Below are positions 1 to 64,000 of a stretch of DNA of 64,000 nucleotides, piece after piece (the stretch's first letter is position 1; the number at the start of each line of letters is the position of its first letter). This stretch comes from Bifidobacterium tibiigranuli. Lineage in GTDB: Bacteria > Actinomycetota > Actinomycetes > Actinomycetales > Bifidobacteriaceae. The notes under the pieces are model-generated. The model was not told the origin of the DNA and did not search any database. It was given only the letters and a program-made list of their open reading frames with translations. The translations under genes were made by a program, and so were the position numbers. The stretch is taken from positions 34,745 to 98,744 of the forward strand of contig NZ_JALCUA010000002.1 in NCBI RefSeq assembly GCF_022655035.1. Reading direction: 5' to 3'.

Positions 1-165
1 GTCGCCGTGCTGATTATCGTCTTCCGGCTGCTGGCGCTGGCAGTGGATGGACGGAATCCCGAGGTCGTAGCCGTATCTGTATCTGCGTCTAGGCTTTCGT
101 CTGCCGCCGTGCATGCGGAGAGCGCATCGGACCCGAATCACAACAGCAGCCGGAGCGGCACATGA
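1..165 (+). CDS. 3' end of a membrane protein, probably the CbiM/NikM-type substrate component of the ECF transporter (partial)
   Basis: Frame 1 is open from base 1 (VAVLIIVFRLLALAVDG...) to TGA 163-165, which overlaps the next ATG (ATGA coupling). It lies directly upstream of the T and A components. Confidence 0.45.
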   Translation, partial: VAVLIIVFRLLALAVDGRNPEVVAVSVSASRLSSAAVHAESASDPNHNSSRSGT

Positions 166-1016
166 GTTCCAGCCCATCGCTAGGCGGCATTCCCACCAAT
201 GAAACGATGACGTTGCCGGCATGGCTGCGCGAGCCTGAACGCTACACGCCGCCAAGCGACCGATCCTCATTCATCCAGCGCAACCTTGGTCATATGGGGC
301 AGGTGCTCTCACGGGTCGGCGCGGGTGCTCCGATCAGTCAGAGTCCTGTCGATCGTGCGCTGCGCACGGTTTCGCCGGCTGTACGCATTGTCGGCATCGT
401 GGCAGTGATCATCGCCGTGAATATCACACGCAATATGATGTTCTCTTACGCTATGCTTGCCGCCGCGCTCATGCTGCTGGCCGCGCGACCCGCATGGCTG
501 ATGCGCTCGATACTCATGCCCGCGCTCGCGATATGCGCATTCAGCCTGGCGGTTTCGCTGCCCGGCGTGTTCGTGGGACAGTACAATACTCCTGCGCGGC
601 TGGCTGTCAAAGCATTCGTCGCGGCTTCCTTCGTCATAGCCTTCGGCTGGACTGTGCCGTGGAACCGCCTGATTGCCGGGCTGCGCGGCATCGGATGCCC
701 CGATTCGCTGATCTACATCTGCGATGTGACGATGCAGTTCATCGATATACTCGGCCGCTCCATGATGCGTCTGCTCGATGCGCTGCAACTGCGCAGCGTC
801 GGGCGGGACAGCCGCAAACTCATGTCGGCCGGGCATGTGCTGGGCACCTTGTTCGTACATGCCAACGCGCAGGCGCGGCGCATGGCCGAGGCCATGGCAT
901 GCCGAGGATTCGACGGCAGCTATCGCATCCAGCGCGAGCCTTTGCTGACATGGGCCAATGGCGCGTATGTTGCTGCCATCGTGGCGATGACGGCGCTGGC
1001 TGTGTATCTGGGCTGA
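162..1016 (+). CDS. cbiQ: ECF transporter transmembrane T component (CbiQ/NikQ family)
   Basis: Multi-TM protein with the T-component motifs 'LQLRS' and 'MACRGFDG'; followed by an ECF ATPase. Confidence 0.8.
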   Translation: MSSSPSLGGIPTNETMTLPAWLREPERYTPPSDRSSFIQRNLGHMGQVLSRVGAGAPISQSPVDRALRTVSPAVRIVGIVAVIIAVNITRNMMFSYAMLAAALMLLAARPAWLMRSILMPALAICAFSLAVSLPGVFVGQYNTPARLAVKAFVAASFVIAFGWTVPWNRLIAGLRGIGCPDSLIYICDVTMQFIDILGRSMMRLLDALQLRSVGRDSRKLMSAGHVLGTLFVHANAQARRMAEAMACRGFDGSYRIQREPLLTWANGAYVAAIVAMTALAVYLG

Positions 1017-1099
1017 GTAGTTGAATAGGCAAAAGCTGGCATGAGCGAATATGACAGGCACGCACAACGAATCGATAGAGAACGAGCAGGTTGCTGAGC

Positions 1100-1894
1100 A
1101 TGAGTACCGTGAATCGTAGAAGGCGCTCTGTGGCGCAGCCTGATCCAGGCTGGTTCCAAGGCGAGCCGCTTGTGGATCTGCGCGACATCGATTTTTCCTA
1201 CCGTGAGTATGACACGGGTGACGGAGTCAGTGGCGATGGTAGGGATGGCAGACAAAGGCATAACGAACGACCGTGGACCGCGCACAAGGTGCTTGACACG
1301 GTCTCGCTGACCATCGAACGCGGCGAATGCGTGGCTCTGCTCGGCCCCAACGGCAGCGGCAAAACCACGCTCATGCGCATCATCAATGCCTTGGAATTCC
1401 CCGACGTAGGGGAGTACCGCTACGCAGGCACCCCGGTGACTCGAAGGCTAGTGCAATCCAAAAACAGCATATTCGCCAAAACACTGCACCAGCGCATAGG
1501 GTTCGTCTTCCAGAATTCCGACACCCAGCTGTTCTGCCCCTCCGTCGAGGAGGAAATCGCTTTCGGCCCCTCGCAAATGGGTCTGTCGCAGGATACGACC
1601 AACCAGCGCGTCGAAGACATGATTGGCATATTCGGTTTGGAATCCATGCGGCAGCGGGCCCCGTATCGGCTCTCAGACGGCGAGAAGAAGCGCGTCGCCA
1701 TCGCCGCATGCCTGTCGCTCAACCCCGAGCTGCTGGTGCTCGACGAGCCGACCGACGGCCTGGACGAGCGCAACACCGACATAGTTGTGCGCGTGCTGCA
1801 AGCCTTCGTCGCCTCCGGCAAGACCATACTGTTCTCCACGCATCATCGCGACATTGTGCGCCGCCTCAACGCGCGCGTGGCCGATGTCCTGTAA
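1100..1894 (+). CDS. cbiO: ECF transporter ATP-binding component (CbiO family)
   Basis: Walker A GPNGSGKT, Q-loop FVFQNSDTQLF, signature LSDGEKKR, Walker B LLVLDEP. Confidence 0.85.
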   Translation: MSTVNRRRRSVAQPDPGWFQGEPLVDLRDIDFSYREYDTGDGVSGDGRDGRQRHNERPWTAHKVLDTVSLTIERGECVALLGPNGSGKTTLMRIINALEFPDVGEYRYAGTPVTRRLVQSKNSIFAKTLHQRIGFVFQNSDTQLFCPSVEEEIAFGPSQMGLSQDTTNQRVEDMIGIFGLESMRQRAPYRLSDGEKKRVAIAACLSLNPELLVLDEPTDGLDERNTDIVVRVLQAFVASGKTILFSTHHRDIVRRLNARVADVL

Positions 1895-2019
1895 GGTACG
1901 CGGGTTTCCCTTGTATTGGGAAATCAGTGTCAGCCGGCTGACAACTCTGTCGAAAGCTGAACTCATCACGCTCCGGTGTCGAGCCTGCCCATTTACCGTT
2001 ATGAATCCGGTCAAGCCTA

Positions 2020-2197
2020 TCTAACGTCACGAATCCCGCACTAAGTCGCACCTACTGCGGGATTCGTGACGTTAGAACGCGGTCATACGTCACAATGCCC
2101 GCCCTACTTTCGTAATAGTGCAGGAGTTGTGACATTTCATGCCGTTCAAACGAAGCAATTCCCGCACAGGCTCCGTCATCATGCGGGAATTGTGACA
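2020..2197. repeat. Cluster of three REP-like hairpins (arms GTCAC-RAWTCCCGCA / TGCGGGAWT-YGTGAC)
   Basis: Perfect 21-bp inverted repeat 2020-2040/2056-2076, plus two degenerate units at about 2088-2133 and 2153-2197. Lies between convergent genes. Confidence 0.75.
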
Positions 2198-2235
2198 TAT
2201 TAATGCAGGTTCGACGTCATACGTTGCGGTTGCTG

Positions 2236-2601
2236 CTATTCGCCGGTGATTGACGCGGCGATGCTGGAGACGATGGCTATGATGATCGAGGCGAGGACCG
2301 ACCACCAGAAGCCGCCGACATCGACGCCTACGCCGAAGATTCCTATGGCCAGCCACGAGGCCAGGCGCATGAACAGCCAGTTGATGATGAGCGCGACCAG
2401 CCCTAGGCTGAGAACGCTGAACGGCAACGCCAGCAGGTGCACGATCGGCTTGATCGAGGCGTTGATCAGCGCCATGAACAGGGCGAACGCGGCGAAGCCG
2501 AGGATCGGCGGATTGCCGATTACATGCATGCCGGGCAGGATGAGCACCGTGACCGCCACGGCGATGGTCATCACGAGCCAGCGAATCAGAAAACGTGTCA
2601 T
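2236..2601 (-). CDS. Phage-holin-family (YvlD-like, 4 TM) membrane protein
   Basis: MTRFLIRWLV...ALINASIKPIVHLLALPFSVLSLGLVALIIN pattern typical of this family. Confidence 0.75.
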   Translation of the reverse strand: MTRFLIRWLVMTIAVAVTVLILPGMHVIGNPPILGFAAFALFMALINASIKPIVHLLALPFSVLSLGLVALIINWLFMRLASWLAIGIFGVGVDVGGFWWSVLASIIIAIVSSIAASITGE

Positions 2602-2700
2602 ACCACGATTATGCCAGCAGGGCGCCATAACTGCCTAACCGCCGTAACTGCAGCAATCCGAACGAGTCGCGTAATCGAAACCGTGACCTACTATGAAGCC

Positions 2701-3375
2701 ATGATTGTGCATTTGCATCTTGTGCGTCACGGACAGACGACATTCAACCGATACAACCGACTGCAGGGCTGGTCCAACGCCCCGCTCACTGACAAAGGGC
2801 TCGCCGACGCCGACAAAGCCGGAGACAAACTGCGCGGCATCGATTTCGCCGCAGCCTACTGCTCCGACACCACACGCGCCCAGATCACGGCCCGCCGCAT
2901 CCTCGACATCAATGAGCAGAGCGGGCACAAGCGCCCCGAGCTGCATGACGACATGCACTTCCGCGAGCAATACTACGGCTACTTCGAAGGCCAGGACATG
3001 AATGTGGCATGGTGGGCGGCGGGCGCTCCGCACGGCGCGCCGACCTACAATGCGATCATCGAGCAGTACGGGCTTGGCGCCACCAAGGACTTCCTCAAGG
3101 AGGCCGATCCCTTCCACGACGCGGAATCGGACGAGGAATACTGGCAGCGGATCGAGGGCGGTTACACGCTCATCGCGAACGACCCGACACTGCATGATGG
3201 CGATCATGTGCTGCAGATATCGCATGGCAATACGCTGCTCAGCCTCATGCACCGTTTCGCCCCCGAAGGCTACGACCTGAGCGAGCGACCGGCGAACGGC
3301 AGCGTGACCTGCTTCGACTTCGACACTGCTCAGCCGATCGACCGCGCCATGACCGTGGTGTCCTACAACCAGTAG
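2701..3375 (+). CDS. Histidine phosphatase (phosphoglycerate mutase-like) family protein
   Basis: LVRHGQT...RLQGWSNAPLT N-terminal motif and late 'ISHG'. Confidence 0.9.
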   Translation: MIVHLHLVRHGQTTFNRYNRLQGWSNAPLTDKGLADADKAGDKLRGIDFAAAYCSDTTRAQITARRILDINEQSGHKRPELHDDMHFREQYYGYFEGQDMNVAWWAAGAPHGAPTYNAIIEQYGLGATKDFLKEADPFHDAESDEEYWQRIEGGYTLIANDPTLHDGDHVLQISHGNTLLSLMHRFAPEGYDLSERPANGSVTCFDFDTAQPIDRAMTVVSYNQ

Positions 3376-3443
3376 AGGAAACCTTGTACGTCGAAACATG
3401 AAAATCCCGGAACCGGGCGAAAGAGCGACGGGGCGATAAGACG

Positions 3444-3472
3444 ATGGCCTGACGCATTATGCGTCAGGCCAT
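3444..3472 (+). terminator. Hairpin, probable terminator
   Basis: 13-bp perfect stem ATGGCCTGACGCA/TGCGTCAGGCCAT with a 3-nt loop; weak U-tract. Confidence 0.55.
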
Positions 3473-3583
3473 ATTGCGTCTGGGGCGTTGGCTAGGGTAA
3501 ATGCATATTATATGCGCATGCCAGAGAGCTTCGGCTGTATTTGGCAGTGCCGATGCAGATGTGATGCAAGAGAAAAGAGGTTC

Positions 3584-4000
3584 ATGATGGGTGTCGGGGA
3601 CATCGCCGGCCTGGTGGCGGCTATTGCATTCGCCGTGCTTGCCGGATTCCTTATCTACCCGCTGATCCGCTTGGGCAAGCTGCTCGACCAGATCGCTGAA
3701 ACGGTGAAGCAGACGGGCGACCACGCGATGCCTACGCTCGATGAGAGTGTGACGACCATTCAGCAGGTCAACAAGTCGCTTGAGGACGTCAACAAGATAT
3801 CATCGGCAGCTTCGACCACCGCGAATAACGTCGGAGCCCTGACCGATCTGTATGGCTCCTTCCTCGGCAAGCCCATCATCAAAATAGCCTCGGCCACCTT
3901 CGCACTGAAGACCACAGCGCAATCCTTCTTCTCGAAGAAGTCCAAGACTGAAGCTGATGAGACCGATTCCGTTGCAACCGCGAGCGACAAGGAGCTGTGA
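3584..4000 (+). CDS. DUF948-family membrane-anchored protein
   Basis: N-terminal TM (IAGLVAAIAFAVLAGFL) followed by a coiled coil; typically found upstream of alaS in actinobacteria. Confidence 0.75.
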   Translation: MMGVGDIAGLVAAIAFAVLAGFLIYPLIRLGKLLDQIAETVKQTGDHAMPTLDESVTTIQQVNKSLEDVNKISSAASTTANNVGALTDLYGSFLGKPIIKIASATFALKTTAQSFFSKKSKTEADETDSVATASDKEL

Positions 4001-4236
4001 TGTTCAAGCGAATCGTATGGATCGGCGTAGGCGTCGCCATCGGCGTCATCGCCGTGTCCAAGGCGCAGGCCTATGTTAAGGCGAATACGCCGGACAAGGC
4101 CCGCCAGTTCCTGCTTGGCCCCGATCAGGAGAATGTCGCATTCCGCACGCTCGGCGGGCTGATCGACGAATTCAACGCCGCACGGCGCACGCGGGAAGAC
4201 GAGCTCAACAAGCGCTACATCGAGCGCGCCGGCTGA
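4000..4236 (+). CDS. Small conserved membrane protein
   Basis: MFKRIVWIGVGVAIGV...FNAARRTREDEL; translationally coupled to the previous gene. Confidence 0.7.
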   Translation: MFKRIVWIGVGVAIGVIAVSKAQAYVKANTPDKARQFLLGPDQENVAFRTLGGLIDEFNAARRTREDELNKRYIERAG

Positions 4237-4526
4237 TGGGCCAGAATACAGCCATAACCGGGCCCGCGAAATCGACGACTGCAAACAGCGACTAGGTCTC
4301 CGCGACTGGTCATTGCCATTGTGCCGGCTGCCCGCATGAATCGCGTGCACTGCTCGCACTGAGCTTTTCATGGCGACATTCGTGCAGTGAGGAGCATCCG
4401 CACAGCCTGGCGCAGTATTGTTCAATATCATGATTTGGGCACGTTTCACGTGCCGACATCCAAAAACATCGTAAGCAAGAACCGTAAGCAAGAACATTGC
4501 AAGAATTCCAAGGAGCTAACGCCCGC

Positions 4527-7205
<2,679 letters not shown>

Positions 7206-7211
7206 GCCGGC

Positions 7212-7694
7212 ATGGCATGGCTTGGCGTCGATCTCGGTGACGCCCGGGTCGGACTCGCATTGTCCGACCCGGAGCTCACCTTCGCCCATCCGATGGAAAA
7301 CCTCGATGCGCGGGGAGATTCCTTCCGCACGCTTGACGCCGTGGCCGAAATCATCGAAGACCGCGCGATCACCGACCAGGCGATCGACCATATCGTCGTA
7401 GGGCTGCCGTTGCAGCTCAACGGCAGCGAAGGCAAAAGCGCGAAAAAGGCCCGACGCTGGGCTGCGAACCTCGCCAAGCGGCTGGCTACGCTCAGCGAGG
7501 ACGAGTCGTCACCAATTCATGACATACCTTCGATAGCATTGATGGATGAACGATTGACCACGGTCAGCGCGCATCGTCAGTTGCATGAGGCGCATATCGC
7601 CGGCAGGCGTCACCGACCTGTGGTCGACCAGCAGTCGGCAGTGGTGATTCTGCAGTCGGCGTTGGACGCCAGGACCAATCAGAGGAGCGATTAG
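7212..7694 (+). CDS. ruvX: YqgF/RuvX family nuclease (pre-16S rRNA maturation)
   Basis: LGVDLGDARVGLA, VVGLP, DERLTT, VDQQSAVVILQ; conserved position after alaS. Confidence 0.92.
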   Translation: MAWLGVDLGDARVGLALSDPELTFAHPMENLDARGDSFRTLDAVAEIIEDRAITDQAIDHIVVGLPLQLNGSEGKSAKKARRWAANLAKRLATLSEDESSPIHDIPSIALMDERLTTVSAHRQLHEAHIAGRRHRPVVDQQSAVVILQSALDARTNQRSD

Positions 7695-8989
7695 TGCCCG
7701 AGGATTTCAACACCTTCTTTGAAGATGCCGGACTCGGCCCCGATGCGGCCGACGGCGATGCAGCGAACAGCGATGCGTTTAACGACAATGCTTCTGACGG
7801 CACTGCGTTCGATGACAATATGCTTGATGACAATGCGTTCAACGGCACCGCACAATCGACGCAGCAGGCAGGTACGGCTGCGCCACAGCCGCCGCTCCCG
7901 CCCAAATCTCGCAAGGAGATGCGTCGGCAGCGCGAGCATCCGCGCAACACTAGGCTCAGAGCCATCATCATCGTATTCGTCGTGCTCGGCATCGTCGCAG
8001 GCGGCGGGTATTTCAGCTACACGAAGATCAGGTCCTGGGCAGCCGCTCGAAACTCGTCGGGCACGCAGATCGCGGACTATCCCGGTCCGGGATCGGGCAG
8101 CGTGCGTATCAGCGTCGCCAATGGCGATGATTCGACTCAGGTCGCCAAAAAGCTCAAAGACGCCGACGTGATCAAATCCGAGGCGGCTTTCACCGCCGCA
8201 GTGACGGCGAACAGCAGCACGCTCTATCCGGGCATCTATACGCTGAAACTGCATATGGCTGCGATTGATGTCGTCAAGATACTCTCCGACCAGAGCAAGG
8301 CGACCGGATTCCTTGAAGTGCGCTCCGGCGAGCGGGCTTCCGACATCATCGCCAATGCGGCAAGCCTGTCCGGCATCAGCAAATCCGATTTCCAAAGCAT
8401 CGTAGACAAAGGGGGAGTTGGCATTCTGCCTCCTGAGGCAGGCGGCAAGTTCGAAGGCTGGCTTGAGCCGGGGTCGTACGATGTTAAGTCGATTGGCTCT
8501 GCTGAAGGCATCATGAAGGCGATGGTGAGCAAACGTGTCGCCCAGCTCGACGCCATGGGGGCACCCACCGGTGCGCAGCGTGAAAAGCTGCTCACAATCG
8601 CCTCGATAGCCGAATCTGAGGTCAACTCGCAGGAGTACTACGGCAAGGTCGTGCGCGTCATTCTCAACCGTTTGGCCAAGAACATGAATCTGGGCATGGA
8701 TACCACGGTCGCCTATGGACTGGGCATCAGCGCCGACAAGCTCACCGACGATATGCTGGCCAATGGCTCCAATCCATACAACACGCGCGTGAACGCCGGG
8801 CTGCCGCCGACGCCGATCAGCAATCCCAGCGATGATGTGCTCAAAGACGCGATGAACCCGCCGGCGGGCGACTGGCTGTACTTCGTCACGACGAATCTGA
8901 ATACTGGCGAAACCAAATTTGCCACGACGGAAGACGAATTCTGGAAGATTCGCGACGAGTACAAGCAGACGAATTCCAACGCGAACTAG
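7694..8989 (+). CDS. mltG: Endolytic transglycosylase MltG
   Basis: Single TM followed by the YceG domain: EGWLEPGSY, ASIAESE, NPYNT...GLPPTPISNP, WLYFVT. Confidence 0.92.
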   Translation: MPEDFNTFFEDAGLGPDAADGDAANSDAFNDNASDGTAFDDNMLDDNAFNGTAQSTQQAGTAAPQPPLPPKSRKEMRRQREHPRNTRLRAIIIVFVVLGIVAGGGYFSYTKIRSWAAARNSSGTQIADYPGPGSGSVRISVANGDDSTQVAKKLKDADVIKSEAAFTAAVTANSSTLYPGIYTLKLHMAAIDVVKILSDQSKATGFLEVRSGERASDIIANAASLSGISKSDFQSIVDKGGVGILPPEAGGKFEGWLEPGSYDVKSIGSAEGIMKAMVSKRVAQLDAMGAPTGAQREKLLTIASIAESEVNSQEYYGKVVRVILNRLAKNMNLGMDTTVAYGLGISADKLTDDMLANGSNPYNTRVNAGLPPTPISNPSDDVLKDAMNPPAGDWLYFVTTNLNTGETKFATTEDEFWKIRDEYKQTNSNAN

Positions 8990-9477
8990 AAAATCAGCAA
9001 TCCGGGCAGCAGCACGGCACACACGCCCGAGATGACGATAACCGGCACGAACGGCGCTCGAATCGAAGGCGTGCGGGCTGATGACGTGCCGCGGCTCAAT
9101 CGGCTGCAAACATGCCAACTGCCGATCCAAAGCAGACCGATGAGTCCCATGAGCAGCCACCAGCTCAGGAAGGCCATCAGACCGAGCCAGCCGACCGCCT
9201 GACCGACCAGCGCGGCGCAGGTGACATCGCCGAATCCCAGGCTTCCCGGGCGCAGCGCGGACAGCAGCCATTGCAGCAGCGCGGCGAAGGCTGCGTAGCC
9301 CAAAGCCGCCAGAAAACCCCAAGGTCGACCATGCGACGCGCCGTAAATGATGAACGCTGCGCACTGCGTGACCATGCCGAAGGCGACCCAGATACGCGGC
9401 ACGCGTCGGGTCCGCAGGTCATGCGCGGCCAGCAGCGTCCCGCATAGCAGACTGGGCAGCATGGCAAAGTAGGACAT
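8986..9477 (-). CDS. Prepilin peptidase (A24 family, TadV-like)
   Basis: Aspartic peptidase motifs 'HDLRTRRVP' and 'LGFGDV', and 'PFVPVI'; multi-TM. Confidence 0.8.
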
Positions 9478-9522
9478 GACAGTAAGATAGTCGAAGTTGA
9501 TCGTATAAGCGAAGGAGAAGGC

Positions 9523-10710
9523 ATGTTGCGCTGGCAGACTGCGGGTGAATCGCACGGTGAGGCGTTGGTCGCGATGATCGAGGGGCTGCCCGCCGGCATC
9601 GAGGTCACTAGCGCGGATGTGGTCGATGCGCTGGCGCGTCGGCGGCTGGGATATGGGCGCGGCTCGCGCATGAAATTCGAACAGGACAAGGTGCGGCTGC
9701 TTACCGGCGTGCGCCACGGCAGGACGCTTGGCTCGCCCATCGCCATTGAAATCGCCAACACCGAATGGCCCAAGTGGACGGAAGTGATGAGCGCCGATCC
9801 GCTCGATCACGAGCTTGCCGATACCGGCCGCAACGCGCCGCTGAGCCGCCCGAGGCCCGGGCACGCCGACCTGACCGGCATGCGCAAGTACGGTTTCGAC
9901 GATGCCCGCGAGGTGCTTGAACGTTCCAGCGCCCGCGAAACCGCTTCACGGGTGGCTCTCGGCTCCGTTGCCGCACGCTTCCTTGAGCAATCCGTGGGCG
10001 TGCGCACTGTTGCGCATGTCATCTCAATCGGCGGCGTGGGCGTCGGCGACGACTACGAGCTGCCTACGCCCGACGATGTGGAGACGCTTGACGCCTCGCC
10101 GGTGCGCACTCTGGACACCGATGCTGCGCAGCGCATGATGATGCGTGTCGATGAGGGCAAGGCGGCGGCCGACACCATCGGCGGCGTCGTTGAGGTGCTC
10201 GCCTACGGCATGCCCGCCGGTGTGGGCACCTACGTGGAGTCCGACCGGCGCCTGGATGGCGCTCTGGCTGGTGCCATCATGGGCATTCAGGCCATCAAGG
10301 GCGTGGAGATCGGCGATGGGTTCCGCGAAGCCGAACGCTTCGGATCGCAGGCGCATGACGAGATGGTGCCCGGCGAGAACGGGCATATCGCGCGGCTGAG
10401 CAATCGTGCCGGCGGCATCGAAGGCGGCATGTCGAATGGCGAGATCATCCGCGTGCGGGCCGCCATGAAGCCGATTCCTTCGATTCCGCGCGCGTTGCGC
10501 ACCATCGACATCCACACGGGCGAGCCTGCGCAGGCCATCAACCAGCGTTCCGACAGCACGGCGGTGCCCGCCGCTTCGGTCGTGTGCGAGGCGATGGTCC
10601 GACTCACGCTTGCGCGCTTCATTCTTGAGAAGTTCGGGGGCGACAGCATCGCCGAAACCCGACGCAACGCCGAGCAGTACCTCGCCTCCTGGCCCGAGCA
10701 TATGCGCTGA
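9523..10710 (+). CDS. aroC: Chorismate synthase
   Basis: [39 protein letters not shown]. Confidence 0.97.
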
Positions 10711-10822
10711 GCGGCGCAGCATCTCAGCATCGTAGTCGTTCCGATTCGCTGGCATCGACACGGTCAGTATCAACGTTGTTGTCATCACCACTGTTGTTGT
10801 CATCACTACTAAGGATTTCCCC

Positions 10823-12448
10823 ATGAGTGCACACCATCCGCTCGCCGTCATCATCGGCATGCCCGGAGCAGGCAAGACCCGCGTCGGGCATCAGGCCGCA
10901 TCGATGCTCGGCGTGGCATTCATCGATGCCGACCAGCGCGTTGAGGATGAGGCGCGCATGGGCATTCCGCAGTACTTCGAACGCTACGGCGAGAAGGCGT
11001 TCCGTGATTTGGAATCCTCGCTGATTCGTGAGCTGCTCGATGGCTATGACGGCCTGCTTTCCCTCGGCGGCGGCGCTCCGATGACCCCAGCTACGCGGCA
11101 GTCCCTTGTCGACTATGTTCACGGCGGCGGACGGCTGATCTACTTACAAGCCGATCCAAAGGAAGCTATGGAACGTGCGCGGCGAGGTGGCAACCGGCCG
11201 ATGCTCAAAGGCGACCCTGACGCGCGTTGGAAGCAGCTGTTCGAGGAACGAGACCCGGTGTTCTCCGAGCTGGCGAACATCCATGTGCGCACGCACGGGT
11301 CGACGCCGCAAATGGCGGCGCGGAAACTGACGGAGGCGATTATGCAACGAACAATCCATGTCACCGGCTCGTCCATCGAGCCCTACGATGTGCGCGTCGG
11401 CGAAAGCGTGATGCAGCAGCTGCCTGAGATTCTGGGGGAGCGCCCCACGAAAATCGCGCTGATTCACACCCAGCCGGTGCAGCGCCACAGCGATCATGCG
11501 CGCGCGCTGCTGCGCCGGGCGGGCTATAGCGTCTCGGACGTCGTGATACCCGATGCCGAAGCAGGCAAAACCAATCCGGTGGCCAACGACATCTGGGAGC
11601 GGCTGGGCAATGAGGGCTTCACCCGTTCCGATGCGGTTGTCGGGCTCGGCGGCGGAGCGGCCACCGATCTGGCCGGATTTGTGGCTGCGACCTGGATGCG
11701 CGGCATCCGTTACGTGAACTGCCCGACTTCGCTGCTGGCGATGGTCGACGCCTCGACTGGCGGCAAAACCGGCATCAACACGCCGCAGGGCAAGAATCTG
11801 GTCGGCTCTTTCTACACGCCGGCAGGCGTGCTCGCCGATCTCAAAACGCTGGCTACGCTTCCCAATGACATCTTCACCGAAGGACTTGGCGAGGTCGCCA
11901 AATCCGGACTCATCATGGACGAGGGCATCCTTGACCTGCTTGAGGATCACGGCGAGGAGTTGCGCGCATTCGACGGCGCACAGTTCCTTGGTTCCCCGCT
12001 CGAAGGCGTCGTCTCCGAGCTCATCGAGCGCACCGTGCGGGTCAAGGCCTACCATGTCTCCAGCGACCTCAAGGAGGCCGGGCTGCGCGAATTCCTCAAC
12101 TACGGCCACACGCTGGCCCATGCCATCGAGACGCTTGAGCACTTCCGCTGGCGGCACGGCAACGCGGTCGCGGTCGGATGCGTCTACGCGGCTGAGCTGG
12201 CTGGCCTCCTCGGCTATCTCGACAAGGACGAGGTCGATTACCACCGTTCGCTGCTCGGGTCCTTGGGGCTGCCCACGTCTTGGCATCATGAGGACTGGGA
12301 CGAAGTGCTCGCCCTGATGCATCGCGACAAGAAGGCGCGCGGCAATCACCTGCGCTTCGTGATTCTGGATGGCATCGGCCACCCGATTCACCTCGAAGAC
12401 CCGCCGCAGGACGCCGTGCACGAGGCCTTCGTGCGCATTCAGCAGTAG
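10823..12448 (+). CDS. aroB: Bifunctional shikimate kinase / 3-dehydroquinate synthase (AroK-AroB fusion)
   Basis: N-terminal GMPGAGKT...SLGGG...RPML (AroK); C-terminal [34 protein letters not shown] (AroB). Confidence 0.95.
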
Positions 12449-12460
12449 CTTTAGGGCAGT

Positions 12461-12484
12461 TTGACGGCGGGGGGGGGGTATTCT
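12461..12484 (+). promoter_or_regulatory. Putative sigma-70 promoter with a G10 homopolymer in the -35/-10 spacer
   Basis: TTGACG (12461-66), GC, G10 (12469-78), TATTCT (12479-84); 56 nt upstream of the surface-protein ATG. Confidence 0.5.
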
Positions 12485-12540
12485 TTTGCTGGGAAGGCTA
12501 CGGTGCCTCGCCATTGAGAAGCAGAAGGGAATTTCTCCAT

Positions 12541-14910
12541 ATGAGACGTTTAACGAGGGCGGCCGTCGCATTTTTGGCCGCAGTGTGCACGATGTTCGTA
12601 AGCGCTGGAGCGCTGGTGCTGAGTTCCGGTCAAGCTCAGGCTGCCGATAATACATGCGTAGTCGATCAAAGCACTATCGCCCAGTGCTTCCCGGATCCGG
12701 CGCTTGCACAGGCTGTTGCGAGTGGACTCGGAACGCACATTACAACGTCGAATATTTTGACCTCGACCGCTGTGAAATATACGACGAGTTTAAGTGTTAT
12801 TTCTGGTACGGTTTACAGCTTGAAAGGTGTTAATTCTCTTACCAATCTCAGATGGCTGTGGCTTAATGGTAGCGAAGTATCAGATCTTTCCCCTGTAAGC
12901 ACTATGACAAGTCTTGAAAGCCTAGCTTTGGAGAAGAATCAAATTTCTGATTTGTCCCCATTAAAGAATCTCACCAATCTTAGAGATCTGTGGCTGCGAT
13001 CAAATCGCATTACAGATCTTACGCCCCTAGCGGGCCTCCCCAATCTTGATAGCAACCTTGATCTTTCTGATCAATATGTATCGTTGCCGTCAGTTAGTGG
13101 CACAAAAGGCGTCGTTATACGCACCGCAAAGAATGTGGATGGCACCTATATTGCGCCTTATGCTTTGCAGCCTTCCTCTGGCGTATATGACGCGAAAACC
13201 GGTGAAGCGTCTTGGACGAATCTTACAAGTGGGAAAACCGCTTCTCTGAATGTAGATACACCGGTCACAATCGGAAGCACTAGTGCTCGCTACTCCTTAC
13301 AGATTGACCAGCCATACACGCTGTCGGCCAATGTTTCGTTCGATGCGAACGGCGGAAAGTTCGCCGACAAGTCCACGCTGCAGACCAAGGCGGCGACCGT
13401 GGGCAGTGGATATGTTTTCCCGCAAGAGCCATCGCGCCAGGGATACTCGTTCGACGGATGGTACACATCTGCCGAGGGAGGGACCCAAGTCAATTCATGG
13501 GATACCGTCCCTGATTCCTCAAGTCGCACATTATATGCGCATTGGTCGGTGAAGCCTATTGCGGTCACGTTCGATGCTAATGGCGGTGCCTTCTCGAACG
13601 GAGCATCGGCGCAGGAGAACGACATTAAGCCGGGCAGCAAATATGTGCTGCCGCCAAATCCGTCCCGTGTCGGTTACTCATTCGACGGTTGGTACACCAA
13701 GGCAGTTGGCGGAAACAAGCTCGATGGTTCTGCGACAATACCCAGCAACGTCGATTCGCAGACCTTCTACGCGCATTGGGCCGCAAATTCAGTTGTGGTC
13801 ATGTTCGACGCGAACGGCGGTGCGTTCTCGAACGGCAGCTCAAGTCAGAAGCTGAATTCGACATTCGGGAAACCGTACACATTGCCTGCGAATCCAACTC
13901 GCGCAGGCTATTCTTTCGCTGGCTGGTATACCGGCAAGGATGATTTCTGGCCTGGAAACCAGATAACAGCAGCATCCGTGGTCTCAGACGTTTCTGATCA
14001 AACGTTGTACGCCCATTGGGATGTGCAGCCAGTGAACGTATCGTTCGACGCAAACGGCGGAAAGTTCTCTGACGGCTCCGGGCTGCAGAAGCGAACCATG
14101 ACATTAAACGAGTGGTATGACTTACCCGAGAATCCCTCGCGCATTGGCTACTCCTTCAACGGCTGGTACACGGCCAAAAGCGGAGGAACGCAAGTCGATG
14201 CCTTCACCACGGTCACCGCAACTTCCAGCCGCGCCCTATACGCACAATGGACTGCGAATTCGGTCACAGTCACATTCGACACGAATGGCGGCACATTCCC
14301 CAATGGGGCCCCTACCCAGATAAACGACCAGAAATTCGGCGACGCATACTCCCTGCCCAGCAACCCGACACGGACCGGCTACACCTTTAACGGCTGGTAC
14401 ACAGCCAAAACAGGTGGCAACAAGATTACGGCATCCGCAACAATTGCTGCAGCCGGCAATCAAACGTTGTATGCACAATGGACTGAGAACAAGGCAGTGC
14501 CGGTTGCTGTGTACCGCGTTTACAACAAGAACTCTGGTCTGCATCATTACACGACGAATCTGGGTGAGAAGAATGCGTTGGTTAAGCTGGGTTGGAAGTA
14601 CGAGGGCGTGTCGTTCAACGCGGCCACGCAGGGCTCGGCTCCCGGCTTGAAGCCGGTCTATCGTGAGTACAATCCGCATGATGGGAATCACAACTGGACG
14701 CTGAACCAGGCGAAGCACAGCAAACTCGTGAGCCTGGGCTGGCATGACGAGGGCGTGGCGTGGTATGCGAACCCGGCTGGGCCGGTTACGGTCTACCGCC
14801 TGTATAATCCGCATTCGGGCGAGCACGTGTATACGACGAGTGCGAAGGAGTATGCGGTGGTTGGTGCGGCCGGCTGGCATCAGGAAGGCACCGCTTGGAA
14901 AGGCCTGTGA
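12541..14910 (+). CDS. Secreted internalin-like surface protein: signal peptide, internalin cap + LRRs, Ig-like region, five InlB B-repeats (Listeria-Bacteroides repeat), C-terminal DUF5648-like module
   Basis: Signal peptide ending AQA|ADN; cap 'IAQCFPDPALAQAV'; 22-aa LRRs (LTNLRDLWLRSNRITDLTPL); five 'V.FDANGG...P.R.GY.F.GWYT...TLYA.W' repeats; 'VYRLYNPHSGEHVYTTS..E...GW..EG.AW'. No LPXTG motif. Confidence 0.85.
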   Translation: MRRLTRAAVAFLAAVCTMFVSAGALVLSSGQAQAADNTCVVDQSTIAQCFPDPALAQAVASGLGTHITTSNILTSTAVKYTTSLSVISGTVYSLKGVNSLTNLRWLWLNGSEVSDLSPVSTMTSLESLALEKNQISDLSPLKNLTNLRDLWLRSNRITDLTPLAGLPNLDSNLDLSDQYVSLPSVSGTKGVVIRTAKNVDGTYIAPYALQPSSGVYDAKTGEASWTNLTSGKTASLNVDTPVTIGSTSARYSLQIDQPYTLSANVSFDANGGKFADKSTLQTKAATVGSGYVFPQEPSRQGYSFDGWYTSAEGGTQVNSWDTVPDSSSRTLYAHWSVKPIAVTFDANGGAFSNGASAQENDIKPGSKYVLPPNPSRVGYSFDGWYTKAVGGNKLDGSATIPSNVDSQTFYAHWAANSVVVMFDANGGAFSNGSSSQKLNSTFGKPYTLPANPTRAGYSFAGWYTGKDDFWPGNQITAASVVSDVSDQTLYAHWDVQPVNVSFDANGGKFSDGSGLQKRTMTLNEWYDLPENPSRIGYSFNGWYTAKSGGTQVDAFTTVTATSSRALYAQWTANSVTVTFDTNGGTFPNGAPTQINDQKFGDAYSLPSNPTRTGYTFNGWYTAKTGGNKITASATIAAAGNQTLYAQWTENKAVPVAVYRVYNKNSGLHHYTTNLGEKNALVKLGWKYEGVSFNAATQGSAPGLKPVYREYNPHDGNHNWTLNQAKHSKLVSLGWHDEGVAWYANPAGPVTVYRLYNPHSGEHVYTTSAKEYAVVGAAGWHQEGTAWKGL

Positions 14911-14986
14911 TAGTTTCCTGCGGGTGTGGCGTGGCATTGCGAGGTGTTGGGCTGTATGAATTGAATGCTATCGTCTGAGCTCGGAT

Positions 14987-15053
14987 ACTAATGCGAAGGC
15001 GGGTGGACTGATTCCTCGATAAGAGGAGCCAGCCCGCCCGCCTTCGCATTAGT
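14987..15053. terminator. Long hairpin (terminator or REP-like) at the left edge of the three-gene module
   Basis: Perfect 17-bp arms 14987-15003/15037-15053, extended by an imperfect inner stem closing a GATAA loop. Confidence 0.65.
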
Positions 15054-15146
15054 CTAGATACCGTACGCATCGCGCATGTCATTCAAAGTGTGAAGTAGAA
15101 TGTGAAGTGTCGGCGATGAAATACTGGATAAAGGAAGTAGGGCAAG

Positions 15147-15938
15147 ATGTCCCAGACACTATTAAAGTCTCCGCTTACACTTGTTTTGACGCGTGTCGAA
15201 TTTAATGCTGAACTGACTGCTCTTTCTGCTGAAGGATGGCCTAAGCTCGATTCTATTATGCAGTCAATTGGATTCCCTGCTGCGAATACTGTTAATGACG
15301 CCACAATTCAACTCACTCCTGCGGGGCCTATGCAGGTATCTCAAGGTAGTCGCCGTGTCTATCAGGATGCAAATGGCGGATTGCGTGTTTCCGTGGCTCC
15401 GCAATTTATCGCGCTATATGCCGGACGTGTGAACGATGTAATTGCCTATGAAGACCACGAAGCCTTTCTTAGCAAGTTTCGGGAGATTATTACGGCACTG
15501 ATGCCAATTGTGGGCGAAATGCCTGTGACGAGAACCGGGTATCGCTACGTGGATCAGCTGATCGGCGAGGATTTTACGCAAGTGGATAAGTTGCTGCGTC
15601 CTGCATGCAGGGGCGTATTGCCGTCCGAGGTTCCCCAAGGTGCTCAACTGCTTGCATCGGCTTTGCGTGCGCAGTTTTCTTATACCAATTCAGATAATGT
15701 TCAGCCTGACGTGCTTCAGATGCAAAGCGGCCAGATTCCCAAAGGCCAGCCGATTGACCCAGGCGTGCCGGTTCTTGACCAAGATTCGTGGGTTTTGGAT
15801 ATTGATACATCGGCCTTTGCTCCGGTAGCTTTTACAGCCGATGTGGTTATAGCAACTGCGTCTCGGCTGCAGCAGCGAGCTAGGGAATTTTTTGAGAATA
15901 CTGCAGTTACTGATGAATTCGAGCGTCGATTCCGCTGA
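15147..15938 (+). CDS. TIGR04255-family protein (function unknown)
   Basis: 263 aa with the family pattern 'SPL..V...VEF', 'VTRTGYRYVDQL', 'VLDIDTS', 'REFFE..VTDEF..RF'. Confidence 0.8.
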   Translation: MSQTLLKSPLTLVLTRVEFNAELTALSAEGWPKLDSIMQSIGFPAANTVNDATIQLTPAGPMQVSQGSRRVYQDANGGLRVSVAPQFIALYAGRVNDVIAYEDHEAFLSKFREIITALMPIVGEMPVTRTGYRYVDQLIGEDFTQVDKLLRPACRGVLPSEVPQGAQLLASALRAQFSYTNSDNVQPDVLQMQSGQIPKGQPIDPGVPVLDQDSWVLDIDTSAFAPVAFTADVVIATASRLQQRAREFFENTAVTDEFERRFR

Positions 15939-16026
15939 TATTTTCGTTGTGCAGTTGGGTGGTGTCTGGTCAAGATTCGAGAAAAGTCTCTAGTCAATTA
16001 CGCGACGTACCCTAAACCATGAGAGA

Positions 16027-16674
16027 GTGATAGTTATGGAACAACTTGTGCAGAGACGCATCGGCTCAACAACAACGGCTGCTGTACTTGTTTTTGGACT
16101 CATGGCACCTGCCGTTTCACCTATATGGAGTGATTGGTCACTAAACGGCGGACTGCCATTTGCACAGCAGAGCACCGCGTATTTTGACAGTTTTTTTGCG
16201 GAACCGGGCAGTTCGACTGTTACTGCTGCCCTTCCAGGCATACCGACATTGAGACAAGTGACAGCTCAACTTGTTGATTCTCGCAGTCGTTCGTCGGACT
16301 CAGCCGATGAGGACGATTCGCCGAATACCGGTGCCTTGATTCGCGAAGTGCAGGAACGTTCGGGGCTTACAGGTCAGCAGTTAGCTAAGGTGCTGGGCGT
16401 TTCCCGCCGCACGCTGTATCTATGGGCGAACGGAGGAACGATGAGTGCGGCGCATAGCGAGTCGCTTGCTAAATTCGATGCTCTTGTTCGTGAATATGAT
16501 GCCGAAGATCCATCCGCCACGAGATTGGCCCTGCTGAGGTCAGATGTCGATGGTTTGAGTGCATTCGATCGCTTCCGTGTTGAGCGCGATGCCGCTTCTC
16601 CTGAAATTACCGATTTCCTGTTGTCCGCATCCAAGCTTCTCGCTCCCAATATCCCTGACGCACAAACGGTATAG
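16027..16674 (+). CDS. XRE-type HTH protein with a ~100-aa N-terminal extension (antitoxin-like)
   Basis: 'LIREVQERSGLTGQQLAKVLGVSRRTLYLWANG' is a classic XRE HTH. Start may be the GTG at 16027 or the ATG three codons later (MEQL). Confidence 0.75.
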   Translation: MIVMEQLVQRRIGSTTTAAVLVFGLMAPAVSPIWSDWSLNGGLPFAQQSTAYFDSFFAEPGSSTVTAALPGIPTLRQVTAQLVDSRSRSSDSADEDDSPNTGALIREVQERSGLTGQQLAKVLGVSRRTLYLWANGGTMSAAHSESLAKFDALVREYDAEDPSATRLALLRSDVDGLSAFDRFRVERDAASPEITDFLLSASKLLAPNIPDAQTV

Positions 16675-16691
16675 CTTCGAAAGACGATGAT

Positions 16692-17615
16692 ATGACAAGC
16701 CCCTACTCCATGCCGCTGCGACAAGGTGATGTGCTCGCGACACTGAACCAGATTCCTGAATTTACAGGAATCGACAGGATGGTTGAGTGGCAGACTGCTC
16801 CTCTGGGCCTCGTCGTAGTTTCGCAAACATGTGATGCGATACGTGACTCGTGCATTCAAGTTGCACCAATCGTTGAACTCGAAGGAGATTTGGCGCGGCA
16901 GGCACAGGTCGGACGGCGACCACGGTACGCCCCTCTTGCCGAGAATAGTGAAAACTCGAAGTTCGCTGACCTTAGCCATATCATGACCATTAATCGTGGC
17001 CAAGTAGTGACGGCAGAAGACGGTACTCCTTCTCCGGAGGGGCTTGTTAGTGTTGCCGCGGAAAAGCTTTTCCGCAATTTTGTAGGACGTCGCTTCGCAA
17101 GGTTCCCTTTTCCCGATGAGGTAACGGACTGGTGCAGGCCGTTGACCGACAAAGTTGCGCCAAAAGCTAGACACGCGGATACCAAACCTGAAGGTGCTCG
17201 GCTTGATGAGATTAAAGAGATACGGGTTGCCGCGTCTAGCGGATGGTCGCAACCACCATTTCATTTGCAGCTCGATTTCCTTGTTGAGCCGGGCATCCTT
17301 CCGGAGCCGGATCGAGATCTCGCAAATGCTGAGCGGGAAAGGCTGCTGAGCATGCCAGCTTCCTCTCTTGCTGCTGAGATTGATGCGTTGAGGCATAACG
17401 CTGACGAAGGCGCAGCTACAATGCGGGCGTTCGCGTGGAACCAACTTATTACTTGCTGGGTGGAGAGTTGCAATGGCAAGTACAGCCAAGAGCGGAACAA
17501 TGGAGTTCAAGTTCATGGGGACGGTCGGCTGTGGGATCTAGATGACTACCCATATTCACAAGCATTGCGTTCGGAACGCCTCGACTTGGATTATCTGAGT
17601 CGTTCCGGCGAATAG
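16692..17615 (+). CDS. Hypothetical protein with an N-terminal MazF/PemK-like barrel and an unknown C-terminal domain
   Basis: 'LRQGDVL...LVVVSQTCD...IQVAPIV...FADLSHIMTI' follows the MazF GD / VVxS / V.P spacing. 17 nt gap after the previous gene. Confidence 0.55.
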   Translation: MTSPYSMPLRQGDVLATLNQIPEFTGIDRMVEWQTAPLGLVVVSQTCDAIRDSCIQVAPIVELEGDLARQAQVGRRPRYAPLAENSENSKFADLSHIMTINRGQVVTAEDGTPSPEGLVSVAAEKLFRNFVGRRFARFPFPDEVTDWCRPLTDKVAPKARHADTKPEGARLDEIKEIRVAASSGWSQPPFHLQLDFLVEPGILPEPDRDLANAERERLLSMPASSLAAEIDALRHNADEGAATMRAFAWNQLITCWVESCNGKYSQERNNGVQVHGDGRLWDLDDYPYSQALRSERLDLDYLSRSGE

Positions 17616-17742
17616 CGCGACTTGGGTTTGCACTCTATCACCTCGGGTATTTGCGAGGCTGTAAATTGTAACGGTTTGGACCTTCTGTGTTGGTTTATGC
17701 GCAGCGTTGCGGATACGTTGGGGTAACAGCAAATCATGCAGC

Positions 17743-17818
17743 AAGCAATTCCCGCACTGACCTTGCTATCATGCGGGGAATGTGATGGTTGACTGGCTTG
17801 AAATGACGCAATTCCCGC
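17743..17818. repeat. Second copy of the TCCCGCA/TGCGGG REP-like hairpin family
   Basis: AAGCAATTCCCGCAC-N10-ATCATGCGGG has the same arms and spacer length as 2153-2187; a further GCAATTCCCGC half-arm at about 17808-17818. Confidence 0.7.
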
Positions 17819-17922
17819 GCAGGGCCTGAGCAGTCTCAAGGGGCATCGCAGCACCTCCGATGGGCTGTTTTCCTGCTTGCTGATGCTGCGGTGCTCCCGC
17901 GATGCCCAGTGCCCAGCGCGAT

Positions 17923-18990
17923 TCAGCTATGGTCTTTCTGTCGCTGTCGGCTCCGCTGCCGACGCCACTGGACGATTACCGAGGCCAGTGACGCTATATT
18001 CGCAGCAAGCAGAGCAAAGCCGAAGCTGTTGGAAAATGCGCCATGGCCCATATATCCGAGCCAGAGTGCGGTGACATAGACAATGTCGACCAGCACGATG
18101 GCACCATACAGCCACACACGGCTCAGCTCTTTATGCGGGGAGCGCGGGAAGCGCTGCGCATATACCTCGGCAGGGCCGAATTCCTCCACCAGTTTTGATT
18201 CCGATTGCGCCGCATATTGTCGGGCGTCAGTGCAGATCTGCCTGACACGCCGTGTGGATATGTCGCCGCGCGACTGCAACGCTCCGGCAAGGTCTGAAAG
18301 CCACGCTTCATCATCGGCAAACAGGTCGTCGGCCGACAGGCCGGAAAGCTCAGGCTCCGGCGGCCATAGCCTTCCGGTAATCCACGTCACGAGGGCATAC
18401 ACCGCCGCCGCAGGCAGCATGATGAGCCACATTGCCACCCGTGCCATCGGAATTTGCTGAATAAGCCACGCATATCCCGCAGTCGCACAAGTGCCGATTA
18501 CAACAAGAACGGCGCATGACAGCACTGCCGCCGGCATAGGTCTGGTCTGAATGACACGCTGATATATGCCCATGCATCCAACGATTATCCAGGATATCAG
18601 CAGCGGCATGGCAGCGATGGCTACAGGCAGCCTGTCACTCCCTTCGATGCAGAACATCACGGATAACACGCTTGCCGAGGCAAAGCCCACGAGGACTAAA
18701 TCACGTACTGGGAGCACTTGCGTTTGGAAGGCGTCAATCCCCATTTCCCGCCATTGCCGAACCTGTTCATCCGCCCATTCCTGCGGTTCCCCGAATAATT
18801 CGGCTATCGCTTCGTCGGATTCAGCCAGAGTCTCCGGAACGCCATCGAAAGCGAGGCGCGCATGATGAACGTCAACATGGTCATCGATGAAAGCGAGAAC
18901 GGCTCTGGCAAACCATTTCGTATCTTCCGCACGCCCTCGTACGGCAGCGAACCGCTCTTCCACATCATTCAATGGTTGATTGCCAGCCAT
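17923..18990 (-). CDS. Membrane protein with two HAAS/DUF1700-like helical domains
   Basis: Two repeats 'W...L...l...E....ELFGEP.EWA' and 'WLSDL...L..RG......EEFGPAEVYA', each followed by TM helices; start overlaps the padR stop. Confidence 0.65.
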   Translation of the reverse strand: MAGNQPLNDVEERFAAVRGRAEDTKWFARAVLAFIDDHVDVHHARLAFDGVPETLAESDEAIAELFGEPQEWADEQVRQWREMGIDAFQTQVLPVRDLVLVGFASASVLSVMFCIEGSDRLPVAIAAMPLLISWIIVGCMGIYQRVIQTRPMPAAVLSCAVLVVIGTCATAGYAWLIQQIPMARVAMWLIMLPAAAVYALVTWITGRLWPPEPELSGLSADDLFADDEAWLSDLAGALQSRGDISTRRVRQICTDARQYAAQSESKLVEEFGPAEVYAQRFPRSPHKELSRVWLYGAIVLVDIVYVTALWLGYMGHGAFSNSFGFALLAANIASLASVIVQWRRQRSRQRQKDHS

Positions 18991-19388
18991 GATGCCTCGT
19001 CCTTCCCCGCAGTATCCACGGCTTCCTCCGCACCGGGACCAGCGTGCAGCGCCGCAGCTAGTGCGCTCCACTGCTTCCGTTCGTCACGCAGGCGACTTTG
19101 CCCTGCATCCGTGAGCGCATATACCTTTCGGCCCGGTCCGGAGCTGGCTTCCTCCCATTGGGAGGTGAGCCAGCCGCCTTCGGTCAACTCATCGAGGATC
19201 GGATACAGCGAGCCTCCTTTGGGCCTTCCGAAACCGTTGGCTTCCAACGCCAACACGATGCCATAGCCGTGCAGGGGCTCGTGCTCCACGGTTTGCAGAA
19301 TCGCAGTGCGCATTGCTGCGCGAATCCATAATGCGGGCCAGCGGGCGGCGTCAGCAGTGTGACGAGCCGACTTATTAGTTTCGAACAT
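18969..19388 (-). CDS. PadR-family transcriptional regulator
   Basis: 'HGYGI...GSLYPILDELTEGGWLTSQW...GPGRKVYALTDAG'. Confidence 0.92.
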   Translation of the reverse strand: MFETNKSARHTADAARWPALWIRAAMRTAILQTVEHEPLHGYGIVLALEANGFGRPKGGSLYPILDELTEGGWLTSQWEEASSGPGRKVYALTDAGQSRLRDERKQWSALAAALHAGPGAEEAVDTAGKDEASWLAINH

Positions 19389-19416
19389 ATATCTAAGTAT
19401 ATCATATATCTAGATA
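19386..19416. promoter_or_regulatory. Candidate PadR operator / AT-rich divergent promoter
   Basis: CATATATCTA repeated at 19386 and 19403; palindrome TATCTAGATA at 19407-19416, right at the padR start. Confidence 0.5.
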
Positions 19417-19532
19417 GTTAAATTGTATATGGCAGCAAATTACCGCGTCATTGGTACTAGGGGATTAGGTTTTATATGATAAGTCCGGCAGAGAACATTC
19501 AGCACAACTTTTGGAGAAGGAAGACAGCAGTC

Positions 19533-20000
19533 ATGGAAGCAACGCACAAGGGCACCCGCAACGTCATCGTCGTCAATGGACCGAATCTGGGGCGCTTGGG
19601 CGTGCGCGAGCCCGACGTCTATGGCAGTGACGACCTGGCCGCGCTGACCAGGCTGTGCGAAGGCTGGGGCAGCGAGCTCGGCCTGCATGTCGAAGTGCGC
19701 CAGAGCGACGACGAAGCCGAGATGATCGGCTGGATGCATCGCGCCGTCGACGAGCAGACACCGGTGGTGATGAACCCGGCGGCCTTCACTCATTACAGCT
19801 ATGGCCTGTCCGACGCCGCCCACATGGTTACGGACGCGGGATTGCCGCTTATGGAGGTCCACATCTCCAATCCCTCGGCGCGTGATTCCTTCCGCAAGTA
19901 CAGCGTGATTTCACCGGTGGCCACCGGCACCATCACCGGCATGGGCTTCTACGGCTACCGGCTGGCCCTGGAGGCGGTTGCCCACCTCCTTGGTGCGTAA
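19533..20000 (+). CDS. aroQ: Type II 3-dehydroquinate dehydratase
   Basis: VVNGPNLGRLGVREPDVYG, NPAAFTHYS, EVHISN, G.GFYGY.LAL. Confidence 0.96.
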   Translation: MEATHKGTRNVIVVNGPNLGRLGVREPDVYGSDDLAALTRLCEGWGSELGLHVEVRQSDDEAEMIGWMHRAVDEQTPVVMNPAAFTHYSYGLSDAAHMVTDAGLPLMEVHISNPSARDSFRKYSVISPVATGTITGMGFYGYRLALEAVAHLLGA

Positions 20001-20089
20001 CGGAGCCTTTGGCTCCGTTCTTCGCAGCCTTAACGGCTGCTCACCTCACCTACAGACAGTCCACTGGACTGTCTGCTTAACGGTTCAGC
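19999..20089. repeat. Multi-hairpin dispersed repeat (70-nt core plus adjacent hairpin)
   Basis: Hairpins AACGGAGCC/GGCTCCGTT, GCAGCC/GGCTGC and CAGACAGTCC/GGACTGTCTG. The reverse complement of 20020-20089 aligns without gaps to 49619-49688 (55/70 identical). Confidence 0.8.
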
Positions 20090-20124
20090 GCACAAGTCAT
20101 ATGCGAATGATAGATTGAAGTTCC

Positions 20125-21786
20125 ATGGTTAGAAGACAACATGGCAATTCGCAAGAGCACGTCACCAAGCATATTTTCGTCACAGGCGGCGTTGTCTCGT
20201 CCCTTGGCAAGGGGCTGACCGCCTCATCGCTGGGCAGGCTGCTGCGCAGCCGCGGCATCCGGGTGCTGCAGCAGAAGCTCGATCCCTACATCAACGTGGA
20301 TCCGGGCACAATGAACCCGTTCCAGCACGGCGAGGTCTACGTGACTGAGGACGGCGCGGAAACCGATCTCGACATCGGCCACTACGAGCGCTTCCTCGAC
20401 GTGTTCCTGTCGCAGAAGGCCAATGTGACCACCGGGCAGATCTACCAGTCGGTGATCGACAAGGAGCGCGCGGGGGAGTACCTCGGCCAGTGCGTGCAGG
20501 TCATCCCGCACATCACCAATGAGATCAAAAGCCGCATGCGTGCGCAGGCCTCTGATGATGTCGACGTGATCATCACCGAAATCGGCGGTACGGTCGGCGA
20601 CATCGAATCGCAGCCCTTCATGGAGGCGGCCCGCGAGGTGCGCCGCGATCTGGGCAGCGATAACTGCATGTTCGTCCACGTCTCGCTGGTGCCGTACATC
20701 GCCGCCGCGCACGAGCTGAAAACCAAGCCGACCCAGCATTCCGTCATGGCGCTGCGTCAGCTCGGCATCGTCCCCGACGCGCTCGTGCTGCGTTCGGACC
20801 GCCCGCTCAACCAGTCCATCAAGGACAAGATCTCGCTCATGTGCGACGTGGACCCGCAGGGCGTGGTCAACTGCGTCGACGCGCCGAGCATCTACGATGT
20901 GCCCAAGATTCTTTTCGACGAAGGGCTCGACGCCTACGTCGTACGCGAGCTTGAGCTGCCATTCCATGATGTGGACTGGGCCGAATGGGAGAACCTGCTC
21001 GACCGCGTGCACCACCCCAAGCATGAGGTCAACATCGCCATCGTCGGCAAGTACATCGATCTGCCTGACGCCTACCTCTCCGTCACCGAGGCCATCAAGG
21101 CCGGCGGCTTCGCCAATTACGCGAAGGCGAACGTCAAGTGGGTGGCCGCTGATCTGTGCGAGACCACCGAAGGCGCGCGCGAACAGCTCGCTGACGTTGA
21201 CGGCATCGTGATTCCCGGCGGCTTCGGCATCCGCGGCATCGAAGGCAAGATCGGCGCGCTCAAATACGTGCGCGAGAACAAGATGCCCGCCCTCGGCCTG
21301 TGCCTCGGCTTGCAGTCGATGGTCATCGAATACTCGAGGCATGTGCTGGGGCTTGAGGACGCGAACTCCTCGGAGTTCGAAAGCGACTGCGAGAATCCGG
21401 TGATCGCCACGATGGAGGAGCAGAAGGACATCGTCGCGGGCAACGGCGATATGGGCCACACCATGCGCCTAGGCTCCTACCCAGCCGAACTCGAAGAAGG
21501 CTCGCTGGTTTCGCAGCTGTACGGCACCACGCACGTGACCGAACGCCACCGCCACCGCTACGAGGTGAATGTGGCCTACAAGGACCGCTTGCGCGAGGCC
21601 GGCCTCAACATCAGCGGCCAGAGCCCGGACGGCGAACTCACCGAATTCGTGGAGCTGCCGCAGGATGTGCATCCGTTCTACGTCGGCACCCAGGCCCACC
21701 CCGAGTTCAAGTCCCGCCCCACCAAGCCGCATCCGCTCTTCGCTGGACTGGTCAAGGCCGCGCTCGACCACCAGACCGCGCGCTGA
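20125..21786 (+). CDS. pyrG: CTP synthase
   Basis: [51 protein letters not shown]. Confidence 0.98.
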
Positions 21787-21795
21787 GAAGCAGAC

Positions 21796-21848
21796 TACTG
21801 GCATGAAAAGGCCGCTGACCATTCGTCAGCGGCCTTTTCATGCCAGTA
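21796..21848. terminator. Terminator hairpin after pyrG
   Basis: Perfect 24-bp stem (21796-21819/21825-21848) with a 5-nt loop. Confidence 0.8.
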
Positions 21849-22053
21849 AGCCGAGGATAACGCTACAAAACGGATGCTAACGAGGCGCATTGCCGAAGAG
21901 AGGCGACAGTACCGGCCATAAGCGCAACGCACCCCGAACTGTGCGCAAAATCACGTCCTTGCTTGGCCGACAGGTGAACGCTCCCTAGTATTTCGGCCTG
22001 ACTTCTGTTAGGTTTACCTCTGGTACTTTCCCAAGGAATGGAGGCCGCGTACG

Positions 22054-23550
22054 GTGGTTGAGAAACAAACACCCAACGCCGCGTCTGACATGGAGATGAG
22101 CCAATATGTGGCTGATCGAGAACGTGTCAACGAGGAGAAAATCAAACAGGACGAAGAGATCCTTGATCAATTCGGCGAGTACGGCTACGGCTGGCATGAT
22201 TCGGATGCCGCCGGCGAAGCCGCGCAGAAGGGCATCGACGAGAGTGTGGTCCGCGCCATATCGGCCGATAAGGGCGAGCCGGAATGGATGCTCGACTATC
22301 GCCTGAAAGGCTATCAGGCGTTTCTCGACAAGCCCATGCCCGACTGGGGCGTGGATCTGTCGGAGTTCCATGCCGAGAACTTCAAGTATTACGTGAAGCC
22401 GCTCGACAAACAGGCCAAGAGCTGGGAGGACCTGCCCGACGACATCCGCAACACCTACGACAGGCTCGGCATCCCCGAGGCGGAGAAGAAGCGCTTGGTG
22501 TCCGGCGTCGCGGCGCAGTACGAGTCCGAGGTCATCTACAACTCGATACGCGAGGACCTCAAGGAGCAGGGCGTCATCTTCGTCGACACCGATACCGCGG
22601 TGCGCGATTACCCCGAGCTGGTCAAGAAGTACTTCACGACCGTGATTCCGGCCGACGACAACAAGTTCGCCGCGCTCAACACAGCCGCATGGTCGGGCGG
22701 TTCCTTCGTGTACGTGCCCAAGGGCGTCCACGTCGACATCCCGCTGCAGGCCTACTTCCGCATCAACACGCCGAACATGGGCCAGTTCGAGCGCACGCTG
22801 ATCATCGCCGACGAAGGTGCCTACGTGCATTATGTCGAAGGCTGCACCGCGCCGATCTACGCCACCGACTCGCTGCACGCTGCCAACGTGGAGATTGTCG
22901 TGGAAAAGGGCGCACGCGTGCGCTACACGACCGTGCAGAACTGGTCGACGAACGTCTACAATCTCGTGACCCAGCGCGCCTATGTGCGCGAGGGCGGCAC
23001 GATGGAGTGGATCGACGGCAACATCGGCTCCAAGGCCACGATGAAGTACCCCTCATGCATTCTCGCCGAGCCGTATGCCAAGGCGGAGACCATGTCGCTG
23101 GGTTTCGCGGGCGAAGGCCAATATCAGGACACCGGCGCGAAGATGATTCATCTGGCGCCGCACACCAGCTCGACCATCGTCTCCAAGTCGATCTCCCGCT
23201 CCGGCGGGCGCGCCGCCTACCGCGGTCTCGTCAAGATCATCAAGGGCGCTGAGGGCTCAAGCTCCTCCGTGGTATGCGATGCGCTGCTGGTCGATGAGAT
23301 TTCGCGTTCCGATACCTACCCGCATGTGGATGTGCGCGAGGACGACGTGTCGATGGCCCACGAGGCCACCGTTTCCAAGGTCTCCGAGGACCAGCTCTTC
23401 TATCTCATGAGCCGTGGGCTCGAAGAGAAGGAGGCTATGGGCATGATCGTGCGCGGCTTCGTGGAGCCGATCAGCCGCGAGCTGCCGATGGAGTACGCGC
23501 TCGAACTCAACAGACTTGTGGAACTGCAGATGGAAGGATCGGTGGGCTGA
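22054..23550 (+). CDS. sufB: Fe-S cluster assembly protein SufB
   Basis: [38 protein letters not shown]. Confidence 0.97.
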
Positions 23551-24773
23551 TGCCAGTCAAGGAAGTAAATATGCCAGTTGCGGATCCGAGCAATCCCTAT
23601 GCCATGCCGGCAGCCATGCCGTCAAGTGCCGACAAGGAGCCTCGCTCCTTCGACCTCGACGTGTTCGCCATGCCGACGCGCAAGCAGGAGGACTGGCGCT
23701 TCACGCCGATCGACCGCATGAGCGAGTTCTTCAGCGTGTTCAAGCCCAGCGGCCACACGACAGTCGCCGTGTCGAATATCGATGGATCTGCGCTTGACGA
23801 ATCGCATGTCACCGTGAGCACGGTGGCCTTGGGCGAAGGCCTTTCAGGCACGGTGCTCAAGCCCAGCGACCGCGCAGCCGTAGTCGAATGGAATGCAGGC
23901 ACGAAGGCCGTTGTGGTGCGCCTTTCCGGCGAACTTGCACAGCCCGTGCTGGTCAAGGTGCAGGCTCACGACTTCGATATGGACGCCTTCCATCTGGTGA
24001 TCGTCGCCGACGACAAGTCCCACGGCGATATCGTCGTGGAGCACGCCGGCCCTGCCAGACTCGCCGAAGGCATCGAACTGACCACCGGCAAGGATTCGCA
24101 CATCTCCGCCACCTTCATCCAGGAATGGGAGAAGGGCTCGAAGCATGTCGGCAACCAGCGCATCCACGTCGGCGCAGGCGCTTCGCTGCGTCATTCCGTG
24201 GTGACGCTCGGCGGCGACGTCGTGCGTATCCGCATGGATCAGGACTTCGGTGGCGAAGAGGGCGACCTCAACATGCTCGGCATCTACTTCGTCGACCCCG
24301 GCGAGCACATCGAGCACCGCACGATGGTGGTGCACAACCACCCCGAATGCAAGTCGCGCGTAGTCTACAAGGGCGCGCTTGACGGCAAGGCCGCGCATTC
24401 GACATGGGTAGGCAACGCGCTGATCCTGCCGAGCGCGCCCGGCACCGACTCGTACGAGCTCAACCGCAATCTGGTGCTGACGCCCGGTGCCGTGGCCGAT
24501 TCCGAGCCGAACTTGGAGATCGAAAACGGCAACATCATCGGCGCGGGCCATGCCAGCTCGGTCGGCCGCTTCGATGACGAGGAGCTGTTCTACTTGCAGT
24601 CGCGCGGCATCAGCGAAATCGAAGCCCGCAAACTGGTCGTGCGCGGCTTCTTCGGCGAGCTTGTCGAAGAGATCGGCGTGCCCGCGATATCCGACCATCT
24701 CATGACCGTGATCGACCGTCGCCTCTCCCGAGGAGAGAGCGGCGCCATGCAGGACGTATTAGAGGAGAAATAA
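23550..24773 (+). CDS. sufD: Fe-S cluster assembly protein SufD
   Basis: EDWRFTP, DSEPNLEI, GHASSVG, LFYLQSRGI. Confidence 0.95.
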   Translation: MPVKEVNMPVADPSNPYAMPAAMPSSADKEPRSFDLDVFAMPTRKQEDWRFTPIDRMSEFFSVFKPSGHTTVAVSNIDGSALDESHVTVSTVALGEGLSGTVLKPSDRAAVVEWNAGTKAVVVRLSGELAQPVLVKVQAHDFDMDAFHLVIVADDKSHGDIVVEHAGPARLAEGIELTTGKDSHISATFIQEWEKGSKHVGNQRIHVGAGASLRHSVVTLGGDVVRIRMDQDFGGEEGDLNMLGIYFVDPGEHIEHRTMVVHNHPECKSRVVYKGALDGKAAHSTWVGNALILPSAPGTDSYELNRNLVLTPGAVADSEPNLEIENGNIIGAGHASSVGRFDDEELFYLQSRGISEIEARKLVVRGFFGELVEEIGVPAISDHLMTVIDRRLSRGESGAMQDVLEEK

Positions 24774-24778
24774 CAACC

Positions 24779-25558
24779 ATGTCAACACTCGAAATCAAGG
24801 ATCTCTACGCTTCCGTGGAAACCAAGGAAGGCCGCAAGCAGATCCTCAAAGGTGCAAGCCTGACCGTCAACTCCGGCGAAACCCATGCGATCATGGGCCC
24901 CAACGGCTCGGGCAAGTCGACGCTGGCCTACACGCTGGCCGGCCACCCCAAGTACATTGTCGACTCGGGCCAGGCGCTGCTCGACGGGCAGGACCTGCTC
25001 AAGATGACCGCCGACGAGCGCGCGCATGCCGGGCTGTTCCTGGCTATGCAGTACCCGGTCGAAGTACCCGGCGTGTCAATGACCAACTTCCTGCGCACCG
25101 CCAAGACGGAAATCGACGGCAAAGCCCCGGCGATTCGCTCGTGGACCAAGGATCTGAACGAATCCATGAAGCGGCTGCGCATGGACCCGAAGTTCGCCTC
25201 GCGTTCCGTGAACGAAGGCTTCTCCGGCGGCGAGAAGAAGCGCGCCGAAGTGCTGCAGCTCGAGCTTCTGAAGCCGAAGTTCGCGGTGCTTGACGAAACC
25301 GATTCCGGCCTCGACGTCGACGCACTGCGCATCGTGTCCGAAGGCGTCAACCGCGCCAAGGACAACACCGGCCTGGGCATCCTCATGGTGACCCACTACA
25401 CGCGCATCCTGCGCTACATCAAGCCCGACATCGTGCACGTCTTCGCCAACGGCCGCTTCGTCAAGACCGGCGGGCCTGAGCTGGCGGATGAGCTTGAGGA
25501 ATCTGGGTACGATCAGTATCTGCCGGAAGGATCGGATTCCGAGTCCGCCTTGGCTTAG
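24779..25558 (+). CDS. sufC: Fe-S cluster assembly ATPase SufC
   Basis: HAIMGPNGSGKSTL, FLAMQYPVEVPGV, VNEGFSGGEKKR, LDETDSGLDVDAL. Confidence 0.97.
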   Translation: MSTLEIKDLYASVETKEGRKQILKGASLTVNSGETHAIMGPNGSGKSTLAYTLAGHPKYIVDSGQALLDGQDLLKMTADERAHAGLFLAMQYPVEVPGVSMTNFLRTAKTEIDGKAPAIRSWTKDLNESMKRLRMDPKFASRSVNEGFSGGEKKRAEVLQLELLKPKFAVLDETDSGLDVDALRIVSEGVNRAKDNTGLGILMVTHYTRILRYIKPDIVHVFANGRFVKTGGPELADELEESGYDQYLPEGSDSESALA

Positions 25559-25572
25559 TTTTCCGTGTCTTC

Positions 25573-25945
25573 GTGGATTGGGCGGATATATGTTGTTCTG
25601 GACATTCAAGGCCATTCGGCCGAGCTTACGCCAGAACAACACATATCCGCCCAATCCACTAGTGATAAAGATCTTCCGGACAGTTGTTTTTTGAGTGCTT
25701 GAGATGGTTTTGTGGCGCATCGAGCGCCACAAACCATAACGCTTCGCTTGAATAGTCTTGTGCTGGATGAAATAAGGTCTTTACATGCTGGTGCGAGGTG
25801 CTTAGGCTGGTAGCAGACGTTTCAGCGTGTGTGGTGATTATTTGTGGTTGAGTGTTCGGAATGGGAATATGTTGTTCGAGACCGTAAAGACTCGGCCTGA
25901 GCGGCCCGGAGCGTGTCACGAACAACATATTCCCATTCCGAACAC
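25573..25945. repeat. Three long hairpins in the sufC-sufS intergenic region
   Basis: 29-bp IR (28/29) 25573-25601/25631-25659; a 14-15-bp IR at 25704-25737; perfect 27-bp IR 25852-25878/25919-25945. The first and third share the core ATATGTTGTTC and a GGCC-n-GGCC inner loop. Confidence 0.8.
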
Positions 25946-25997
25946 GTCAGCTACTCGGGTATCAGACTAGTATGGGCGTGGTGAAGCAGAGGAGAAG

Positions 25998-27272
25998 ATG
26001 ATGGCGGACTTTGGGGTTATTCGCGGGGAGTTTCCGATTCTGGATCAGCGGGTGCATGGGCATCCGTTGGTGTATTTGGATTCGGCGGCTACAGCGCAGA
26101 AGCCGCAGATGGTGATTGACGCGGAGAGTGAGTTCTATCGCACGATCAATGCAGGCGTGCACCGCGGGGCGCATGAGCTTGCCGCGCTGAGCACCGAGGC
26201 GTTCGAGACGGCCCGCGCCAAGGTCGCCAAGCTGGTCGGTGCCGATAGCGAGGAAGGCCACGAGGAGATTGTGGTCACCGCTGGGGCCACCGCAGGGCTC
26301 AATCTGCTCGCCACGGCCTTCGGCAACGCGTCGCTGGGGCGTGGGGGAGAAGCCGCGCAGCGCTTCGCATTGAAGCCGGGCGATGAGATCGTAGTCTCCA
26401 AAGCCGAGCATCATTCGGTGCTGCTGCCCTTCCAAGAGCTTGCCGCGCGCACCGGGGCTACGCTGCGCTGGTTCGAGCTGAGCGAGGACGGGCGTATTCG
26501 CGCCGACACGGCCAATGAAGTGATCACGCCGCGCACGAAAGTCGTTGCCATCACGCATGTGTCGAATGTCACCGGCGCAGTGACCGAGCTGGCACCGATT
26601 GTCACGCGGGCGCATGAGGTCGGCGCGGTGTTCGTGTTGGATGCCTGCCAGTCCGTGCCGCATATGCCGATTGATTTTCATGCGCTCGATGTGGATTTCG
26701 CCGCGTGGAGCGCCCATAAAATGTATGGCCCGACCGGCGTCGGCTTCCTCTATGGCCGCCGCGAGCTGCTTGAAGCGCTGCCGCCGGCATCCTTCGGCGG
26801 ATCGATGGTCGAACTGGCATGGATGGACCAGCCTGCGCAGTATATGGAGCCGCCAGCGCGTTTCGAGGCCGGTACGCAGCCGGTCGCACAGGTCGTCGCA
26901 GCCGGAGTGGCCGCCGACTGGATGCGCGAGATCGGCATGGAGAACATCGCAGCGCACGAGCATGCGATAGCCGGGGAACTGCTCAAGCTTGGCGATATCG
27001 ACGGTATCCGCATCCTCGGACCGCGTGACAATCATGATCGCATCGGCACGGTGGCCTTCGATGTCGCTGGCGTGCATCCGCATGATGTCGGCCAGTTCAT
27101 CGACGCGCAGGGCATCGCCATCCGCGTCGGCCACCACTGTGCGCAGCCCGTGCACCGACATTTCGGGCTGTATGCGTCCAACCGGGCCTCCACCGGTGTC
27201 TACACCAGCATTGAGGACGCGCAGGCGCTGCTTGAGGCAGTGAAGCATGTCCGCGAATTCTTTGAACGCTGA
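25998..27272 (+). CDS. sufS: Cysteine desulfurase SufS
   Basis: YLDSAATAQKP, EHHS, SAHKMYGPTG (PLP lysine), RVGHHCAQP. Confidence 0.97.
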   Translation: MMADFGVIRGEFPILDQRVHGHPLVYLDSAATAQKPQMVIDAESEFYRTINAGVHRGAHELAALSTEAFETARAKVAKLVGADSEEGHEEIVVTAGATAGLNLLATAFGNASLGRGGEAAQRFALKPGDEIVVSKAEHHSVLLPFQELAARTGATLRWFELSEDGRIRADTANEVITPRTKVVAITHVSNVTGAVTELAPIVTRAHEVGAVFVLDACQSVPHMPIDFHALDVDFAAWSAHKMYGPTGVGFLYGRRELLEALPPASFGGSMVELAWMDQPAQYMEPPARFEAGTQPVAQVVAAGVAADWMREIGMENIAAHEHAIAGELLKLGDIDGIRILGPRDNHDRIGTVAFDVAGVHPHDVGQFIDAQGIAIRVGHHCAQPVHRHFGLYASNRASTGVYTSIEDAQALLEAVKHVREFFER

Positions 27273-27307
27273 GCGGCTGCAAGAGTTACTACCAAAGGGT
27301 TACTACT

Positions 27308-27883
27308 ATGAGTGATTTCGGTATGAGCGACGACGAGCTTGAGCAGATGTACCAGGAGGTCATCCTCGATGCCGCGCGCAATCCGCACGGCAAGGAAAGC
27401 TTCGCGCAAGACCTCTCCAGTGAGACTTCGCAAACCTCGTCAGCTGCGGGAGAAACTACGCTGCGGGCCAGACACGAATACTGCACGCCGGGCGAATCCC
27501 ACCAGTTCAACCCGACCTGCGGCGACGAGGTCACCGTGCATGTCGAAGTCGGCGATGAAGATCCGCGCCGCATCGAGCGCTTGGTATGGGACGGTCAGGG
27601 CTGCTCCATCTCGCAGGCGAGCCTGTCGGTGATGACCGATCTGGTCAGCGGCAAGACGGTGGACGAAGCCATGCGGCTGTTCACGATCTTCCACACCCTC
27701 ATGCAGTCGCGCGGAGCCGGGCTGGACAATGATGCGGATGACGAGGCGCTGGGCGATGCAGTGGTATTCCAGGGCGCGTCGAAATACCCCATGCGCATCA
27801 AATGCGCGCTGCTCGGCTGGGAAGGGCTTAAAGACTCCTTAGCTAAGGCGCTGGCAACGCAGTCGCAAGGACTGGAAGCCTGA
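27308..27883 (+). CDS. sufU: SUF system NifU/SufU-family protein
   Basis: LYQEVILD-like start, NPTCGD, GCSISQAS, RIKCALLGW. Confidence 0.93.
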   Translation: MSDFGMSDDELEQMYQEVILDAARNPHGKESFAQDLSSETSQTSSAAGETTLRARHEYCTPGESHQFNPTCGDEVTVHVEVGDEDPRRIERLVWDGQGCSISQASLSVMTDLVSGKTVDEAMRLFTIFHTLMQSRGAGLDNDADDEALGDAVVFQGASKYPMRIKCALLGWEGLKDSLAKALATQSQGLEA

Positions 27884-28008
27884 ATAAGCTATCAGATACG
27901 GCCCAGTAGCGGAATCGTATTGCAGTGCAGGCTGTTGTAGTGCAAAACTGTGACATAGGTATCAGTGATGCACAATCATACCGTGCAAAAGCGAACAAAG
28001 GACAAGAC

Positions 28009-28614
28009 ATGAGCGAGAACAACCTCGTCCCCGAACCGCAGTCGTCGATTTTCGACTCGATCAACCATGCCGTCGGCGACGAGAAAACCGCTCGGCAGGT
28101 GTTTGCCAACCCGCAACTGGCAGGGACTCTGACCGCTGAAAGCAACACGTCGGCAGGCGACCAGCATAAAGCCCATCATTATGATGGTGCGGATGGCTGC
28201 TGCGGCGGGAACGGCGAATGCGGCTGCGAACACGACAATGACGAGCAGGCTGACAGCATTCCGCTCACGGCGGTGGATGACATCGGCCGGGCGACGGCTG
28301 CCGACATCAAAGAGGCGCTGCATCAGGTCATCGACCCCGAACTAGGCATCGATGTCATCGACTTGGGACTGGTCTACGGCATCGAAGTCGATGAGCAGGG
28401 CCGTGCCATCATCCGCATGACGCTGACGACTCCGGCTTGCCCGCTCACGGACCTGATCGAAGACGAATGCGCCAGCACCTTGGCAGGTCTCGTGGAGGAG
28501 TTCCGCATCGACTGGACCTGGGATCCGCTGTGGACGATTGAGAAGATCACGCCCGAAGGCCGTGACCAGCTCGCCGCCATCGGCTTCAACTTCGCCAATA
28601 TGCCGAAGTACTGA
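28009..28614 (+). CDS. sufT: SufT/DUF59 metal-sulfur cluster assembly factor with an N-terminal His/Cys-rich extension
   Basis: VIDPELGIDVIDLGLVY, MTLTTPACPL, WTWDPLW. Confidence 0.88.
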   Translation: MSENNLVPEPQSSIFDSINHAVGDEKTARQVFANPQLAGTLTAESNTSAGDQHKAHHYDGADGCCGGNGECGCEHDNDEQADSIPLTAVDDIGRATAADIKEALHQVIDPELGIDVIDLGLVYGIEVDEQGRAIIRMTLTTPACPLTDLIEDECASTLAGLVEEFRIDWTWDPLWTIEKITPEGRDQLAAIGFNFANMPKY

Positions 28615-28637
28615 TAGCGAGAAATAATAGTAATCTC

Positions 28638-28697
28638 GCTGGTTATGGTTGTGGGGCCTACGGATTGGTATCCGTAGGCCCCACAACCATAACCAGC
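28638..28697. terminator. Bidirectional terminator-like hairpin between convergent sufT and glgC
   Basis: Perfect 28-bp stem (28638-28665/28670-28697) with a 4-nt loop. Confidence 0.8.
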
Positions 28698-28717
28698 TTG
28701 TATCAATGGGCGATTGA

Positions 28718-29962
28718 CTAGCTTTCGACCACAGTGCCCTTGGGGACCACGGTGATGCCGTCGGGGGTCACCGTGAAGCCACGGGCCAAGTCACGCTCGG
28801 TATCAATGCCGACAGTGGCGTTCTCCATGAGCACGACGTTCTTGTCGAGAATCGCCTTGTAGACGCGCGCACGACGATTGATGGTCACGCTGTCGAACAG
28901 AATCGAATCGACGACCTGCGCCCACGAGTGGATGCGTACGCCGGGGGAGATCACCGAGTGATGTACTTCGCCGCCCGAGACGATGACGCCGTTGGAAACG
29001 ATCGAATCGGTTGCGTGACCGAGGCGATCGCGGCCTGCGTGCACGAACTTGGCGGGCGGCAGATTGCCCGACATCGTGTAGATGGGCCAGTCCTGGTTGT
29101 ACAGGTTGAACTCCGGCGTGTAGGCGATCAGATCCATGTGCGCGTCGTAGAACTGCTTGAGCGTACCCACATCGCGCCAGTAGGCGTGATCAGTTTCCGT
29201 GGCGCCCGGCACTTCGTTCGAATTGAAGTCGTAGACGCCGGCCTGGTTGCGCTCGGCGAAGAACGGAGCGATGTCGCCGCCCATGTCGTGCTTGGTGTTG
29301 TCGGCCTTCTCATCCAAGGCGAGGGCTTCGAACAGCGCATCGGTGTTCGCTACGTAGTTGCCCATCGACGCGAGAATCTGTTCGGGTGCATCCGGCAGGC
29401 CCGTCGTGGTCTTCGGCTTCTCCTGGAAGCTTTTGATCATATTGGGGTGATCGGGATCTACCTCGATGACGCCGAACTGGTCCGACTGGCTGATCGGCTG
29501 GCGGATGCCCGCCACCGTGAACTCAGCGCCGGATTCGATGTGCTGACGCACCATCTGCTCGAAGTCCATGCGGTAGACGTGATCGGCACCGACGATGACG
29601 ACGATATCCGGCCGCTCATCCTCGATGATATTCACGGTCTGGTAGATGGCGTCGGCGGAGCCGAGATACCAATGCTTGCCGAGACGCTGCTGTGCAGGGA
29701 CCGGGGACACGTACTCGTCCATCAGCGGCGAGAAACGCCAGACGCGCGAGATATGGCGGTCCAAGGAATGCGATTTGTACTGGGTGAGCACAACTGTTTT
29801 CGAATATCCGGAATTGACCAGATTGCTCAGTGGAAAATCAATGAGTCTAAAGACTCCGCCGAATGGCACAGCCGGCTTGGCACGATCACGGGTCAATGGC
29901 ATAAGGCGCGTCCCCTCACCGCCTGCCAGAACTATCGATAGAATCTTTGGATTCTTCGCCAT
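28718..29962 (-). CDS. glgC: Glucose-1-phosphate adenylyltransferase
   Basis: [47 protein letters not shown]. Confidence 0.97.
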
Positions 29963-30136
29963 CTGAACTCCTCTCCTATGAGCGCCTCTACGGCACCGAT
30001 GCTGACTTGGAAGGTCGCGTCTTCGCAAACCTAGGTCACGTTTATTATGTCACATATACCATGACATGCAAGGCAGCCCGGTGGGCGAGTCTCTTAATAC
30101 GGTGAGCTGCGCGCATCGGCATGCAGCGTCATTCAG

Positions 30137-31018
30137 CTATTCCTGCGCGTTGAGCGTCCGGCGGGTCGCGTAGAAGGCGACGGCGCTGGAAGCAGCCACG
30201 TTCAGGCTGTCCACATCGTGGCTCATGGGGATTTTCACCGTCAGATCGGCGCTGGAAATCGTGCGATGCGAAAGCCCGTCGCCCTCGGTGCCGAAGATCA
30301 GCGCGAGCTTGTCAATATGATTGGTTTCCTGCGGCGAGGACTCCAAACGCCGGGTCAGTTCAGCCAAGCTGATCGAATCGTCCTCAAGCGCCATGGCGAC
30401 CGTGGTGAAGCCGAGACCGCGCAGCTCGGCCATGCCTTGCACCGGCCAGTAATGCGCGTCATCGCCGCCGATGCGGGTCCATGGAATCTGGAAAACAGTG
30501 CCCATCGACACCCGTGCGGCGCGTCGGTACAGCGGATCGCCGCAGGAGGGCGTGACCAGCACGGCATCCACGTCGAGCGCGGCCGCCGAGCGCATCAGCG
30601 CGCCGACATTGGTGTGATCCACGATGTTCTCCATGACCGCGATACGGTGCGCATCCTGACAGATCTCCGTGACCGTCGGCAGCGGCCAGCGCCGCATCGC
30701 CGCAAGCGCTCCGCGGTGCAGGCGGTAGCCGGTCAGCCGTTTCAACTGGGCAGGCGAAGCGACGTATACGGGGATATCCGCACCCCAGCGCTGGTTGATC
30801 CGGGCGAAAGTATCAGCCATGCCATTGATCCACGGCTCCTCGACCAGCAGCGATATCGGCTCGCGGCCAGCGGCCAGCGCACGGTCGATGACCTTGGGAG
30901 ATTCGGCGATGAACAGGCCTTTTGCCGGTTCCAGGCGATTGCGCAGCTGCAGCTCGGTGAGATTCGTATAGGCAGCGACCTGCTCGTCGTCGACCGAATC
31001 AATAACGATGAAGCGCAT
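30137..31018 (-). CDS. TrmH/SpoU family RNA methyltransferase
   Basis: FIAES.KVI, ENIVDHTNVGALMRS, GTEGDGL, IPM..DVDSLNVAAS. Confidence 0.92.
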   Translation of the reverse strand: MRFIVIDSVDDEQVAAYTNLTELQLRNRLEPAKGLFIAESPKVIDRALAAGREPISLLVEEPWINGMADTFARINQRWGADIPVYVASPAQLKRLTGYRLHRGALAAMRRWPLPTVTEICQDAHRIAVMENIVDHTNVGALMRSAAALDVDAVLVTPSCGDPLYRRAARVSMGTVFQIPWTRIGGDDAHYWPVQGMAELRGLGFTTVAMALEDDSISLAELTRRLESSPQETNHIDKLALIFGTEGDGLSHRTISSADLTVKIPMSHDVDSLNVAASSAVAFYATRRTLNAQE

Positions 31019-31081
31019 GGAAGTCTTTCCTTGTAGTATCAGGTCCGCAAGCAATGCCGCGCAGGACGTTAGGATACGCAA

Positions 31082-31105
31082 AAACCCTTGGTTTCCCAAG
31101 GGTTT
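31082..31105 (-). terminator. Terminator downstream of tRNA-Leu
   Basis: AAACCCTTGG-TTTC-CCAAGGGTTT hairpin immediately 3' of the tRNA. Confidence 0.65.
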
Positions 31106-31123
31106 CAGCTGCTATATTTGCGG

Positions 31124-31210
31124 TGTCCGGAACGGGACTTGAACCCGTACGCCTGTATAAATAGGCACTAGCACCTCAAGCTAGCGCGTCTACCATTCCG
31201 CCACCCGGAC
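31124..31210 (-). tRNA. tRNA-Leu (anticodon GAG), long variable arm, CCA not encoded
   Basis: Reverse complement GTCCGGGTGGCGGAATGGTAGACGCGCTAGCTTGAGGTGCTAG...GGGTTCAAGTCCCGTTCCGGACA folds as a cloverleaf; anticodon stem CTAGC/GCTAG, loop TTGAGGT. Confidence 0.96.
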
Positions 31211-31314
31211 AGGTTGCTGTAGGCAACGTGTAGAACTATATCACCTTTTATCTATCTAACTACCGGTGTGTCGCGTAACCTTCTCTCGGCTGCCTGCTGT
31301 GTAGCCTTGGACCC

Positions 31315-32112
31315 ATGACCGACCCCTTATTCATACTGGACACCACGCATGACGACACCCCGCTGAACAGCGACGAGCTGCACACCGGATGGAATCTCAC
31401 GCTGCCCGACGCCGTGCGCAGGCATGCGACGCAGGCCATGAGGCTGGGCGATGGCGACGCGTTGCAGCTGAGCGACGGCAACGGGCTCCGTGTGCGCGCG
31501 ACCTTGCTTGACGCGCGCCAAGGCGTTGCGCAAGTGGTCGAGGTAGGGCGCGAGCCGCGCCCGATGACCCGGCTGGCGCTGATTCAGGCGCTGGCGAAAA
31601 CCGGCCATGACGAGCAGGCCATCGATATGGCCACGCAAATCGGCGTCGATGCGGTGATTCCGTGGCAGGCCGAGCGCTCCATCGCCAAATGGAAGGAAGG
31701 GCGCAGTGACAGGAAATGGCATCAGACCCTCGCCTCGGCCACGGAGCAGTCACGGCGGGCATGGATGCCCGAACTTGGCGAGTGCGTCACGAGCAAGCAG
31801 GTACTCGCCATATGCCGGCGAGCCAGCGTGCATGGCGACCTGGTCATCGTGCTTCATCAGGACGCGACGACGACATGGGGCGGCATAGAAGGCGATATCG
31901 CCGCGCTCTCTCAGCGTTGCCTTGACGATGGTCGGGAACGCACGATTTCGGTGGTCGTGGGGCCGGAAGGTGGCATCAGCGACCATGAGATAACGCAGTT
32001 TGCCGGGGCCGGAGCCCGCGTATGCGTGCTGGGATCGACCATCATGCGGGCCTCAAGCGCGGGACCGGTAGCGCTTTCGCTGCTCTCGCGGGCGCTGGGG
32101 CGGTTTGCATAG
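31315..32112 (+). CDS. rsmE: 16S rRNA m3U1498 methyltransferase
   Basis: HATQAMRL, LIQALAK, ATQIGVDAVIPWQAERSI, VVGPEGG, LGSTIMRASSAG. Confidence 0.93.
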   Translation: MTDPLFILDTTHDDTPLNSDELHTGWNLTLPDAVRRHATQAMRLGDGDALQLSDGNGLRVRATLLDARQGVAQVVEVGREPRPMTRLALIQALAKTGHDEQAIDMATQIGVDAVIPWQAERSIAKWKEGRSDRKWHQTLASATEQSRRAWMPELGECVTSKQVLAICRRASVHGDLVIVLHQDATTTWGGIEGDIAALSQRCLDDGRERTISVVVGPEGGISDHEITQFAGAGARVCVLGSTIMRASSAGPVALSLLSRALGRFA

Positions 32113-32261
32113 CGCGGTTCATAGCATGGTTGCAGAGCATACGGTCCGTTGCGCCTAAAGCAATCCGAATACCGCTCTGGCCGGGAATGGCCGAGAATTA
32201 TCCGTGCGGCACAATAGCATGGAGCTGGGCGCATACGATACACGAACGCCTGAAAAGGAGC

Positions 32262-32603
32262 ATGATGAGCGCATCTGACGATTGCCTGTTCTGCGCGATA
32301 GCCGCAGGACAGATTCCCAGTGAGACCGTATATGAGGACGAGACCACTTACGCGTTCAAGGACATCAATCCCAAAACCAAGGTCCATGTGCTGATCATCC
32401 CGCGCAAGCATTATGCCAATGTCGCCGAGCTGGCCGAGGACGACCCCACGCAATTGGCGCATATGGTCGCGGTGGCGCAGGGGATCGCCGACAAGGCCTT
32501 CCACGGCGAGTTCCGCTTGGAATTCAATACCGGCCGCGATGCCGGGCAATCCGTCTTCCACGTGCATGCGCATGTGCTCACCGGCGAAGTCCTGAGCGAG
32601 TAG
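32262..32603 (+). CDS. HIT-family nucleotide hydrolase
   Basis: [35 protein letters not shown] (histidine triad). Confidence 0.93.
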
Positions 32604-32610
32604 GGGTTCC

Positions 32611-33828
32611 GTGGCCACAACGACACGCACCATCACGATTCCGCGCGAACTCGACCCCGTCGCCGTATTCGGACCAGTAGACGAAGTCATCCGAGAGGTC
32701 GAGAAAGCCTTTCCCGAGCTGACCTTCGTCGTGCGCGGCGACCGCGTCGCCATTCTTTCGCGCTCCAAGAACACTCAGAGCGATGCCGACAAGGCGCAGA
32801 ACATCATCGAGACGATCATTCAGGCGGCCTATAGCGCGCCGCTGGACGCCGACTCGGTGCGGCGCATGCTCGAACGCGACGTGCTGCGCAACCATGTGCG
32901 CACCCGCGAGACGGTTTTCGCCTCCGACCCGTCGACTCGACACGGCGCTGGCAGCAGCGCACGTACGGCAGGCAGCGGCACCCATGCGGGAAGCAGAGGA
33001 GCGACCGCCGCTTCGCAACGACGCCATGAGGGCGATGCATCATCGACTGGCAGGCCTCGCGTCCCCGGCGTCATTACCTTCGCTTCCAACGTGCCCATCC
33101 GGCCCAAGACGCCAGGGCAGATTCACTATGTGAACGCCATCGAATCGCATGTCATCACCTTCGCGATCGGGCCTGCGGGCACCGGCAAGACCTATCTCGC
33201 CGTAGCCAAGGCCGTGCGCGCCTTTCAAGACAAGCGGATACGCCGCATTGTGCTGACGCGGCCTGCGGTCGAAGCGGGGGAGAGCCTGGGCTTCCTGCCC
33301 GGCACGCTCAACGAGAAGGTCGACCCGTATCTGCGCCCGCTCTACGATGCGCTGTCCGATATGCTCGGCGCCGAACAGCTCAAGCGCTATATGGACGACG
33401 GTACCATCGAGGTCGCCCCGCTGGCCTATATGCGCGGGCGGACGCTCAACGACGCCTTCGTGATCCTCGACGAGGCGCAGAATACGACCGAGCAGCAGAT
33501 GAAGATGTTCCTCACACGCCTGGGCTTCAACACGACGATGGTGATCACCGGCGATATCACGCAGATCGACCTGACCGTGCCGCGCTCCGGGCTGGCGACA
33601 ATCGAAGGCATCCTCGGCGGCCTCGATGACATCGCCTTCGTGCATCTCGATGCGCGCGACGTAGTGCGCCACGAGCTGGTGGGGCGCATCGTCGAAGCCT
33701 ATGATCGCCACGCCAAGGTCGGCAAAGGCGGCAAGAGCGGTAGGAGCAGCAGTAGAGAGCGCAGCATGACTAAGCAGGACGTTGATGAGCATAGCGTTGA
33801 CGAACCCAGCATTAAGGAGCAGCGATGA
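32611..33828 (+). CDS. phoH: PhoH-family ATPase
   Basis: [42 protein letters not shown]. Confidence 0.93.
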
Positions 33829-34367
33829 GCGTCGAAGTCACCAACGAAACCGTCTGGCAGCTCGATTCCAAGGTCTTCTCCGAACTGGGCCTGTGGGTCA
33901 TGGACCAGATGCGCGTGAGCACGCAGTCCGACCTGACGATTCTTTTCGTGGATCCCGACCCGATTGCGCACCTGCACGAGCGCTGGATGAACCTTGAAGG
34001 GCCAACCGATGTGATGAGCTTCCCCATGGACGAGCTGCGCCCCGGCGACGGCAAAACCACTATGGAAGGGGTGCTTGGCGACATCGTGATCTGCCCGTGG
34101 GTGGCGGCGCAGCAGGCTGCGGCGGCCGGGCACAGCACCATGCAGGAGATGATGCTGCTCACCATTCACGGCACGCTGCATCTGCTGGGCTATGACCACG
34201 TCACCCCGGAGCAGGAGCGGCAGATGTTCGCGCTGCAGCGGCAATTGCTGCTGACCTTCATGGCCGTGCGCGAATCCTCGATAGGCTCTGCTCAGATTCC
34301 TGCAGGCGCGGGAGACGCATTGGCTGTATACGACGCCGAGCACGCCGCGCACGGCGTCGGCAAGTAG
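33825..34367 (+). CDS. ybeY: rRNA maturation RNase YbeY
   Basis: [27 protein letters not shown]. Confidence 0.95.
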
Positions 34368-34380
34368 GGGAGTCGCGCTC

Positions 34381-35919
34381 ATGTCTCTTCCTGATACGAC
34401 CATGCTGCTGCTCGTCGCGGCGCTCGCCGTGGTCGCCCTGCTGCTGGTATGGCTTTCGCTGTCCATGGCCGCCGCCGAGGCCGCTGTAGGCCGTGTGACG
34501 CGCGCGAGCCTGAATAATCTGATCTTTGAAGTGCAGACCGACACGGAAACCAGCCGTTTTTCGCGCCTGAAGAAGATCGCGCGGATTCATACGGTCCAGC
34601 GGCTGATCGCCGACCGTTTCGCCACATCCGGATCGTGCGCTTTCTTCCGCATCGCCTGCAATGTGCTGGATGGCGTGCTGGTAAGCTGCATCGCCGCGCT
34701 GTTCGGCGCCGCGCTGTGGGAGCAGCTGCTCATCGGGCTTGTGTTCGCGCTGATTGTGGCCGTCATCTCGATTCTGGTGCGGCCGCGCTCGGCGGGAGCC
34801 TCCAAGCCGGTCGACATCCTGCTGGGGCGGGCCCGGCTGGTGTCCTTTGCCGTGGCGGTTACGCCTTTTGCGCACATCGGCGGTCGGCAGGTCTCCAAGC
34901 GCCGTGCGCGCGAGTCGGAGCTTTCCGACGACGAGGAGCTTGAGAAAATCCAGCTTGAGCAAGGCCGCGCGGCCATCGATCGGCTTGTGGAATCCAACGA
35001 TTTCGACCCCGAAGTCTCCGAGATGCTGCGCAATGTGCTCACGCTTTCGGATACGCTCACGCGCGAGATCATGGTGCCGCGCACCGATATGATCTGCATC
35101 GAGCATGACGCCTCGCTTGAGGACCTGCTCAAGCTGTGCACCCGCTCCGGCTTCTCGCGCGTGCCGGTCATTGGCGAGGATGTGGATGATCTGGTGGGCA
35201 TCGTCTACCTCAAGGACGCGGTGCGGGCCACGGCCTTCAACCCGGCCGCCGGCACGCGCAGCGTCGAGACGATATGCCGCCAGCCGATGCTCGTGCCCGA
35301 ATCCAAGCCGGTTGACGACCTGTTCCACGAGATGCAGCGCACCCGCCAGCATGTGGCGATGGTGGTTGATGAATACGGCGGCATTGCAGGTTTGGTGACG
35401 ATTGAGGACACGCTTGAGCAGATCGTGGGCGAGCTGGAAGACGAGCACGACCGCACCCAGCACAGCGAGCCGGAGCGGGTCGGGGAACGCACATGGCGCA
35501 TGCCTGCGCGCACGCCGATAGCCGACTTGGAGGAGATTTTCGAGGTCGACATCGACGAGGACGACGTCGACACGGTCTACGGGCTGCTGACCAAACTGCT
35601 CGGCCGCGTGCCCATCGTGGGCAATAGCGCGGTGACTCGTGGGCTCAAGCTCACTGCCGTCGATTCCGCAGGGCGGCGCAAGAAGGTGTCCACGGTGCTG
35701 GTGGAGCCTGCCAGCGAAACGAACGGCGGACCGACTAGCCTGCGTGCGCAGGAAGAAGCCAAGACTTCGTCCTCCTCCGAGTCTTCGGATGCTTCGAGGC
35801 ACGAGAACCAGGGCAGCGACGGCAGCCGCAGCAGCGACACACGCAACATCGGCAAACACGATAAATACAGTATTGATAAGCACAGCGTTGATAGGCACAG
35901 TGACGATGCGGCACAGTGA
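34381..35919 (+). CDS. Hemolysin/CNNM-family (DUF21-CBS-CorC) membrane protein
   Basis: REIMVPRTDM, GFSRVPV, VVDEYGGIAGLVTIED.LEQIVGE, CorC domain; S-rich tail. Confidence 0.9.
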   Translation: MSLPDTTMLLLVAALAVVALLLVWLSLSMAAAEAAVGRVTRASLNNLIFEVQTDTETSRFSRLKKIARIHTVQRLIADRFATSGSCAFFRIACNVLDGVLVSCIAALFGAALWEQLLIGLVFALIVAVISILVRPRSAGASKPVDILLGRARLVSFAVAVTPFAHIGGRQVSKRRARESELSDDEELEKIQLEQGRAAIDRLVESNDFDPEVSEMLRNVLTLSDTLTREIMVPRTDMICIEHDASLEDLLKLCTRSGFSRVPVIGEDVDDLVGIVYLKDAVRATAFNPAAGTRSVETICRQPMLVPESKPVDDLFHEMQRTRQHVAMVVDEYGGIAGLVTIEDTLEQIVGELEDEHDRTQHSEPERVGERTWRMPARTPIADLEEIFEVDIDEDDVDTVYGLLTKLLGRVPIVGNSAVTRGLKLTAVDSAGRRKKVSTVLVEPASETNGGPTSLRAQEEAKTSSSSESSDASRHENQGSDGSRSSDTRNIGKHDKYSIDKHSVDRHSDDAAQ

Positions 35920-35987
35920 CCGTCTTGCGCAGCAATCACAACAATCACAATAATCACGACATCACAGCAATCACAGCAAGGAAAAGC

Positions 35988-37022
35988 ATGAACGAACACG
36001 ACGAGACGGCAACACAGAGTGAGTCGGCAACGCATGATGAATCGACGGCCCCAAGCGAGCCAGTGAGCCATAGCGAGGCCTACCGGTCAGGATTTGTGGC
36101 GGTCGTGGGCCGTCCGAACGTCGGCAAGTCCACGCTGATCAATGCTCTGCTCGGCACGCAGATCGCCATCGCCTCATCGCGGCCCGAGACCACGCGAAAG
36201 GCCATCCGCGGCATCCTCACGACCCCGAACGCGCAGCTGGTGCTGGTCGACACGCCCGGCATCCATCGCCCGCGCACCCTGCTGGGCCAGCGCCTCAACG
36301 ATGTAGTCGACGAGTCGCTGAGCGATGTGGACGAAATCGCCTTCCTGCTGCCCGCCGATCAGGAGATCGGCGCGGGGGACAAGCGGATTCTGAGCCGCCT
36401 GCGCAGCCAGTTCGCCGTCAAGCGCGACGACGGCACGTTCAAGTGGAAGGTGCCGCTTATCGCGATTGTCACGAAAATCGACATGCTGGGGCGTCAGCAG
36501 CTGGTCGCCAAGCTCATCGAGATTGACGAATTCGCCGATTTCACTGCGCTGGTTCCGGTCAGCGCGCTCGATCGCGACAATCTTGACGAGGTCAGAAGCG
36601 TGCTGATCGACCATATGGTTGAAGGCCCGCAGATGTACCCGGACGATCAGATCAGCGAGGAAAGCCCCAAGGACACCATCGCCGAACTGGTGCGCGGCGC
36701 CTTCCTGGAAGAGCTGGACGATGAGCTGCCGCATTCGCTGGCCGTCGTCGTGGATTCGATAGAATATCCCGACAGCCCGGACGCCAATCTTGGCGTGGCT
36801 GCCGATGGCAAGGCGCATGTCATCGTGTCGATCTATGTCGAACGCAATTCGCAGAAGCCCATCATCATCGGGCATAAGGCCGAGCATCTTGTGCAGGTGC
36901 GCAAGCGGCTGCGCACCCCGGTCAACCGCATCGTCGGCCAGAAATCGCGCCTCGATCTGCAGGTCAAGGTCGCCAAGGACTGGCAGTCCGACCCCAAGCA
37001 GCTCGAAAAGCTCGGATTCTAG
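35988..37022 (+). CDS. era: GTPase Era
   Basis: GRPNVGKSTL, ETTR, DTPGIH, TKID, KH domain ELPHS...SQKPIIIG. Confidence 0.96.
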   Translation: MNEHDETATQSESATHDESTAPSEPVSHSEAYRSGFVAVVGRPNVGKSTLINALLGTQIAIASSRPETTRKAIRGILTTPNAQLVLVDTPGIHRPRTLLGQRLNDVVDESLSDVDEIAFLLPADQEIGAGDKRILSRLRSQFAVKRDDGTFKWKVPLIAIVTKIDMLGRQQLVAKLIEIDEFADFTALVPVSALDRDNLDEVRSVLIDHMVEGPQMYPDDQISEESPKDTIAELVRGAFLEELDDELPHSLAVVVDSIEYPDSPDANLGVAADGKAHVIVSIYVERNSQKPIIIGHKAEHLVQVRKRLRTPVNRIVGQKSRLDLQVKVAKDWQSDPKQLEKLGF

Positions 37023-37091
37023 CGTCTGCTGTTTACTGCTCCTACTGCTCTCAGTACTCTCACTACTCTCCCGGAGAAAGATTGGTGCGTC

Positions 37092-37601
37092 ATGAATGGT
37101 CACGCGAAGCGTCCCTCAAGGCACTCAATCATACCGAGCATTGTCATCGCCGTGGTAATCGTGATGTCATTGGTGGCCGGTGGGCTGATTTACTGGTATA
37201 AATACCGGCCGGCCGATACCTCGCATATCACGTATACGTACTCGCATTCGGCGAAGTTCACCGATGCGCAGATGCGCGGCGCTACGCAGAAGACCACTGA
37301 GGTCTTCTCGAAATTCACCGGGTGCGTGATCAACACGATCAGCTACGACGAGCAGGAAGCCAATGATCTGCTGGCGTCGGAGATTCAGACGGAGAAGGAG
37401 TATCCGGGGTCCTCGTCAAGCCTGTATGAAGCGTATAAACAGCACGGTGCGAATCGCGTGTTCATCGACACCGTCGCCTTCACCTGCGACGATTCCGCTG
37501 ACATATCGCTTGAACACGGGACGCAGGAGCGGATGACGGATATTCTGTATCTCGACGCCGATGGCAAGACCTGGCACGAAATCGAGTACGGCACGGCCTG
37601 A
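37092..37601 (+). CDS. Membrane-anchored hypothetical protein (possibly DUF4829-like)
   Basis: N-terminal TM; ectodomain 'SAKFTDAQM..A...F..F.GC....ISYD...FTC...W..I.YG' with two Cys. Confidence 0.55.
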   Translation: MNGHAKRPSRHSIIPSIVIAVVIVMSLVAGGLIYWYKYRPADTSHITYTYSHSAKFTDAQMRGATQKTTEVFSKFTGCVINTISYDEQEANDLLASEIQTEKEYPGSSSSLYEAYKQHGANRVFIDTVAFTCDDSADISLEHGTQERMTDILYLDADGKTWHEIEYGTA

Positions 37602-37699
37602 GCAGTGGAGTAGCTCAGCGGTAGAGAACTCAACGGCCGAATATCTGAGCGGTCGCTGAGGCAGCCGGAACCAGTCTTCCGGCTGACACAAGCAAAGCC

Positions 37700-39736
37700 T
37701 TACTTGCGCTTGGTGTACATCTGCGTGTTGAGCAGGGTGGCGTAGCGGCGGATGACCTTGGGGCGGATGACCTTCATCGAGGCGGTGAGCAGGCCGTTGT
37801 CCTGCGTGAACTCCTCAGGCAGGATGATGAATTTGCGCACGGATTCGGCGCGGGAGACGCCCTCGTTGGCCAAATCCACGAAGTTCTGGACCTCGGCGCG
37901 CACCGCGGCGTTCTCGGCGGCCTGTTCCAGAGTCATATCACGGTCGAGGCCCTTGGAGCCGAGCCACATGCGCAGCGAGTCCTCATCCATCGTGATCAGC
38001 GCGGAGATGAACGGGCGCTTGTCGCCGAGCACGAGGGCCTGGGAGACGAAGGAGCAGCGCTGAATGACCTCTTCGATGGGGCCGGGGGCCACGTTCTTGC
38101 CGCCGGCGGTGATGATGAGATCCTTCTTGCGCCCGGTGATGGTCAGGAAGCCATCGTCGCTCAGGTGGCCCAGATCGCCGGTGGCATACCATCCGTCGGG
38201 GGTGAAGGAGGTTTCGGTGGCTTCGTCGTTCTTGTGGTAGCGCTTGAAGACGCCCGTGCCACGCACCTGAATCTCGCCGTCGCGCGCGATGCGCACCGAG
38301 AAGCCAGGGAAGGGGATGCCAACCGAGCCTTCATGATAGGGCGTGCCGAGCGGATTGAACGAGCACGGCGCGGTGGTCTCGGTCAGGCCGTAGCCCTCGT
38401 ACGCCGGCACGTTGGCACCACGGAAGAAGGCGAGCAGCTGCGGGTCGAGCGGCGCGCCGCCGGCGACGATCCACTTAGAACGCCCGCCGAGCACGTCGCG
38501 CAACGGACGGTACACGGTCGGGTCAAAGGCTGCACGGCGCATCTTGAGTCCTGTGCTGGCCTTGCCCTTGGCGCTGAGCTCCTTCATGTAGTTCTGCGCG
38601 GCGACCACGGCCGACGCGAACGCCATGCCCTTGAGTCCGGTTCCGGCTTTCTGCGAGGCGGCGTTGTAGACCTTCTCAAGCACGCGGGGCACCACGATCA
38701 TGATTGAAGGCTTGGCTACCTGCAGATCGGTGATAAGCGTGGAAATGCCGCGTGCGATGTAGATGTGCATATCGCTGGCCGCGACGATGTAATTGATGGC
38801 GCGCGCGAAGGTATGCGCCTGCGGCAGGAACAGCAGCACAGTGTTGTTCGGGTCGGCAAGCAGCTCGGGCATGTAGCTGCACAGCGCCATTGCGGTCATG
38901 CAGTAGTGCTCATGCGTCATCTCCACGCCCTTCGGCGAGGCGGTGGAGCCAGAGGTGTAGACGACCGAGCACAGATCAGTTTTCTTGATCGAATCGATGC
39001 GCTCGTCCAGCGTCTCGTCGCTGACACCGGTGCCGTAGGCTTGCAGCTCGTCGAGCCCGCCCGTTTCGATGCAGATGATGTCCTCAAGCGTCGGGCAGTC
39101 CTCGATGGCACCGTCGGCCTTGTCGCGCATCTCCGTGGTTTCGACGATGAGCAGCCGCGCATCCGAATTGTTGACGATGTTGCGAATCTGCTCGGCCGAA
39201 TCGGTGTCGTAGATCGTGGCCAGCACGCCGCCGCAGGCCAGCACCGCCGCGTCGGTCACATCCCATTCGTACGAGGTGCGGCACATGAAGGCGACGGCGT
39301 CGCCCTTGTTCAGACCGTAGTGCATAAGCCCCTTGGCTACTTCGCGCACCTGGGCGAGGAACTCGTTGGCGGTTTTGCTGATCCAGGCGTCGCCGGATTG
39401 GAAGGTGTAGAGCGGGTCATCGCCACGGCGTTCGGCGCGTTCGGCATACAGGTCGTAGACGGACATGCCCTCATCGATAGGGTCGATGCTGGCGGTGGTC
39501 GCGGTCAGCAACCCGGTGTGCGGGTCGATGAAGGTCGTGGTGGGGAAGCCGGTGCGCCATTCGTCGGCATGCGGCAAATCCCTGGCCTCGTTCTGCGCGG
39601 AGATGTCCTCGGGCCTGACGTAGTCGGGGATGTCAGGCGTGTCGTCGCTCGTAGGATGCGAGAAGCCGGGGCCGAGGCTGAGCGCCTTGCGGGTGAGTTT
39701 CAGGGCTTGTTGTTCGATCGAGTTGATAACAGACAC
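37700..39736 (-). CDS. Long-chain fatty acid--CoA ligase (AMP-dependent synthetase)
   Basis: YTSGSTASPKG, YEGYGLTET, GWYATGDLG, ITGRKKDLIITAGGKNVAP; GTG start behind AAGGAG. Confidence 0.92.
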   Translation of the reverse strand: MSVINSIEQQALKLTRKALSLGPGFSHPTSDDTPDIPDYVRPEDISAQNEARDLPHADEWRTGFPTTTFIDPHTGLLTATTASIDPIDEGMSVYDLYAERAERRGDDPLYTFQSGDAWISKTANEFLAQVREVAKGLMHYGLNKGDAVAFMCRTSYEWDVTDAAVLACGGVLATIYDTDSAEQIRNIVNNSDARLLIVETTEMRDKADGAIEDCPTLEDIICIETGGLDELQAYGTGVSDETLDERIDSIKKTDLCSVVYTSGSTASPKGVEMTHEHYCMTAMALCSYMPELLADPNNTVLLFLPQAHTFARAINYIVAASDMHIYIARGISTLITDLQVAKPSIMIVVPRVLEKVYNAASQKAGTGLKGMAFASAVVAAQNYMKELSAKGKASTGLKMRRAAFDPTVYRPLRDVLGGRSKWIVAGGAPLDPQLLAFFRGANVPAYEGYGLTETTAPCSFNPLGTPYHEGSVGIPFPGFSVRIARDGEIQVRGTGVFKRYHKNDEATETSFTPDGWYATGDLGHLSDDGFLTITGRKKDLIITAGGKNVAPGPIEEVIQRCSFVSQALVLGDKRPFISALITMDEDSLRMWLGSKGLDRDMTLEQAAENAAVRAEVQNFVDLANEGVSRAESVRKFIILPEEFTQDNGLLTASMKVIRPKVIRRYATLLNTQMYTKRK

Positions 39737-39974
39737 GTAATGCTCCTTGGCCGTTGGCCTTCGTCGTCCTGCCATGCAGCGGTCCTTCGCCATGCGATTC
39801 TCATCGCCGATGGCATCCGCTGCTGAGGCTTTCTCCTTGTGATAGTAATCGCTTGTAGCCTGCCCGTCACCTTACGGTAGCGTAGGCGGCTCACGCGAAT
39901 AGATAATGTCGGTGCGCTGATTGCGCCGACGAGTCTGTAGCAGCTATCACGTCTGCTGATCGCCTACTGATCGT

Positions 39975-41120
39975 CTATTGATCAAAGAGCGGCGACACGA
40001 ATGCATTCACGCGCTTCCAGTACGTCACCGGATCGGTGCTGGCGCTCATGGCGTGCCCGGCCCCCGGAATCAGCAGGCGCTGCTTGCGCGGGCTGGCGCA
40101 TGCCTGAAACACCTTGTCCAGCGAGGCAGGGGAGACGAAATCATCCGCGCCGCCGTGGATGAACAGCATCGGTATGCGCACGTTGCCCAGCTGATTCACG
40201 CAGGAGGCCTCGCGGAACCCATAGCCCGCCCGGTGCGCGGCAATCAGGCTCATGCCCTGCACGAGCAGGCCCGCCAGCCAGCGGGGGAGATGATAGAGCG
40301 CCCGCGCATTGAACATGAACTGGTCCCATACGCTCGTGAAGCCGCAGTCCGCAATTGCTGCCACCACATTGGATGGCAGGCTTTCCTCGCCGCAGGCCAT
40401 CATCACCGTCGCGGCCCCCATCGAGACGCCATCGAGCAGCACCCGTGCCTGCGCATCCTGCGCCGCAATGAATCTGACCCATTGCAGCAGGTCGCGCCGT
40501 TCCAGCCACCCCATGCCGATGTACCGGCCTTCGCTCAGCTCACGGCAGCGGCTCGCCGGCGTGAGTACGGTGAAGCCCATCGTGGCGAAGCGATGCGCGT
40601 ATTTCGCCATTTGTGCAGGCCCGCCCGAGAAGCCGTGGCAGCAGATGACATAGCAGTGCGGCTTGGGGCTGGCGCAGTCCGGGTCGAAGGACCATGCGTG
40701 CAGGCGCAGGCCATCTTCGTTCGTGATGCTCACCGAATGCTTGGCGTCATCGAACCACTTCTCGGCTTCGCGCTCTTCGGCGGCGTCGCGGTGCAGCGGT
40801 TCCGTATATACGCGACGACCACGGCGGTTGCGCTGGTCGCGAGGATTCTTGCGGCCTCGGCGGCTGGTGTCCTTGGACAGGGAGAGCAGCGAGAAGCGCG
40901 AATTGGTGTCCAAGGTGAATCTGAATTGGAAATCGGCGAGCGCATACAGCGCGGCACCGCCCAAGGCCATCGTCGCGCCCAGATAGGCCGGCAGATAGCG
41001 CATGGCTTTCGTATCGCGCTGCGATTGCCGCTGTTCGCGTGGCAAGTCCTGCCGCGTGCGTTGCGATGCCGCCGATGCCCCATGCGCCCGCTGTGTGCCT
41101 CGTGTATCCTGTGCGCCCAT
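39975..41120 (-). CDS. Alpha/beta hydrolase (membrane-anchored)
   Basis: CHGFSG, GVSMGA nucleophile elbow, IHGGADDFV, PGAGHAMS. Confidence 0.88.
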   Translation of the reverse strand: MGAQDTRGTQRAHGASAASQRTRQDLPREQRQSQRDTKAMRYLPAYLGATMALGGAALYALADFQFRFTLDTNSRFSLLSLSKDTSRRGRKNPRDQRNRRGRRVYTEPLHRDAAEEREAEKWFDDAKHSVSITNEDGLRLHAWSFDPDCASPKPHCYVICCHGFSGGPAQMAKYAHRFATMGFTVLTPASRCRELSEGRYIGMGWLERRDLLQWVRFIAAQDAQARVLLDGVSMGAATVMMACGEESLPSNVVAAIADCGFTSVWDQFMFNARALYHLPRWLAGLLVQGMSLIAAHRAGYGFREASCVNQLGNVRIPMLFIHGGADDFVSPASLDKVFQACASPRKQRLLIPGAGHAMSASTDPVTYWKRVNAFVSPLFDQ

Positions 41121-41579
41121 GTCGCCTCCTCGCAGATGCCGCCTGCCATTGCCTTGCTAATGCCTTAAGCCTGCCCTCTATCATATCGGGCTATCGTGTC
41201 GAGCGTTCGAGGCGATGAAACGCTGCGCATATGCATCACATGGCATGGATCTCCCGTTTTGGCAACGTGCCGGCGTGCAGGGCGCTGACTGAAAGGCTTT
41301 GTTCACAATCATGCTGCCAAAGTCACGTTGTCCAAGGCCGCGGTAAACTGGTGGATGTTGCTGTGACGAGTGTCGGCGCATGCGATGCCTGTATCAAGTG
41401 GTTATAACGATTCATGACGGGCGTCGAGGCGAAGGGACTTGTCGTGCTTTGGCGAGGGAATGCGAATTCCGTAATCGACTGAGCTGATGGCGGTTATCGT
41501 AAGGTGCCGCTCGTTGGCGCGCCGATGCGCCGAACGAGGCAGAGAAACCGTACGAATAGGTTATGCATAAGGAGCCATC

Positions 41580-42221
41580 ATGGCAGATACCATCACACTC
41601 AAGGGCGAAGTCCGTAGCGAATTCGGCAAGGGCGTTGCCCGCCGCATGCGCGTCGCGCAGCAGATCCCCGCGACCATCTACGCCGGCGGAGTCCAGCCGG
41701 TCTTCATCAAGCTGCCGATGCGCGAGACCACGCTGGCGCTGCGTCGCACGAACGCCCTGTTCACGATCGAGTTCGGCAGCGATTCCAAGATGGCCGTCGT
41801 CAAGGATGTGCAGCGCAACCCCGTCAAGCGCATCGTCGAGCATATCGACTTCTACGAAGTCAAGGCCGGCGAGAAGATCGAGGTCTCCGTCCCGGTCTTC
41901 GTCGAGGGCACCCCGAAGGGCGCGGCTGTTGCGTTCGTCGATATCCAGGAGCTCACCGTGCGCGCCGACGTCTCCAACCTGCCTGAGCGCATCGTGGTGA
42001 ACGTCGAAGGCATGACCGATGGCACCAAGGTGTTCGCCAAGGACATCGAACTGCCCGAAGGCGCCGAGCTGGACGCCAGCACCAACGGCGAGGAATCCGT
42101 CGTCACCGTCGAGGTACCTGAGGATGCGTCGGAGACCACTGCGACCCCCGAGACCGCAGCCCCCGCCGAAGCTGATGCCGCTGCGGCCACCACCGATGCC
42201 GCTCCTGCGGACGCTGCGTGA
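41580..42221 (+). CDS. rplY: 50S ribosomal protein L25/Ctc
   Basis: R.EFGKGVARR.R...QIPATIY, VKDVQRNPVK..VEHIDF. Confidence 0.96.
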   Translation: MADTITLKGEVRSEFGKGVARRMRVAQQIPATIYAGGVQPVFIKLPMRETTLALRRTNALFTIEFGSDSKMAVVKDVQRNPVKRIVEHIDFYEVKAGEKIEVSVPVFVEGTPKGAAVAFVDIQELTVRADVSNLPERIVVNVEGMTDGTKVFAKDIELPEGAELDASTNGEESVVTVEVPEDASETTATPETAAPAEADAAAATTDAAPADAA

Positions 42222-42290
42222 CGTTCAGGCGACACTCAGTCGTCTTGAGATGGCAGCCTGAGATGGCAGCCGAGACACCGGTCTGAATAT

Positions 42291-42322
42291 AAGGGGCCTG
42301 CATTCGCGTGCAGGCCCCTTTT
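42291..42322 (+). terminator. Rho-independent terminator after rplY
   Basis: AAGGGGCCTGCA/TGCAGGCCCCTT stem followed by T residues. Confidence 0.8.
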
Positions 42323-42452
42323 CATAATGTGAACCGCCCATTAACGCGATGTGATTTGTGTGTCTAGAATGTGAGGCAGCGCCACGCCATAAGCGTCGAC
42401 GTACCTGAACCTGCACCGTGAAGACGATGAAAACAGAAAAAGAAGCCAAGGA

Positions 42453-43580
42453 ATGAGTGAAAACAATCATCATGATCCCGCAGCGCTGAACAAGCTCGCC
42501 GAGCCGTTCGAAGTGCTGCCCAACGACAATCCCGCCTCGGATGCCAAGCGCCAGGAGCTGACGGACAAGCCGGCTTTCGGCCAGGTCTTCTCCGACAACA
42601 TGACTCACATGTCATGGACCAAGGGCGAAGGATGGTCGGATCGCCGCGTTGAGCCGTACGCCCCGCTGAAGCTGGACCCGGGCGCTTCGGTGCTGCACTA
42701 TGCGCAGGAATGCTTCGAAGGCCTCAAGGCCTACCATCACGACGACGGTTCGGTCTGGCTGTTCCGCCCGGATGCGAACGCTAACCGCTTCCGCAATTCC
42801 GCCAAGCGCCTCTACCTGCCCGAACTGCCCGTGGACGACTTCCTGGGCTCGGTCGCCGCGCTCGTCAAGCGCGATGCCGCCTGGGTGCCGACCCGCCGCG
42901 AGTACACGCTGTACATGCGCCCCTTCCTGTTCGCCTCCGAGCCCTTCCTCGGCGTGCGCGCGCCCGAAGAGGTCGACTACTGCGTGATCGCCTCGCCGTC
43001 CGGCCCGTACTTCCCCGGCGGCGTCAAGCCCGTGAACATCTGGGTTGAGGACACCTGGTTCCGCACCGGCCCCGGCGGCACTGGCTTCGCCAAGTGCGGC
43101 GGCAACTACGCAGCGTCCCTGGTCGGCGAATACCGCGGCATCGAGAACGACTGCGAGCAGGTCTGCTTCGTGGATGCGGCGACCAAGACCTACCTCGAAG
43201 AGCTCGGCGGCATGAACATGTTCGCCGTGCATAAGGACGGCCATCTCGAAACTCCGTCGCTCACCGGCAACATCCTGCCCGGCGTGACCCGCAACTCCAT
43301 CATCCAGCTCGCGCAGGATGAGGGCCGTGACGTGGTCGAGACCATGATCAAGCTGCAGGATCTGCTCGACGACATCAAGTCGGGCGAAGTCACCGAGGTG
43401 TTCGCCTGCGGCACCGCGGCGATCATCACCCCGATCGGCCACTTCAAGTCCGAGAAGTTCGATGTGACCGTCGGCGACGGCGGCTCGGGCGAGTACACCG
43501 TTGCCACCCGCAACCAGCTGCTCGGCATTCAGCTCGGCGAGATCGAAGATCCGCACGACTGGATGTGGAAGGTCTGCTGA
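42453..43580 (+). CDS. ilvE: Branched-chain amino acid aminotransferase
   Basis: LHYAQECFEGLKAY, AKCGGNYAAS, EELGGMN, ILPGVTR, FACGTAA. Confidence 0.96.
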   Translation: MSENNHHDPAALNKLAEPFEVLPNDNPASDAKRQELTDKPAFGQVFSDNMTHMSWTKGEGWSDRRVEPYAPLKLDPGASVLHYAQECFEGLKAYHHDDGSVWLFRPDANANRFRNSAKRLYLPELPVDDFLGSVAALVKRDAAWVPTRREYTLYMRPFLFASEPFLGVRAPEEVDYCVIASPSGPYFPGGVKPVNIWVEDTWFRTGPGGTGFAKCGGNYAASLVGEYRGIENDCEQVCFVDAATKTYLEELGGMNMFAVHKDGHLETPSLTGNILPGVTRNSIIQLAQDEGRDVVETMIKLQDLLDDIKSGEVTEVFACGTAAIITPIGHFKSEKFDVTVGDGGSGEYTVATRNQLLGIQLGEIEDPHDWMWKVC

Positions 43581-43604
43581 GCGGTTTTGTTTGGCTGTGA
43601 GTTA

Positions 43605-43705
43605 GGCCGGTGATCTGATTCACCGACCTCAGTTCACGGACCGTGAGCTGTACATAGACGAGGGTCTGTCGGAAATGCGTTAGCGTGTTTCCGGCAGACC
43701 CTCGT
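43605..43705. other. Stacked hairpins 3' of ilvE (terminator, REP or small RNA)
   Basis: 22-bp stem 43658-79/43684-705 containing three G-U pairs, preceded by two short hairpins at 43605-28 and 43631-49. Confidence 0.5.
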
Positions 43706-43907
43706 TGTATTGGCATGAACGTTGGAGTTAGCGCTGATCAAGAGCTGCAGAAAGAGCCGGAATCTTGGCTTGGCTGCGACTGTTTGGCGTAGCCGCGTTT
43801 GTGTCAGCCTAACCCTCTATTCTTCGGTACTGCAATAAGTAAGCATGCGTTGGCAAGTTGTTGAATCGGGTATTGAAGAACAAAGCAGACAGGCAGGGGG
43901 CGTGAGC

Positions 43908-44732
43908 ATGGAACCGGTGTTGGAAAGCAATGCGTTTTTCATGGCCATCGAATACCTCGCCATCTTCTGCTGCGGGCTTTCGGGCGGCCTGATGGCTGTG
44001 CACAAGGGGTATGACCTGTTCTCCATTCTCATGACGTCCTGGCTCACGGCTGTGGGCGGCGGCATCGTGCGTGACGTGCTGCTCGGCATCTTCCCGCCTG
44101 TGGGCATATCGGACCGGGGACTGGTGCTGACCACGCTGGCTTCGGGTCTTGTCGTGGCGGTCATCCACCCGGAAGTCGACAAGCTCAAATGGACCATGCT
44201 CGTAGTCGACGCGCTGGCGTTGGGCTTGTTCGCGGTCAATGGCACTTCGAAGGCCTTGATCTATCACGCCTCCGGCATGACTGCGGTGTTCATCGGCATG
44301 TTCACCACGCTATCCGGCGGGCTGATACGCGATGTGCTGCTCAACGAAGTGCCGGCGGTCATCAAGGACCGGCACTGGTATGCGGTGCCATCGTTCGTCG
44401 GCTGCGTGCTCACCGTGCTGCTGGGCAAGGCGCTGAGCGCCGGACTGGTCACATTCAACGCCGAGATGATCGGCGATGTGCTGATCGTAGGCATCGTAGT
44501 CGCGATGCGTATTCTCTCGGTGGTGTTCAACATCCAGCTTCCCGGCGCGTTGCGACGCCACGAGGCGCACCTGCCGCCAGTGCCGCCCGGCCGGTACCTG
44601 CGCAGGCCGGTCATTCACCCGCAGGCTCATGATTCGGGCGCGCCCGGCCATAGCCGAAATCGTGACGATGATGGCGATGCTGACAATGGCGGCGATAACG
44701 ATGGGCCGCGTGCGTCGGGCGGGGCAAAGTAG
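43908..44732 (+). CDS. TRIC/UPF0126 (YadS-like) membrane protein
   Basis: Duplicated 'GGGIVRDVLLG' and 'GGLIRDVLLNEVP', 'DALALGLFAV'. Confidence 0.9.
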   Translation: MEPVLESNAFFMAIEYLAIFCCGLSGGLMAVHKGYDLFSILMTSWLTAVGGGIVRDVLLGIFPPVGISDRGLVLTTLASGLVVAVIHPEVDKLKWTMLVVDALALGLFAVNGTSKALIYHASGMTAVFIGMFTTLSGGLIRDVLLNEVPAVIKDRHWYAVPSFVGCVLTVLLGKALSAGLVTFNAEMIGDVLIVGIVVAMRILSVVFNIQLPGALRRHEAHLPPVPPGRYLRRPVIHPQAHDSGAPGHSRNRDDDGDADNGGDNDGPRASGGAK

Positions 44733-44877
44733 TGTATGCCGGGCGGTTGGTGACCGAGCGAGGGGTTGCCGCGTGTCCGGAGGGAGCGTGCAAGCACAGG
44801 CCTAGTACGTTTGTCACGCTAACCGCGTGTTTTGCGTGATGTTGCTACGAGTGACAAACGGGGCTATGGCGTCTCGC

Positions 44878-45678
44878 CTAGGACCAGGTGACTGTTTCGA
44901 GGTTCACTCCGTTGGTGCGGGCGTTTGCCTCGATGATCTCGCGCAGCCATGTCGCAAGACCTGGTTCCTGCCGGTTGTAGTGCCCGGCGTACTCCGGGTT
45001 GGACTCGTACATACGCCCCAGCATGATCTGCATGCTGTAGGTCAGGTGGAAGTAGGAGCTGAAGGCTGCACGATGCCGTTCGGCAAGCTGATCCGCCTCG
45101 TCGCTGCCCGGCTTGACGCCGGTGCGCATTCCTGCTGCGAGCGCGGCGTCAACTTCTGCGTTGGCTTGCGCTATGGAGCTCCATTCGGCTGGGGTGCGGC
45201 TTGCCGCGTGTTCCGCATATTCGGCCCATTGCGGGGTGTCCTCCCATTGCTTGCGGGCGCGGCTCATCCAGTCAGCCTGCCATTCCGGTCCGAAGATCGC
45301 GGCCTGCTGCTGGGCGGTCAGGAGCACTCCGTTCTCACGGGCATGGATCATATGTTCCAGGCCTCGGAGCATATCCTGCAAGTGGGCGATCTGCGCGCTC
45401 ACCTGCTCGTGTTGCCTGCGCAGTTCAGCGACGGAGTCCGCATTATCGCCCTCGAGAAGGGTCTTGATACTCTTAAGCGGCATTCCGAGCTCTCGGTAGA
45501 CGATCACTCGCTGCAGACGGGCGACATCGGCGGCGGTGTAGATTCGATACCCGCGGGAGTCTCGCAAAGGCGGCGAGGCGATGCCGGTCGCGTCCCAATG
45601 GTGCAGCGTGCGCACGCTCACGCCTAAGCGGGCCGCCGTCTGCCCGATGGTCAGCCCTTGGGATGAATCGGCACTCAT
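44878..45678 (-). CDS. MerR-family regulator with C-terminal TipAS drug-binding domain (TipA/Mta-like)
   Basis: 'TIGQTAARLGVSVRTLHHWD..GI..P..RD.RGYRIY', 'LYRELGMPL..I' pattern; TipAS-like 'LAERHR...Y...LG.MY..NPEY...YN...PGLA.WL...I'. Confidence 0.9.
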   Translation of the reverse strand: MSADSSQGLTIGQTAARLGVSVRTLHHWDATGIASPPLRDSRGYRIYTAADVARLQRVIVYRELGMPLKSIKTLLEGDNADSVAELRRQHEQVSAQIAHLQDMLRGLEHMIHARENGVLLTAQQQAAIFGPEWQADWMSRARKQWEDTPQWAEYAEHAASRTPAEWSSIAQANAEVDAALAAGMRTGVKPGSDEADQLAERHRAAFSSYFHLTYSMQIMLGRMYESNPEYAGHYNRQEPGLATWLREIIEANARTNGVNLETVTWS

Positions 45679-45689
45679 CTGGGTTCTCC

Positions 45690-46250
45690 TTATGCGTCCG
45701 GGGTTTCTTCGGGCCCGACGATTCCGATGCCTGCGAGATTGCGGGCCTCCTGGCTTGCCGGGTCGAAGGGCTTTGCTGCGGTGAAGATCACGCGCAGGCG
45801 CTCCGGGGTCGTGATTTCGAGATCAACGGTATTCCACGGGGTGGCCCTCGGCTCTTTGACGCATCCGGGGCGCATCGACTCGCAGGCTGCGGCGATGCTC
45901 TCGATTTCGCTCAGCACACATGCGAAGCTCAAGCTCGCCGTCGGCGCAGCGTCAATGTCTGTGTCTGTGTCGATGTCGGTGTCCGTGTCGGCTTGTGCGG
46001 CGGCCGGCACAAGGAGGACGTCCTGGAACGCCCACCGCCGCAGGTGCGTGAGGCTTCCCGGGATGGCGAACAGGTTGAAGAAGCCCAGAGCGTCTCGCCA
46101 GAATCGTTTCGATGCAGCAAGGTCGCGGGTGGGCACGATGACGAACATCGGCATCCCGTAGATGCCGCGGAACGGCTCAGGCGCCGCAACTGCATCCACG
46201 CTGGGCGTAGGGACTGGACTCATTTCAAAGGCGTTGTAGTAATTGCTCAT
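45690..46250 (-). CDS. VOC (glyoxalase/bleomycin-resistance) family protein
   Basis: 'IYGMPMFV...DLAAS..FW...LGF', 'TPWNT.DL.I.TPE..RVIFT'; acidic (TD)n insert. Confidence 0.8.
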   Translation of the reverse strand: MSNYYNAFEMSPVPTPSVDAVAAPEPFRGIYGMPMFVIVPTRDLAASKRFWRDALGFFNLFAIPGSLTHLRRWAFQDVLLVPAAAQADTDTDIDTDTDIDAAPTASLSFACVLSEIESIAAACESMRPGCVKEPRATPWNTVDLEITTPERLRVIFTAAKPFDPASQEARNLAGIGIVGPEETPDA

Positions 46251-46257
46251 AAACCTA

Positions 46258-46288
46258 AGCTTCCCGCCTGACGCAGCGTGAGGGTCAA
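46258..46288 (-). promoter_or_regulatory. MerR-type promoter with dyad operator in a 19-bp spacer; probably a leaderless transcript
   Basis: Minus strand TTGACC-CTCACGCTGCGTCAGGCGG(19 nt)-GAAGCT-7 nt-ATG; dyad CCTCACG-CTG-CGTCAGG (46267-46283). Confidence 0.7.
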
Positions 46289-46383
46289 GTTTCAGGCGTG
46301 TCGCAGAACCGTTCCGTTGGTGTCGCTGCGAACCCCGATGAGCAGGCATCAGCCAGGTCTGACAATCGCGATACGCTCAGGGC

Positions 46384-46950
46384 ATGAGGGCCTTCGTGGA
46401 GAAAAACAACGCAATGACGATAGGCGCGCGGACCGTGGTACTGGTCATTGACTTGCAGCGTGGCGTGATGACTGAATGCTTTGACGCTAACCGTGTGCTA
46501 ACGCGCGCAGCGGACCTCGTCGCCCGGGCACGCGAAAATGGTACAGCTATCGTATGGGTGCAGGACGACGGTGTCGCGCTCGGCACTCCCGACTGGGAAT
46601 TGGCCGCGCCATTGAGCCGAAACGATGACGAGCCATTAGTACGTAAGACCTACCGCGACGCCTTTGCAGACACCAATCTGAAAAGCGTGCTTGACGGCTT
46701 GGGAGTAACCAGACTGGTGGTCGCAGGGGCGCAGTCGGACTACTGCATCCGAACCACGGTGCAACGTGCAGCAGCGGAAGGATACGACATCACCCTGGTC
46801 AGCGACGCCCATACCACGACCAGCGCTGAATGGGATGGCGTCACGATCACAGGTGAACAGATCGTGGCGCACACCAACCGGTACTTCAGCGGCTTGCGCT
46901 ACCCCGGGCAGATCTGCGATATCGCAACTCACGATGCAGTGAGGCTCTAG
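46384..46950 (+). CDS. Isochorismatase-family cysteine hydrolase
   Basis: [37 protein letters not shown]. Confidence 0.92.
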
Positions 46951-47022
46951 CGTCACCATCGTCCGTACAGCAAAGACCCTTCAACTAGCAACCACACTCA
47001 GACCGCGCAAGACCGGACATGC

Positions 47023-47055
47023 AAAAAGCCCGCAGGCGTGAACCTGCGGGCTTTT
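47023..47055. terminator. Bidirectional terminator between the isochorismatase gene and rpsT
   Basis: AAAAGCCCGCAGG/CCTGCGGGCTTTT. Confidence 0.85.
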
Positions 47056-47084
47056 ACAAGCGATGGGTCATCAGACCCGTCACA

Positions 47085-47345
47085 TCACAGCGCGTTAATC
47101 GCGACGGCGAGACCGGACTTGCGGTTGGCAGCCTGATTCTTGTGAATCACGCCACGGCCGGCGGCCTTGTCAAGCTTCTGCGCGGCGACCTGGTAGGCAG
47201 CCTCAGCAGCTTCCTTGTCACCCGCATCGATGGCCTGACGCGTGGCGCGAATCGAGGTCTTGAGACCCGACTTCACAGCCACGTTGCGCTGGTGCGCCTT
47301 CTCATTGGTGAGAACGCGCTTCTTCTGCGACTTAATGTTTGCCAC
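47085..47345 (-). CDS. rpsT: 30S ribosomal protein S20
   Basis: [15 protein letters not shown]...RN...[21 protein letters not shown]. Confidence 0.98.
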
Positions 47346-47612
47346 TATCTACTCCAAACAACGTTTTCTATAAGGACATACAAACAAGTATGTTAACACC
47401 ACATTCGGATAATCCCTATGTGGTGGCATGGGTGTTGCCTTGCGCGCTGTGGTGCATGTTGCTCAAGGCCGTACTGCAATGCCTACAGCAGCCGGTAGAC
47501 TGGTGTGGTTGTGAAGCAGAGGCTGCACTGACATTCGTTGGAGGCACAGCCGCAGAAGCAGCGCATGGAATGGCACGTTGGCAGCAACAAGCAGCAAGGA
47601 GACGCACGTCAA

Positions 47613-49490
<1,878 letters not shown>

Positions 49491-49519
49491 TAAGTGATGA
49501 CGAAGTCATCGTCGGTCTT

Positions 49520-49617
49520 TAGCCGAGGTGAGCAGCCGCTAAGGCTGCGAGGGCAGCGTTGGAAGCTGGTACCTTCTCATGTTTGAGGTATACATCCATG
49601 TCCCTTTCTGCATCCGA
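49520..49617 (+). pseudogene. Diverged duplicate of the hemW upstream region and first 13 codons
   Basis: 49520-49617 matches 49656-49753 at a 136-bp offset; ATG 49579 reads MFEVYIHVPFCIR versus the true MFEVYVHVPFCIR. Confidence 0.75.
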
Positions 49618-49618
49618 T

Positions 49619-49688
49619 GCCGAGGCGTGAAGCGGACAGCACGGTGTGCTGTTCGTAGCCGAGGTGAGCAGCCGCTAAGGCTGCGAAG
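49619..49688. repeat. Second copy (opposite orientation) of the 70-nt structured repeat
   Basis: Ungapped alignment to the reverse complement of 20020-20089; a partial third copy at 49520-49550. Confidence 0.8.
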
Positions 49689-49714
49689 GCAGCGTTGGAA
49701 GTTGGCATATTATC

Positions 49715-51067
49715 ATGTTTGAGGTTTATGTCCATGTTCCGTTCTGCATCCGACGCTGCGGCTACTGCGATTTCAACACGTACACCTCGCCGGATATGGG
49801 CGGCGGGGCAAGTCGAAGCAACTATGCCACGATGGCGATTGCGGAGATGCGGCTGGTCAAGCGCTGGCAGTACGAGCACGGCATTGTCGAGCCCGCCGCA
49901 TCGACGGTGTTCTTCGGCGGCGGCACTCCCACGATTCTGCCCGCCGATGACCTCGCACGCATGCTGCACGCCGTCGAACAGCTCTGGGGGCTGGAACCGG
50001 GCGCGGAAATCACCACGGAAGCCAATCCTGACACCGTTGATGAGGATTACGTTGCCGCGCTTGCGGACGCTGGCTTCACGCGGATTTCCTTCGGTATGCA
50101 GTCGGCGGTGCCGCGCGTGCTCAAGACGCTCGACCGCACGCACACGCCTGCAAATGTCGAAGCGGGGGTTCGGGCCGCCAACAAGGCCGGAATCCGCTCA
50201 AGCGTGGATCTGATCTACGGCACGCCGGGGGAGAGCCTGGGGGACTGGCGCTACTCCGTGAAAACGGCGGTCGATCTGGGCGTCAACCATATTTCCGCAT
50301 ACGCGCTCACGCTGGAACCGACGACGAAAATGGGCCGTATGGTGCGTTCCGGTCGGTTACCGAAGCCCGATGATGACGACGAAGCGAACAAGTATGAAAT
50401 AGCCGAGGACCTGTTCTCCGCAGCGGGTTTGCAATGGTACGAGGTATCGAACTGGGCGCGGCCGGGCTATGAGAGCCAACATAACCTCGGCTATTGGCGC
50501 AATGTCGACTGGGCGGGCATCGGGCCAGGTGCGCACAGTCACTACAATCGCGCGTCGGCGAGCCGCTTGACTGGACTCGCGCAGCCCGATGATCACGACG
50601 CGGCAAAGTATGAACTGCATCCGCTGCAGGCAGGGGTCAGGGCGTGGGATATCAAGCATCCACGCGTGTGGGGCGAGTCGATTTCAAGTGACACGGTGCC
50701 GTGGCAGGGCCAAGAGGCCATCACTGCCAAGGAGAACCTCGAAGAGCTCATCATGCTTGGACTGCGTCTGCGTGAAGGTCTTGACCTGAACCGAATCGAT
50801 CGGGCGATGCGCGAGCCTAACGGCGACAATGCTATAGGCAGCGTTCATGCGAACTATTCCAAGGTAGACGATATTGCTGCGGCTGATTCCGTTACCCTCG
50901 GTACAGCCAATAATCACAACGATTTCGCCCTGCGACGCACACGCATCGCCAAACTGGCCGATGACGGCCTACTCACGATTCACGGCAACCGCGTGGTCCC
51001 CACCCTGCGCGGCCGCCTGCTCAACGACTACCTCATCGAGCAGTTCTTCGACATGGTTGGCCTATAA
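49715..51067 (+). CDS. hemW: Radical SAM heme chaperone HemW (HemN-like)
   Basis: YVHVPFCIRRCGYCDFNTY (CxxxCxxC), FFGGGTPT, TTEANP, RISFGMQS, DLIYGTPG, YEVSNWA, HNLGYW; follows lepA. Confidence 0.92.
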   Translation: MFEVYVHVPFCIRRCGYCDFNTYTSPDMGGGASRSNYATMAIAEMRLVKRWQYEHGIVEPAASTVFFGGGTPTILPADDLARMLHAVEQLWGLEPGAEITTEANPDTVDEDYVAALADAGFTRISFGMQSAVPRVLKTLDRTHTPANVEAGVRAANKAGIRSSVDLIYGTPGESLGDWRYSVKTAVDLGVNHISAYALTLEPTTKMGRMVRSGRLPKPDDDDEANKYEIAEDLFSAAGLQWYEVSNWARPGYESQHNLGYWRNVDWAGIGPGAHSHYNRASASRLTGLAQPDDHDAAKYELHPLQAGVRAWDIKHPRVWGESISSDTVPWQGQEAITAKENLEELIMLGLRLREGLDLNRIDRAMREPNGDNAIGSVHANYSKVDDIAAADSVTLGTANNHNDFALRRTRIAKLADDGLLTIHGNRVVPTLRGRLLNDYLIEQFFDMVGL

Positions 51068-51074
51068 CGTTCGG

Positions 51075-51240
51075 CTCACACTTTTTGCAGCGTTCTGAAA
51101 AAGTGTGAGGCAAGCGAACAAATCGTGTTCGCCTTCTACGAGTGGTAATCATTGAATTTCAGCCATTTGCACAGCAAAAAGCTACCATCGACTCTGTTCG
51201 ATTGCCTCACACTTTTTCGAAGCACTTCAAAAAGTGTGAG
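51075..51240. repeat. Two CTCACACTTTTT-N11-AAAAAGTGTGAG palindromic units in mutually inverted orientation
   Basis: Units at 51075-51109 and 51206-51240; flanks GG...GCAA versus TTGC...CC show that the second is the reverse complement of the first. Confidence 0.8.
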
Positions 51241-51294
51241 CCAAGAACTTGGCGCAAGCCCCTCCGTGCGCACCATATGACTACCATGGCTTGC

Positions 51295-52851
51295 ATGAGC
51301 TATGTTGCGACATTCGATGCGGGGACTACGGCGGTCAAGGCGGCGCTGACTGACGACGATGGCGGCATTGTTGCGTCGTGCTCGAGCGATGCGATGCCAT
51401 TATTCATTGGCGATGGGCATCAGGAGCAGGACCCGCGCGACTGGTGGCGGGCGTTCCTGCAAGCGGCTCACACCATGCTGGCGAAGGCTGCGCAATCCGT
51501 GCCAGAGTTCGACCCGGCCAGCATTCTCGGCATTATCATGAGCGGGCAGATGCAGGATGTCATCGCGCTCGATGAGCAGCTGAACCCGGTGCGCCGCGCG
51601 ATGCTCTATTCGGACGGTCGTGCCGATCGAGAGGCGCGTGAACTGGCGGAAATCGTAGGTGACACGGCCTTCCACAAGCTGACCGGCAATCAGCTCGAAG
51701 GCTCGCTGCCGTTGCTCAAACTCATGTGGTTCAAACGCCACGAGCCGCAGAATTTCGCGAAAACACGTCATGTATTGTTCGATGCCAAGGACTATCTCAT
51801 TGCCCGGCTGACAGGGGCATTGGTGGCCGACGTCGTCGCCAGCTCCACAGTCGGGGCGATGGATATCCGCCAGCGCGCATGGAGTAGCAGCCTTATCGAT
51901 GCGGCAGGCATGGATGAGGCCCTGTTTCCGGCGTTGCACAATCCAGAGGACCGCGTGGGCGAGGTCACCAGTCAGGCCGCAGAGCTGACCGGATTCGCGC
52001 CCGGCACGCCTGTGTTCGCTGGCATCGGGGACGCGGGAGCCACCACGCTTGCCAGCGGTGTGACCAAGCCCGGCGAATACAACATCAACATCGGTACTTC
52101 CGGATGGATCGCCACCGTTTCGCCCGAACCGATCACGGACCGGGCTGGCGTCGCGAATCTCGCCTGCACTACGGCGGGAGGCACACGCAATGGCGTCAGC
52201 AGTAGCGTTATCAATGGCGTGCCGTTCCTTAATGCCGGCAACGTGCATCACTGGGTTACGTCCGTGTTCGCGGGGAATGGTGGTGACGAAGACCGTGATT
52301 GTGAAGACACCAGCAGCGTCGTCGATTACGACCGCATGAGCGAGATGCTGGCTCGTAGCACGCCCGGCAGTAATGGCGTGCTGTGCCTGCCATACCTCTC
52401 CGGTGAGCGTTTTCCGGTGATGAACGCTTCCATCCGCGGCGCCTACGTCGGGCTCTCAGCCGATACGTCGGCTGCGGATATGGCGCGGGCGGCGCTCGAA
52501 GGAGTTGCCTTTTCCATCCGCCAAGGCTTGGAGACCTTCGACGCCGCACCGTCGGAGATCACGCTGATCGGCGGGGGAGCGCGGGAGCATGTCTGGTGCC
52601 AGATCATGGCCGATGTTCTCGGCCGCCCCATCGAAGTGTTCCGCAACGCGGACGTCATGCCGGCCGCCGCGCTTTCGTTCCTAGTGCATTACGCGCTCGG
52701 GCGTTTTGCCTCGCTCGATGAGGTCACGGCCCGACTGCGTACCTGCCGCGACAGCGTCACCTATGAGCCGGATGGGGAAACCGTGCGCCTGTACGATGTG
52801 GTCTACAGTCGTTATCGTGCGCTGTATCCGGCCATTAATGGGCTTGGATGA
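51295..52851 (+). CDS. FGGY-family carbohydrate kinase (xylulokinase-like)
   Basis: FDAGTTAVKA, SGQMQ, YSDGRA, GIGDAGA, NIGTSGW, LPYLSGERFP, LEGVAF, GGGAR. Confidence 0.88.
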   Translation: MSYVATFDAGTTAVKAALTDDDGGIVASCSSDAMPLFIGDGHQEQDPRDWWRAFLQAAHTMLAKAAQSVPEFDPASILGIIMSGQMQDVIALDEQLNPVRRAMLYSDGRADREARELAEIVGDTAFHKLTGNQLEGSLPLLKLMWFKRHEPQNFAKTRHVLFDAKDYLIARLTGALVADVVASSTVGAMDIRQRAWSSSLIDAAGMDEALFPALHNPEDRVGEVTSQAAELTGFAPGTPVFAGIGDAGATTLASGVTKPGEYNINIGTSGWIATVSPEPITDRAGVANLACTTAGGTRNGVSSSVINGVPFLNAGNVHHWVTSVFAGNGGDEDRDCEDTSSVVDYDRMSEMLARSTPGSNGVLCLPYLSGERFPVMNASIRGAYVGLSADTSAADMARAALEGVAFSIRQGLETFDAAPSEITLIGGGAREHVWCQIMADVLGRPIEVFRNADVMPAAALSFLVHYALGRFASLDEVTARLRTCRDSVTYEPDGETVRLYDVVYSRYRALYPAINGLG

Positions 52852-52880
52852 GTGAGATTTGGCGCTTATCGCACTGACAA

Positions 52881-52989
52881 TGCCCCTTTCGTGACGCTTA
52901 TTCGTAGCTAGCGTCACAAAAGGGGCAGTATCCCGTGAGCAGTGCCCCTTTCGTGACGGATACTGACGGTAAGCGTCACGAAAGGGGCA
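52881..52989. repeat. Two tandem TGCCCCTTTCGTGACG/CGTCACRAAAGGGGCA hairpins
   Basis: 52881-52927 and 52943-52989; the same 15-mer GCCCCTTTCGTGACG recurs at 59938-59952. Confidence 0.8.
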
Positions 52990-53029
52990 TAGCGACTGGG
53001 AAGGAACATACAAAATAGGGAGGCATATC

Positions 53030-53497
53030 ATGATCGACCATATGACGCTGCATGTGCGCGACGTCGAGCGCAGCATCGCATTCTATACGGTGGCGCTCGC
53101 TCCGCTTGACTATGTGGTGAAGGCGCATCACGAGCCTACGCTCGGATTCGGCGTCGATGACGGCACGCCACATTCCGATTTCTACGTTTCGCCGCTTGAT
53201 GAGGGTGCGGCTGACAGCGTGACCAACAACGCGGCTAATGGCACAGTCGAGCATCCACATGGGCAATCATTGCAGCAGCCATACGCGCCAACCCACATCT
53301 CCTTCCTCGCGCCAGACCGCGCCGCAGTGCAGGCATTCTACGATGCGGCGCTCGCCGTCGGCGGGCATGACAATGGGGCTCCCGGCCCGCGCCCGTACCA
53401 TGCGGGCTACTATGCGGCGTTCGTGCTGGACCCGGACGGCAACAACATCGAGGCCGTGGTCGATTGGAGTCATGACACCGGTTCCGCGACTGCTTGA
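53030..53497 (+). CDS. VOC (glyoxalase-like) family protein
   Basis: MIDHMTL.V.D...S.AFY..ALAPL, HISF.A..RAAV.AFY.AAL..GG.DNG.PG.RPYH.GYYAAFVLDPDGNNIEAV. Confidence 0.92.
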   Translation: MIDHMTLHVRDVERSIAFYTVALAPLDYVVKAHHEPTLGFGVDDGTPHSDFYVSPLDEGAADSVTNNAANGTVEHPHGQSLQQPYAPTHISFLAPDRAAVQAFYDAALAVGGHDNGAPGPRPYHAGYYAAFVLDPDGNNIEAVVDWSHDTGSATA

Positions 53498-53560
53498 AGG
53501 CGGTCCTATAAAGACGAGGTAAGGGAAGAGAACGCATAAGCCAGCCGTTACGCCCTTAGC

Positions 53561-53630
53561 CCCATCAACCTCCCCAAACCTTCTGCAACCTCCTCAAACC
53601 TCCCCAAACCTCCACGAAACACCGCAGAAC
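53561..53630. repeat. Degenerate 10-bp tandem repeat (TCCCCAAACC-like, about 7 units)
   Basis: cccatcaacc tccccaaacc ttctgcaacc tcctcaaacc tccccaaacc tccacgaaac accgcagaac. Confidence 0.7.
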
Positions 53631-53753
53631 CCATGCAATTAACTCGGTATATGGACTCTCGAAACCCTCTTGACATTGCCGAGCGGTATTCTATCCAAGC
53701 ACTGGCAAAGAACCGCGGGTAGCACCCCGCCAAAAACGATGAAGGTGGTTTCG

Positions 53754-56700
53754 GTGACTTTCCACGCTCCGCTTGATCTAACGGTCCATGAAGCACAGGG
53801 CATGTATGACCCTTCGCAGGAACACGACGCATGTGGCGTGGGTATGGTCGCCACGTTGAACCGCCGCGCTGAGCGCAGAATCGTCGATAAGGCCATCGAG
53901 GTCCTCGTCAACCTCGACCATCGTGGCGCAGTCGGCGCCGAAGAGAACACCGGCGATGGCGCTGGCATTCTCATATCGATGCCGGACGAGTTCATGCGTG
54001 CTGTCATCGACGTGGAGCTTCCGCCCGAGGGCCATTACGCTGCTGGCATTGCGTTCCTCGACCGCGATATCGCAGGTTCCGGCAGGCAGGAGCAGGCCAT
54101 CGCGCAGATCGCCAAGGAAGAGGGCCTTGAGGTTCTCGCCTGGCGCGTGGTCCCTACGAACCCTGACGGACTGGGCCTGCAGGCGCTCGCATCCATGCCC
54201 TCGTTCAAGACGCTGGTCGTGGCGGACGCAAATGGTGCCGTAGGCGCAGGCACGGGCGACTTGGCTCTGGACCGCAAGACCTTCCGACTGCGCAAGCGCG
54301 TCGAGCATGAGGTCGGCGTCTACTTCGCCTCGCTCTCCGCGCGCACCATCACTTACAAGGGCATGCTCACCACGATGCAGCTCACCTCTTTCTTCCCCGA
54401 TCTCACCGACGATCGCATGAAGGCCACCATCGCCATCGTACACTCGCGCTTCTCGACCAACACCTTCCCGAGCTGGCCGCTGGCGCAGCCCTTCCGCCTC
54501 ATCGCGCACAACGGCGAAATCAACACCATCCAGGGCAATCGCAACTGGCTTTCGGCCCGTGAAGGCCGGCTCAGCTCCACACTGCTCGGCGAATTCAAGC
54601 CGCTGCTGCCCGTCGGCACTCCGGGGGCTTCGGATTCGGGCACCTTCGACGAATGCCTTGAGCTGCTGCACCTCTCCGGCCGCAGCATCACGCACGCCAT
54701 TTCGATGATGCTGCCGCCCGCCTGGGAGAAGGACGAGTCGCTCGACCCCGATATCCGCGCGTTCTACGAGTACAACAACACGCTTATCGAGCCGTGGGAC
54801 GGCCCGGCGAACATCGTCTTCACCGACGGCACGCTGGTCGGCGCGCAGCTGGACCGCAACGGCTTCAGGCCGGGGCGCTGGCAGCTCAACGACGACAACA
54901 CGGTCGTGCTCGCCTCGGAGGCCGGCGTGCTGCCCGAGATCGAGCAGGAGCACATCATATCCAAGGGTCGGCTTGAGCCCGGCAAGATGTTCCTCATCGA
55001 CACCGAGCAGGGGCGGCTGGTGCCCGATGAGGAGATCAAGGCGAATCTGGCCGCGCTGCATCCCTACCGCCAGTGGGTGGAGGGCAACAGCGTCGAGATG
55101 AGCCAGCTGCCCGCGCGCGAGCACGTACGGCATTCAGGCCAGTCGGTCCAGCGTCGTCAGCGCGCTTTCGGCTACACGCAAGAAGACCTGAAGATGCTTC
55201 TGATTCCGATGGCGAACAGCGGCAAGGAGCCACTGGGCGCGATGGGCAACGACGCGCCGATGGCGGTGCTCTCCGAACGCAGCCGCATGCTCTTCGACTA
55301 CTTCACGCAGAAGTTCGCCCAGGTCACCAACCCGCCGCTCGACTGGGAGCGCGAGGAGATTGTCACCTGCCTCGAATCAGCCATCGGCCCTGAGCCGAAC
55401 CTGCTTGAGGACTCCGAGCTGCATGCCAAGAAGATCCTCATTCCGCTGCCGATTGTGAATTCCGACGAGATGGCGCAGCTCAAGCGCCTCGACAAGGCGA
55501 AGATCCTCGGCGACTACTACCGCCCGTACATCGTCAAGGGCCTGTATCAGGTGGCCGGAGGCGGCAAGGCGCTTGAAGAGCGGCTTCAGGAGATCTTCGA
55601 CGAGATCGACGAGGCCATCGCCGGCGGCAAGAACTTCATCGTGCTTTCCGACCGCGAGTCGAACCACACCTGGGCGCCGATTCCCTCGCTGCTGCTGACG
55701 AGCGCCGTGCAGCACCATCTGCTGCGCACGCATACCCGCACGCAGATCTCGATGGCCGTCGAGGCCGGCGATGTGCGCGAGATTCACCATGTCGCGCTGC
55801 TGATCGCCTACGGCGCAGCCTGCGTGAACCCCTACCTCGCCTTCGAATCGGTCGAGGATTTAGCTAACACCGGCTACCTGTCCGTTAACGCCGAAACTGC
55901 GGTGAGAAATCTCACCAAGGCGCTGTCGACAGGCGTGCTCAAGATCATGAGCAAGATGGGCGTCTCCACGATCATGAGCTATCGCGGCGCGCAGCTGTTC
56001 GAGGCCGTGGGCCTGAGCCAGAGCGTGATCGACAAATACTTCACTGGCACCACCTCGCGCGTCGGCGGAGCCGGGCTGGACGAGATCGCCGAGGAAGTCG
56101 CTATCCGGCACCGCGTGGCCTACCCGAATCAGTGGACGGCCACGCCGCACCGCAAGCTGCGCACCGGTGGCGACTACAAGTGGCGTCGCACCGGCGAAGA
56201 CCATCTCAACGACCCCGAGTCGATTTTCCTGCTGCAGCAATCGACACAGCGCGCCGACTACGACATGTTCAAGCAGTATTCGGCGCATATCAATGACACG
56301 TCGAACCGGCTCATGACCCTGCGCGGGCTCATGTCCTTCACCGGCGACCGCAAGCCGATCGACATTGATGAGGTCGAGCCGGCCAGCGAAATCGTCAAGC
56401 GCTTCTCCACCGGCGCGATGAGCTATGGCTCGATTTCGCAGGAGGCGCACGAGACGCTGGCCATCGCGATGAACTCGATCGGCGCGCGCTCGAACTCCGG
56501 CGAAGGCGGCGAATCCGACGACCGCATAGCCGACCCGCGCCGCACCAGCCGCATCAAGCAGATCGCCTCGGCCCGCTTCGGCGTGACCAGCGACTACCTC
56601 GTGCATGCCACTGACTTGCAGATCAAGCTCGCCCAGGGCGCCAAGCCCGGCGAGGGCGGCCATCTGCCCGGGGCCAAGGTGCCGCCGTGGATTGCCAAGG

Positions 56701-58337
56701 TGCGCCATGCGACACCCGGCGTCGAGCTGATTTCCCCGCCACCGCATCACGACATCTACTCGATCGAAGACCTGAAGCAGCTTATCAACGATGCCAAGAT
56801 GGCCAATCCCAAGGCGCGCATCCATGTGAAGCTGGTCTCCGAGTTCGGCGTGGGTACCATCGCGGCCGGTGTGGCTAAATGCCATGCGGACGTGGTGCTC
56901 ATCTCCGGCTACGACGGCGGCACCGGCGCAGCTCCGCTCAATGCCATCAAGCATGCGGGCACCCCGTGGGAGATCGGCCTGTCCGAGACCCAGCAGACGC
57001 TGATTCTCAACGGTCTGCGCTCCCGCATTGTCGTGCAGTGCGACGGCGAGCTGAAAACCGGCCGCGACGTGGTGATCGCCGCGCTGCTGGGCGCCGAGGA
57101 ATTCGGCTTCGCCACGTCGGCGCTGATGGTCGAGGGCTGCGTCATGATGCGCGCATGCCATTTGAACACCTGCCCGCAGGGCATCGCCACGCAGGACCCC
57201 GAGCTGCGCGCGCGCTTCACCGGCAAGCCCGAGCATGTCATCAACTTCTTCATGTTCATCGCCCAGGAAGTACGTGAGCTGCTCGCCCAGCTCGGCTTCC
57301 ATACGCTCGAAGAGGCGGTGGGCCATGTCGAATGCCTCGATCAGAACGAGGCCGTGACCCGCTGGAAGGCTGACGGCATCGATCTGTCCAACGTGCTCAT
57401 GCAGCCCGGCCCTACGCCCGGCACGATTCTGCACCAGACCATCGAGCAGAACCACGAGCTTGAGAAGGCTCTTGACAACCGGCTCATCGACCTGGCTCGC
57501 TCGGCGCTCGAGCGCCGGGAACCGGTGCGCATCGAAGTGCCTATCCGCAATGTCAACCGCACGGTGGGCACGATGGTCGGCTACGAGATCACCAACCGGT
57601 ACGGTGCCGAAGGACTGCCCGACGACACCATCGACATGACCTTGCACGGTTCGGGCGGCCAGTCCATCGGCGCGTTCATCCCGCGCGGCGAAACCCTGCG
57701 CGTCTACGGCGAAGTCAACGACTACGCAGGCAAGGGCCTGTCCGGAGGCCGCCTGATCGTGCGCCCCGAGGAAGGCGCGAACTTCGATCCGCATGAGAAT
57801 GTCATCGCGGGCAATGTCGCCGGATTCGGCGCGACCTCGGGCGAAATGTTCATCGCAGGAAGCGCCGGCGAGCGCTTCGGCGTGCGCAACGGCGGAGCCA
57901 CCTTCGTGGTCGAAGGCGTGGGCGACCACGGCTGCGAGTACATGACCGGCGGCACCGTGGCGATTCTCGGGCCCACCGGGCGCAATCTCGGCGCCGGCTT
58001 CTCCGGCGGCGAGGTCTACGTGCTCGATCTGGACATGGGCAAGGTCAATCCGCAAGCCGTGAAAACCGGTGCGCTGCTCTTCCAGCGGCTGGATGATGAG
58101 CAGGAGCGCTTCGTCCACGATCTGGTCAAGCGCCATGCCGAGGAGACCGGATCGCAGTTCGCGGCGGAGCTGCTGGGCGACTGGGAGCGCACCGCCGCCC
58201 GCTTCACCCACGTGGTGCCGAGGCAGTATGTGGCGATGACCGACGCGATGCGCCGGGCCGAGGCACAGCACGTTGATTTCAATGCGCCGGGCGCATGGGA
58301 GCATGTGTACGAGCAAGTCATGGAAGGAGCCCACTGA
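53754..58337 (+). CDS. gltB: Glutamate synthase large subunit
   Basis: HDACGVG, HRGA, HSRFSTNTFPSW.LAQPFR, KFAQVTNPP, QGAKPGEGGHL, CHLNTCPQGIATQ, GXGXG domain. The GTG start is tentative. Confidence 0.97.
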   Translation: MTFHAPLDLTVHEAQGMYDPSQEHDACGVGMVATLNRRAERRIVDKAIEVLVNLDHRGAVGAEENTGDGAGILISMPDEFMRAVIDVELPPEGHYAAGIAFLDRDIAGSGRQEQAIAQIAKEEGLEVLAWRVVPTNPDGLGLQALASMPSFKTLVVADANGAVGAGTGDLALDRKTFRLRKRVEHEVGVYFASLSARTITYKGMLTTMQLTSFFPDLTDDRMKATIAIVHSRFSTNTFPSWPLAQPFRLIAHNGEINTIQGNRNWLSAREGRLSSTLLGEFKPLLPVGTPGASDSGTFDECLELLHLSGRSITHAISMMLPPAWEKDESLDPDIRAFYEYNNTLIEPWDGPANIVFTDGTLVGAQLDRNGFRPGRWQLNDDNTVVLASEAGVLPEIEQEHIISKGRLEPGKMFLIDTEQGRLVPDEEIKANLAALHPYRQWVEGNSVEMSQLPAREHVRHSGQSVQRRQRAFGYTQEDLKMLLIPMANSGKEPLGAMGNDAPMAVLSERSRMLFDYFTQKFAQVTNPPLDWEREEIVTCLESAIGPEPNLLEDSELHAKKILIPLPIVNSDEMAQLKRLDKAKILGDYYRPYIVKGLYQVAGGGKALEERLQEIFDEIDEAIAGGKNFIVLSDRESNHTWAPIPSLLLTSAVQHHLLRTHTRTQISMAVEAGDVREIHHVALLIAYGAACVNPYLAFESVEDLANTGYLSVNAETAVRNLTKALSTGVLKIMSKMGVSTIMSYRGAQLFEAVGLSQSVIDKYFTGTTSRVGGAGLDEIAEEVAIRHRVAYPNQWTATPHRKLRTGGDYKWRRTGEDHLNDPESIFLLQQSTQRADYDMFKQYSAHINDTSNRLMTLRGLMSFTGDRKPIDIDEVEPASEIVKRFSTGAMSYGSISQEAHETLAIAMNSIGARSNSGEGGESDDRIADPRRTSRIKQIASARFGVTSDYLVHATDLQIKLAQGAKPGEGGHLPGAKVPPWIAKVRHATPGVELISPPPHHDIYSIEDLKQLINDAKMANPKARIHVKLVSEFGVGTIAAGVAKCHADVVLISGYDGGTGAAPLNAIKHAGTPWEIGLSETQQTLILNGLRSRIVVQCDGELKTGRDVVIAALLGAEEFGFATSALMVEGCVMMRACHLNTCPQGIATQDPELRARFTGKPEHVINFFMFIAQEVRELLAQLGFHTLEEAVGHVECLDQNEAVTRWKADGIDLSNVLMQPGPTPGTILHQTIEQNHELEKALDNRLIDLARSALERREPVRIEVPIRNVNRTVGTMVGYEITNRYGAEGLPDDTIDMTLHGSGGQSIGAFIPRGETLRVYGEVNDYAGKGLSGGRLIVRPEEGANFDPHENVIAGNVAGFGATSGEMFIAGSAGERFGVRNGGATFVVEGVGDHGCEYMTGGTVAILGPTGRNLGAGFSGGEVYVLDLDMGKVNPQAVKTGALLFQRLDDEQERFVHDLVKRHAEETGSQFAAELLGDWERTAARFTHVVPRQYVAMTDAMRRAEAQHVDFNAPGAWEHVYEQVMEGAH

Positions 58338-58338
58338 T

Positions 58339-59886
58339 ATGAGCGACCCCAGAGGATTCCTCAAAGTCCGCACGCGCCGCGAGATGGCCGAACGGCCTGT
58401 CGAAGAGCGCATCAAGGACTGGTTCGACGTGCATGCCGAGCATGGCGCGCAGCCGTGGACCCGCGAGCAGGCTTCGCGCTGCATGGATTGCGGCACCCCG
58501 TTCTGCATGACCGGCTGCCCGCTGGGCAACGTCATCCCCGAGTTCAACGACCTGGTCAGCCAGGGCAAGTGGGAGGACGCCTACAACCGCCTTTCCATGA
58601 CGAACAACTTCCCCGAGGCGACCGGCCGCGTATGCCCGGCGCCGTGCGAGCACGCCTGCGTGCTGGCGATTCACCAGCCGGCCACGGCCATCAAGAACGA
58701 CGAGGTCACGATTATCGATCAGGCCTTCGCGCTCGGCTATGTCAAGCCGATGCCGCCGCAGCGCCTCACCGACATGACCATCGCTATCGTCGGCTCCGGA
58801 CCTGCCGGCCTGGCCTGCGCCCAGCAGCTGACTCGCGCCGGTCACACCGTCGTCGTGTATGAGCGCGACGACGCGATCGGCGGGCTCATGCGCTACGGCA
58901 TCCCGAATTTCAAGCTCGACAAGCATCTGCTCGACGAACGCATCGCGCAGATGGAGGCTGAGGGAACCCGCTTCATGACCAACATGGAAATCGGCAAGAA
59001 CATCAGCTGGGATGAGCTGCGTTCGCGCTATGACGCCGTCGTGGTAGCCATCGGTTCCGGCGCGCCGCGCGACGTTGCCATTCCCGGGCGCGACCTGGAA
59101 GGCATCCACTTCGCGATGGACTTCCTGCCCGACACGACCCGCCGGCTCTACGGCGTGCAGCCGCACGGCGACATCGACGCCAACGGCAAGCATGTCGTCA
59201 TCATCGGCGGCGGCGACACCGGCTCGGACTGCCTGGGAGCTTCGATTCGCCAGGGCGCGAAGGACGTGACCGTGCTGCAGATCAATCCGCAGGAGCCGCT
59301 TGAGCGCACGGAGAGCCATCCGTGGCCGACCTACGCGCGCACCTATCAGAAGACCACATCGATGCAGGAGGGCGGCGAATACCTCTACAACACCGATTCG
59401 GTGAGCTTCGAAGGCATCGAGGACGATATGGATCGTGTTGCCGTCGACGATACTTCGGTGCCCGCCGGATTCGTGGCGGACGATCAGGGCCATGTCACTG
59501 GGGTCAAGATCATCAGCGTCGAGCTTGACGAGAACGGCAAGCGCGTGCATGTTCCCGGCACAGAGCGCGTGCTCCCCGCTGATTTGGTGCTGATATCCGT
59601 AGGCTTCGCGCACCCGGACACGACCACGCTGCTTGATCAGCTGCCCGTCGAGCTGGATGGACGCGGCAACGTGTCGCGCGACGCCGAATTCTCCACCACG
59701 CAGGACGGCGTCTTCGTGTGCGGCGATGCCGGACGCGGCCAGAGCCTGGTCGTGTGGGCCATCTCCGAGGGTCGCAGCTGCGCCGCATCGGTCGACAAAT
59801 ACCTCACCGGCGTCACCGAACTGCCCTCGCCGATCGCGCCGACCGATCGCCCCATGTCACTGCCGCTCAAGGCATTGGTTCACTAA
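58339..59886 (+). CDS. gltD: Glutamate synthase small subunit
   Basis: RCMDCGTPFC..GCPLGN, GRVCPAPCE, GSGPAGLA, IIGGGDTGSDC, GDAGRGQSLVVWAI.EGR. Confidence 0.96.
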   Translation: MSDPRGFLKVRTRREMAERPVEERIKDWFDVHAEHGAQPWTREQASRCMDCGTPFCMTGCPLGNVIPEFNDLVSQGKWEDAYNRLSMTNNFPEATGRVCPAPCEHACVLAIHQPATAIKNDEVTIIDQAFALGYVKPMPPQRLTDMTIAIVGSGPAGLACAQQLTRAGHTVVVYERDDAIGGLMRYGIPNFKLDKHLLDERIAQMEAEGTRFMTNMEIGKNISWDELRSRYDAVVVAIGSGAPRDVAIPGRDLEGIHFAMDFLPDTTRRLYGVQPHGDIDANGKHVVIIGGGDTGSDCLGASIRQGAKDVTVLQINPQEPLERTESHPWPTYARTYQKTTSMQEGGEYLYNTDSVSFEGIEDDMDRVAVDDTSVPAGFVADDQGHVTGVKIISVELDENGKRVHVPGTERVLPADLVLISVGFAHPDTTTLLDQLPVELDGRGNVSRDAEFSTTQDGVFVCGDAGRGQSLVVWAISEGRSCAASVDKYLTGVTELPSPIAPTDRPMSLPLKALVH

Positions 59887-59909
59887 ACCACCGAGTTACT
59901 TTCGGCGTG

Positions 59910-59947
59910 CGAAAGGGGCGGCAGCTATTAGGCTGCCGCCCCTTTCG
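59910..59947. terminator. Bidirectional terminator between gltD and fdh
   Basis: 16-bp stem CGAAAGGGGCGGCAGC/GCTGCCGCCCCTTTCG. Confidence 0.8.
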
Positions 59948-60021
59948 TGACGTGTTTACCTGTTTGCTTGAGTCAGATACTGTAGGTTTCTAGGCCCCCA
60001 GACTTCCAGATTTCCAGCAGG

Positions 60022-61215
60022 TCAGGCTTTTTCGCCGCTGCCGGGGCTTGCCTGCCCCTTCGTCACCTCGTAGGATTTTGCGCCGGTGCCGGCCAGCGCG
60101 CCGCCCTGCGCGATGATGTACTCGTCGCGAATCGGCTCATCGTCGAGGAAGTCCTCGAGGATTTCACGGGTTCCGGCCGCGTAACGTGCCTGCGCTGACA
60201 AGGTCGTGCCCGAGATGTGCGGCGTCATGCCTTCGTGCGGCATGGTCCGCCACGGATGGTTCTCGGGCGCGGGCTGCGGATACCACACGTCGCCCGCGTA
60301 CCCGGCGAGCTGGCCGGAATTGAGCGCGTCGACAATGGCGTCGCGATCCACAAGCTCGCCGCGGCCGTTGTTGACAATGTAGGAGCCGCGCTTCATCGAC
60401 GCAATCACCGAGGTATTGAACATGTGGCGGGTTGCGGCGTACAACGGCGTTTCCAGGACCGCGATGTCAACGACTTTCGCCAGCTCCTTGACATCCGGGT
60501 AATAAGTGGCACCGAGGCTCTGCTCATAATCGGCAGGCAGCTGGTGACGCTGGGTGTACGCCAGCTTGACGCCGAATGGCTTGAGCCGTTCGAGCACCGC
60601 CTTGCCGATGCGCCCTGCGCCCACGACGCCGACGGTCATGCCTTCCAAGTCGTACGCGCGCGAAACGCAATCGGCGATATTCCAGCCGCCCTTGCGCGCC
60701 CAGTCATGCGACGGCAGGTAGTTGCGCACCAGCGCCAGCACCTGCATGACCGCATGCTCGGCCACGCTGATGCTGTTGCAGTAGGTCACTTCGGCCACGG
60801 TCACGTTATGCTCGTTGGCCGCGTTCAAGTCCACATGGTCGGAGCCGATGCCAGCGGTTATCGCCAGCTTGAGCTTCTTGGCCTTCGCGAAGCGTTCGGC
60901 GGTCAGGTAGGCCGGCCAGAACGGCTGGGAGATGACGACATCGGCGTCGGGCAGCTCCTTATCGAACTGCGAATCCGGCCCTTCCTTGTCGGAGGTGACC
61001 ACGAATTCGACATTGCGGTCCTTGAGGAACTTCGTCAGTCCGAGCGCGCCCGAAACCGAGCCGAGCAGCTCGCCGGGCTTGAAATCAATCGCCTTGGGGG
61101 AGGGCAGCGTCGACCCATCAGGGTACGAGCTGAGCTCTGGAACGGTGTCGCGCGCGTATTTCGGCGGATACCCATCGACGGGGTCCGGATACAGCACACA
61201 TAATACCTTGGTCAT
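60022..61215 (-). CDS. fdh: Metal-independent NAD(P)+-dependent formate dehydrogenase, NADP+-type signature
   Basis: VLYPDP..GYPP.YAR, ELLGSVSG.LGL, ISQPFWPAYL, TAGIGSDHVDL, GAGRIG, DVWYPQPAP..HPWR.MP...MTPHISG; YTQRH at the cofactor-specificity site. Confidence 0.95.
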   Translation of the reverse strand: MTKVLCVLYPDPVDGYPPKYARDTVPELSSYPDGSTLPSPKAIDFKPGELLGSVSGALGLTKFLKDRNVEFVVTSDKEGPDSQFDKELPDADVVISQPFWPAYLTAERFAKAKKLKLAITAGIGSDHVDLNAANEHNVTVAEVTYCNSISVAEHAVMQVLALVRNYLPSHDWARKGGWNIADCVSRAYDLEGMTVGVVGAGRIGKAVLERLKPFGVKLAYTQRHQLPADYEQSLGATYYPDVKELAKVVDIAVLETPLYAATRHMFNTSVIASMKRGSYIVNNGRGELVDRDAIVDALNSGQLAGYAGDVWYPQPAPENHPWRTMPHEGMTPHISGTTLSAQARYAAGTREILEDFLDDEPIRDEYIIAQGGALAGTGAKSYEVTKGQASPGSGEKA

Positions 61216-61591
61216 AATCTATGCTCCTTTGCATATATATGCGGCCATAGCGCGCGTTTGCAAGAGACATAGCCAGACACCATGCAGTCCTGCACAGTGC
61301 ATTTCTCCACACAGTGCAGTCCCACACGCAGTGCATTCGCAACCGCCACAGCCTGAAACGTCGAATTGCTTCGAGCTTCACTTCGGTTATAGCACTTATC
61401 CGTTCACCATAAGCTGACTTGGAAGGAGCGCGAGCTTATGGCGTTTATTGGTTCCGGTTTCCATCATCGCGTGCTGTTTCATCTGCGCTCGTTGTGCTCC
61501 ATGCGACGATGAGTTCAGCGAGCCTCATGCCTGCCTACATGGTTGCGGTACACTGGAACGCGGAAAACCGTTGTTTCATGGAGGAGAAGCT

Positions 61592-62050
61592 ATGCCGAAT
61601 CGCGCCGAACGCCGGGCTCAGGACAAGCGCAGCCGCAGGGGAGTGCCTGCGCAATACGACCAGACGCAGGGGCGTGCGCGGTCGGATATGATCGACGAAT
61701 ATGCCTTGCAGGACAAGTCGCGCCGGCTCGAAGAACATGTCGACGGCGAATGGAAGCCCTCGGCCAGCGTCACCGACACGACCGGCGATAGGCTGGACGA
61801 CATTGAGATGCGCGATCCTGACATCATCAAGCCGCCGCATTCGGTGCGTCAGGCGTTCCGCATCGTCAGCTGGACGCTCATCAGCCTTTCAGTGATTGCA
61901 TTCCTCGTCATCATGTGGCTGCCGAGCCATCCGCTGTGGCTGATCGCCACGATCAGCGCGGTGTTCGTCGTTGCTGTGCTGAGCCTGTTCGTCGTGGCGG
62001 GAGACCCGAAGCACAACCCCAATCTCGACGCGAACGGCACTGCGGTATAG
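61592..62050 (+). CDS. Conserved membrane protein (two C-terminal TM helices)
   Basis: GGAG RBS; charged N-terminus (MPNRAERRAQ...) followed by two hydrophobic helices and 'NPNLD.NGTAV'. Confidence 0.7.
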   Translation: MPNRAERRAQDKRSRRGVPAQYDQTQGRARSDMIDEYALQDKSRRLEEHVDGEWKPSASVTDTTGDRLDDIEMRDPDIIKPPHSVRQAFRIVSWTLISLSVIAFLVIMWLPSHPLWLIATISAVFVVAVLSLFVVAGDPKHNPNLDANGTAV

Positions 62051-62240
62051 CGCGGTATAGCGCCGCATAATGCTACATGCCGTGGGGCATGGCTCACCGC
62101 GCAACTTCAGGTGAAGCGATTCTTTCGTATTTTTCGTCCAAAATTCATGCTGATGTCGGCGCAGTGCCGACATAAGGCATAGACTTGACGGTGTACGCCC
62201 AAGATGTACGCCCAATGAAGCGCGCATAGAAGGAGAAACC

Positions 62241-63476
62241 ATGAAAGTAGACATCCTGACCCGGGAATACCCACCGCATATCTACGGAGGCGCGGGCGTT
62301 CACGTCGATGAGCTGGCAAAGGTGCTGGCGGAACGCATCGACGTGACCGTGCGGGCCTTTGACGGTCCGCGTCCCCCGGCAGACGTCCCGACGATACCCG
62401 GCCAGAATCCGAAAGGTTCGCTGAGCGTCTTCGGCTACGACACGCCGGCCGAGCTGGCGCAGGCCAACGCCGCGCTCAAAACCTTCGGCACCGACCTGCA
62501 GATCGCCAACGATGTCGACGCCGACCTGGTGCATGTGCATACGTGGTACGCCTGCCTCGCCGGGCGCCTGGCGCAGCAGCTGCACGAAGTGCCGATGGTG
62601 ATTACCGCGCACAGCCTCGAACCCTTCCGCCCGTGGAAGAAGGAGCAGCTTGGCGGCGGCTACAACCTGAGCTCCTGGGCCGAACGCGACGCCTACGAGC
62701 ACGCCGAGCGCATCATCGCCGTCTCCGCAGGCATGCGCAACGACATCCTGAGCGCCTACCCGAATGTGGACCCGGACAAGGTCGCCGTGGTTCACAACGG
62801 CATCACGCTCGCTGATTTCGCCACGCCCGCCGATGACGACGAAGGCTGGAAGGTCTTCGAGCGCTACCACATCGACCGCAGCAAGCCCACGCTGCTGTTC
62901 GTCGGCCGCATCACCCGCCAGAAGGGGCTGCCGTACCTGCTGCAGGCGCTGCACCTCATCAACAAGGATATTCAGGTCGTGCTGTGCGCCGGCGCCCCCG
63001 ACACTCCGGAGATCGCCGCCGAGGTAAAGTCGGCCTTCGCCGAGCTCAACGACCAGCGCGGCAACATCATCTGGATCGAGGAGATGCTGCCCAAGCCCGA
63101 GCTCAACGCATTGGAGCATGGCAGCACGGCTTTCGTGTGCCCGAGCATCTACGAGCCGTTGGGCATCGTGAACCTTGAGGCGATGGCCTGCGATCTGCCG
63201 GTCGTCGCCAGCGCCACGGGCGGCATCCCCGAGGTGGTCGAGGATGGCGTGACTGGCCTGCTGGTGCCGCTTGAGCAGCTTCATGACGGCACGGGCACGC
63301 CGACCGACCCGGATACTTTCGTGCACGACATGGCGCACGCCATTGACGAGATCATGGCCGACCCTGAGCGGGCCAAGGCTATGGGTCGCGCCGGCTACGA
63401 GCGCGCGCGCGATAAGTTCAGCTGGGAGTCCATCGCCGAGCGCACGATCGACGTGTATCGCGACGCGCTTCGGTAG
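62241..63476 (+). CDS. glgA: Actinobacterial glycogen synthase / maltose-1-phosphate synthase (GlgA/GlgM, GT4)
   Basis: [68 protein letters not shown]. Confidence 0.93.
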
Positions 63477-63565
63477 GGTTCGCTGGAAAGGCCGCATAGC
63501 GCGGCAGCTGCCATCACGGTATCGATAGGGTAGTGACGATATCGTAGAGACGCAGTAGACGTAAT

Positions 63566-63600
63566 GGTGCGATGAGTCGTTGCTGGCTCATCGCACCTTT
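63566..63600 (+). terminator. Terminator after glgA
   Basis: GGTGCGATGAG/CTCATCGCACC stem followed by TTT. Confidence 0.65.
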
Positions 63601-63661
63601 GCATGATGTGAACAATGCATACATGGTGTGAACAGTGCAAGATTCAGGAGGAGGCACGCAT

Positions 63662-64000
63662 ATGGGCGACGCGGTCGCATTGCAGCTCAAAGGTGTGGAG
63701 TTCCGGCGTCGGCGTCGCGTGATTCTCACCGATGTGAATCTGGAATTGAAGGCCGGGGAGAAATGGATTCTGTTCGGCCCCAACGGCATCGGCAAATCCA
63801 GCCTCGTGCAGATGATGAGCACGCGCGGCTTCCCCTCCGAAGGCACGGTCGACATCCTCGGCAATCGCCTGGGCAAGGTCGACGTGTTCTCCTATCGCCA
63901 TCGCATTGGCCTGAGCTCGGCGGAGCTATCACGCGCCTTCCCGCCGGAGGAAGACCCGCTTGACGCCGTCGTGACCGCGCTGACCGCTACGACCGGACGA
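63662..64000 (+). CDS. ABC transporter ATP-binding protein (5' part; runs off the window)
   Basis: MGDAVALQLKGVEFRR...GEKWILFGPNGIGKS (Walker A); frame open to the end of the window. Confidence 0.85.
   Translation, partial: MGDAVALQLKGVEFRRRRRVILTDVNLELKAGEKWILFGPNGIGKSSLVQMMSTRGFPSEGTVDILGNRLGKVDVFSYRHRIGLSSAELSRAFPPEEDPLDAVVTALTATTGR

Follow-up and report, generated by a model that had tools for sequence, protein, structure and literature searches.

A length-variable poly-G tract between promoter-like boxes at the edge of a Bifidobacterium tibiigranuli island: a probable promoter-spacer contingency locus

The island next to aroKB and the motif at its left end

The stretch of DNA analysed here (64 kb, hereafter the window) carried an aroK-aroB fusion gene (aroKB), which was the last core gene before an inserted island and at whose stop codon the conservation with relatives ended. 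The genes and larger features of the region were the following:

10823..12448, plus strand: aroKB, encoding shikimate kinase and 3-dehydroquinate synthase in one protein of 541 aa (Pfam SKI, DHQ_synthase and DHQS_C)
12455..17826, plus strand: inserted island of 5,372 bp, with the LRR gene, a hairpin and a three-gene cassette (263-aa, HTH and 307-aa ORFs)
12541..14910, plus strand: LRR gene, encoding a secreted protein of 789 aa with a signal peptide, an LRR region, five InlB-type B repeats and a C-terminal DUF5648
14987..15053, plus strand: hairpin with 31-bp arms (repeat I1), 3' of the LRR gene and without a U tract

The GC content of the island was 52.7%, compared with 60-62% in its flanks. 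The relative G103 (~95.5% nucleotide identity) was without the island, and its homology to the window ran to 12454 and began again at 17827 (L081 1-328 corresponded to window 12127-12454, and L081 332-6001 to window 17827-23493). The insertion point was 6 nt 3' of the aroB stop. This precise presence/absence junction and the deviant base composition identified 12455-17826 as a horizontally acquired island. Among 36 other species of the genus, no homology was found beyond the aroB stop, and the species representatives therefore offered no orthologous intergenic region. The island ends were searched for terminal repeats and target duplications, and none were found. A block of four genes (LRR, 263-aa, HTH and ~302-aa ORFs) was also observed at a different site in a 'B. 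tibiigranuli' MAG (L046, L148).

The Pfam matches of the LRR protein were LRR_4, Flg_new (five stretches) and DUF5648, and the LPXTG motif was absent from its 789 residues. Compared with an ortholog of 87% identity, the gene displayed a dS of 0.43 and a dN/dS of 0.17; such purifying selection indicated that it is in use. The hairpin behind it had a folding energy of -57.9 kcal/mol (z = -8.0), and 0/200 shuffles folded equally well. It probably separates the LRR gene from the three-gene cassette, as a terminator or as an insulator, and the LRR gene was accordingly regarded as a single-gene unit.

The 92-nt gap between the aroB stop and the ATG of the LRR gene (12541) comprised the following elements:

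12446-12448, plus strand: stop codon of aroKB, whose 3' end cagcagTAG is followed by ctttagggcagt and then by TTGACG
12455..12468, plus strand: left-end block GGCAGTTTGACGGC (14 nt), which includes the -35-like hexamer; 13/14 in other copies of the module
12461..12466, plus strand: -35-like hexamer TTGACG (5/6 compared with TTGACA; TTGGCG in homologous modules)
12467-12468, plus strand: GC dinucleotide, forming the 12-nt spacer together with G10
12469..12478, plus strand: G10 homopolymer, in the spacer between the -35-like and -10-like boxes
12479..12484, plus strand: -10-like hexamer TATTCT (T1, A2 and T6 retained; TAATCT in homologs)
12490..12492, plus strand: putative transcription start, placed by sigma-70-type geometry 6-8 nt 3' of the -10 hexamer
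12524..12530, plus strand: Shine-Dalgarno-like GAAGGGA, 10 nt 5' of the ATG (GAGGAGA in homologs)

The island opened with GGCAGTTTGACGGC followed by G10, and the -35-like box therefore lay 6 nt inside its left edge. The distance from the motif to the ATG was 62 nt. The earlier note had given TTGACG-GC-G10-TATTCT with a spacer of 12 nt, and this was read back unchanged at 12461-12484; its arithmetic, in which G15 would produce a 17-nt spacer, also holds. G10 was, as had been remarked there, the only homopolymer of its kind, being the sole G/C run of at least 7 nt in the 64 kb. The other homopolymers of at least 7 nt in the window amounted to a single T7.

A canonical-promoter scan of the 92-nt gap (consensus rule of 9/12 matches and a spacer of 16-18 nt) found no alternative promoter. 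Two candidates, TTGCTG-17-CGCCAT and GGGTAT-17-TACGGT, were rejected as poor, and their -10 candidates were not conserved in homologous modules. A start site within the G run, leading to reiterative transcription, was rejected as well: the sole -10-like sequence upstream was TAGCTT, which overlapped the aroB stop, outside the island module and 17 nt 5' of the G run. A search of Rfam at 12300-12750 returned no known RNA element. In a read-through RNA (window 12472-12540), base pairing is possible between the G run plus UUCUUUUGCU and the Shine-Dalgarno-containing AGCAGAAGGGAAUUUCUCC; this fold was no better than shuffles (z = -0.44), and the homologs were without compensatory changes. Neither a terminator nor a significant hairpin was found between the aroB stop and the ATG, and read-through from aroKB could therefore supply expression of the LRR gene at any tract length.

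Tract-length variation in a portable module

The tract was present in 11 assemblies of the window locus, with identical flanks, although many of these assemblies belong to a single series of JGI samples and may represent the same clone. By exact-protein look-ups, the same module was located in two further genomic contexts, in front of LRR genes that were nearly identical, under the source labels 'Bifidobacterium subtile' and 'MAG B. tibiigranuli'. One context was downstream of a divergently transcribed GH25-DUF5648 gene and the other was beside a transposase fragment. In the GH25 context, read-through from a same-strand gene cannot drive the LRR gene, because the upstream gene is on the opposite strand.

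Homology among the module copies began at GGCAGTTTG in all contexts. The left-end block was 13/14 identical in L049, L149, L150, L156 and L157, and the sequence 5' of it was unrelated. Identity with the window was 13/14 for the -35 block, 11/12 for the -10 block (the hexamer and the next 6 nt) and 36-37/50 for the remainder of the leader; judged by these alignments, the -35 and -10 blocks are the best-conserved part of the portable upstream module. The tract itself differed in length among the contexts:

Window locus: ten assemblies with G10, one with G9 (L154); their proteins were no more than one residue apart
GH25 context: G11 (L149, L150), G13 (L049) and at least G12 (L050, where the contig begins in the tract)
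Further loci of the GH25 context: a poly-C artefact in L048, and a GGC duplication, G12 and AG in L148
Transposase context: G12 (L156) and G11 (L157, L158)

Among loci whose 559-aa proteins were at least 99.3% identical, G11 was found four times, and G12, G13 and a tract of at least G12 once each. The tract of the 87% ortholog consisted of a GGC duplication, G12 and AG. Within each group, the proteins were 0-4 residues apart and the flanks were identical or differed by one base. The comparison of strains that the earlier note had proposed thus returned a tract of variable length, with G9 or G10 here and G11, G12 and G13 at homologous loci. With TTGNCG as the -35 hexamer, the spacers of all sampled alleles were 11, 12, 13, 14, 15 and 19 nt, and no allele among them had a spacer of 16-18 nt. 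With the shifted hexamer TTTGNC every spacer became one longer, and G13 with TTTGGC, at 16 nt, was the sole case to reach that range.

Length differences were also seen at other tracts. Between the genome analysed here and G103 (95.5%), two tracts differed as 8 vs 10 and 9 vs 10, with 300 nt of flank 100% identical. One-base differences between short-read assemblies may be homopolymer errors; those between G11 and G13 and between 8 and 10 are harder to dismiss in this way. Other G8-9 tracts were interrupted already at the ~5% divergence between these two genomes, whereas the G run of the module was uninterrupted over a dS of 0.43. As far as these alignments indicate, the G run has stayed intact at a divergence where runs free of constraint are lost. 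The length changes between fixed flanks give good support to a hypermutable spacer tract. Two metagenome contigs ended in the tract (L048 1-108 and L050 1-12), and L048 ran into a stretch of over 100 C's, an assembly artefact of poly-G reads. Since contigs are cut short at the tract, short-read assemblies probably capture too few of the long alleles, and ON alleles may be hidden among them.

Contigs that started near other LRR paralogs (C1 and C8 of the same genome; P0017, P0029 and P0030) had been suspected of breaking at G tracts as well. This was refuted: the paralogs had a different, tract-less upstream module, and the breaks were due to repeated signal-peptide sequence. The different module (AAAAAGATGAAAAGTTTTTTGGCG..TTTTGCGTGCTTTGCTGTGT) was located upstream of three LRR paralogs (C1:~23230, C1:~20170 and C8:~112620, minus strand) and of metagenome homologs, one instance being L051 1330-1400. 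That these paralogs share the module suggests a separate common regulator. A search for related loci with P0006 found only distant DUF5648/B-repeat relatives, in B. goeldii, B. callitrichos and B. santillanense, and none of them had the module of the window.

G tracts in the genome and the genus

In the 2.55-Mb genome, ~24 G/C runs of at least 10 nt were expected from base composition and 10 were seen. The probability that a run continued went down to 0.07 at 5 to 6 bases and up to 0.57-0.71 at 7 to 10, and runs of 6-8 were avoided. Runs of at least 9 numbered 14 (lengths 9-12), compared with 0.04-3.5 expected from the decay at 5-7. Because the genome otherwise purges runs, the long tracts (9-12) formed a separate class. 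TAnnnT was located directly 3' of the tract in 3/13 distinct long tracts and at a 1-nt offset in a fourth; with a background of 0.0039 per position, the probability of 3/13 such adjacencies was 1.6e-5. A scan of 121 genomes of the genus recovered 174 sites of G9 followed by TAnnnT, compared with 51 for reversed-pattern controls (p = 7e-17). Pattern scans for the promoter with a variable gap, or with a leader or CDS anchor, gave no match in the metagenome and genome contig collections scanned, which evidently held no relevant samples.

Several other tracts of the genome lay in or near genes. The G10 at G000:C4:88629-88638 split a MalT/LuxR-type regulator into ORFs of 583 and 258 aa, and G11 or G8 would restore a single ORF of 794 aa; from the reading frames, this tract has the appearance of an ON/OFF switch inside the gene, at present in the OFF state. 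The G9 at G000:C3:161239-161247 (minus strand) directly followed a Shine-Dalgarno sequence and ATG-GAG-T, 5' of an acyltransferase-3 gene that is currently out of frame. This gene was located behind one for a collagen-repeat/pectate-lyase-like protein resembling a tail fibre. A G11-TACTGT was observed at G000:C4:175362-175372, in the divergent gap between an EPS priming glycosyltransferase gene (Bac_transf) and a DUF4012 gene, and the start of Bac_transf was 30 nt away from it. A G9-TATTTT (G000:C8:85881-85889) was found 115 nt 5' of a gene for a secreted PPC-DUF5648 protein, whose C-terminus shared 88% identity with the C-terminus of the LRR protein. The latter tract was G10 in G103 between 300 nt of identical flanks (L086/L087), and a second tract close by (C8:71183-71190) had 8 nt here and 10 in G103. 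It thus seems that G-tract switches of two types, acting on the frame or on the promoter, operate in this organism, largely at envelope-related genes.

Within the genus, one example showed a textbook TTGACG-17-TATTCT with G13 (L061). This textbook G13 promoter, in G091, was considered as support for a link with surface proteins and was rejected, as the downstream gene encodes a small transposase-like HTH protein. Two other species shared TTGACC-12-TATTGT with G10 (L074/L075), and many pairs of G run and -10 box in the genus had no plausible -35. Because two species share the 12-nt arrangement, short spacers are perhaps normal for G-tract promoters, and if so the -35-like box may not be used canonically. 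A conserved CTAGAATCCGCC was observed ~15-20 nt 5' of G10-G11 tracts in three genomes (L065, L066 and C1:503971-503981 of the present one), the last tract being 362 nt 5' of a gene for an NMT1/THI5-like binding protein. Small genomes of the genus (1.2-1.7 Mb; e.g., G012, G113, G107, G031) contained up to 6-10 copies of GGGGGGGGGTATGTT or close variants, which may be a G-tract promoter repeat or a dispersed element.

Readings of the tract and comparison with known switches

The mapped promoters of B. breve have the form TTGACA-17-TATAAT, with a spacer rarely below 14 or above 20 nt; there the -10 element dominates, and among the predictors of expression spacer length ranks second (PMC5746004). 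Here, we propose, with a little better than an even chance of being right, that the G tract is a slippage-driven promoter-spacer switch of the LRR gene's own sigma-70-type promoter. The island would carry this promoter as the first element inside its left end. Slipped-strand mispairing at replication would add or remove G's, and their number would set how far apart TTGACG and TATTCT lie, and at what angle to each other, and in this way the strength of the promoter. At G10, and occasionally G9, the lineage would have a spacer of 11-12 nt; as mapped bifidobacterial promoters have spacers of 14-20 nt, the promoter is predicted to have very little activity or none, and any expression of the LRR gene in the G10 lineage would come from aroKB read-through. 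The sister alleles G11-G13 would be nearer to the functional range, and G14-G16 should fall within the consensus rule of the scanner (9/12 matches, 16-18 nt). G10 is four to six additions short of the optimum, so this would not be a one-step switch.

The earlier note had called the motif a likely phase-variable promoter. The boxes, the position of the tract and the length differences between strains support this in part; promoter activity, its dependence on tract length, and how fast and how reversibly the tract switches are what we infer. [quoted passage not shown] We consider the motif a probable promoter-spacer contingency locus at a currently silent or weak length.

Slippage could also proceed without an effect on expression, if the LRR gene were transcribed mainly by read-through from aroKB and the island promoter were a decayed, contracted relic. 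The start of the island 6 nt past the aroB stop, with no terminator or significant hairpin before the ATG, would suit this explanation, as would a spacer of 11-12 nt, far under any functional range, and a lineage almost fixed at G10 (10/11 assemblies). However, the module also fronts the gene where there is no same-strand upstream gene (L049, L149, L156), and its boxes and uninterrupted tract survived a dS of 0.43. The pairing of the G run and UUCUUUUGCU with the Shine-Dalgarno region would disfavour translation of such an RNA too, but the fold was not significant. We consider this explanation unlikely. It is distinctly unlikely, in our estimation, that the motif is a working promoter independent of the -35, in which the G run abutting TAnnnT provides, with a G at -14, a contact like that of an extended -10; the length of the tract would then be of little importance and its variation would be neutral slippage. 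That would agree with the genus-wide direct adjacency of G tracts and TAnnnT (174 vs 51), with the many tracts that have no sensibly placed TTG hexamer or a conserved short one (L058, L064-66, L070-75) and with the dominance of the -10 element in B. breve (PMC5746004). On the other hand, TTGNCG was conserved just upstream in every copy of the module, and an uninterrupted run of 9-13 G far exceeds the need of one contact at -14. The true extended -10 motif, moreover, is TGn, not GGG.

The tract is only 14 nt from the left boundary of the island, and long tracts elsewhere in the genome do not adjoin promoter-like boxes. Both points would accord with another role, in protein binding, in recombination or integration at the end of the island or in forming a nucleic-acid structure, the likeness to a promoter spacer being accidental. 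Such a role is very improbable, given that the island ends lack target-site duplications and terminal repeats, that one G run cannot form an intramolecular quadruplex, that a match in Rfam was absent and that the adjacency to TAnnnT is statistically non-random. Illumina sequencing is error-prone at poly-G, and L048 begins with more than 100 C's at the tract; nevertheless, the eleven assemblies from JGI, NCBI and Logan agreed on G9-G10 with the same flanks, and a sequencing or assembly artefact, with next to no probability left, was effectively refuted.

In the reading preferred here, that of a promoter-spacer switch, the locus bears on how bifidobacteria vary their surface. Phase variation in these bacteria is established only for intragenic G tracts of pilus genes; replication slippage at tracts of G10-G12 was demonstrated in B. 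breve, and promoter-spacer G tracts were mentioned in the same work and not studied (PMC9187656). The poly-G spacer switch is thus a type well known in general, and for promoters in Bifidobacterium, where such tracts were never analysed, it has not been worked out. The present locus offers a clean test case, as a single-gene unit with a defined island edge and natural G9-G13 alleles on almost identical backgrounds. The internalin-like surface protein may govern attachment, and the named relatives (B. tibiigranuli, B. subtile) are species of water-kefir grains. If the tract tunes expression, heterogeneity of surface proteins would arise in the genus at transcription as well as at translation, and a switch could travel along with the gene that it controls. 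For annotation, database lengths of G tracts and contig breaks at tracts need care. A wider proposal, which we hold only tentatively and consider doubtful, is that of a portable 'switch cassette' (-35, mutable G run, -10, leader and signal peptide) that accompanies LRR adhesin genes as they move across sites and species. It would be one of a genus-wide class of promoters with G9-G13 abutting the -10, perhaps at short spacers, and part of a phasome of a dozen loci, together with intragenic tracts, even without host association.

In its arrangement, the motif is similar to the promoters of porA and opc in Neisseria meningitidis, where a G/C homopolymer of ~9-14 nt lies between the -35 and the -10. 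The opc gene is subject to phase variation through a poly-C in its promoter spacer. For porA, poly-G length is reported to set the expression level of the surface protein, and alleles to differ among close isolates (PMC3639595). In Neisseria, the lengths lie on both sides of the optimal 17-nt spacing, and expression was measured, whereas the alleles sampled here are shorter, with one longer, and are known from sequence alone. The host is also unlike Neisseria, being a Gram-positive actinobacterium and no pathogen, apparently of a fermented-beverage community.

Repeat number in the spacer, or just 5' of the -10, likewise tunes the promoters of hifA/hifB in Haemophilus influenzae (TA repeats) and of fim in Bordetella (poly-C). 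The poly-C switch of the Bordetella fimbrial promoters depends on the activator BvgA. These systems differ from the present one in the repeat unit or in activator dependence, and no divergent gene pair is controlled here. The TA-repeat switch of the hifA/hifB fimbrial promoters is cited in the B. breve report (PMC9187656).

Within the same genus, the sortase-pilus switch of B. breve UCC2003 (Penno et al., 2022; PMC9187656) has an element of G10-G12, at which slippage was shown by maximum-depth sequencing, and its target is also a surface structure; the statement of the earlier note that poly-G tracts are reported for bifidobacterial pilus loci is thus documented. However, the pilus switch is intragenic and acts via the translational frame, whereas the tract here lies 62 nt 5' of the start codon. 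The reading frame of the LRR gene is not entered from any start codon 5' of the tract, which sets the locus apart from an intragenic frameshift switch; because no ORF crosses the tract into the gene, any effect of the tract must be transcriptional. The protein, as distinct from the switch, resembles the InlB-type internalins of Listeria in its signal peptide, LRR region, B repeats, non-covalent C-terminal module and lack of LPXTG; its C-terminal module, however, is DUF5648 instead of the GW repeats of Listeria, and identity to Listeria proteins is only ~31%.

Follow-up and report, generated by a model that had tools for sequence, protein, structure and literature searches.

A widespread, apparently undescribed TIGR04255 operon in Bifidobacterium tibiigranuli joins an MbcA-like protein to a probable MazF-shaped toxin

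A set of three adjacent genes in a 64,000-nucleotide stretch of Bifidobacterium tibiigranuli DNA (contig NZ_JALCUA010000002.1 of assembly GCF_022655035.1; hereafter the window) was found to be one copy of a widespread and apparently undescribed module. The function that we consider most likely for this trio, at a probability of roughly 0.55, is that of a toxin-antitoxin or abortive-infection-type module with three components. It consists of a TIGR04255-family gene (gene 1), a gene for an Xre/MbcA-like protein (gene 2) and a gene whose product would be the toxin (gene 3).

The earlier note on this DNA had described three genes that run in one direction and encode 263, 215 and 307 aa, and the open reading frames match that description exactly, all of them on the plus strand between 15147 and 17615. 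The gene 3 homologue P0001 (92%) uses a start equivalent to the ATG at 16710 (301 aa). The GC content of the trio, 0.48–0.54, is lower than the 0.62–0.65 of the flanking aroKB and pyrG genes, in line with the original reading. In addition, aroKB adjoins aroQ in 13 of 13 congeneric genomes, with pyrG also downstream in 10 of those 13, and therefore about 7 kb (12449–19475) is inserted in the window, splitting the aro genes as had been proposed. The inserted DNA contains an LRR/Flg_new/DUF5648 surface-protein gene, the trio, and a membrane-protein gene plus PadR on the minus strand. The same surface-protein gene lies directly upstream of the trio in the window and in loci L167–L170, and the outer flanks differ. 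This linkage is restricted to close bifidobacterial relatives, and the neighbours vary across 80 other loci.

Table 1 Features of the trio locus (positions in the window)
Feature	Position	Strand	Description
Gene 1	15147-15938	+	263 aa, TIGR04255-family protein
Gene 2	16027-16674	+	215 aa; alternative ATG at 16036 gives 212 aa
Gene 3	16692-17615	+	307 aa; alternative ATG at 16710 gives 301 aa
Insertion, ~7 kb, low GC	12449-19475	.	Between aroKB and aroQ; from congener comparison and GC profile
aroKB	10823-12448		Left border of insertion
aroQ	19476-20000		Right border of insertion
Long hairpin	14987-15053	+	31-nt arms; probable terminator or insulator upstream of trio
Direct repeat GTGTGAAGT-AGA-ATGTGAAGT	15088-15108	+	Conserved; contains TAGAAT
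Small dispersed hairpin repeat, GCAATTCCCGCAC...ATCATGCGGGGAAT	17745-17790	+	Downstream of gene 3; second copy in window

The long hairpin that had been noticed upstream of the trio is real by both arm complementarity and fold energy. Its 31-nt arms are 87% complementary, and the RNA fold of -54 kcal/mol (z = -9.5) was equalled by 0 of 200 shuffled sequences. It sits past the stop of the surface-protein gene, is kept in L167 and is probably a terminator or insulator. The direct repeat between this hairpin and gene 1 is single in the window, where 0 matches are expected by chance, and is retained in L167 and in the upstream region of L001, which has otherwise diverged. It may provide a -10 region, an operator for the gene 2 HTH, or both. 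For the supposed REP-like element at 17743–17818, repetition was borne out whereas folding was not: the core hairpin GCAATTCCCGCAC...ATCATGCGGG occurs again in the window, at about 2140–2200, and is therefore a small dispersed repeat, but the fold of the element is no better than that of shuffles (z = -0.65).

Related loci were searched for with an alignment of 11 sequences as the query. Among the 87 loci gathered via relatives of gene 3, 83 have the three genes in the same order and on the same strand, so that the homologues do co-occur. The loci are distributed over at least eight phyla, the taxa being Actinomycetota, Cyanobacteria, Myxococcota, Planctomycetota, Acidobacteriota, Binatia, Proteobacteria and Flavobacteriaceae, and the culturable taxa that bear the trio include Streptomyces, Nocardia, Mycobacterium simulans, Microcystis and Roseibium. 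At 57 of 80 loci the gene 1 stop and the gene 2 start share 4 nt; members of the window's clade have no overlapping genes, which are separated there by gaps of 88 nt (genes 1 and 2) and 17 nt (genes 2 and 3). Purifying selection acts on each of the three genes (dN/dS 0.23, 0.23 and 0.20 for genes 1, 2 and 3). The distribution is sporadic: of 61 related genomes, 2 have gene 3, and TIGR04255 is present in 26 of the 401 Actinomycetota genomes sampled (~6%). On balance, the trio in the window appears to be one copy of a self-contained operon that is horizontally mobile and whose genes are mostly translationally coupled across loci. The suggestion that the trio is unlisted was borne out by PADLOC-DB v2.0.0, in which genes 1 and 3 had no match and gene 2 had two weak HTH matches, nothing more. 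The trio is also not described in the Gerdes 2024 HicA paper.

Gene 1 belongs to TIGR04255, as had been assigned. It matched the NCBIfam model at 65.9 bits (cut-off 30) over model positions 4–252 of 252, and the same model was matched by 86 of 86 gene 1 homologues from trios. A literature search for TIGR04255, CHP04255 and IPR026349 found no paper. The AlphaFold2 model of gene 1 (pLDDT 95, pTM 0.90) is an alpha/beta protein with a duplicated beta-alpha-beta4 fold. The identity of a SecB-like chaperone, which the earlier note had offered for this protein, was rejected on this fold, and SecB is absent among the 50 PDB fold matches listed. The best but weak matches were to AdoMetDC/prozyme (E 2e-4), TBP, phage SAM lyase and PII, at TM scores of 0.2–0.4 with large rmsd and the topology alone in common, and no catalytic motif of these enzyme families was identified. 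R133, D218 and D220 are invariant in gene 1 and, with Y101, R129 and Y134, make up a set of polar residues that are invariant or nearly so. Gene 1 of the window's clade differs from the family consensus at about 10 conserved positions, and several of the polar residues are replaced there. The conserved polar residues, taken together with the weak likeness to AdoMetDC, SAM lyase and PII, suggest that gene 1 may have catalytic or ligand-sensing activity instead of serving as a passive chaperone.

Gene 2 is composed of a variable, semi-hydrophobic N-terminal extension (~1–100), an Xre-type HTH (~102–151) and an MbcA-like C-terminal region. As a single sequence it falls just under the Pfam cut-offs for HTH_31 and Xre-like-HTH (PF20432, 25.7 bits vs 25.8), which agrees with the HTH reported previously, and it matched NF049845 of NCBIfam at E 4e-4. 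A profile built from 77 homologues aligned with the antitoxin MbcA (6fkg_C) at E 1.8e-5 over chain residues 20–108 of 115, spanning both the HTH-like and the toxin-binding parts of MbcA. This profile comparison makes gene 2 a homologue of the Xre/MbcA/ParS antitoxins and upholds the idea that it is antitoxin-like. The N-terminal extension contains motifs and is fast-evolving across homologues. A membrane anchor in the extension was rejected as a general feature of gene 2, since TM-like hydropathy was present in just 16 of 81 homologues.

Gene 3 consists of an N-terminal MazF/PemK-fold domain (~1–136) with the motifs Q11-G12-D13 and Q45-T46-C47-D48, a linker with R133, R137, P141 and D142, a C-terminal alpha/beta domain, and an acidic tail with the conserved sequence SExLDLDxLS. 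Within the family, Q45, C47 and D48 of the Q-T-C-D motif and R137, R178 and D298 are invariant. The claim that gene 3 is MazF-like held for the fold of the N-terminal domain but not for the sequence family or the catalytic residues. With the AlphaFold2 model (pLDDT 87) as the query, the best 50 PDB fold matches were all of the MazF type (E 0.009–0.1, probability 0.87–1.00, TM by target 0.47–0.65); Foldseek E-values were about 0.01, with none at or below 0.001. In BFVD, ranks 2–7 were PemK-like phage proteins, and in both databases the matches covered the N-terminal ~130 residues only. Furthermore, hhalign aligned gene 3 collinearly with PemK (P 5e-4, probability 27–31%), including the N-terminal GD motif and the C-terminal 'D-x-I-x-T-V-D/K' strand. 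On the other hand, PemK_toxin (PF02452) matched none of 55 gene 3 family members at E <= 0.05, and when the genome that contains the window was scanned with PF02452, two other genes were picked up and gene 3 was not. Gene 3 had no Pfam match at E <= 0.1 and none by sequence in NCBIfam, PADLOC, PHROGs or PDB, and no fold or profile match was obtained for its C-terminal domain (~170 aa). In the hhalign alignment, the MazF catalytic Arg (RP) and Thr/Ser (PxT) positions fall on G39/L40 and P59-I60-V61; the catalytic Arg and Thr are not conserved in the gene 3 family, which conserves Q45, T46, C47 and D48 instead, and RNase activity is therefore not implied. The family comprises 2,526 clusters at 50% identity (E <= 1e-3) and has no Pfam or NCBIfam model. 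From the fold of its model, gene 3 is probably a MazF-shaped toxin.

In other actinobacterial genomes, the pair of genes that follows TIGR04255 varies, some of these pairs being shorter, more divergent versions of the same MazF-like module, and TIGR04255 is the most conserved part of these otherwise variable cassettes. The short forms of gene 3 behind TIGR04255 aligned to gene 3 at an hhalign probability of 93%, and the 'HxC' third genes at 55%; the third gene of L133 had no significant similarity to gene 3. By eye, the third gene of L119 looked HEPN-like and those of L120, L123 and L124 ART-like, and both assignments were dropped, with no support by sequence in Pfam, NCBIfam or PDB.

The proposed linkage of the trio to defence islands was seen for some copies, but most immediate neighbours are ordinary genes. 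One trio lies in an island with DarT/Macro, SIR2, SLFN-helicase and MazG-like genes; others have AbiEi and a transposase, Mrr, or type I restriction-modification genes nearby, and one directly follows a prophage endolysin in a lysis module. A scan of nearest neighbours recovered PDC-S01, a Pycsar cyclase, phospholipase effectors, a DISARM methylase, restriction-modification, DRT, GajB and integrases. Strong PADLOC matches occurred at roughly ten of 141 nearest neighbours. Integrases and transposases are near the trio at several loci. These anecdotal, background-free observations are no more than suggestive of an enrichment of the trio in defence islands.

Toxin-antitoxin-chaperone (TAC) systems, such as HigB1-HigA1-SecB(TA) of M. 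tuberculosis and CmdTAC of E. coli, are associated with abortive phage defence, and the trio had been taken for a TAC-like system. It resembles them in having three genes in one operon (co-transcribed in TAC, predicted in the trio), an antitoxin with an extra, poorly conserved extension, and a strictly linked third protein that is neither toxin nor antitoxin. The analogy nevertheless fails because gene 1 is a duplicated alpha/beta protein and not a SecB-like one. Moreover, TAC antitoxins carry a C-terminal ChAD tail, whereas the extension of gene 2 is N-terminal; the order accessory-antitoxin-toxin differs from that of TAC; and TAC toxins are HigB, HicA, MqsR or CmdT, whereas the toxin candidate of the trio is MazF-shaped. 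A likeness for gene 2 is found in the Xre/MbcA/ParS antitoxins of RES modules (MbcTA, Rv1989c/Rv1990c; ParST), to which its profile aligns and whose genes likewise stand ahead of a putative toxin gene. To our knowledge, MbcA-class antitoxins partner RES toxins and not MazF-like ones. Unlike MbcTA and ParST, the trio has no RES-domain partner (neither gene 1 nor gene 3 matched the RES domain), and it has the ~100-aa extension of gene 2 and the upstream TIGR04255 gene. Gene 3 shares the fold of its N-terminal ~130 residues with MazF/PemK/Kid and CcdB toxins; in contrast to MazF/PemK, it goes unseen by PF02452, has the invariant Q-T-C-D in place of the catalytic Arg/Thr, is 2.5 times longer because of the unmatched C-terminal domain, and is partnered by an MbcA-like protein rather than MazE/PemI. 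Type II Gabija offers an earlier case of a multi-gene anti-phage system that has taken up a divergent MazF-like domain as its presumed effector: its GajC is a MazF-like domain that is split, carries a helical insertion and works with the GajB helicase (NAR 2026, PMC13069673), although GajC has no TIGR04255 or MbcA-like partner.

If the trio is a three-component toxin-antitoxin or abortive-infection-type module, gene 3 would be a growth-arresting effector, probably acting on nucleic acid by a non-MazF chemistry, and the MbcA-like C-terminal half of gene 2 would neutralise it. Through the conserved repeat ahead of gene 1, the HTH of gene 2 could autoregulate the operon, and the N-terminal extension could tether the gene 2/3 pair to the TIGR04255 protein. 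The latter would be the constant hub and would set the moment of toxin release, either by stabilising the antitoxin or by sensing a trigger, for example phage infection. More tentatively, and at somewhat less than even odds, TIGR04255 may be the hub of a large, unrecognised three-component class with a bipartite middle protein (N-terminal hub-binding, C-terminal antitoxin) and interchangeable toxins, of which the local branch would be a new MazF-fold toxin family of ~2,500 clusters with an invariant, Cys-containing Q-T-C-D site and a chemistry other than that of the MazF RNases.

Three other explanations were weighed against this reading. Genes 2 and 3 could be an ordinary type II toxin-antitoxin pair, with gene 1 acting enzymatically on small molecules (for instance SAM, polyamine or nucleotide-like ligands) or sensing them, and making, destroying or reading a signal, control being by that signal and not by a chaperone. 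The fold matches of gene 1 (AdoMetDC/prozyme, TBP-like, phage SAM lyase and PII), its many conserved polar residues and the constancy of TIGR04255 in variable cassettes are consistent with such a role; the similarity to those enzymes, however, extends to topology alone, no catalytic motif of theirs was identified, and the window's clade has several of the polar residues replaced, so we regard this explanation as unlikely. The position of the trio behind the same surface-protein gene in L167–L170 despite differing outer flanks, the integrases and transposases near several loci and the prevalence of non-defence neighbours would suit a cassette that serves a mobile island of surface protein and trio through addiction, stabilisation or regulation, without a role in phage defence. 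Yet the surface-protein linkage is confined to close bifidobacterial relatives, and several copies stand among bona fide defence genes, which makes this a still less probable account.

The third explanation is that gene 3 is no toxin, its MazF/CcdB-like barrel being a binding or adaptor domain in a non-toxic regulatory complex. The lack of the MazF catalytic Arg and Thr and of a PF02452 match points in that direction, as do the large extra domain and the acidic tail, which could fill the protein's own groove. Toxin modules are, however, a better fit to the invariant Q45/C47/D48 and R137/R178/D298, to the sporadic, mobile distribution and to the swapping of third genes behind TIGR04255, and an MbcA-type antitoxin homologue lies directly upstream; we find this explanation the least probable.

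The module is small (2.5 kb), self-contained and present in culturable genera, and is thus open to direct expression and phage challenge. If the reading of the trio as a three-component module with a TIGR04255 hub is true, a role would be assigned to a family of unknown function that occurs in ~6% of the sampled Actinomycetota genomes, and a family of ~2,500 clusters without a Pfam or NCBIfam model would become a new branch of MazF/CcdB-fold toxins with a different active site. The trio would then represent a third architecture for tripartite toxin-antitoxin systems, beside those with SecB-type chaperones and those of the retron or kinase types.

We searched the ORFs of 87 loci, 80 of them genome loci reached through relatives of gene 3 and seven through exact proteins, with the three proteins of the window, and found all three homologues adjacent, with order and strand unchanged, in 83; the other four lie at contig ends or where single-sequence searches reach their sensitivity limit. 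The loci belong to Actinomycetota, Cyanobacteria, Myxococcota, Planctomycetota, Acidobacteriota, Binatia, Rokubacteria, Alpha-, Beta- and Gammaproteobacteria and one flavobacterium. In 57 of 80 loci, 4 nt are shared by the gene 1 stop and the gene 2 start; in the window, the spacers are 88 nt (gene 1/gene 2) and 17 nt (gene 2/gene 3). Compared with the 92%-identical copy on the metagenome contig L167, dN/dS was 0.23 for genes 1 and 2 and 0.20 for gene 3. The trio is strictly linked, mostly translationally coupled, mobile and under purifying selection. Its distribution is sporadic: gene 3 was present in 2 of 61 related genomes, the second copy being 33% identical, and TIGR04255 in 26 of 401 sampled Actinomycetota.

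As the earlier note had described, the three co-oriented genes are lower in GC (0.48-0.54) than aroKB and pyrG (0.62-0.65) and lie in an insertion that splits the aro genes. Congeneric genomes have aroKB next to aroQ in 13 of 13 cases, 10 of them with pyrG also downstream, so the ~7 kb that separates aroKB from aroQ in the window represents an insertion. The long hairpin upstream of the trio also held up. The stretch at 17743-17818, described as REP-like, folded no better than shuffled sequence (z = -0.65), but its core hairpin has a second copy in the window, indicating a small dispersed repeat. The direct repeat upstream of gene 1, retained even in the diverged locus L001, is a candidate promoter or operator. 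Spurious long antisense ORFs are typical of high-GC coding sequence, and a 503-aa ORF on the minus strand (11144-12655), antisense to aroKB, is unlikely to be a gene.

Features of the trio locus, in window coordinates
Feature	Position	Context	Details
Insertion	12449-19475	between aroKB and aroQ	~7 kb; LRR/Flg_new/DUF5648 surface protein, trio, 382-aa membrane protein, PadR
Hairpin	14987-15053	just 3' of the surface-protein gene stop	31-nt arms; -54 kcal/mol, z = -9.5
21-nt direct repeat	15088-15108	conserved upstream of gene 1	contains TAGAAT
Gene 1 ORF	15147-15938	co-oriented with genes 2 and 3	263 aa
Gene 2 ORF	16027-16674	co-oriented with genes 1 and 3	215 aa; internal ATG 16036 gives 212 aa
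Gene 3 ORF	16692-17615	co-oriented with genes 1 and 2	307 aa; ATG 16710 gives a 301-302-aa form, as in the nearest homologue
Small dispersed hairpin repeat	~2140-2200; 17745-17790; partial copy 17808-17820		core GCAATTCCCGCAC ... ATCATGCGGGAATTGTGA

Fold and profile searches established assignments for all three proteins. Gene 1 matched TIGR04255, the family named in the earlier note, along the entire model with 65.9 bits (cut-off 30) and had no Pfam match; all 86 gene 1 homologues of the trio loci (86/86) match the same family. The AlphaFold2 model, built from 86 homologues, was very confident (pLDDT 95, pTM 0.90) and predicts two similar halves, beta-alpha-beta4-alpha followed by beta-(alpha)-beta3-alpha. 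A Foldseek search of the PDB returned topological matches only, with low TM, to AdoMetDC/prozyme (E 2e-4), TBP, phage SAM lyase and PII, and SecB was absent among the 50 PDB matches listed. R133, D218 and D220 are invariant, and Y101, G131, Y134, G156, G195 and W215 nearly so. About 10 consensus residues are replaced in the window's clade, consistently over six sequences; gene 1 of this clade is a diverged but constrained sub-branch rather than a decaying copy.

Gene 2 carries an Xre-type HTH at residues 102-151, slightly under the Pfam cut-offs (HTH_31, 26.6 versus 27; Xre-like-HTH, 25.7 versus 25.8). The family profile of 77 homologues matched MbcA, an antitoxin of M. tuberculosis (6fkg_C, E 1.8e-5, chain residues 20-108 of 115), and by this profile gene 2 belongs to the Xre/MbcA/ParS antitoxin class, although the RES partner is missing here. 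Conservation is low over residues 1 to ~100, where just the short motifs TSxxG, GT and TxxG and a semi-hydrophobic stretch stand out; of 81 homologues, only 16 have a transmembrane-like version of this stretch.

Gene 3, singly or as a family, had no match in Pfam, NCBIfam, PADLOC, PHROGs or PDB sequences. The top 50 PDB matches of its AlphaFold model (55 sequences; pLDDT 87.4, pTM 0.73) were all MazF-type toxins, including MazF, YdcE, MoxT and mycobacterial MazFs (E 0.009-0.1, probability 0.87-1.00, TM by target 0.47-0.65, ~130 columns), and PemK-like phage proteins occupied BFVD ranks 2-7. Alignment by hhalign with a profile built from 23 PemK proteins of actinobacteria was collinear over the full length of the MazF domain (P 5e-4, probability 27-31%), but the MazF catalytic positions 'RP' and 'PxT' were unconserved. 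The description of gene 3 as MazF-like therefore stands for the fold and fails for the MazF sequence model and catalytic residues. Q45, C47, D48, R137, P141, R178 and D298 are invariant in the family, and Q11-G12-D13, T46, D93-L94 and W185 nearly invariant. Residues ~140-307 are confidently predicted as an alpha/beta domain, for which no match was found, and the C-terminus has a conserved acidic tail, SExLDLDxLS. A word-indexed search gave 56 homologues, none named; an exhaustive search of 50% identity clusters gave 2,526 at E <= 1e-3, 1,363 at <= 1e-10 and 798 at <= 1e-30. The window's own genome (G000) has two canonical PemK/MazF genes (C5:111550-111864 and C7:83968-84282, ~90 bits to PF02452), so that gene 3 is additional to ordinary MazF toxins.

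TIGR04255 partners are variable. About half of the TIGR04255 genes in the Actinomycetota sample head the trio, and the rest fall into three patterns (B, C and D) whose partners had no Pfam or NCBIfam match. In pattern B, homologues of genes 1 and 2 precede a different third gene of 177-250 aa with 'GDV...HxCxLR' (L130-L132; hhalign versus gene 3, probability 55%, P 1e-4); in pattern C, the two genes behind gene 1 are small and unrelated; and pattern D has a short form of gene 3, 180-196 aa, with 'QGD...SQxCD...RFxxxxxRxGLP' (L126, L128, L134; probability 93%). TIGR04255 is thus repeatedly partnered by a MazF-like module that has a conserved Cys, and gene 3 owes its C-terminal domain to an addition confined to the trio's branch. 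These modules form a wider superfamily with one conserved Cys and the variants QTCD, QDCD, QSCD, HPCA and HACS. Recruitment of a divergent MazF-like effector has a recent precedent in type II Gabija (PMC13069673). Other actinobacterial TIGR04255 genes (L119, L120, L123, L124, L127, L129) head different tightly coupled cassettes, followed by ~162 and ~145-152 aa proteins in L120, L123 and L124 and by 186 and 127 aa proteins in L119. Their downstream proteins had no Pfam or NCBIfam match, and for the third genes of L119 and L123 the PDB gave no significant sequence match either. On visual inspection, putative ART-like (LYRS...YLSSQ) or HEPN-like (RNxxxY) motifs are present in some third genes.

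Among the 141 closest flanking genes of 82 loci there was no conserved fourth gene. PADLOC matches in flanking genes comprised PDC-S01 (two), Pycsar cyclase (two), at least two phospholipase effectors, DISARM methylase, type I and type IIG restriction-modification, DRT reverse transcriptase, GajB and PDC-M03B; Pfam added three integrases beside many housekeeping genes. The module is thus self-contained and mobile. Individual loci adjoin AbiEi and a transposase (L005), an Mrr-type nuclease and Lsr2 (L004) or type I restriction-modification (L171), and in L001 a prophage-type endolysin and another small gene precede the trio at a distance of ~480 nt. In the metagenome contig L007 (1-12846), a dense defence island surrounds it: SLFN-type helicase, MazG-like, DEAD/MZB helicase, UDG, DUF1016/YhcG nuclease, DarT with Macro (DarG-like) and SIR2_2. 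These neighbours are suggestive of a defence-island association. The related metagenome contigs L167 (3829-8909), L168, L169 and L170, whose trio proteins are 87-92% identical to the window's, share with the window a surface-protein gene of the same type immediately 5' of the trio. Their outer flanks are unlike, with GH25-DUF5648 lysozyme-like genes and a transposase of the ISL3 type, so the trio may move together with the surface-protein gene as one unit.

On the best-supported reading, the trio works as a three-component module of the toxin-antitoxin or abortive-infection type, a function that, like any link to phages, we infer. Gene 3 would be the effector, probably toxic, with a new Cys-containing site chemistry on a MazF fold; gene 2 would be a bipartite antitoxin and autoregulator; and gene 1 would be the constant hub, binding the gene 2 extension and serving either to stabilise it or to sense the trigger. 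A rival reading makes gene 1 an enzyme or a sensor of ligands, in keeping with its invariant Arg/Asp/Asp and a topology weakly like that of AdoMetDC, SAM lyase and PII. Gene 3 might instead be a non-toxic adaptor, or the whole trio an addiction module stabilising the island.

The trio resembles TAC systems in outline, and the earlier note had proposed a TAC-like system in reverse order. Every testable feature of TAC membership failed: no SecB fold is among the gene 1 matches listed, the gene 2 extension is N-terminal rather than C-terminal, and the gene order differs. In line with that note's expectation of an unlisted system, no PADLOC v2 model matches gene 1 or gene 3, and our literature search found no paper mentioning TIGR04255. 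The trio would fit among tripartite toxin-antitoxin or defence modules, and it contains two uncharacterised protein families.
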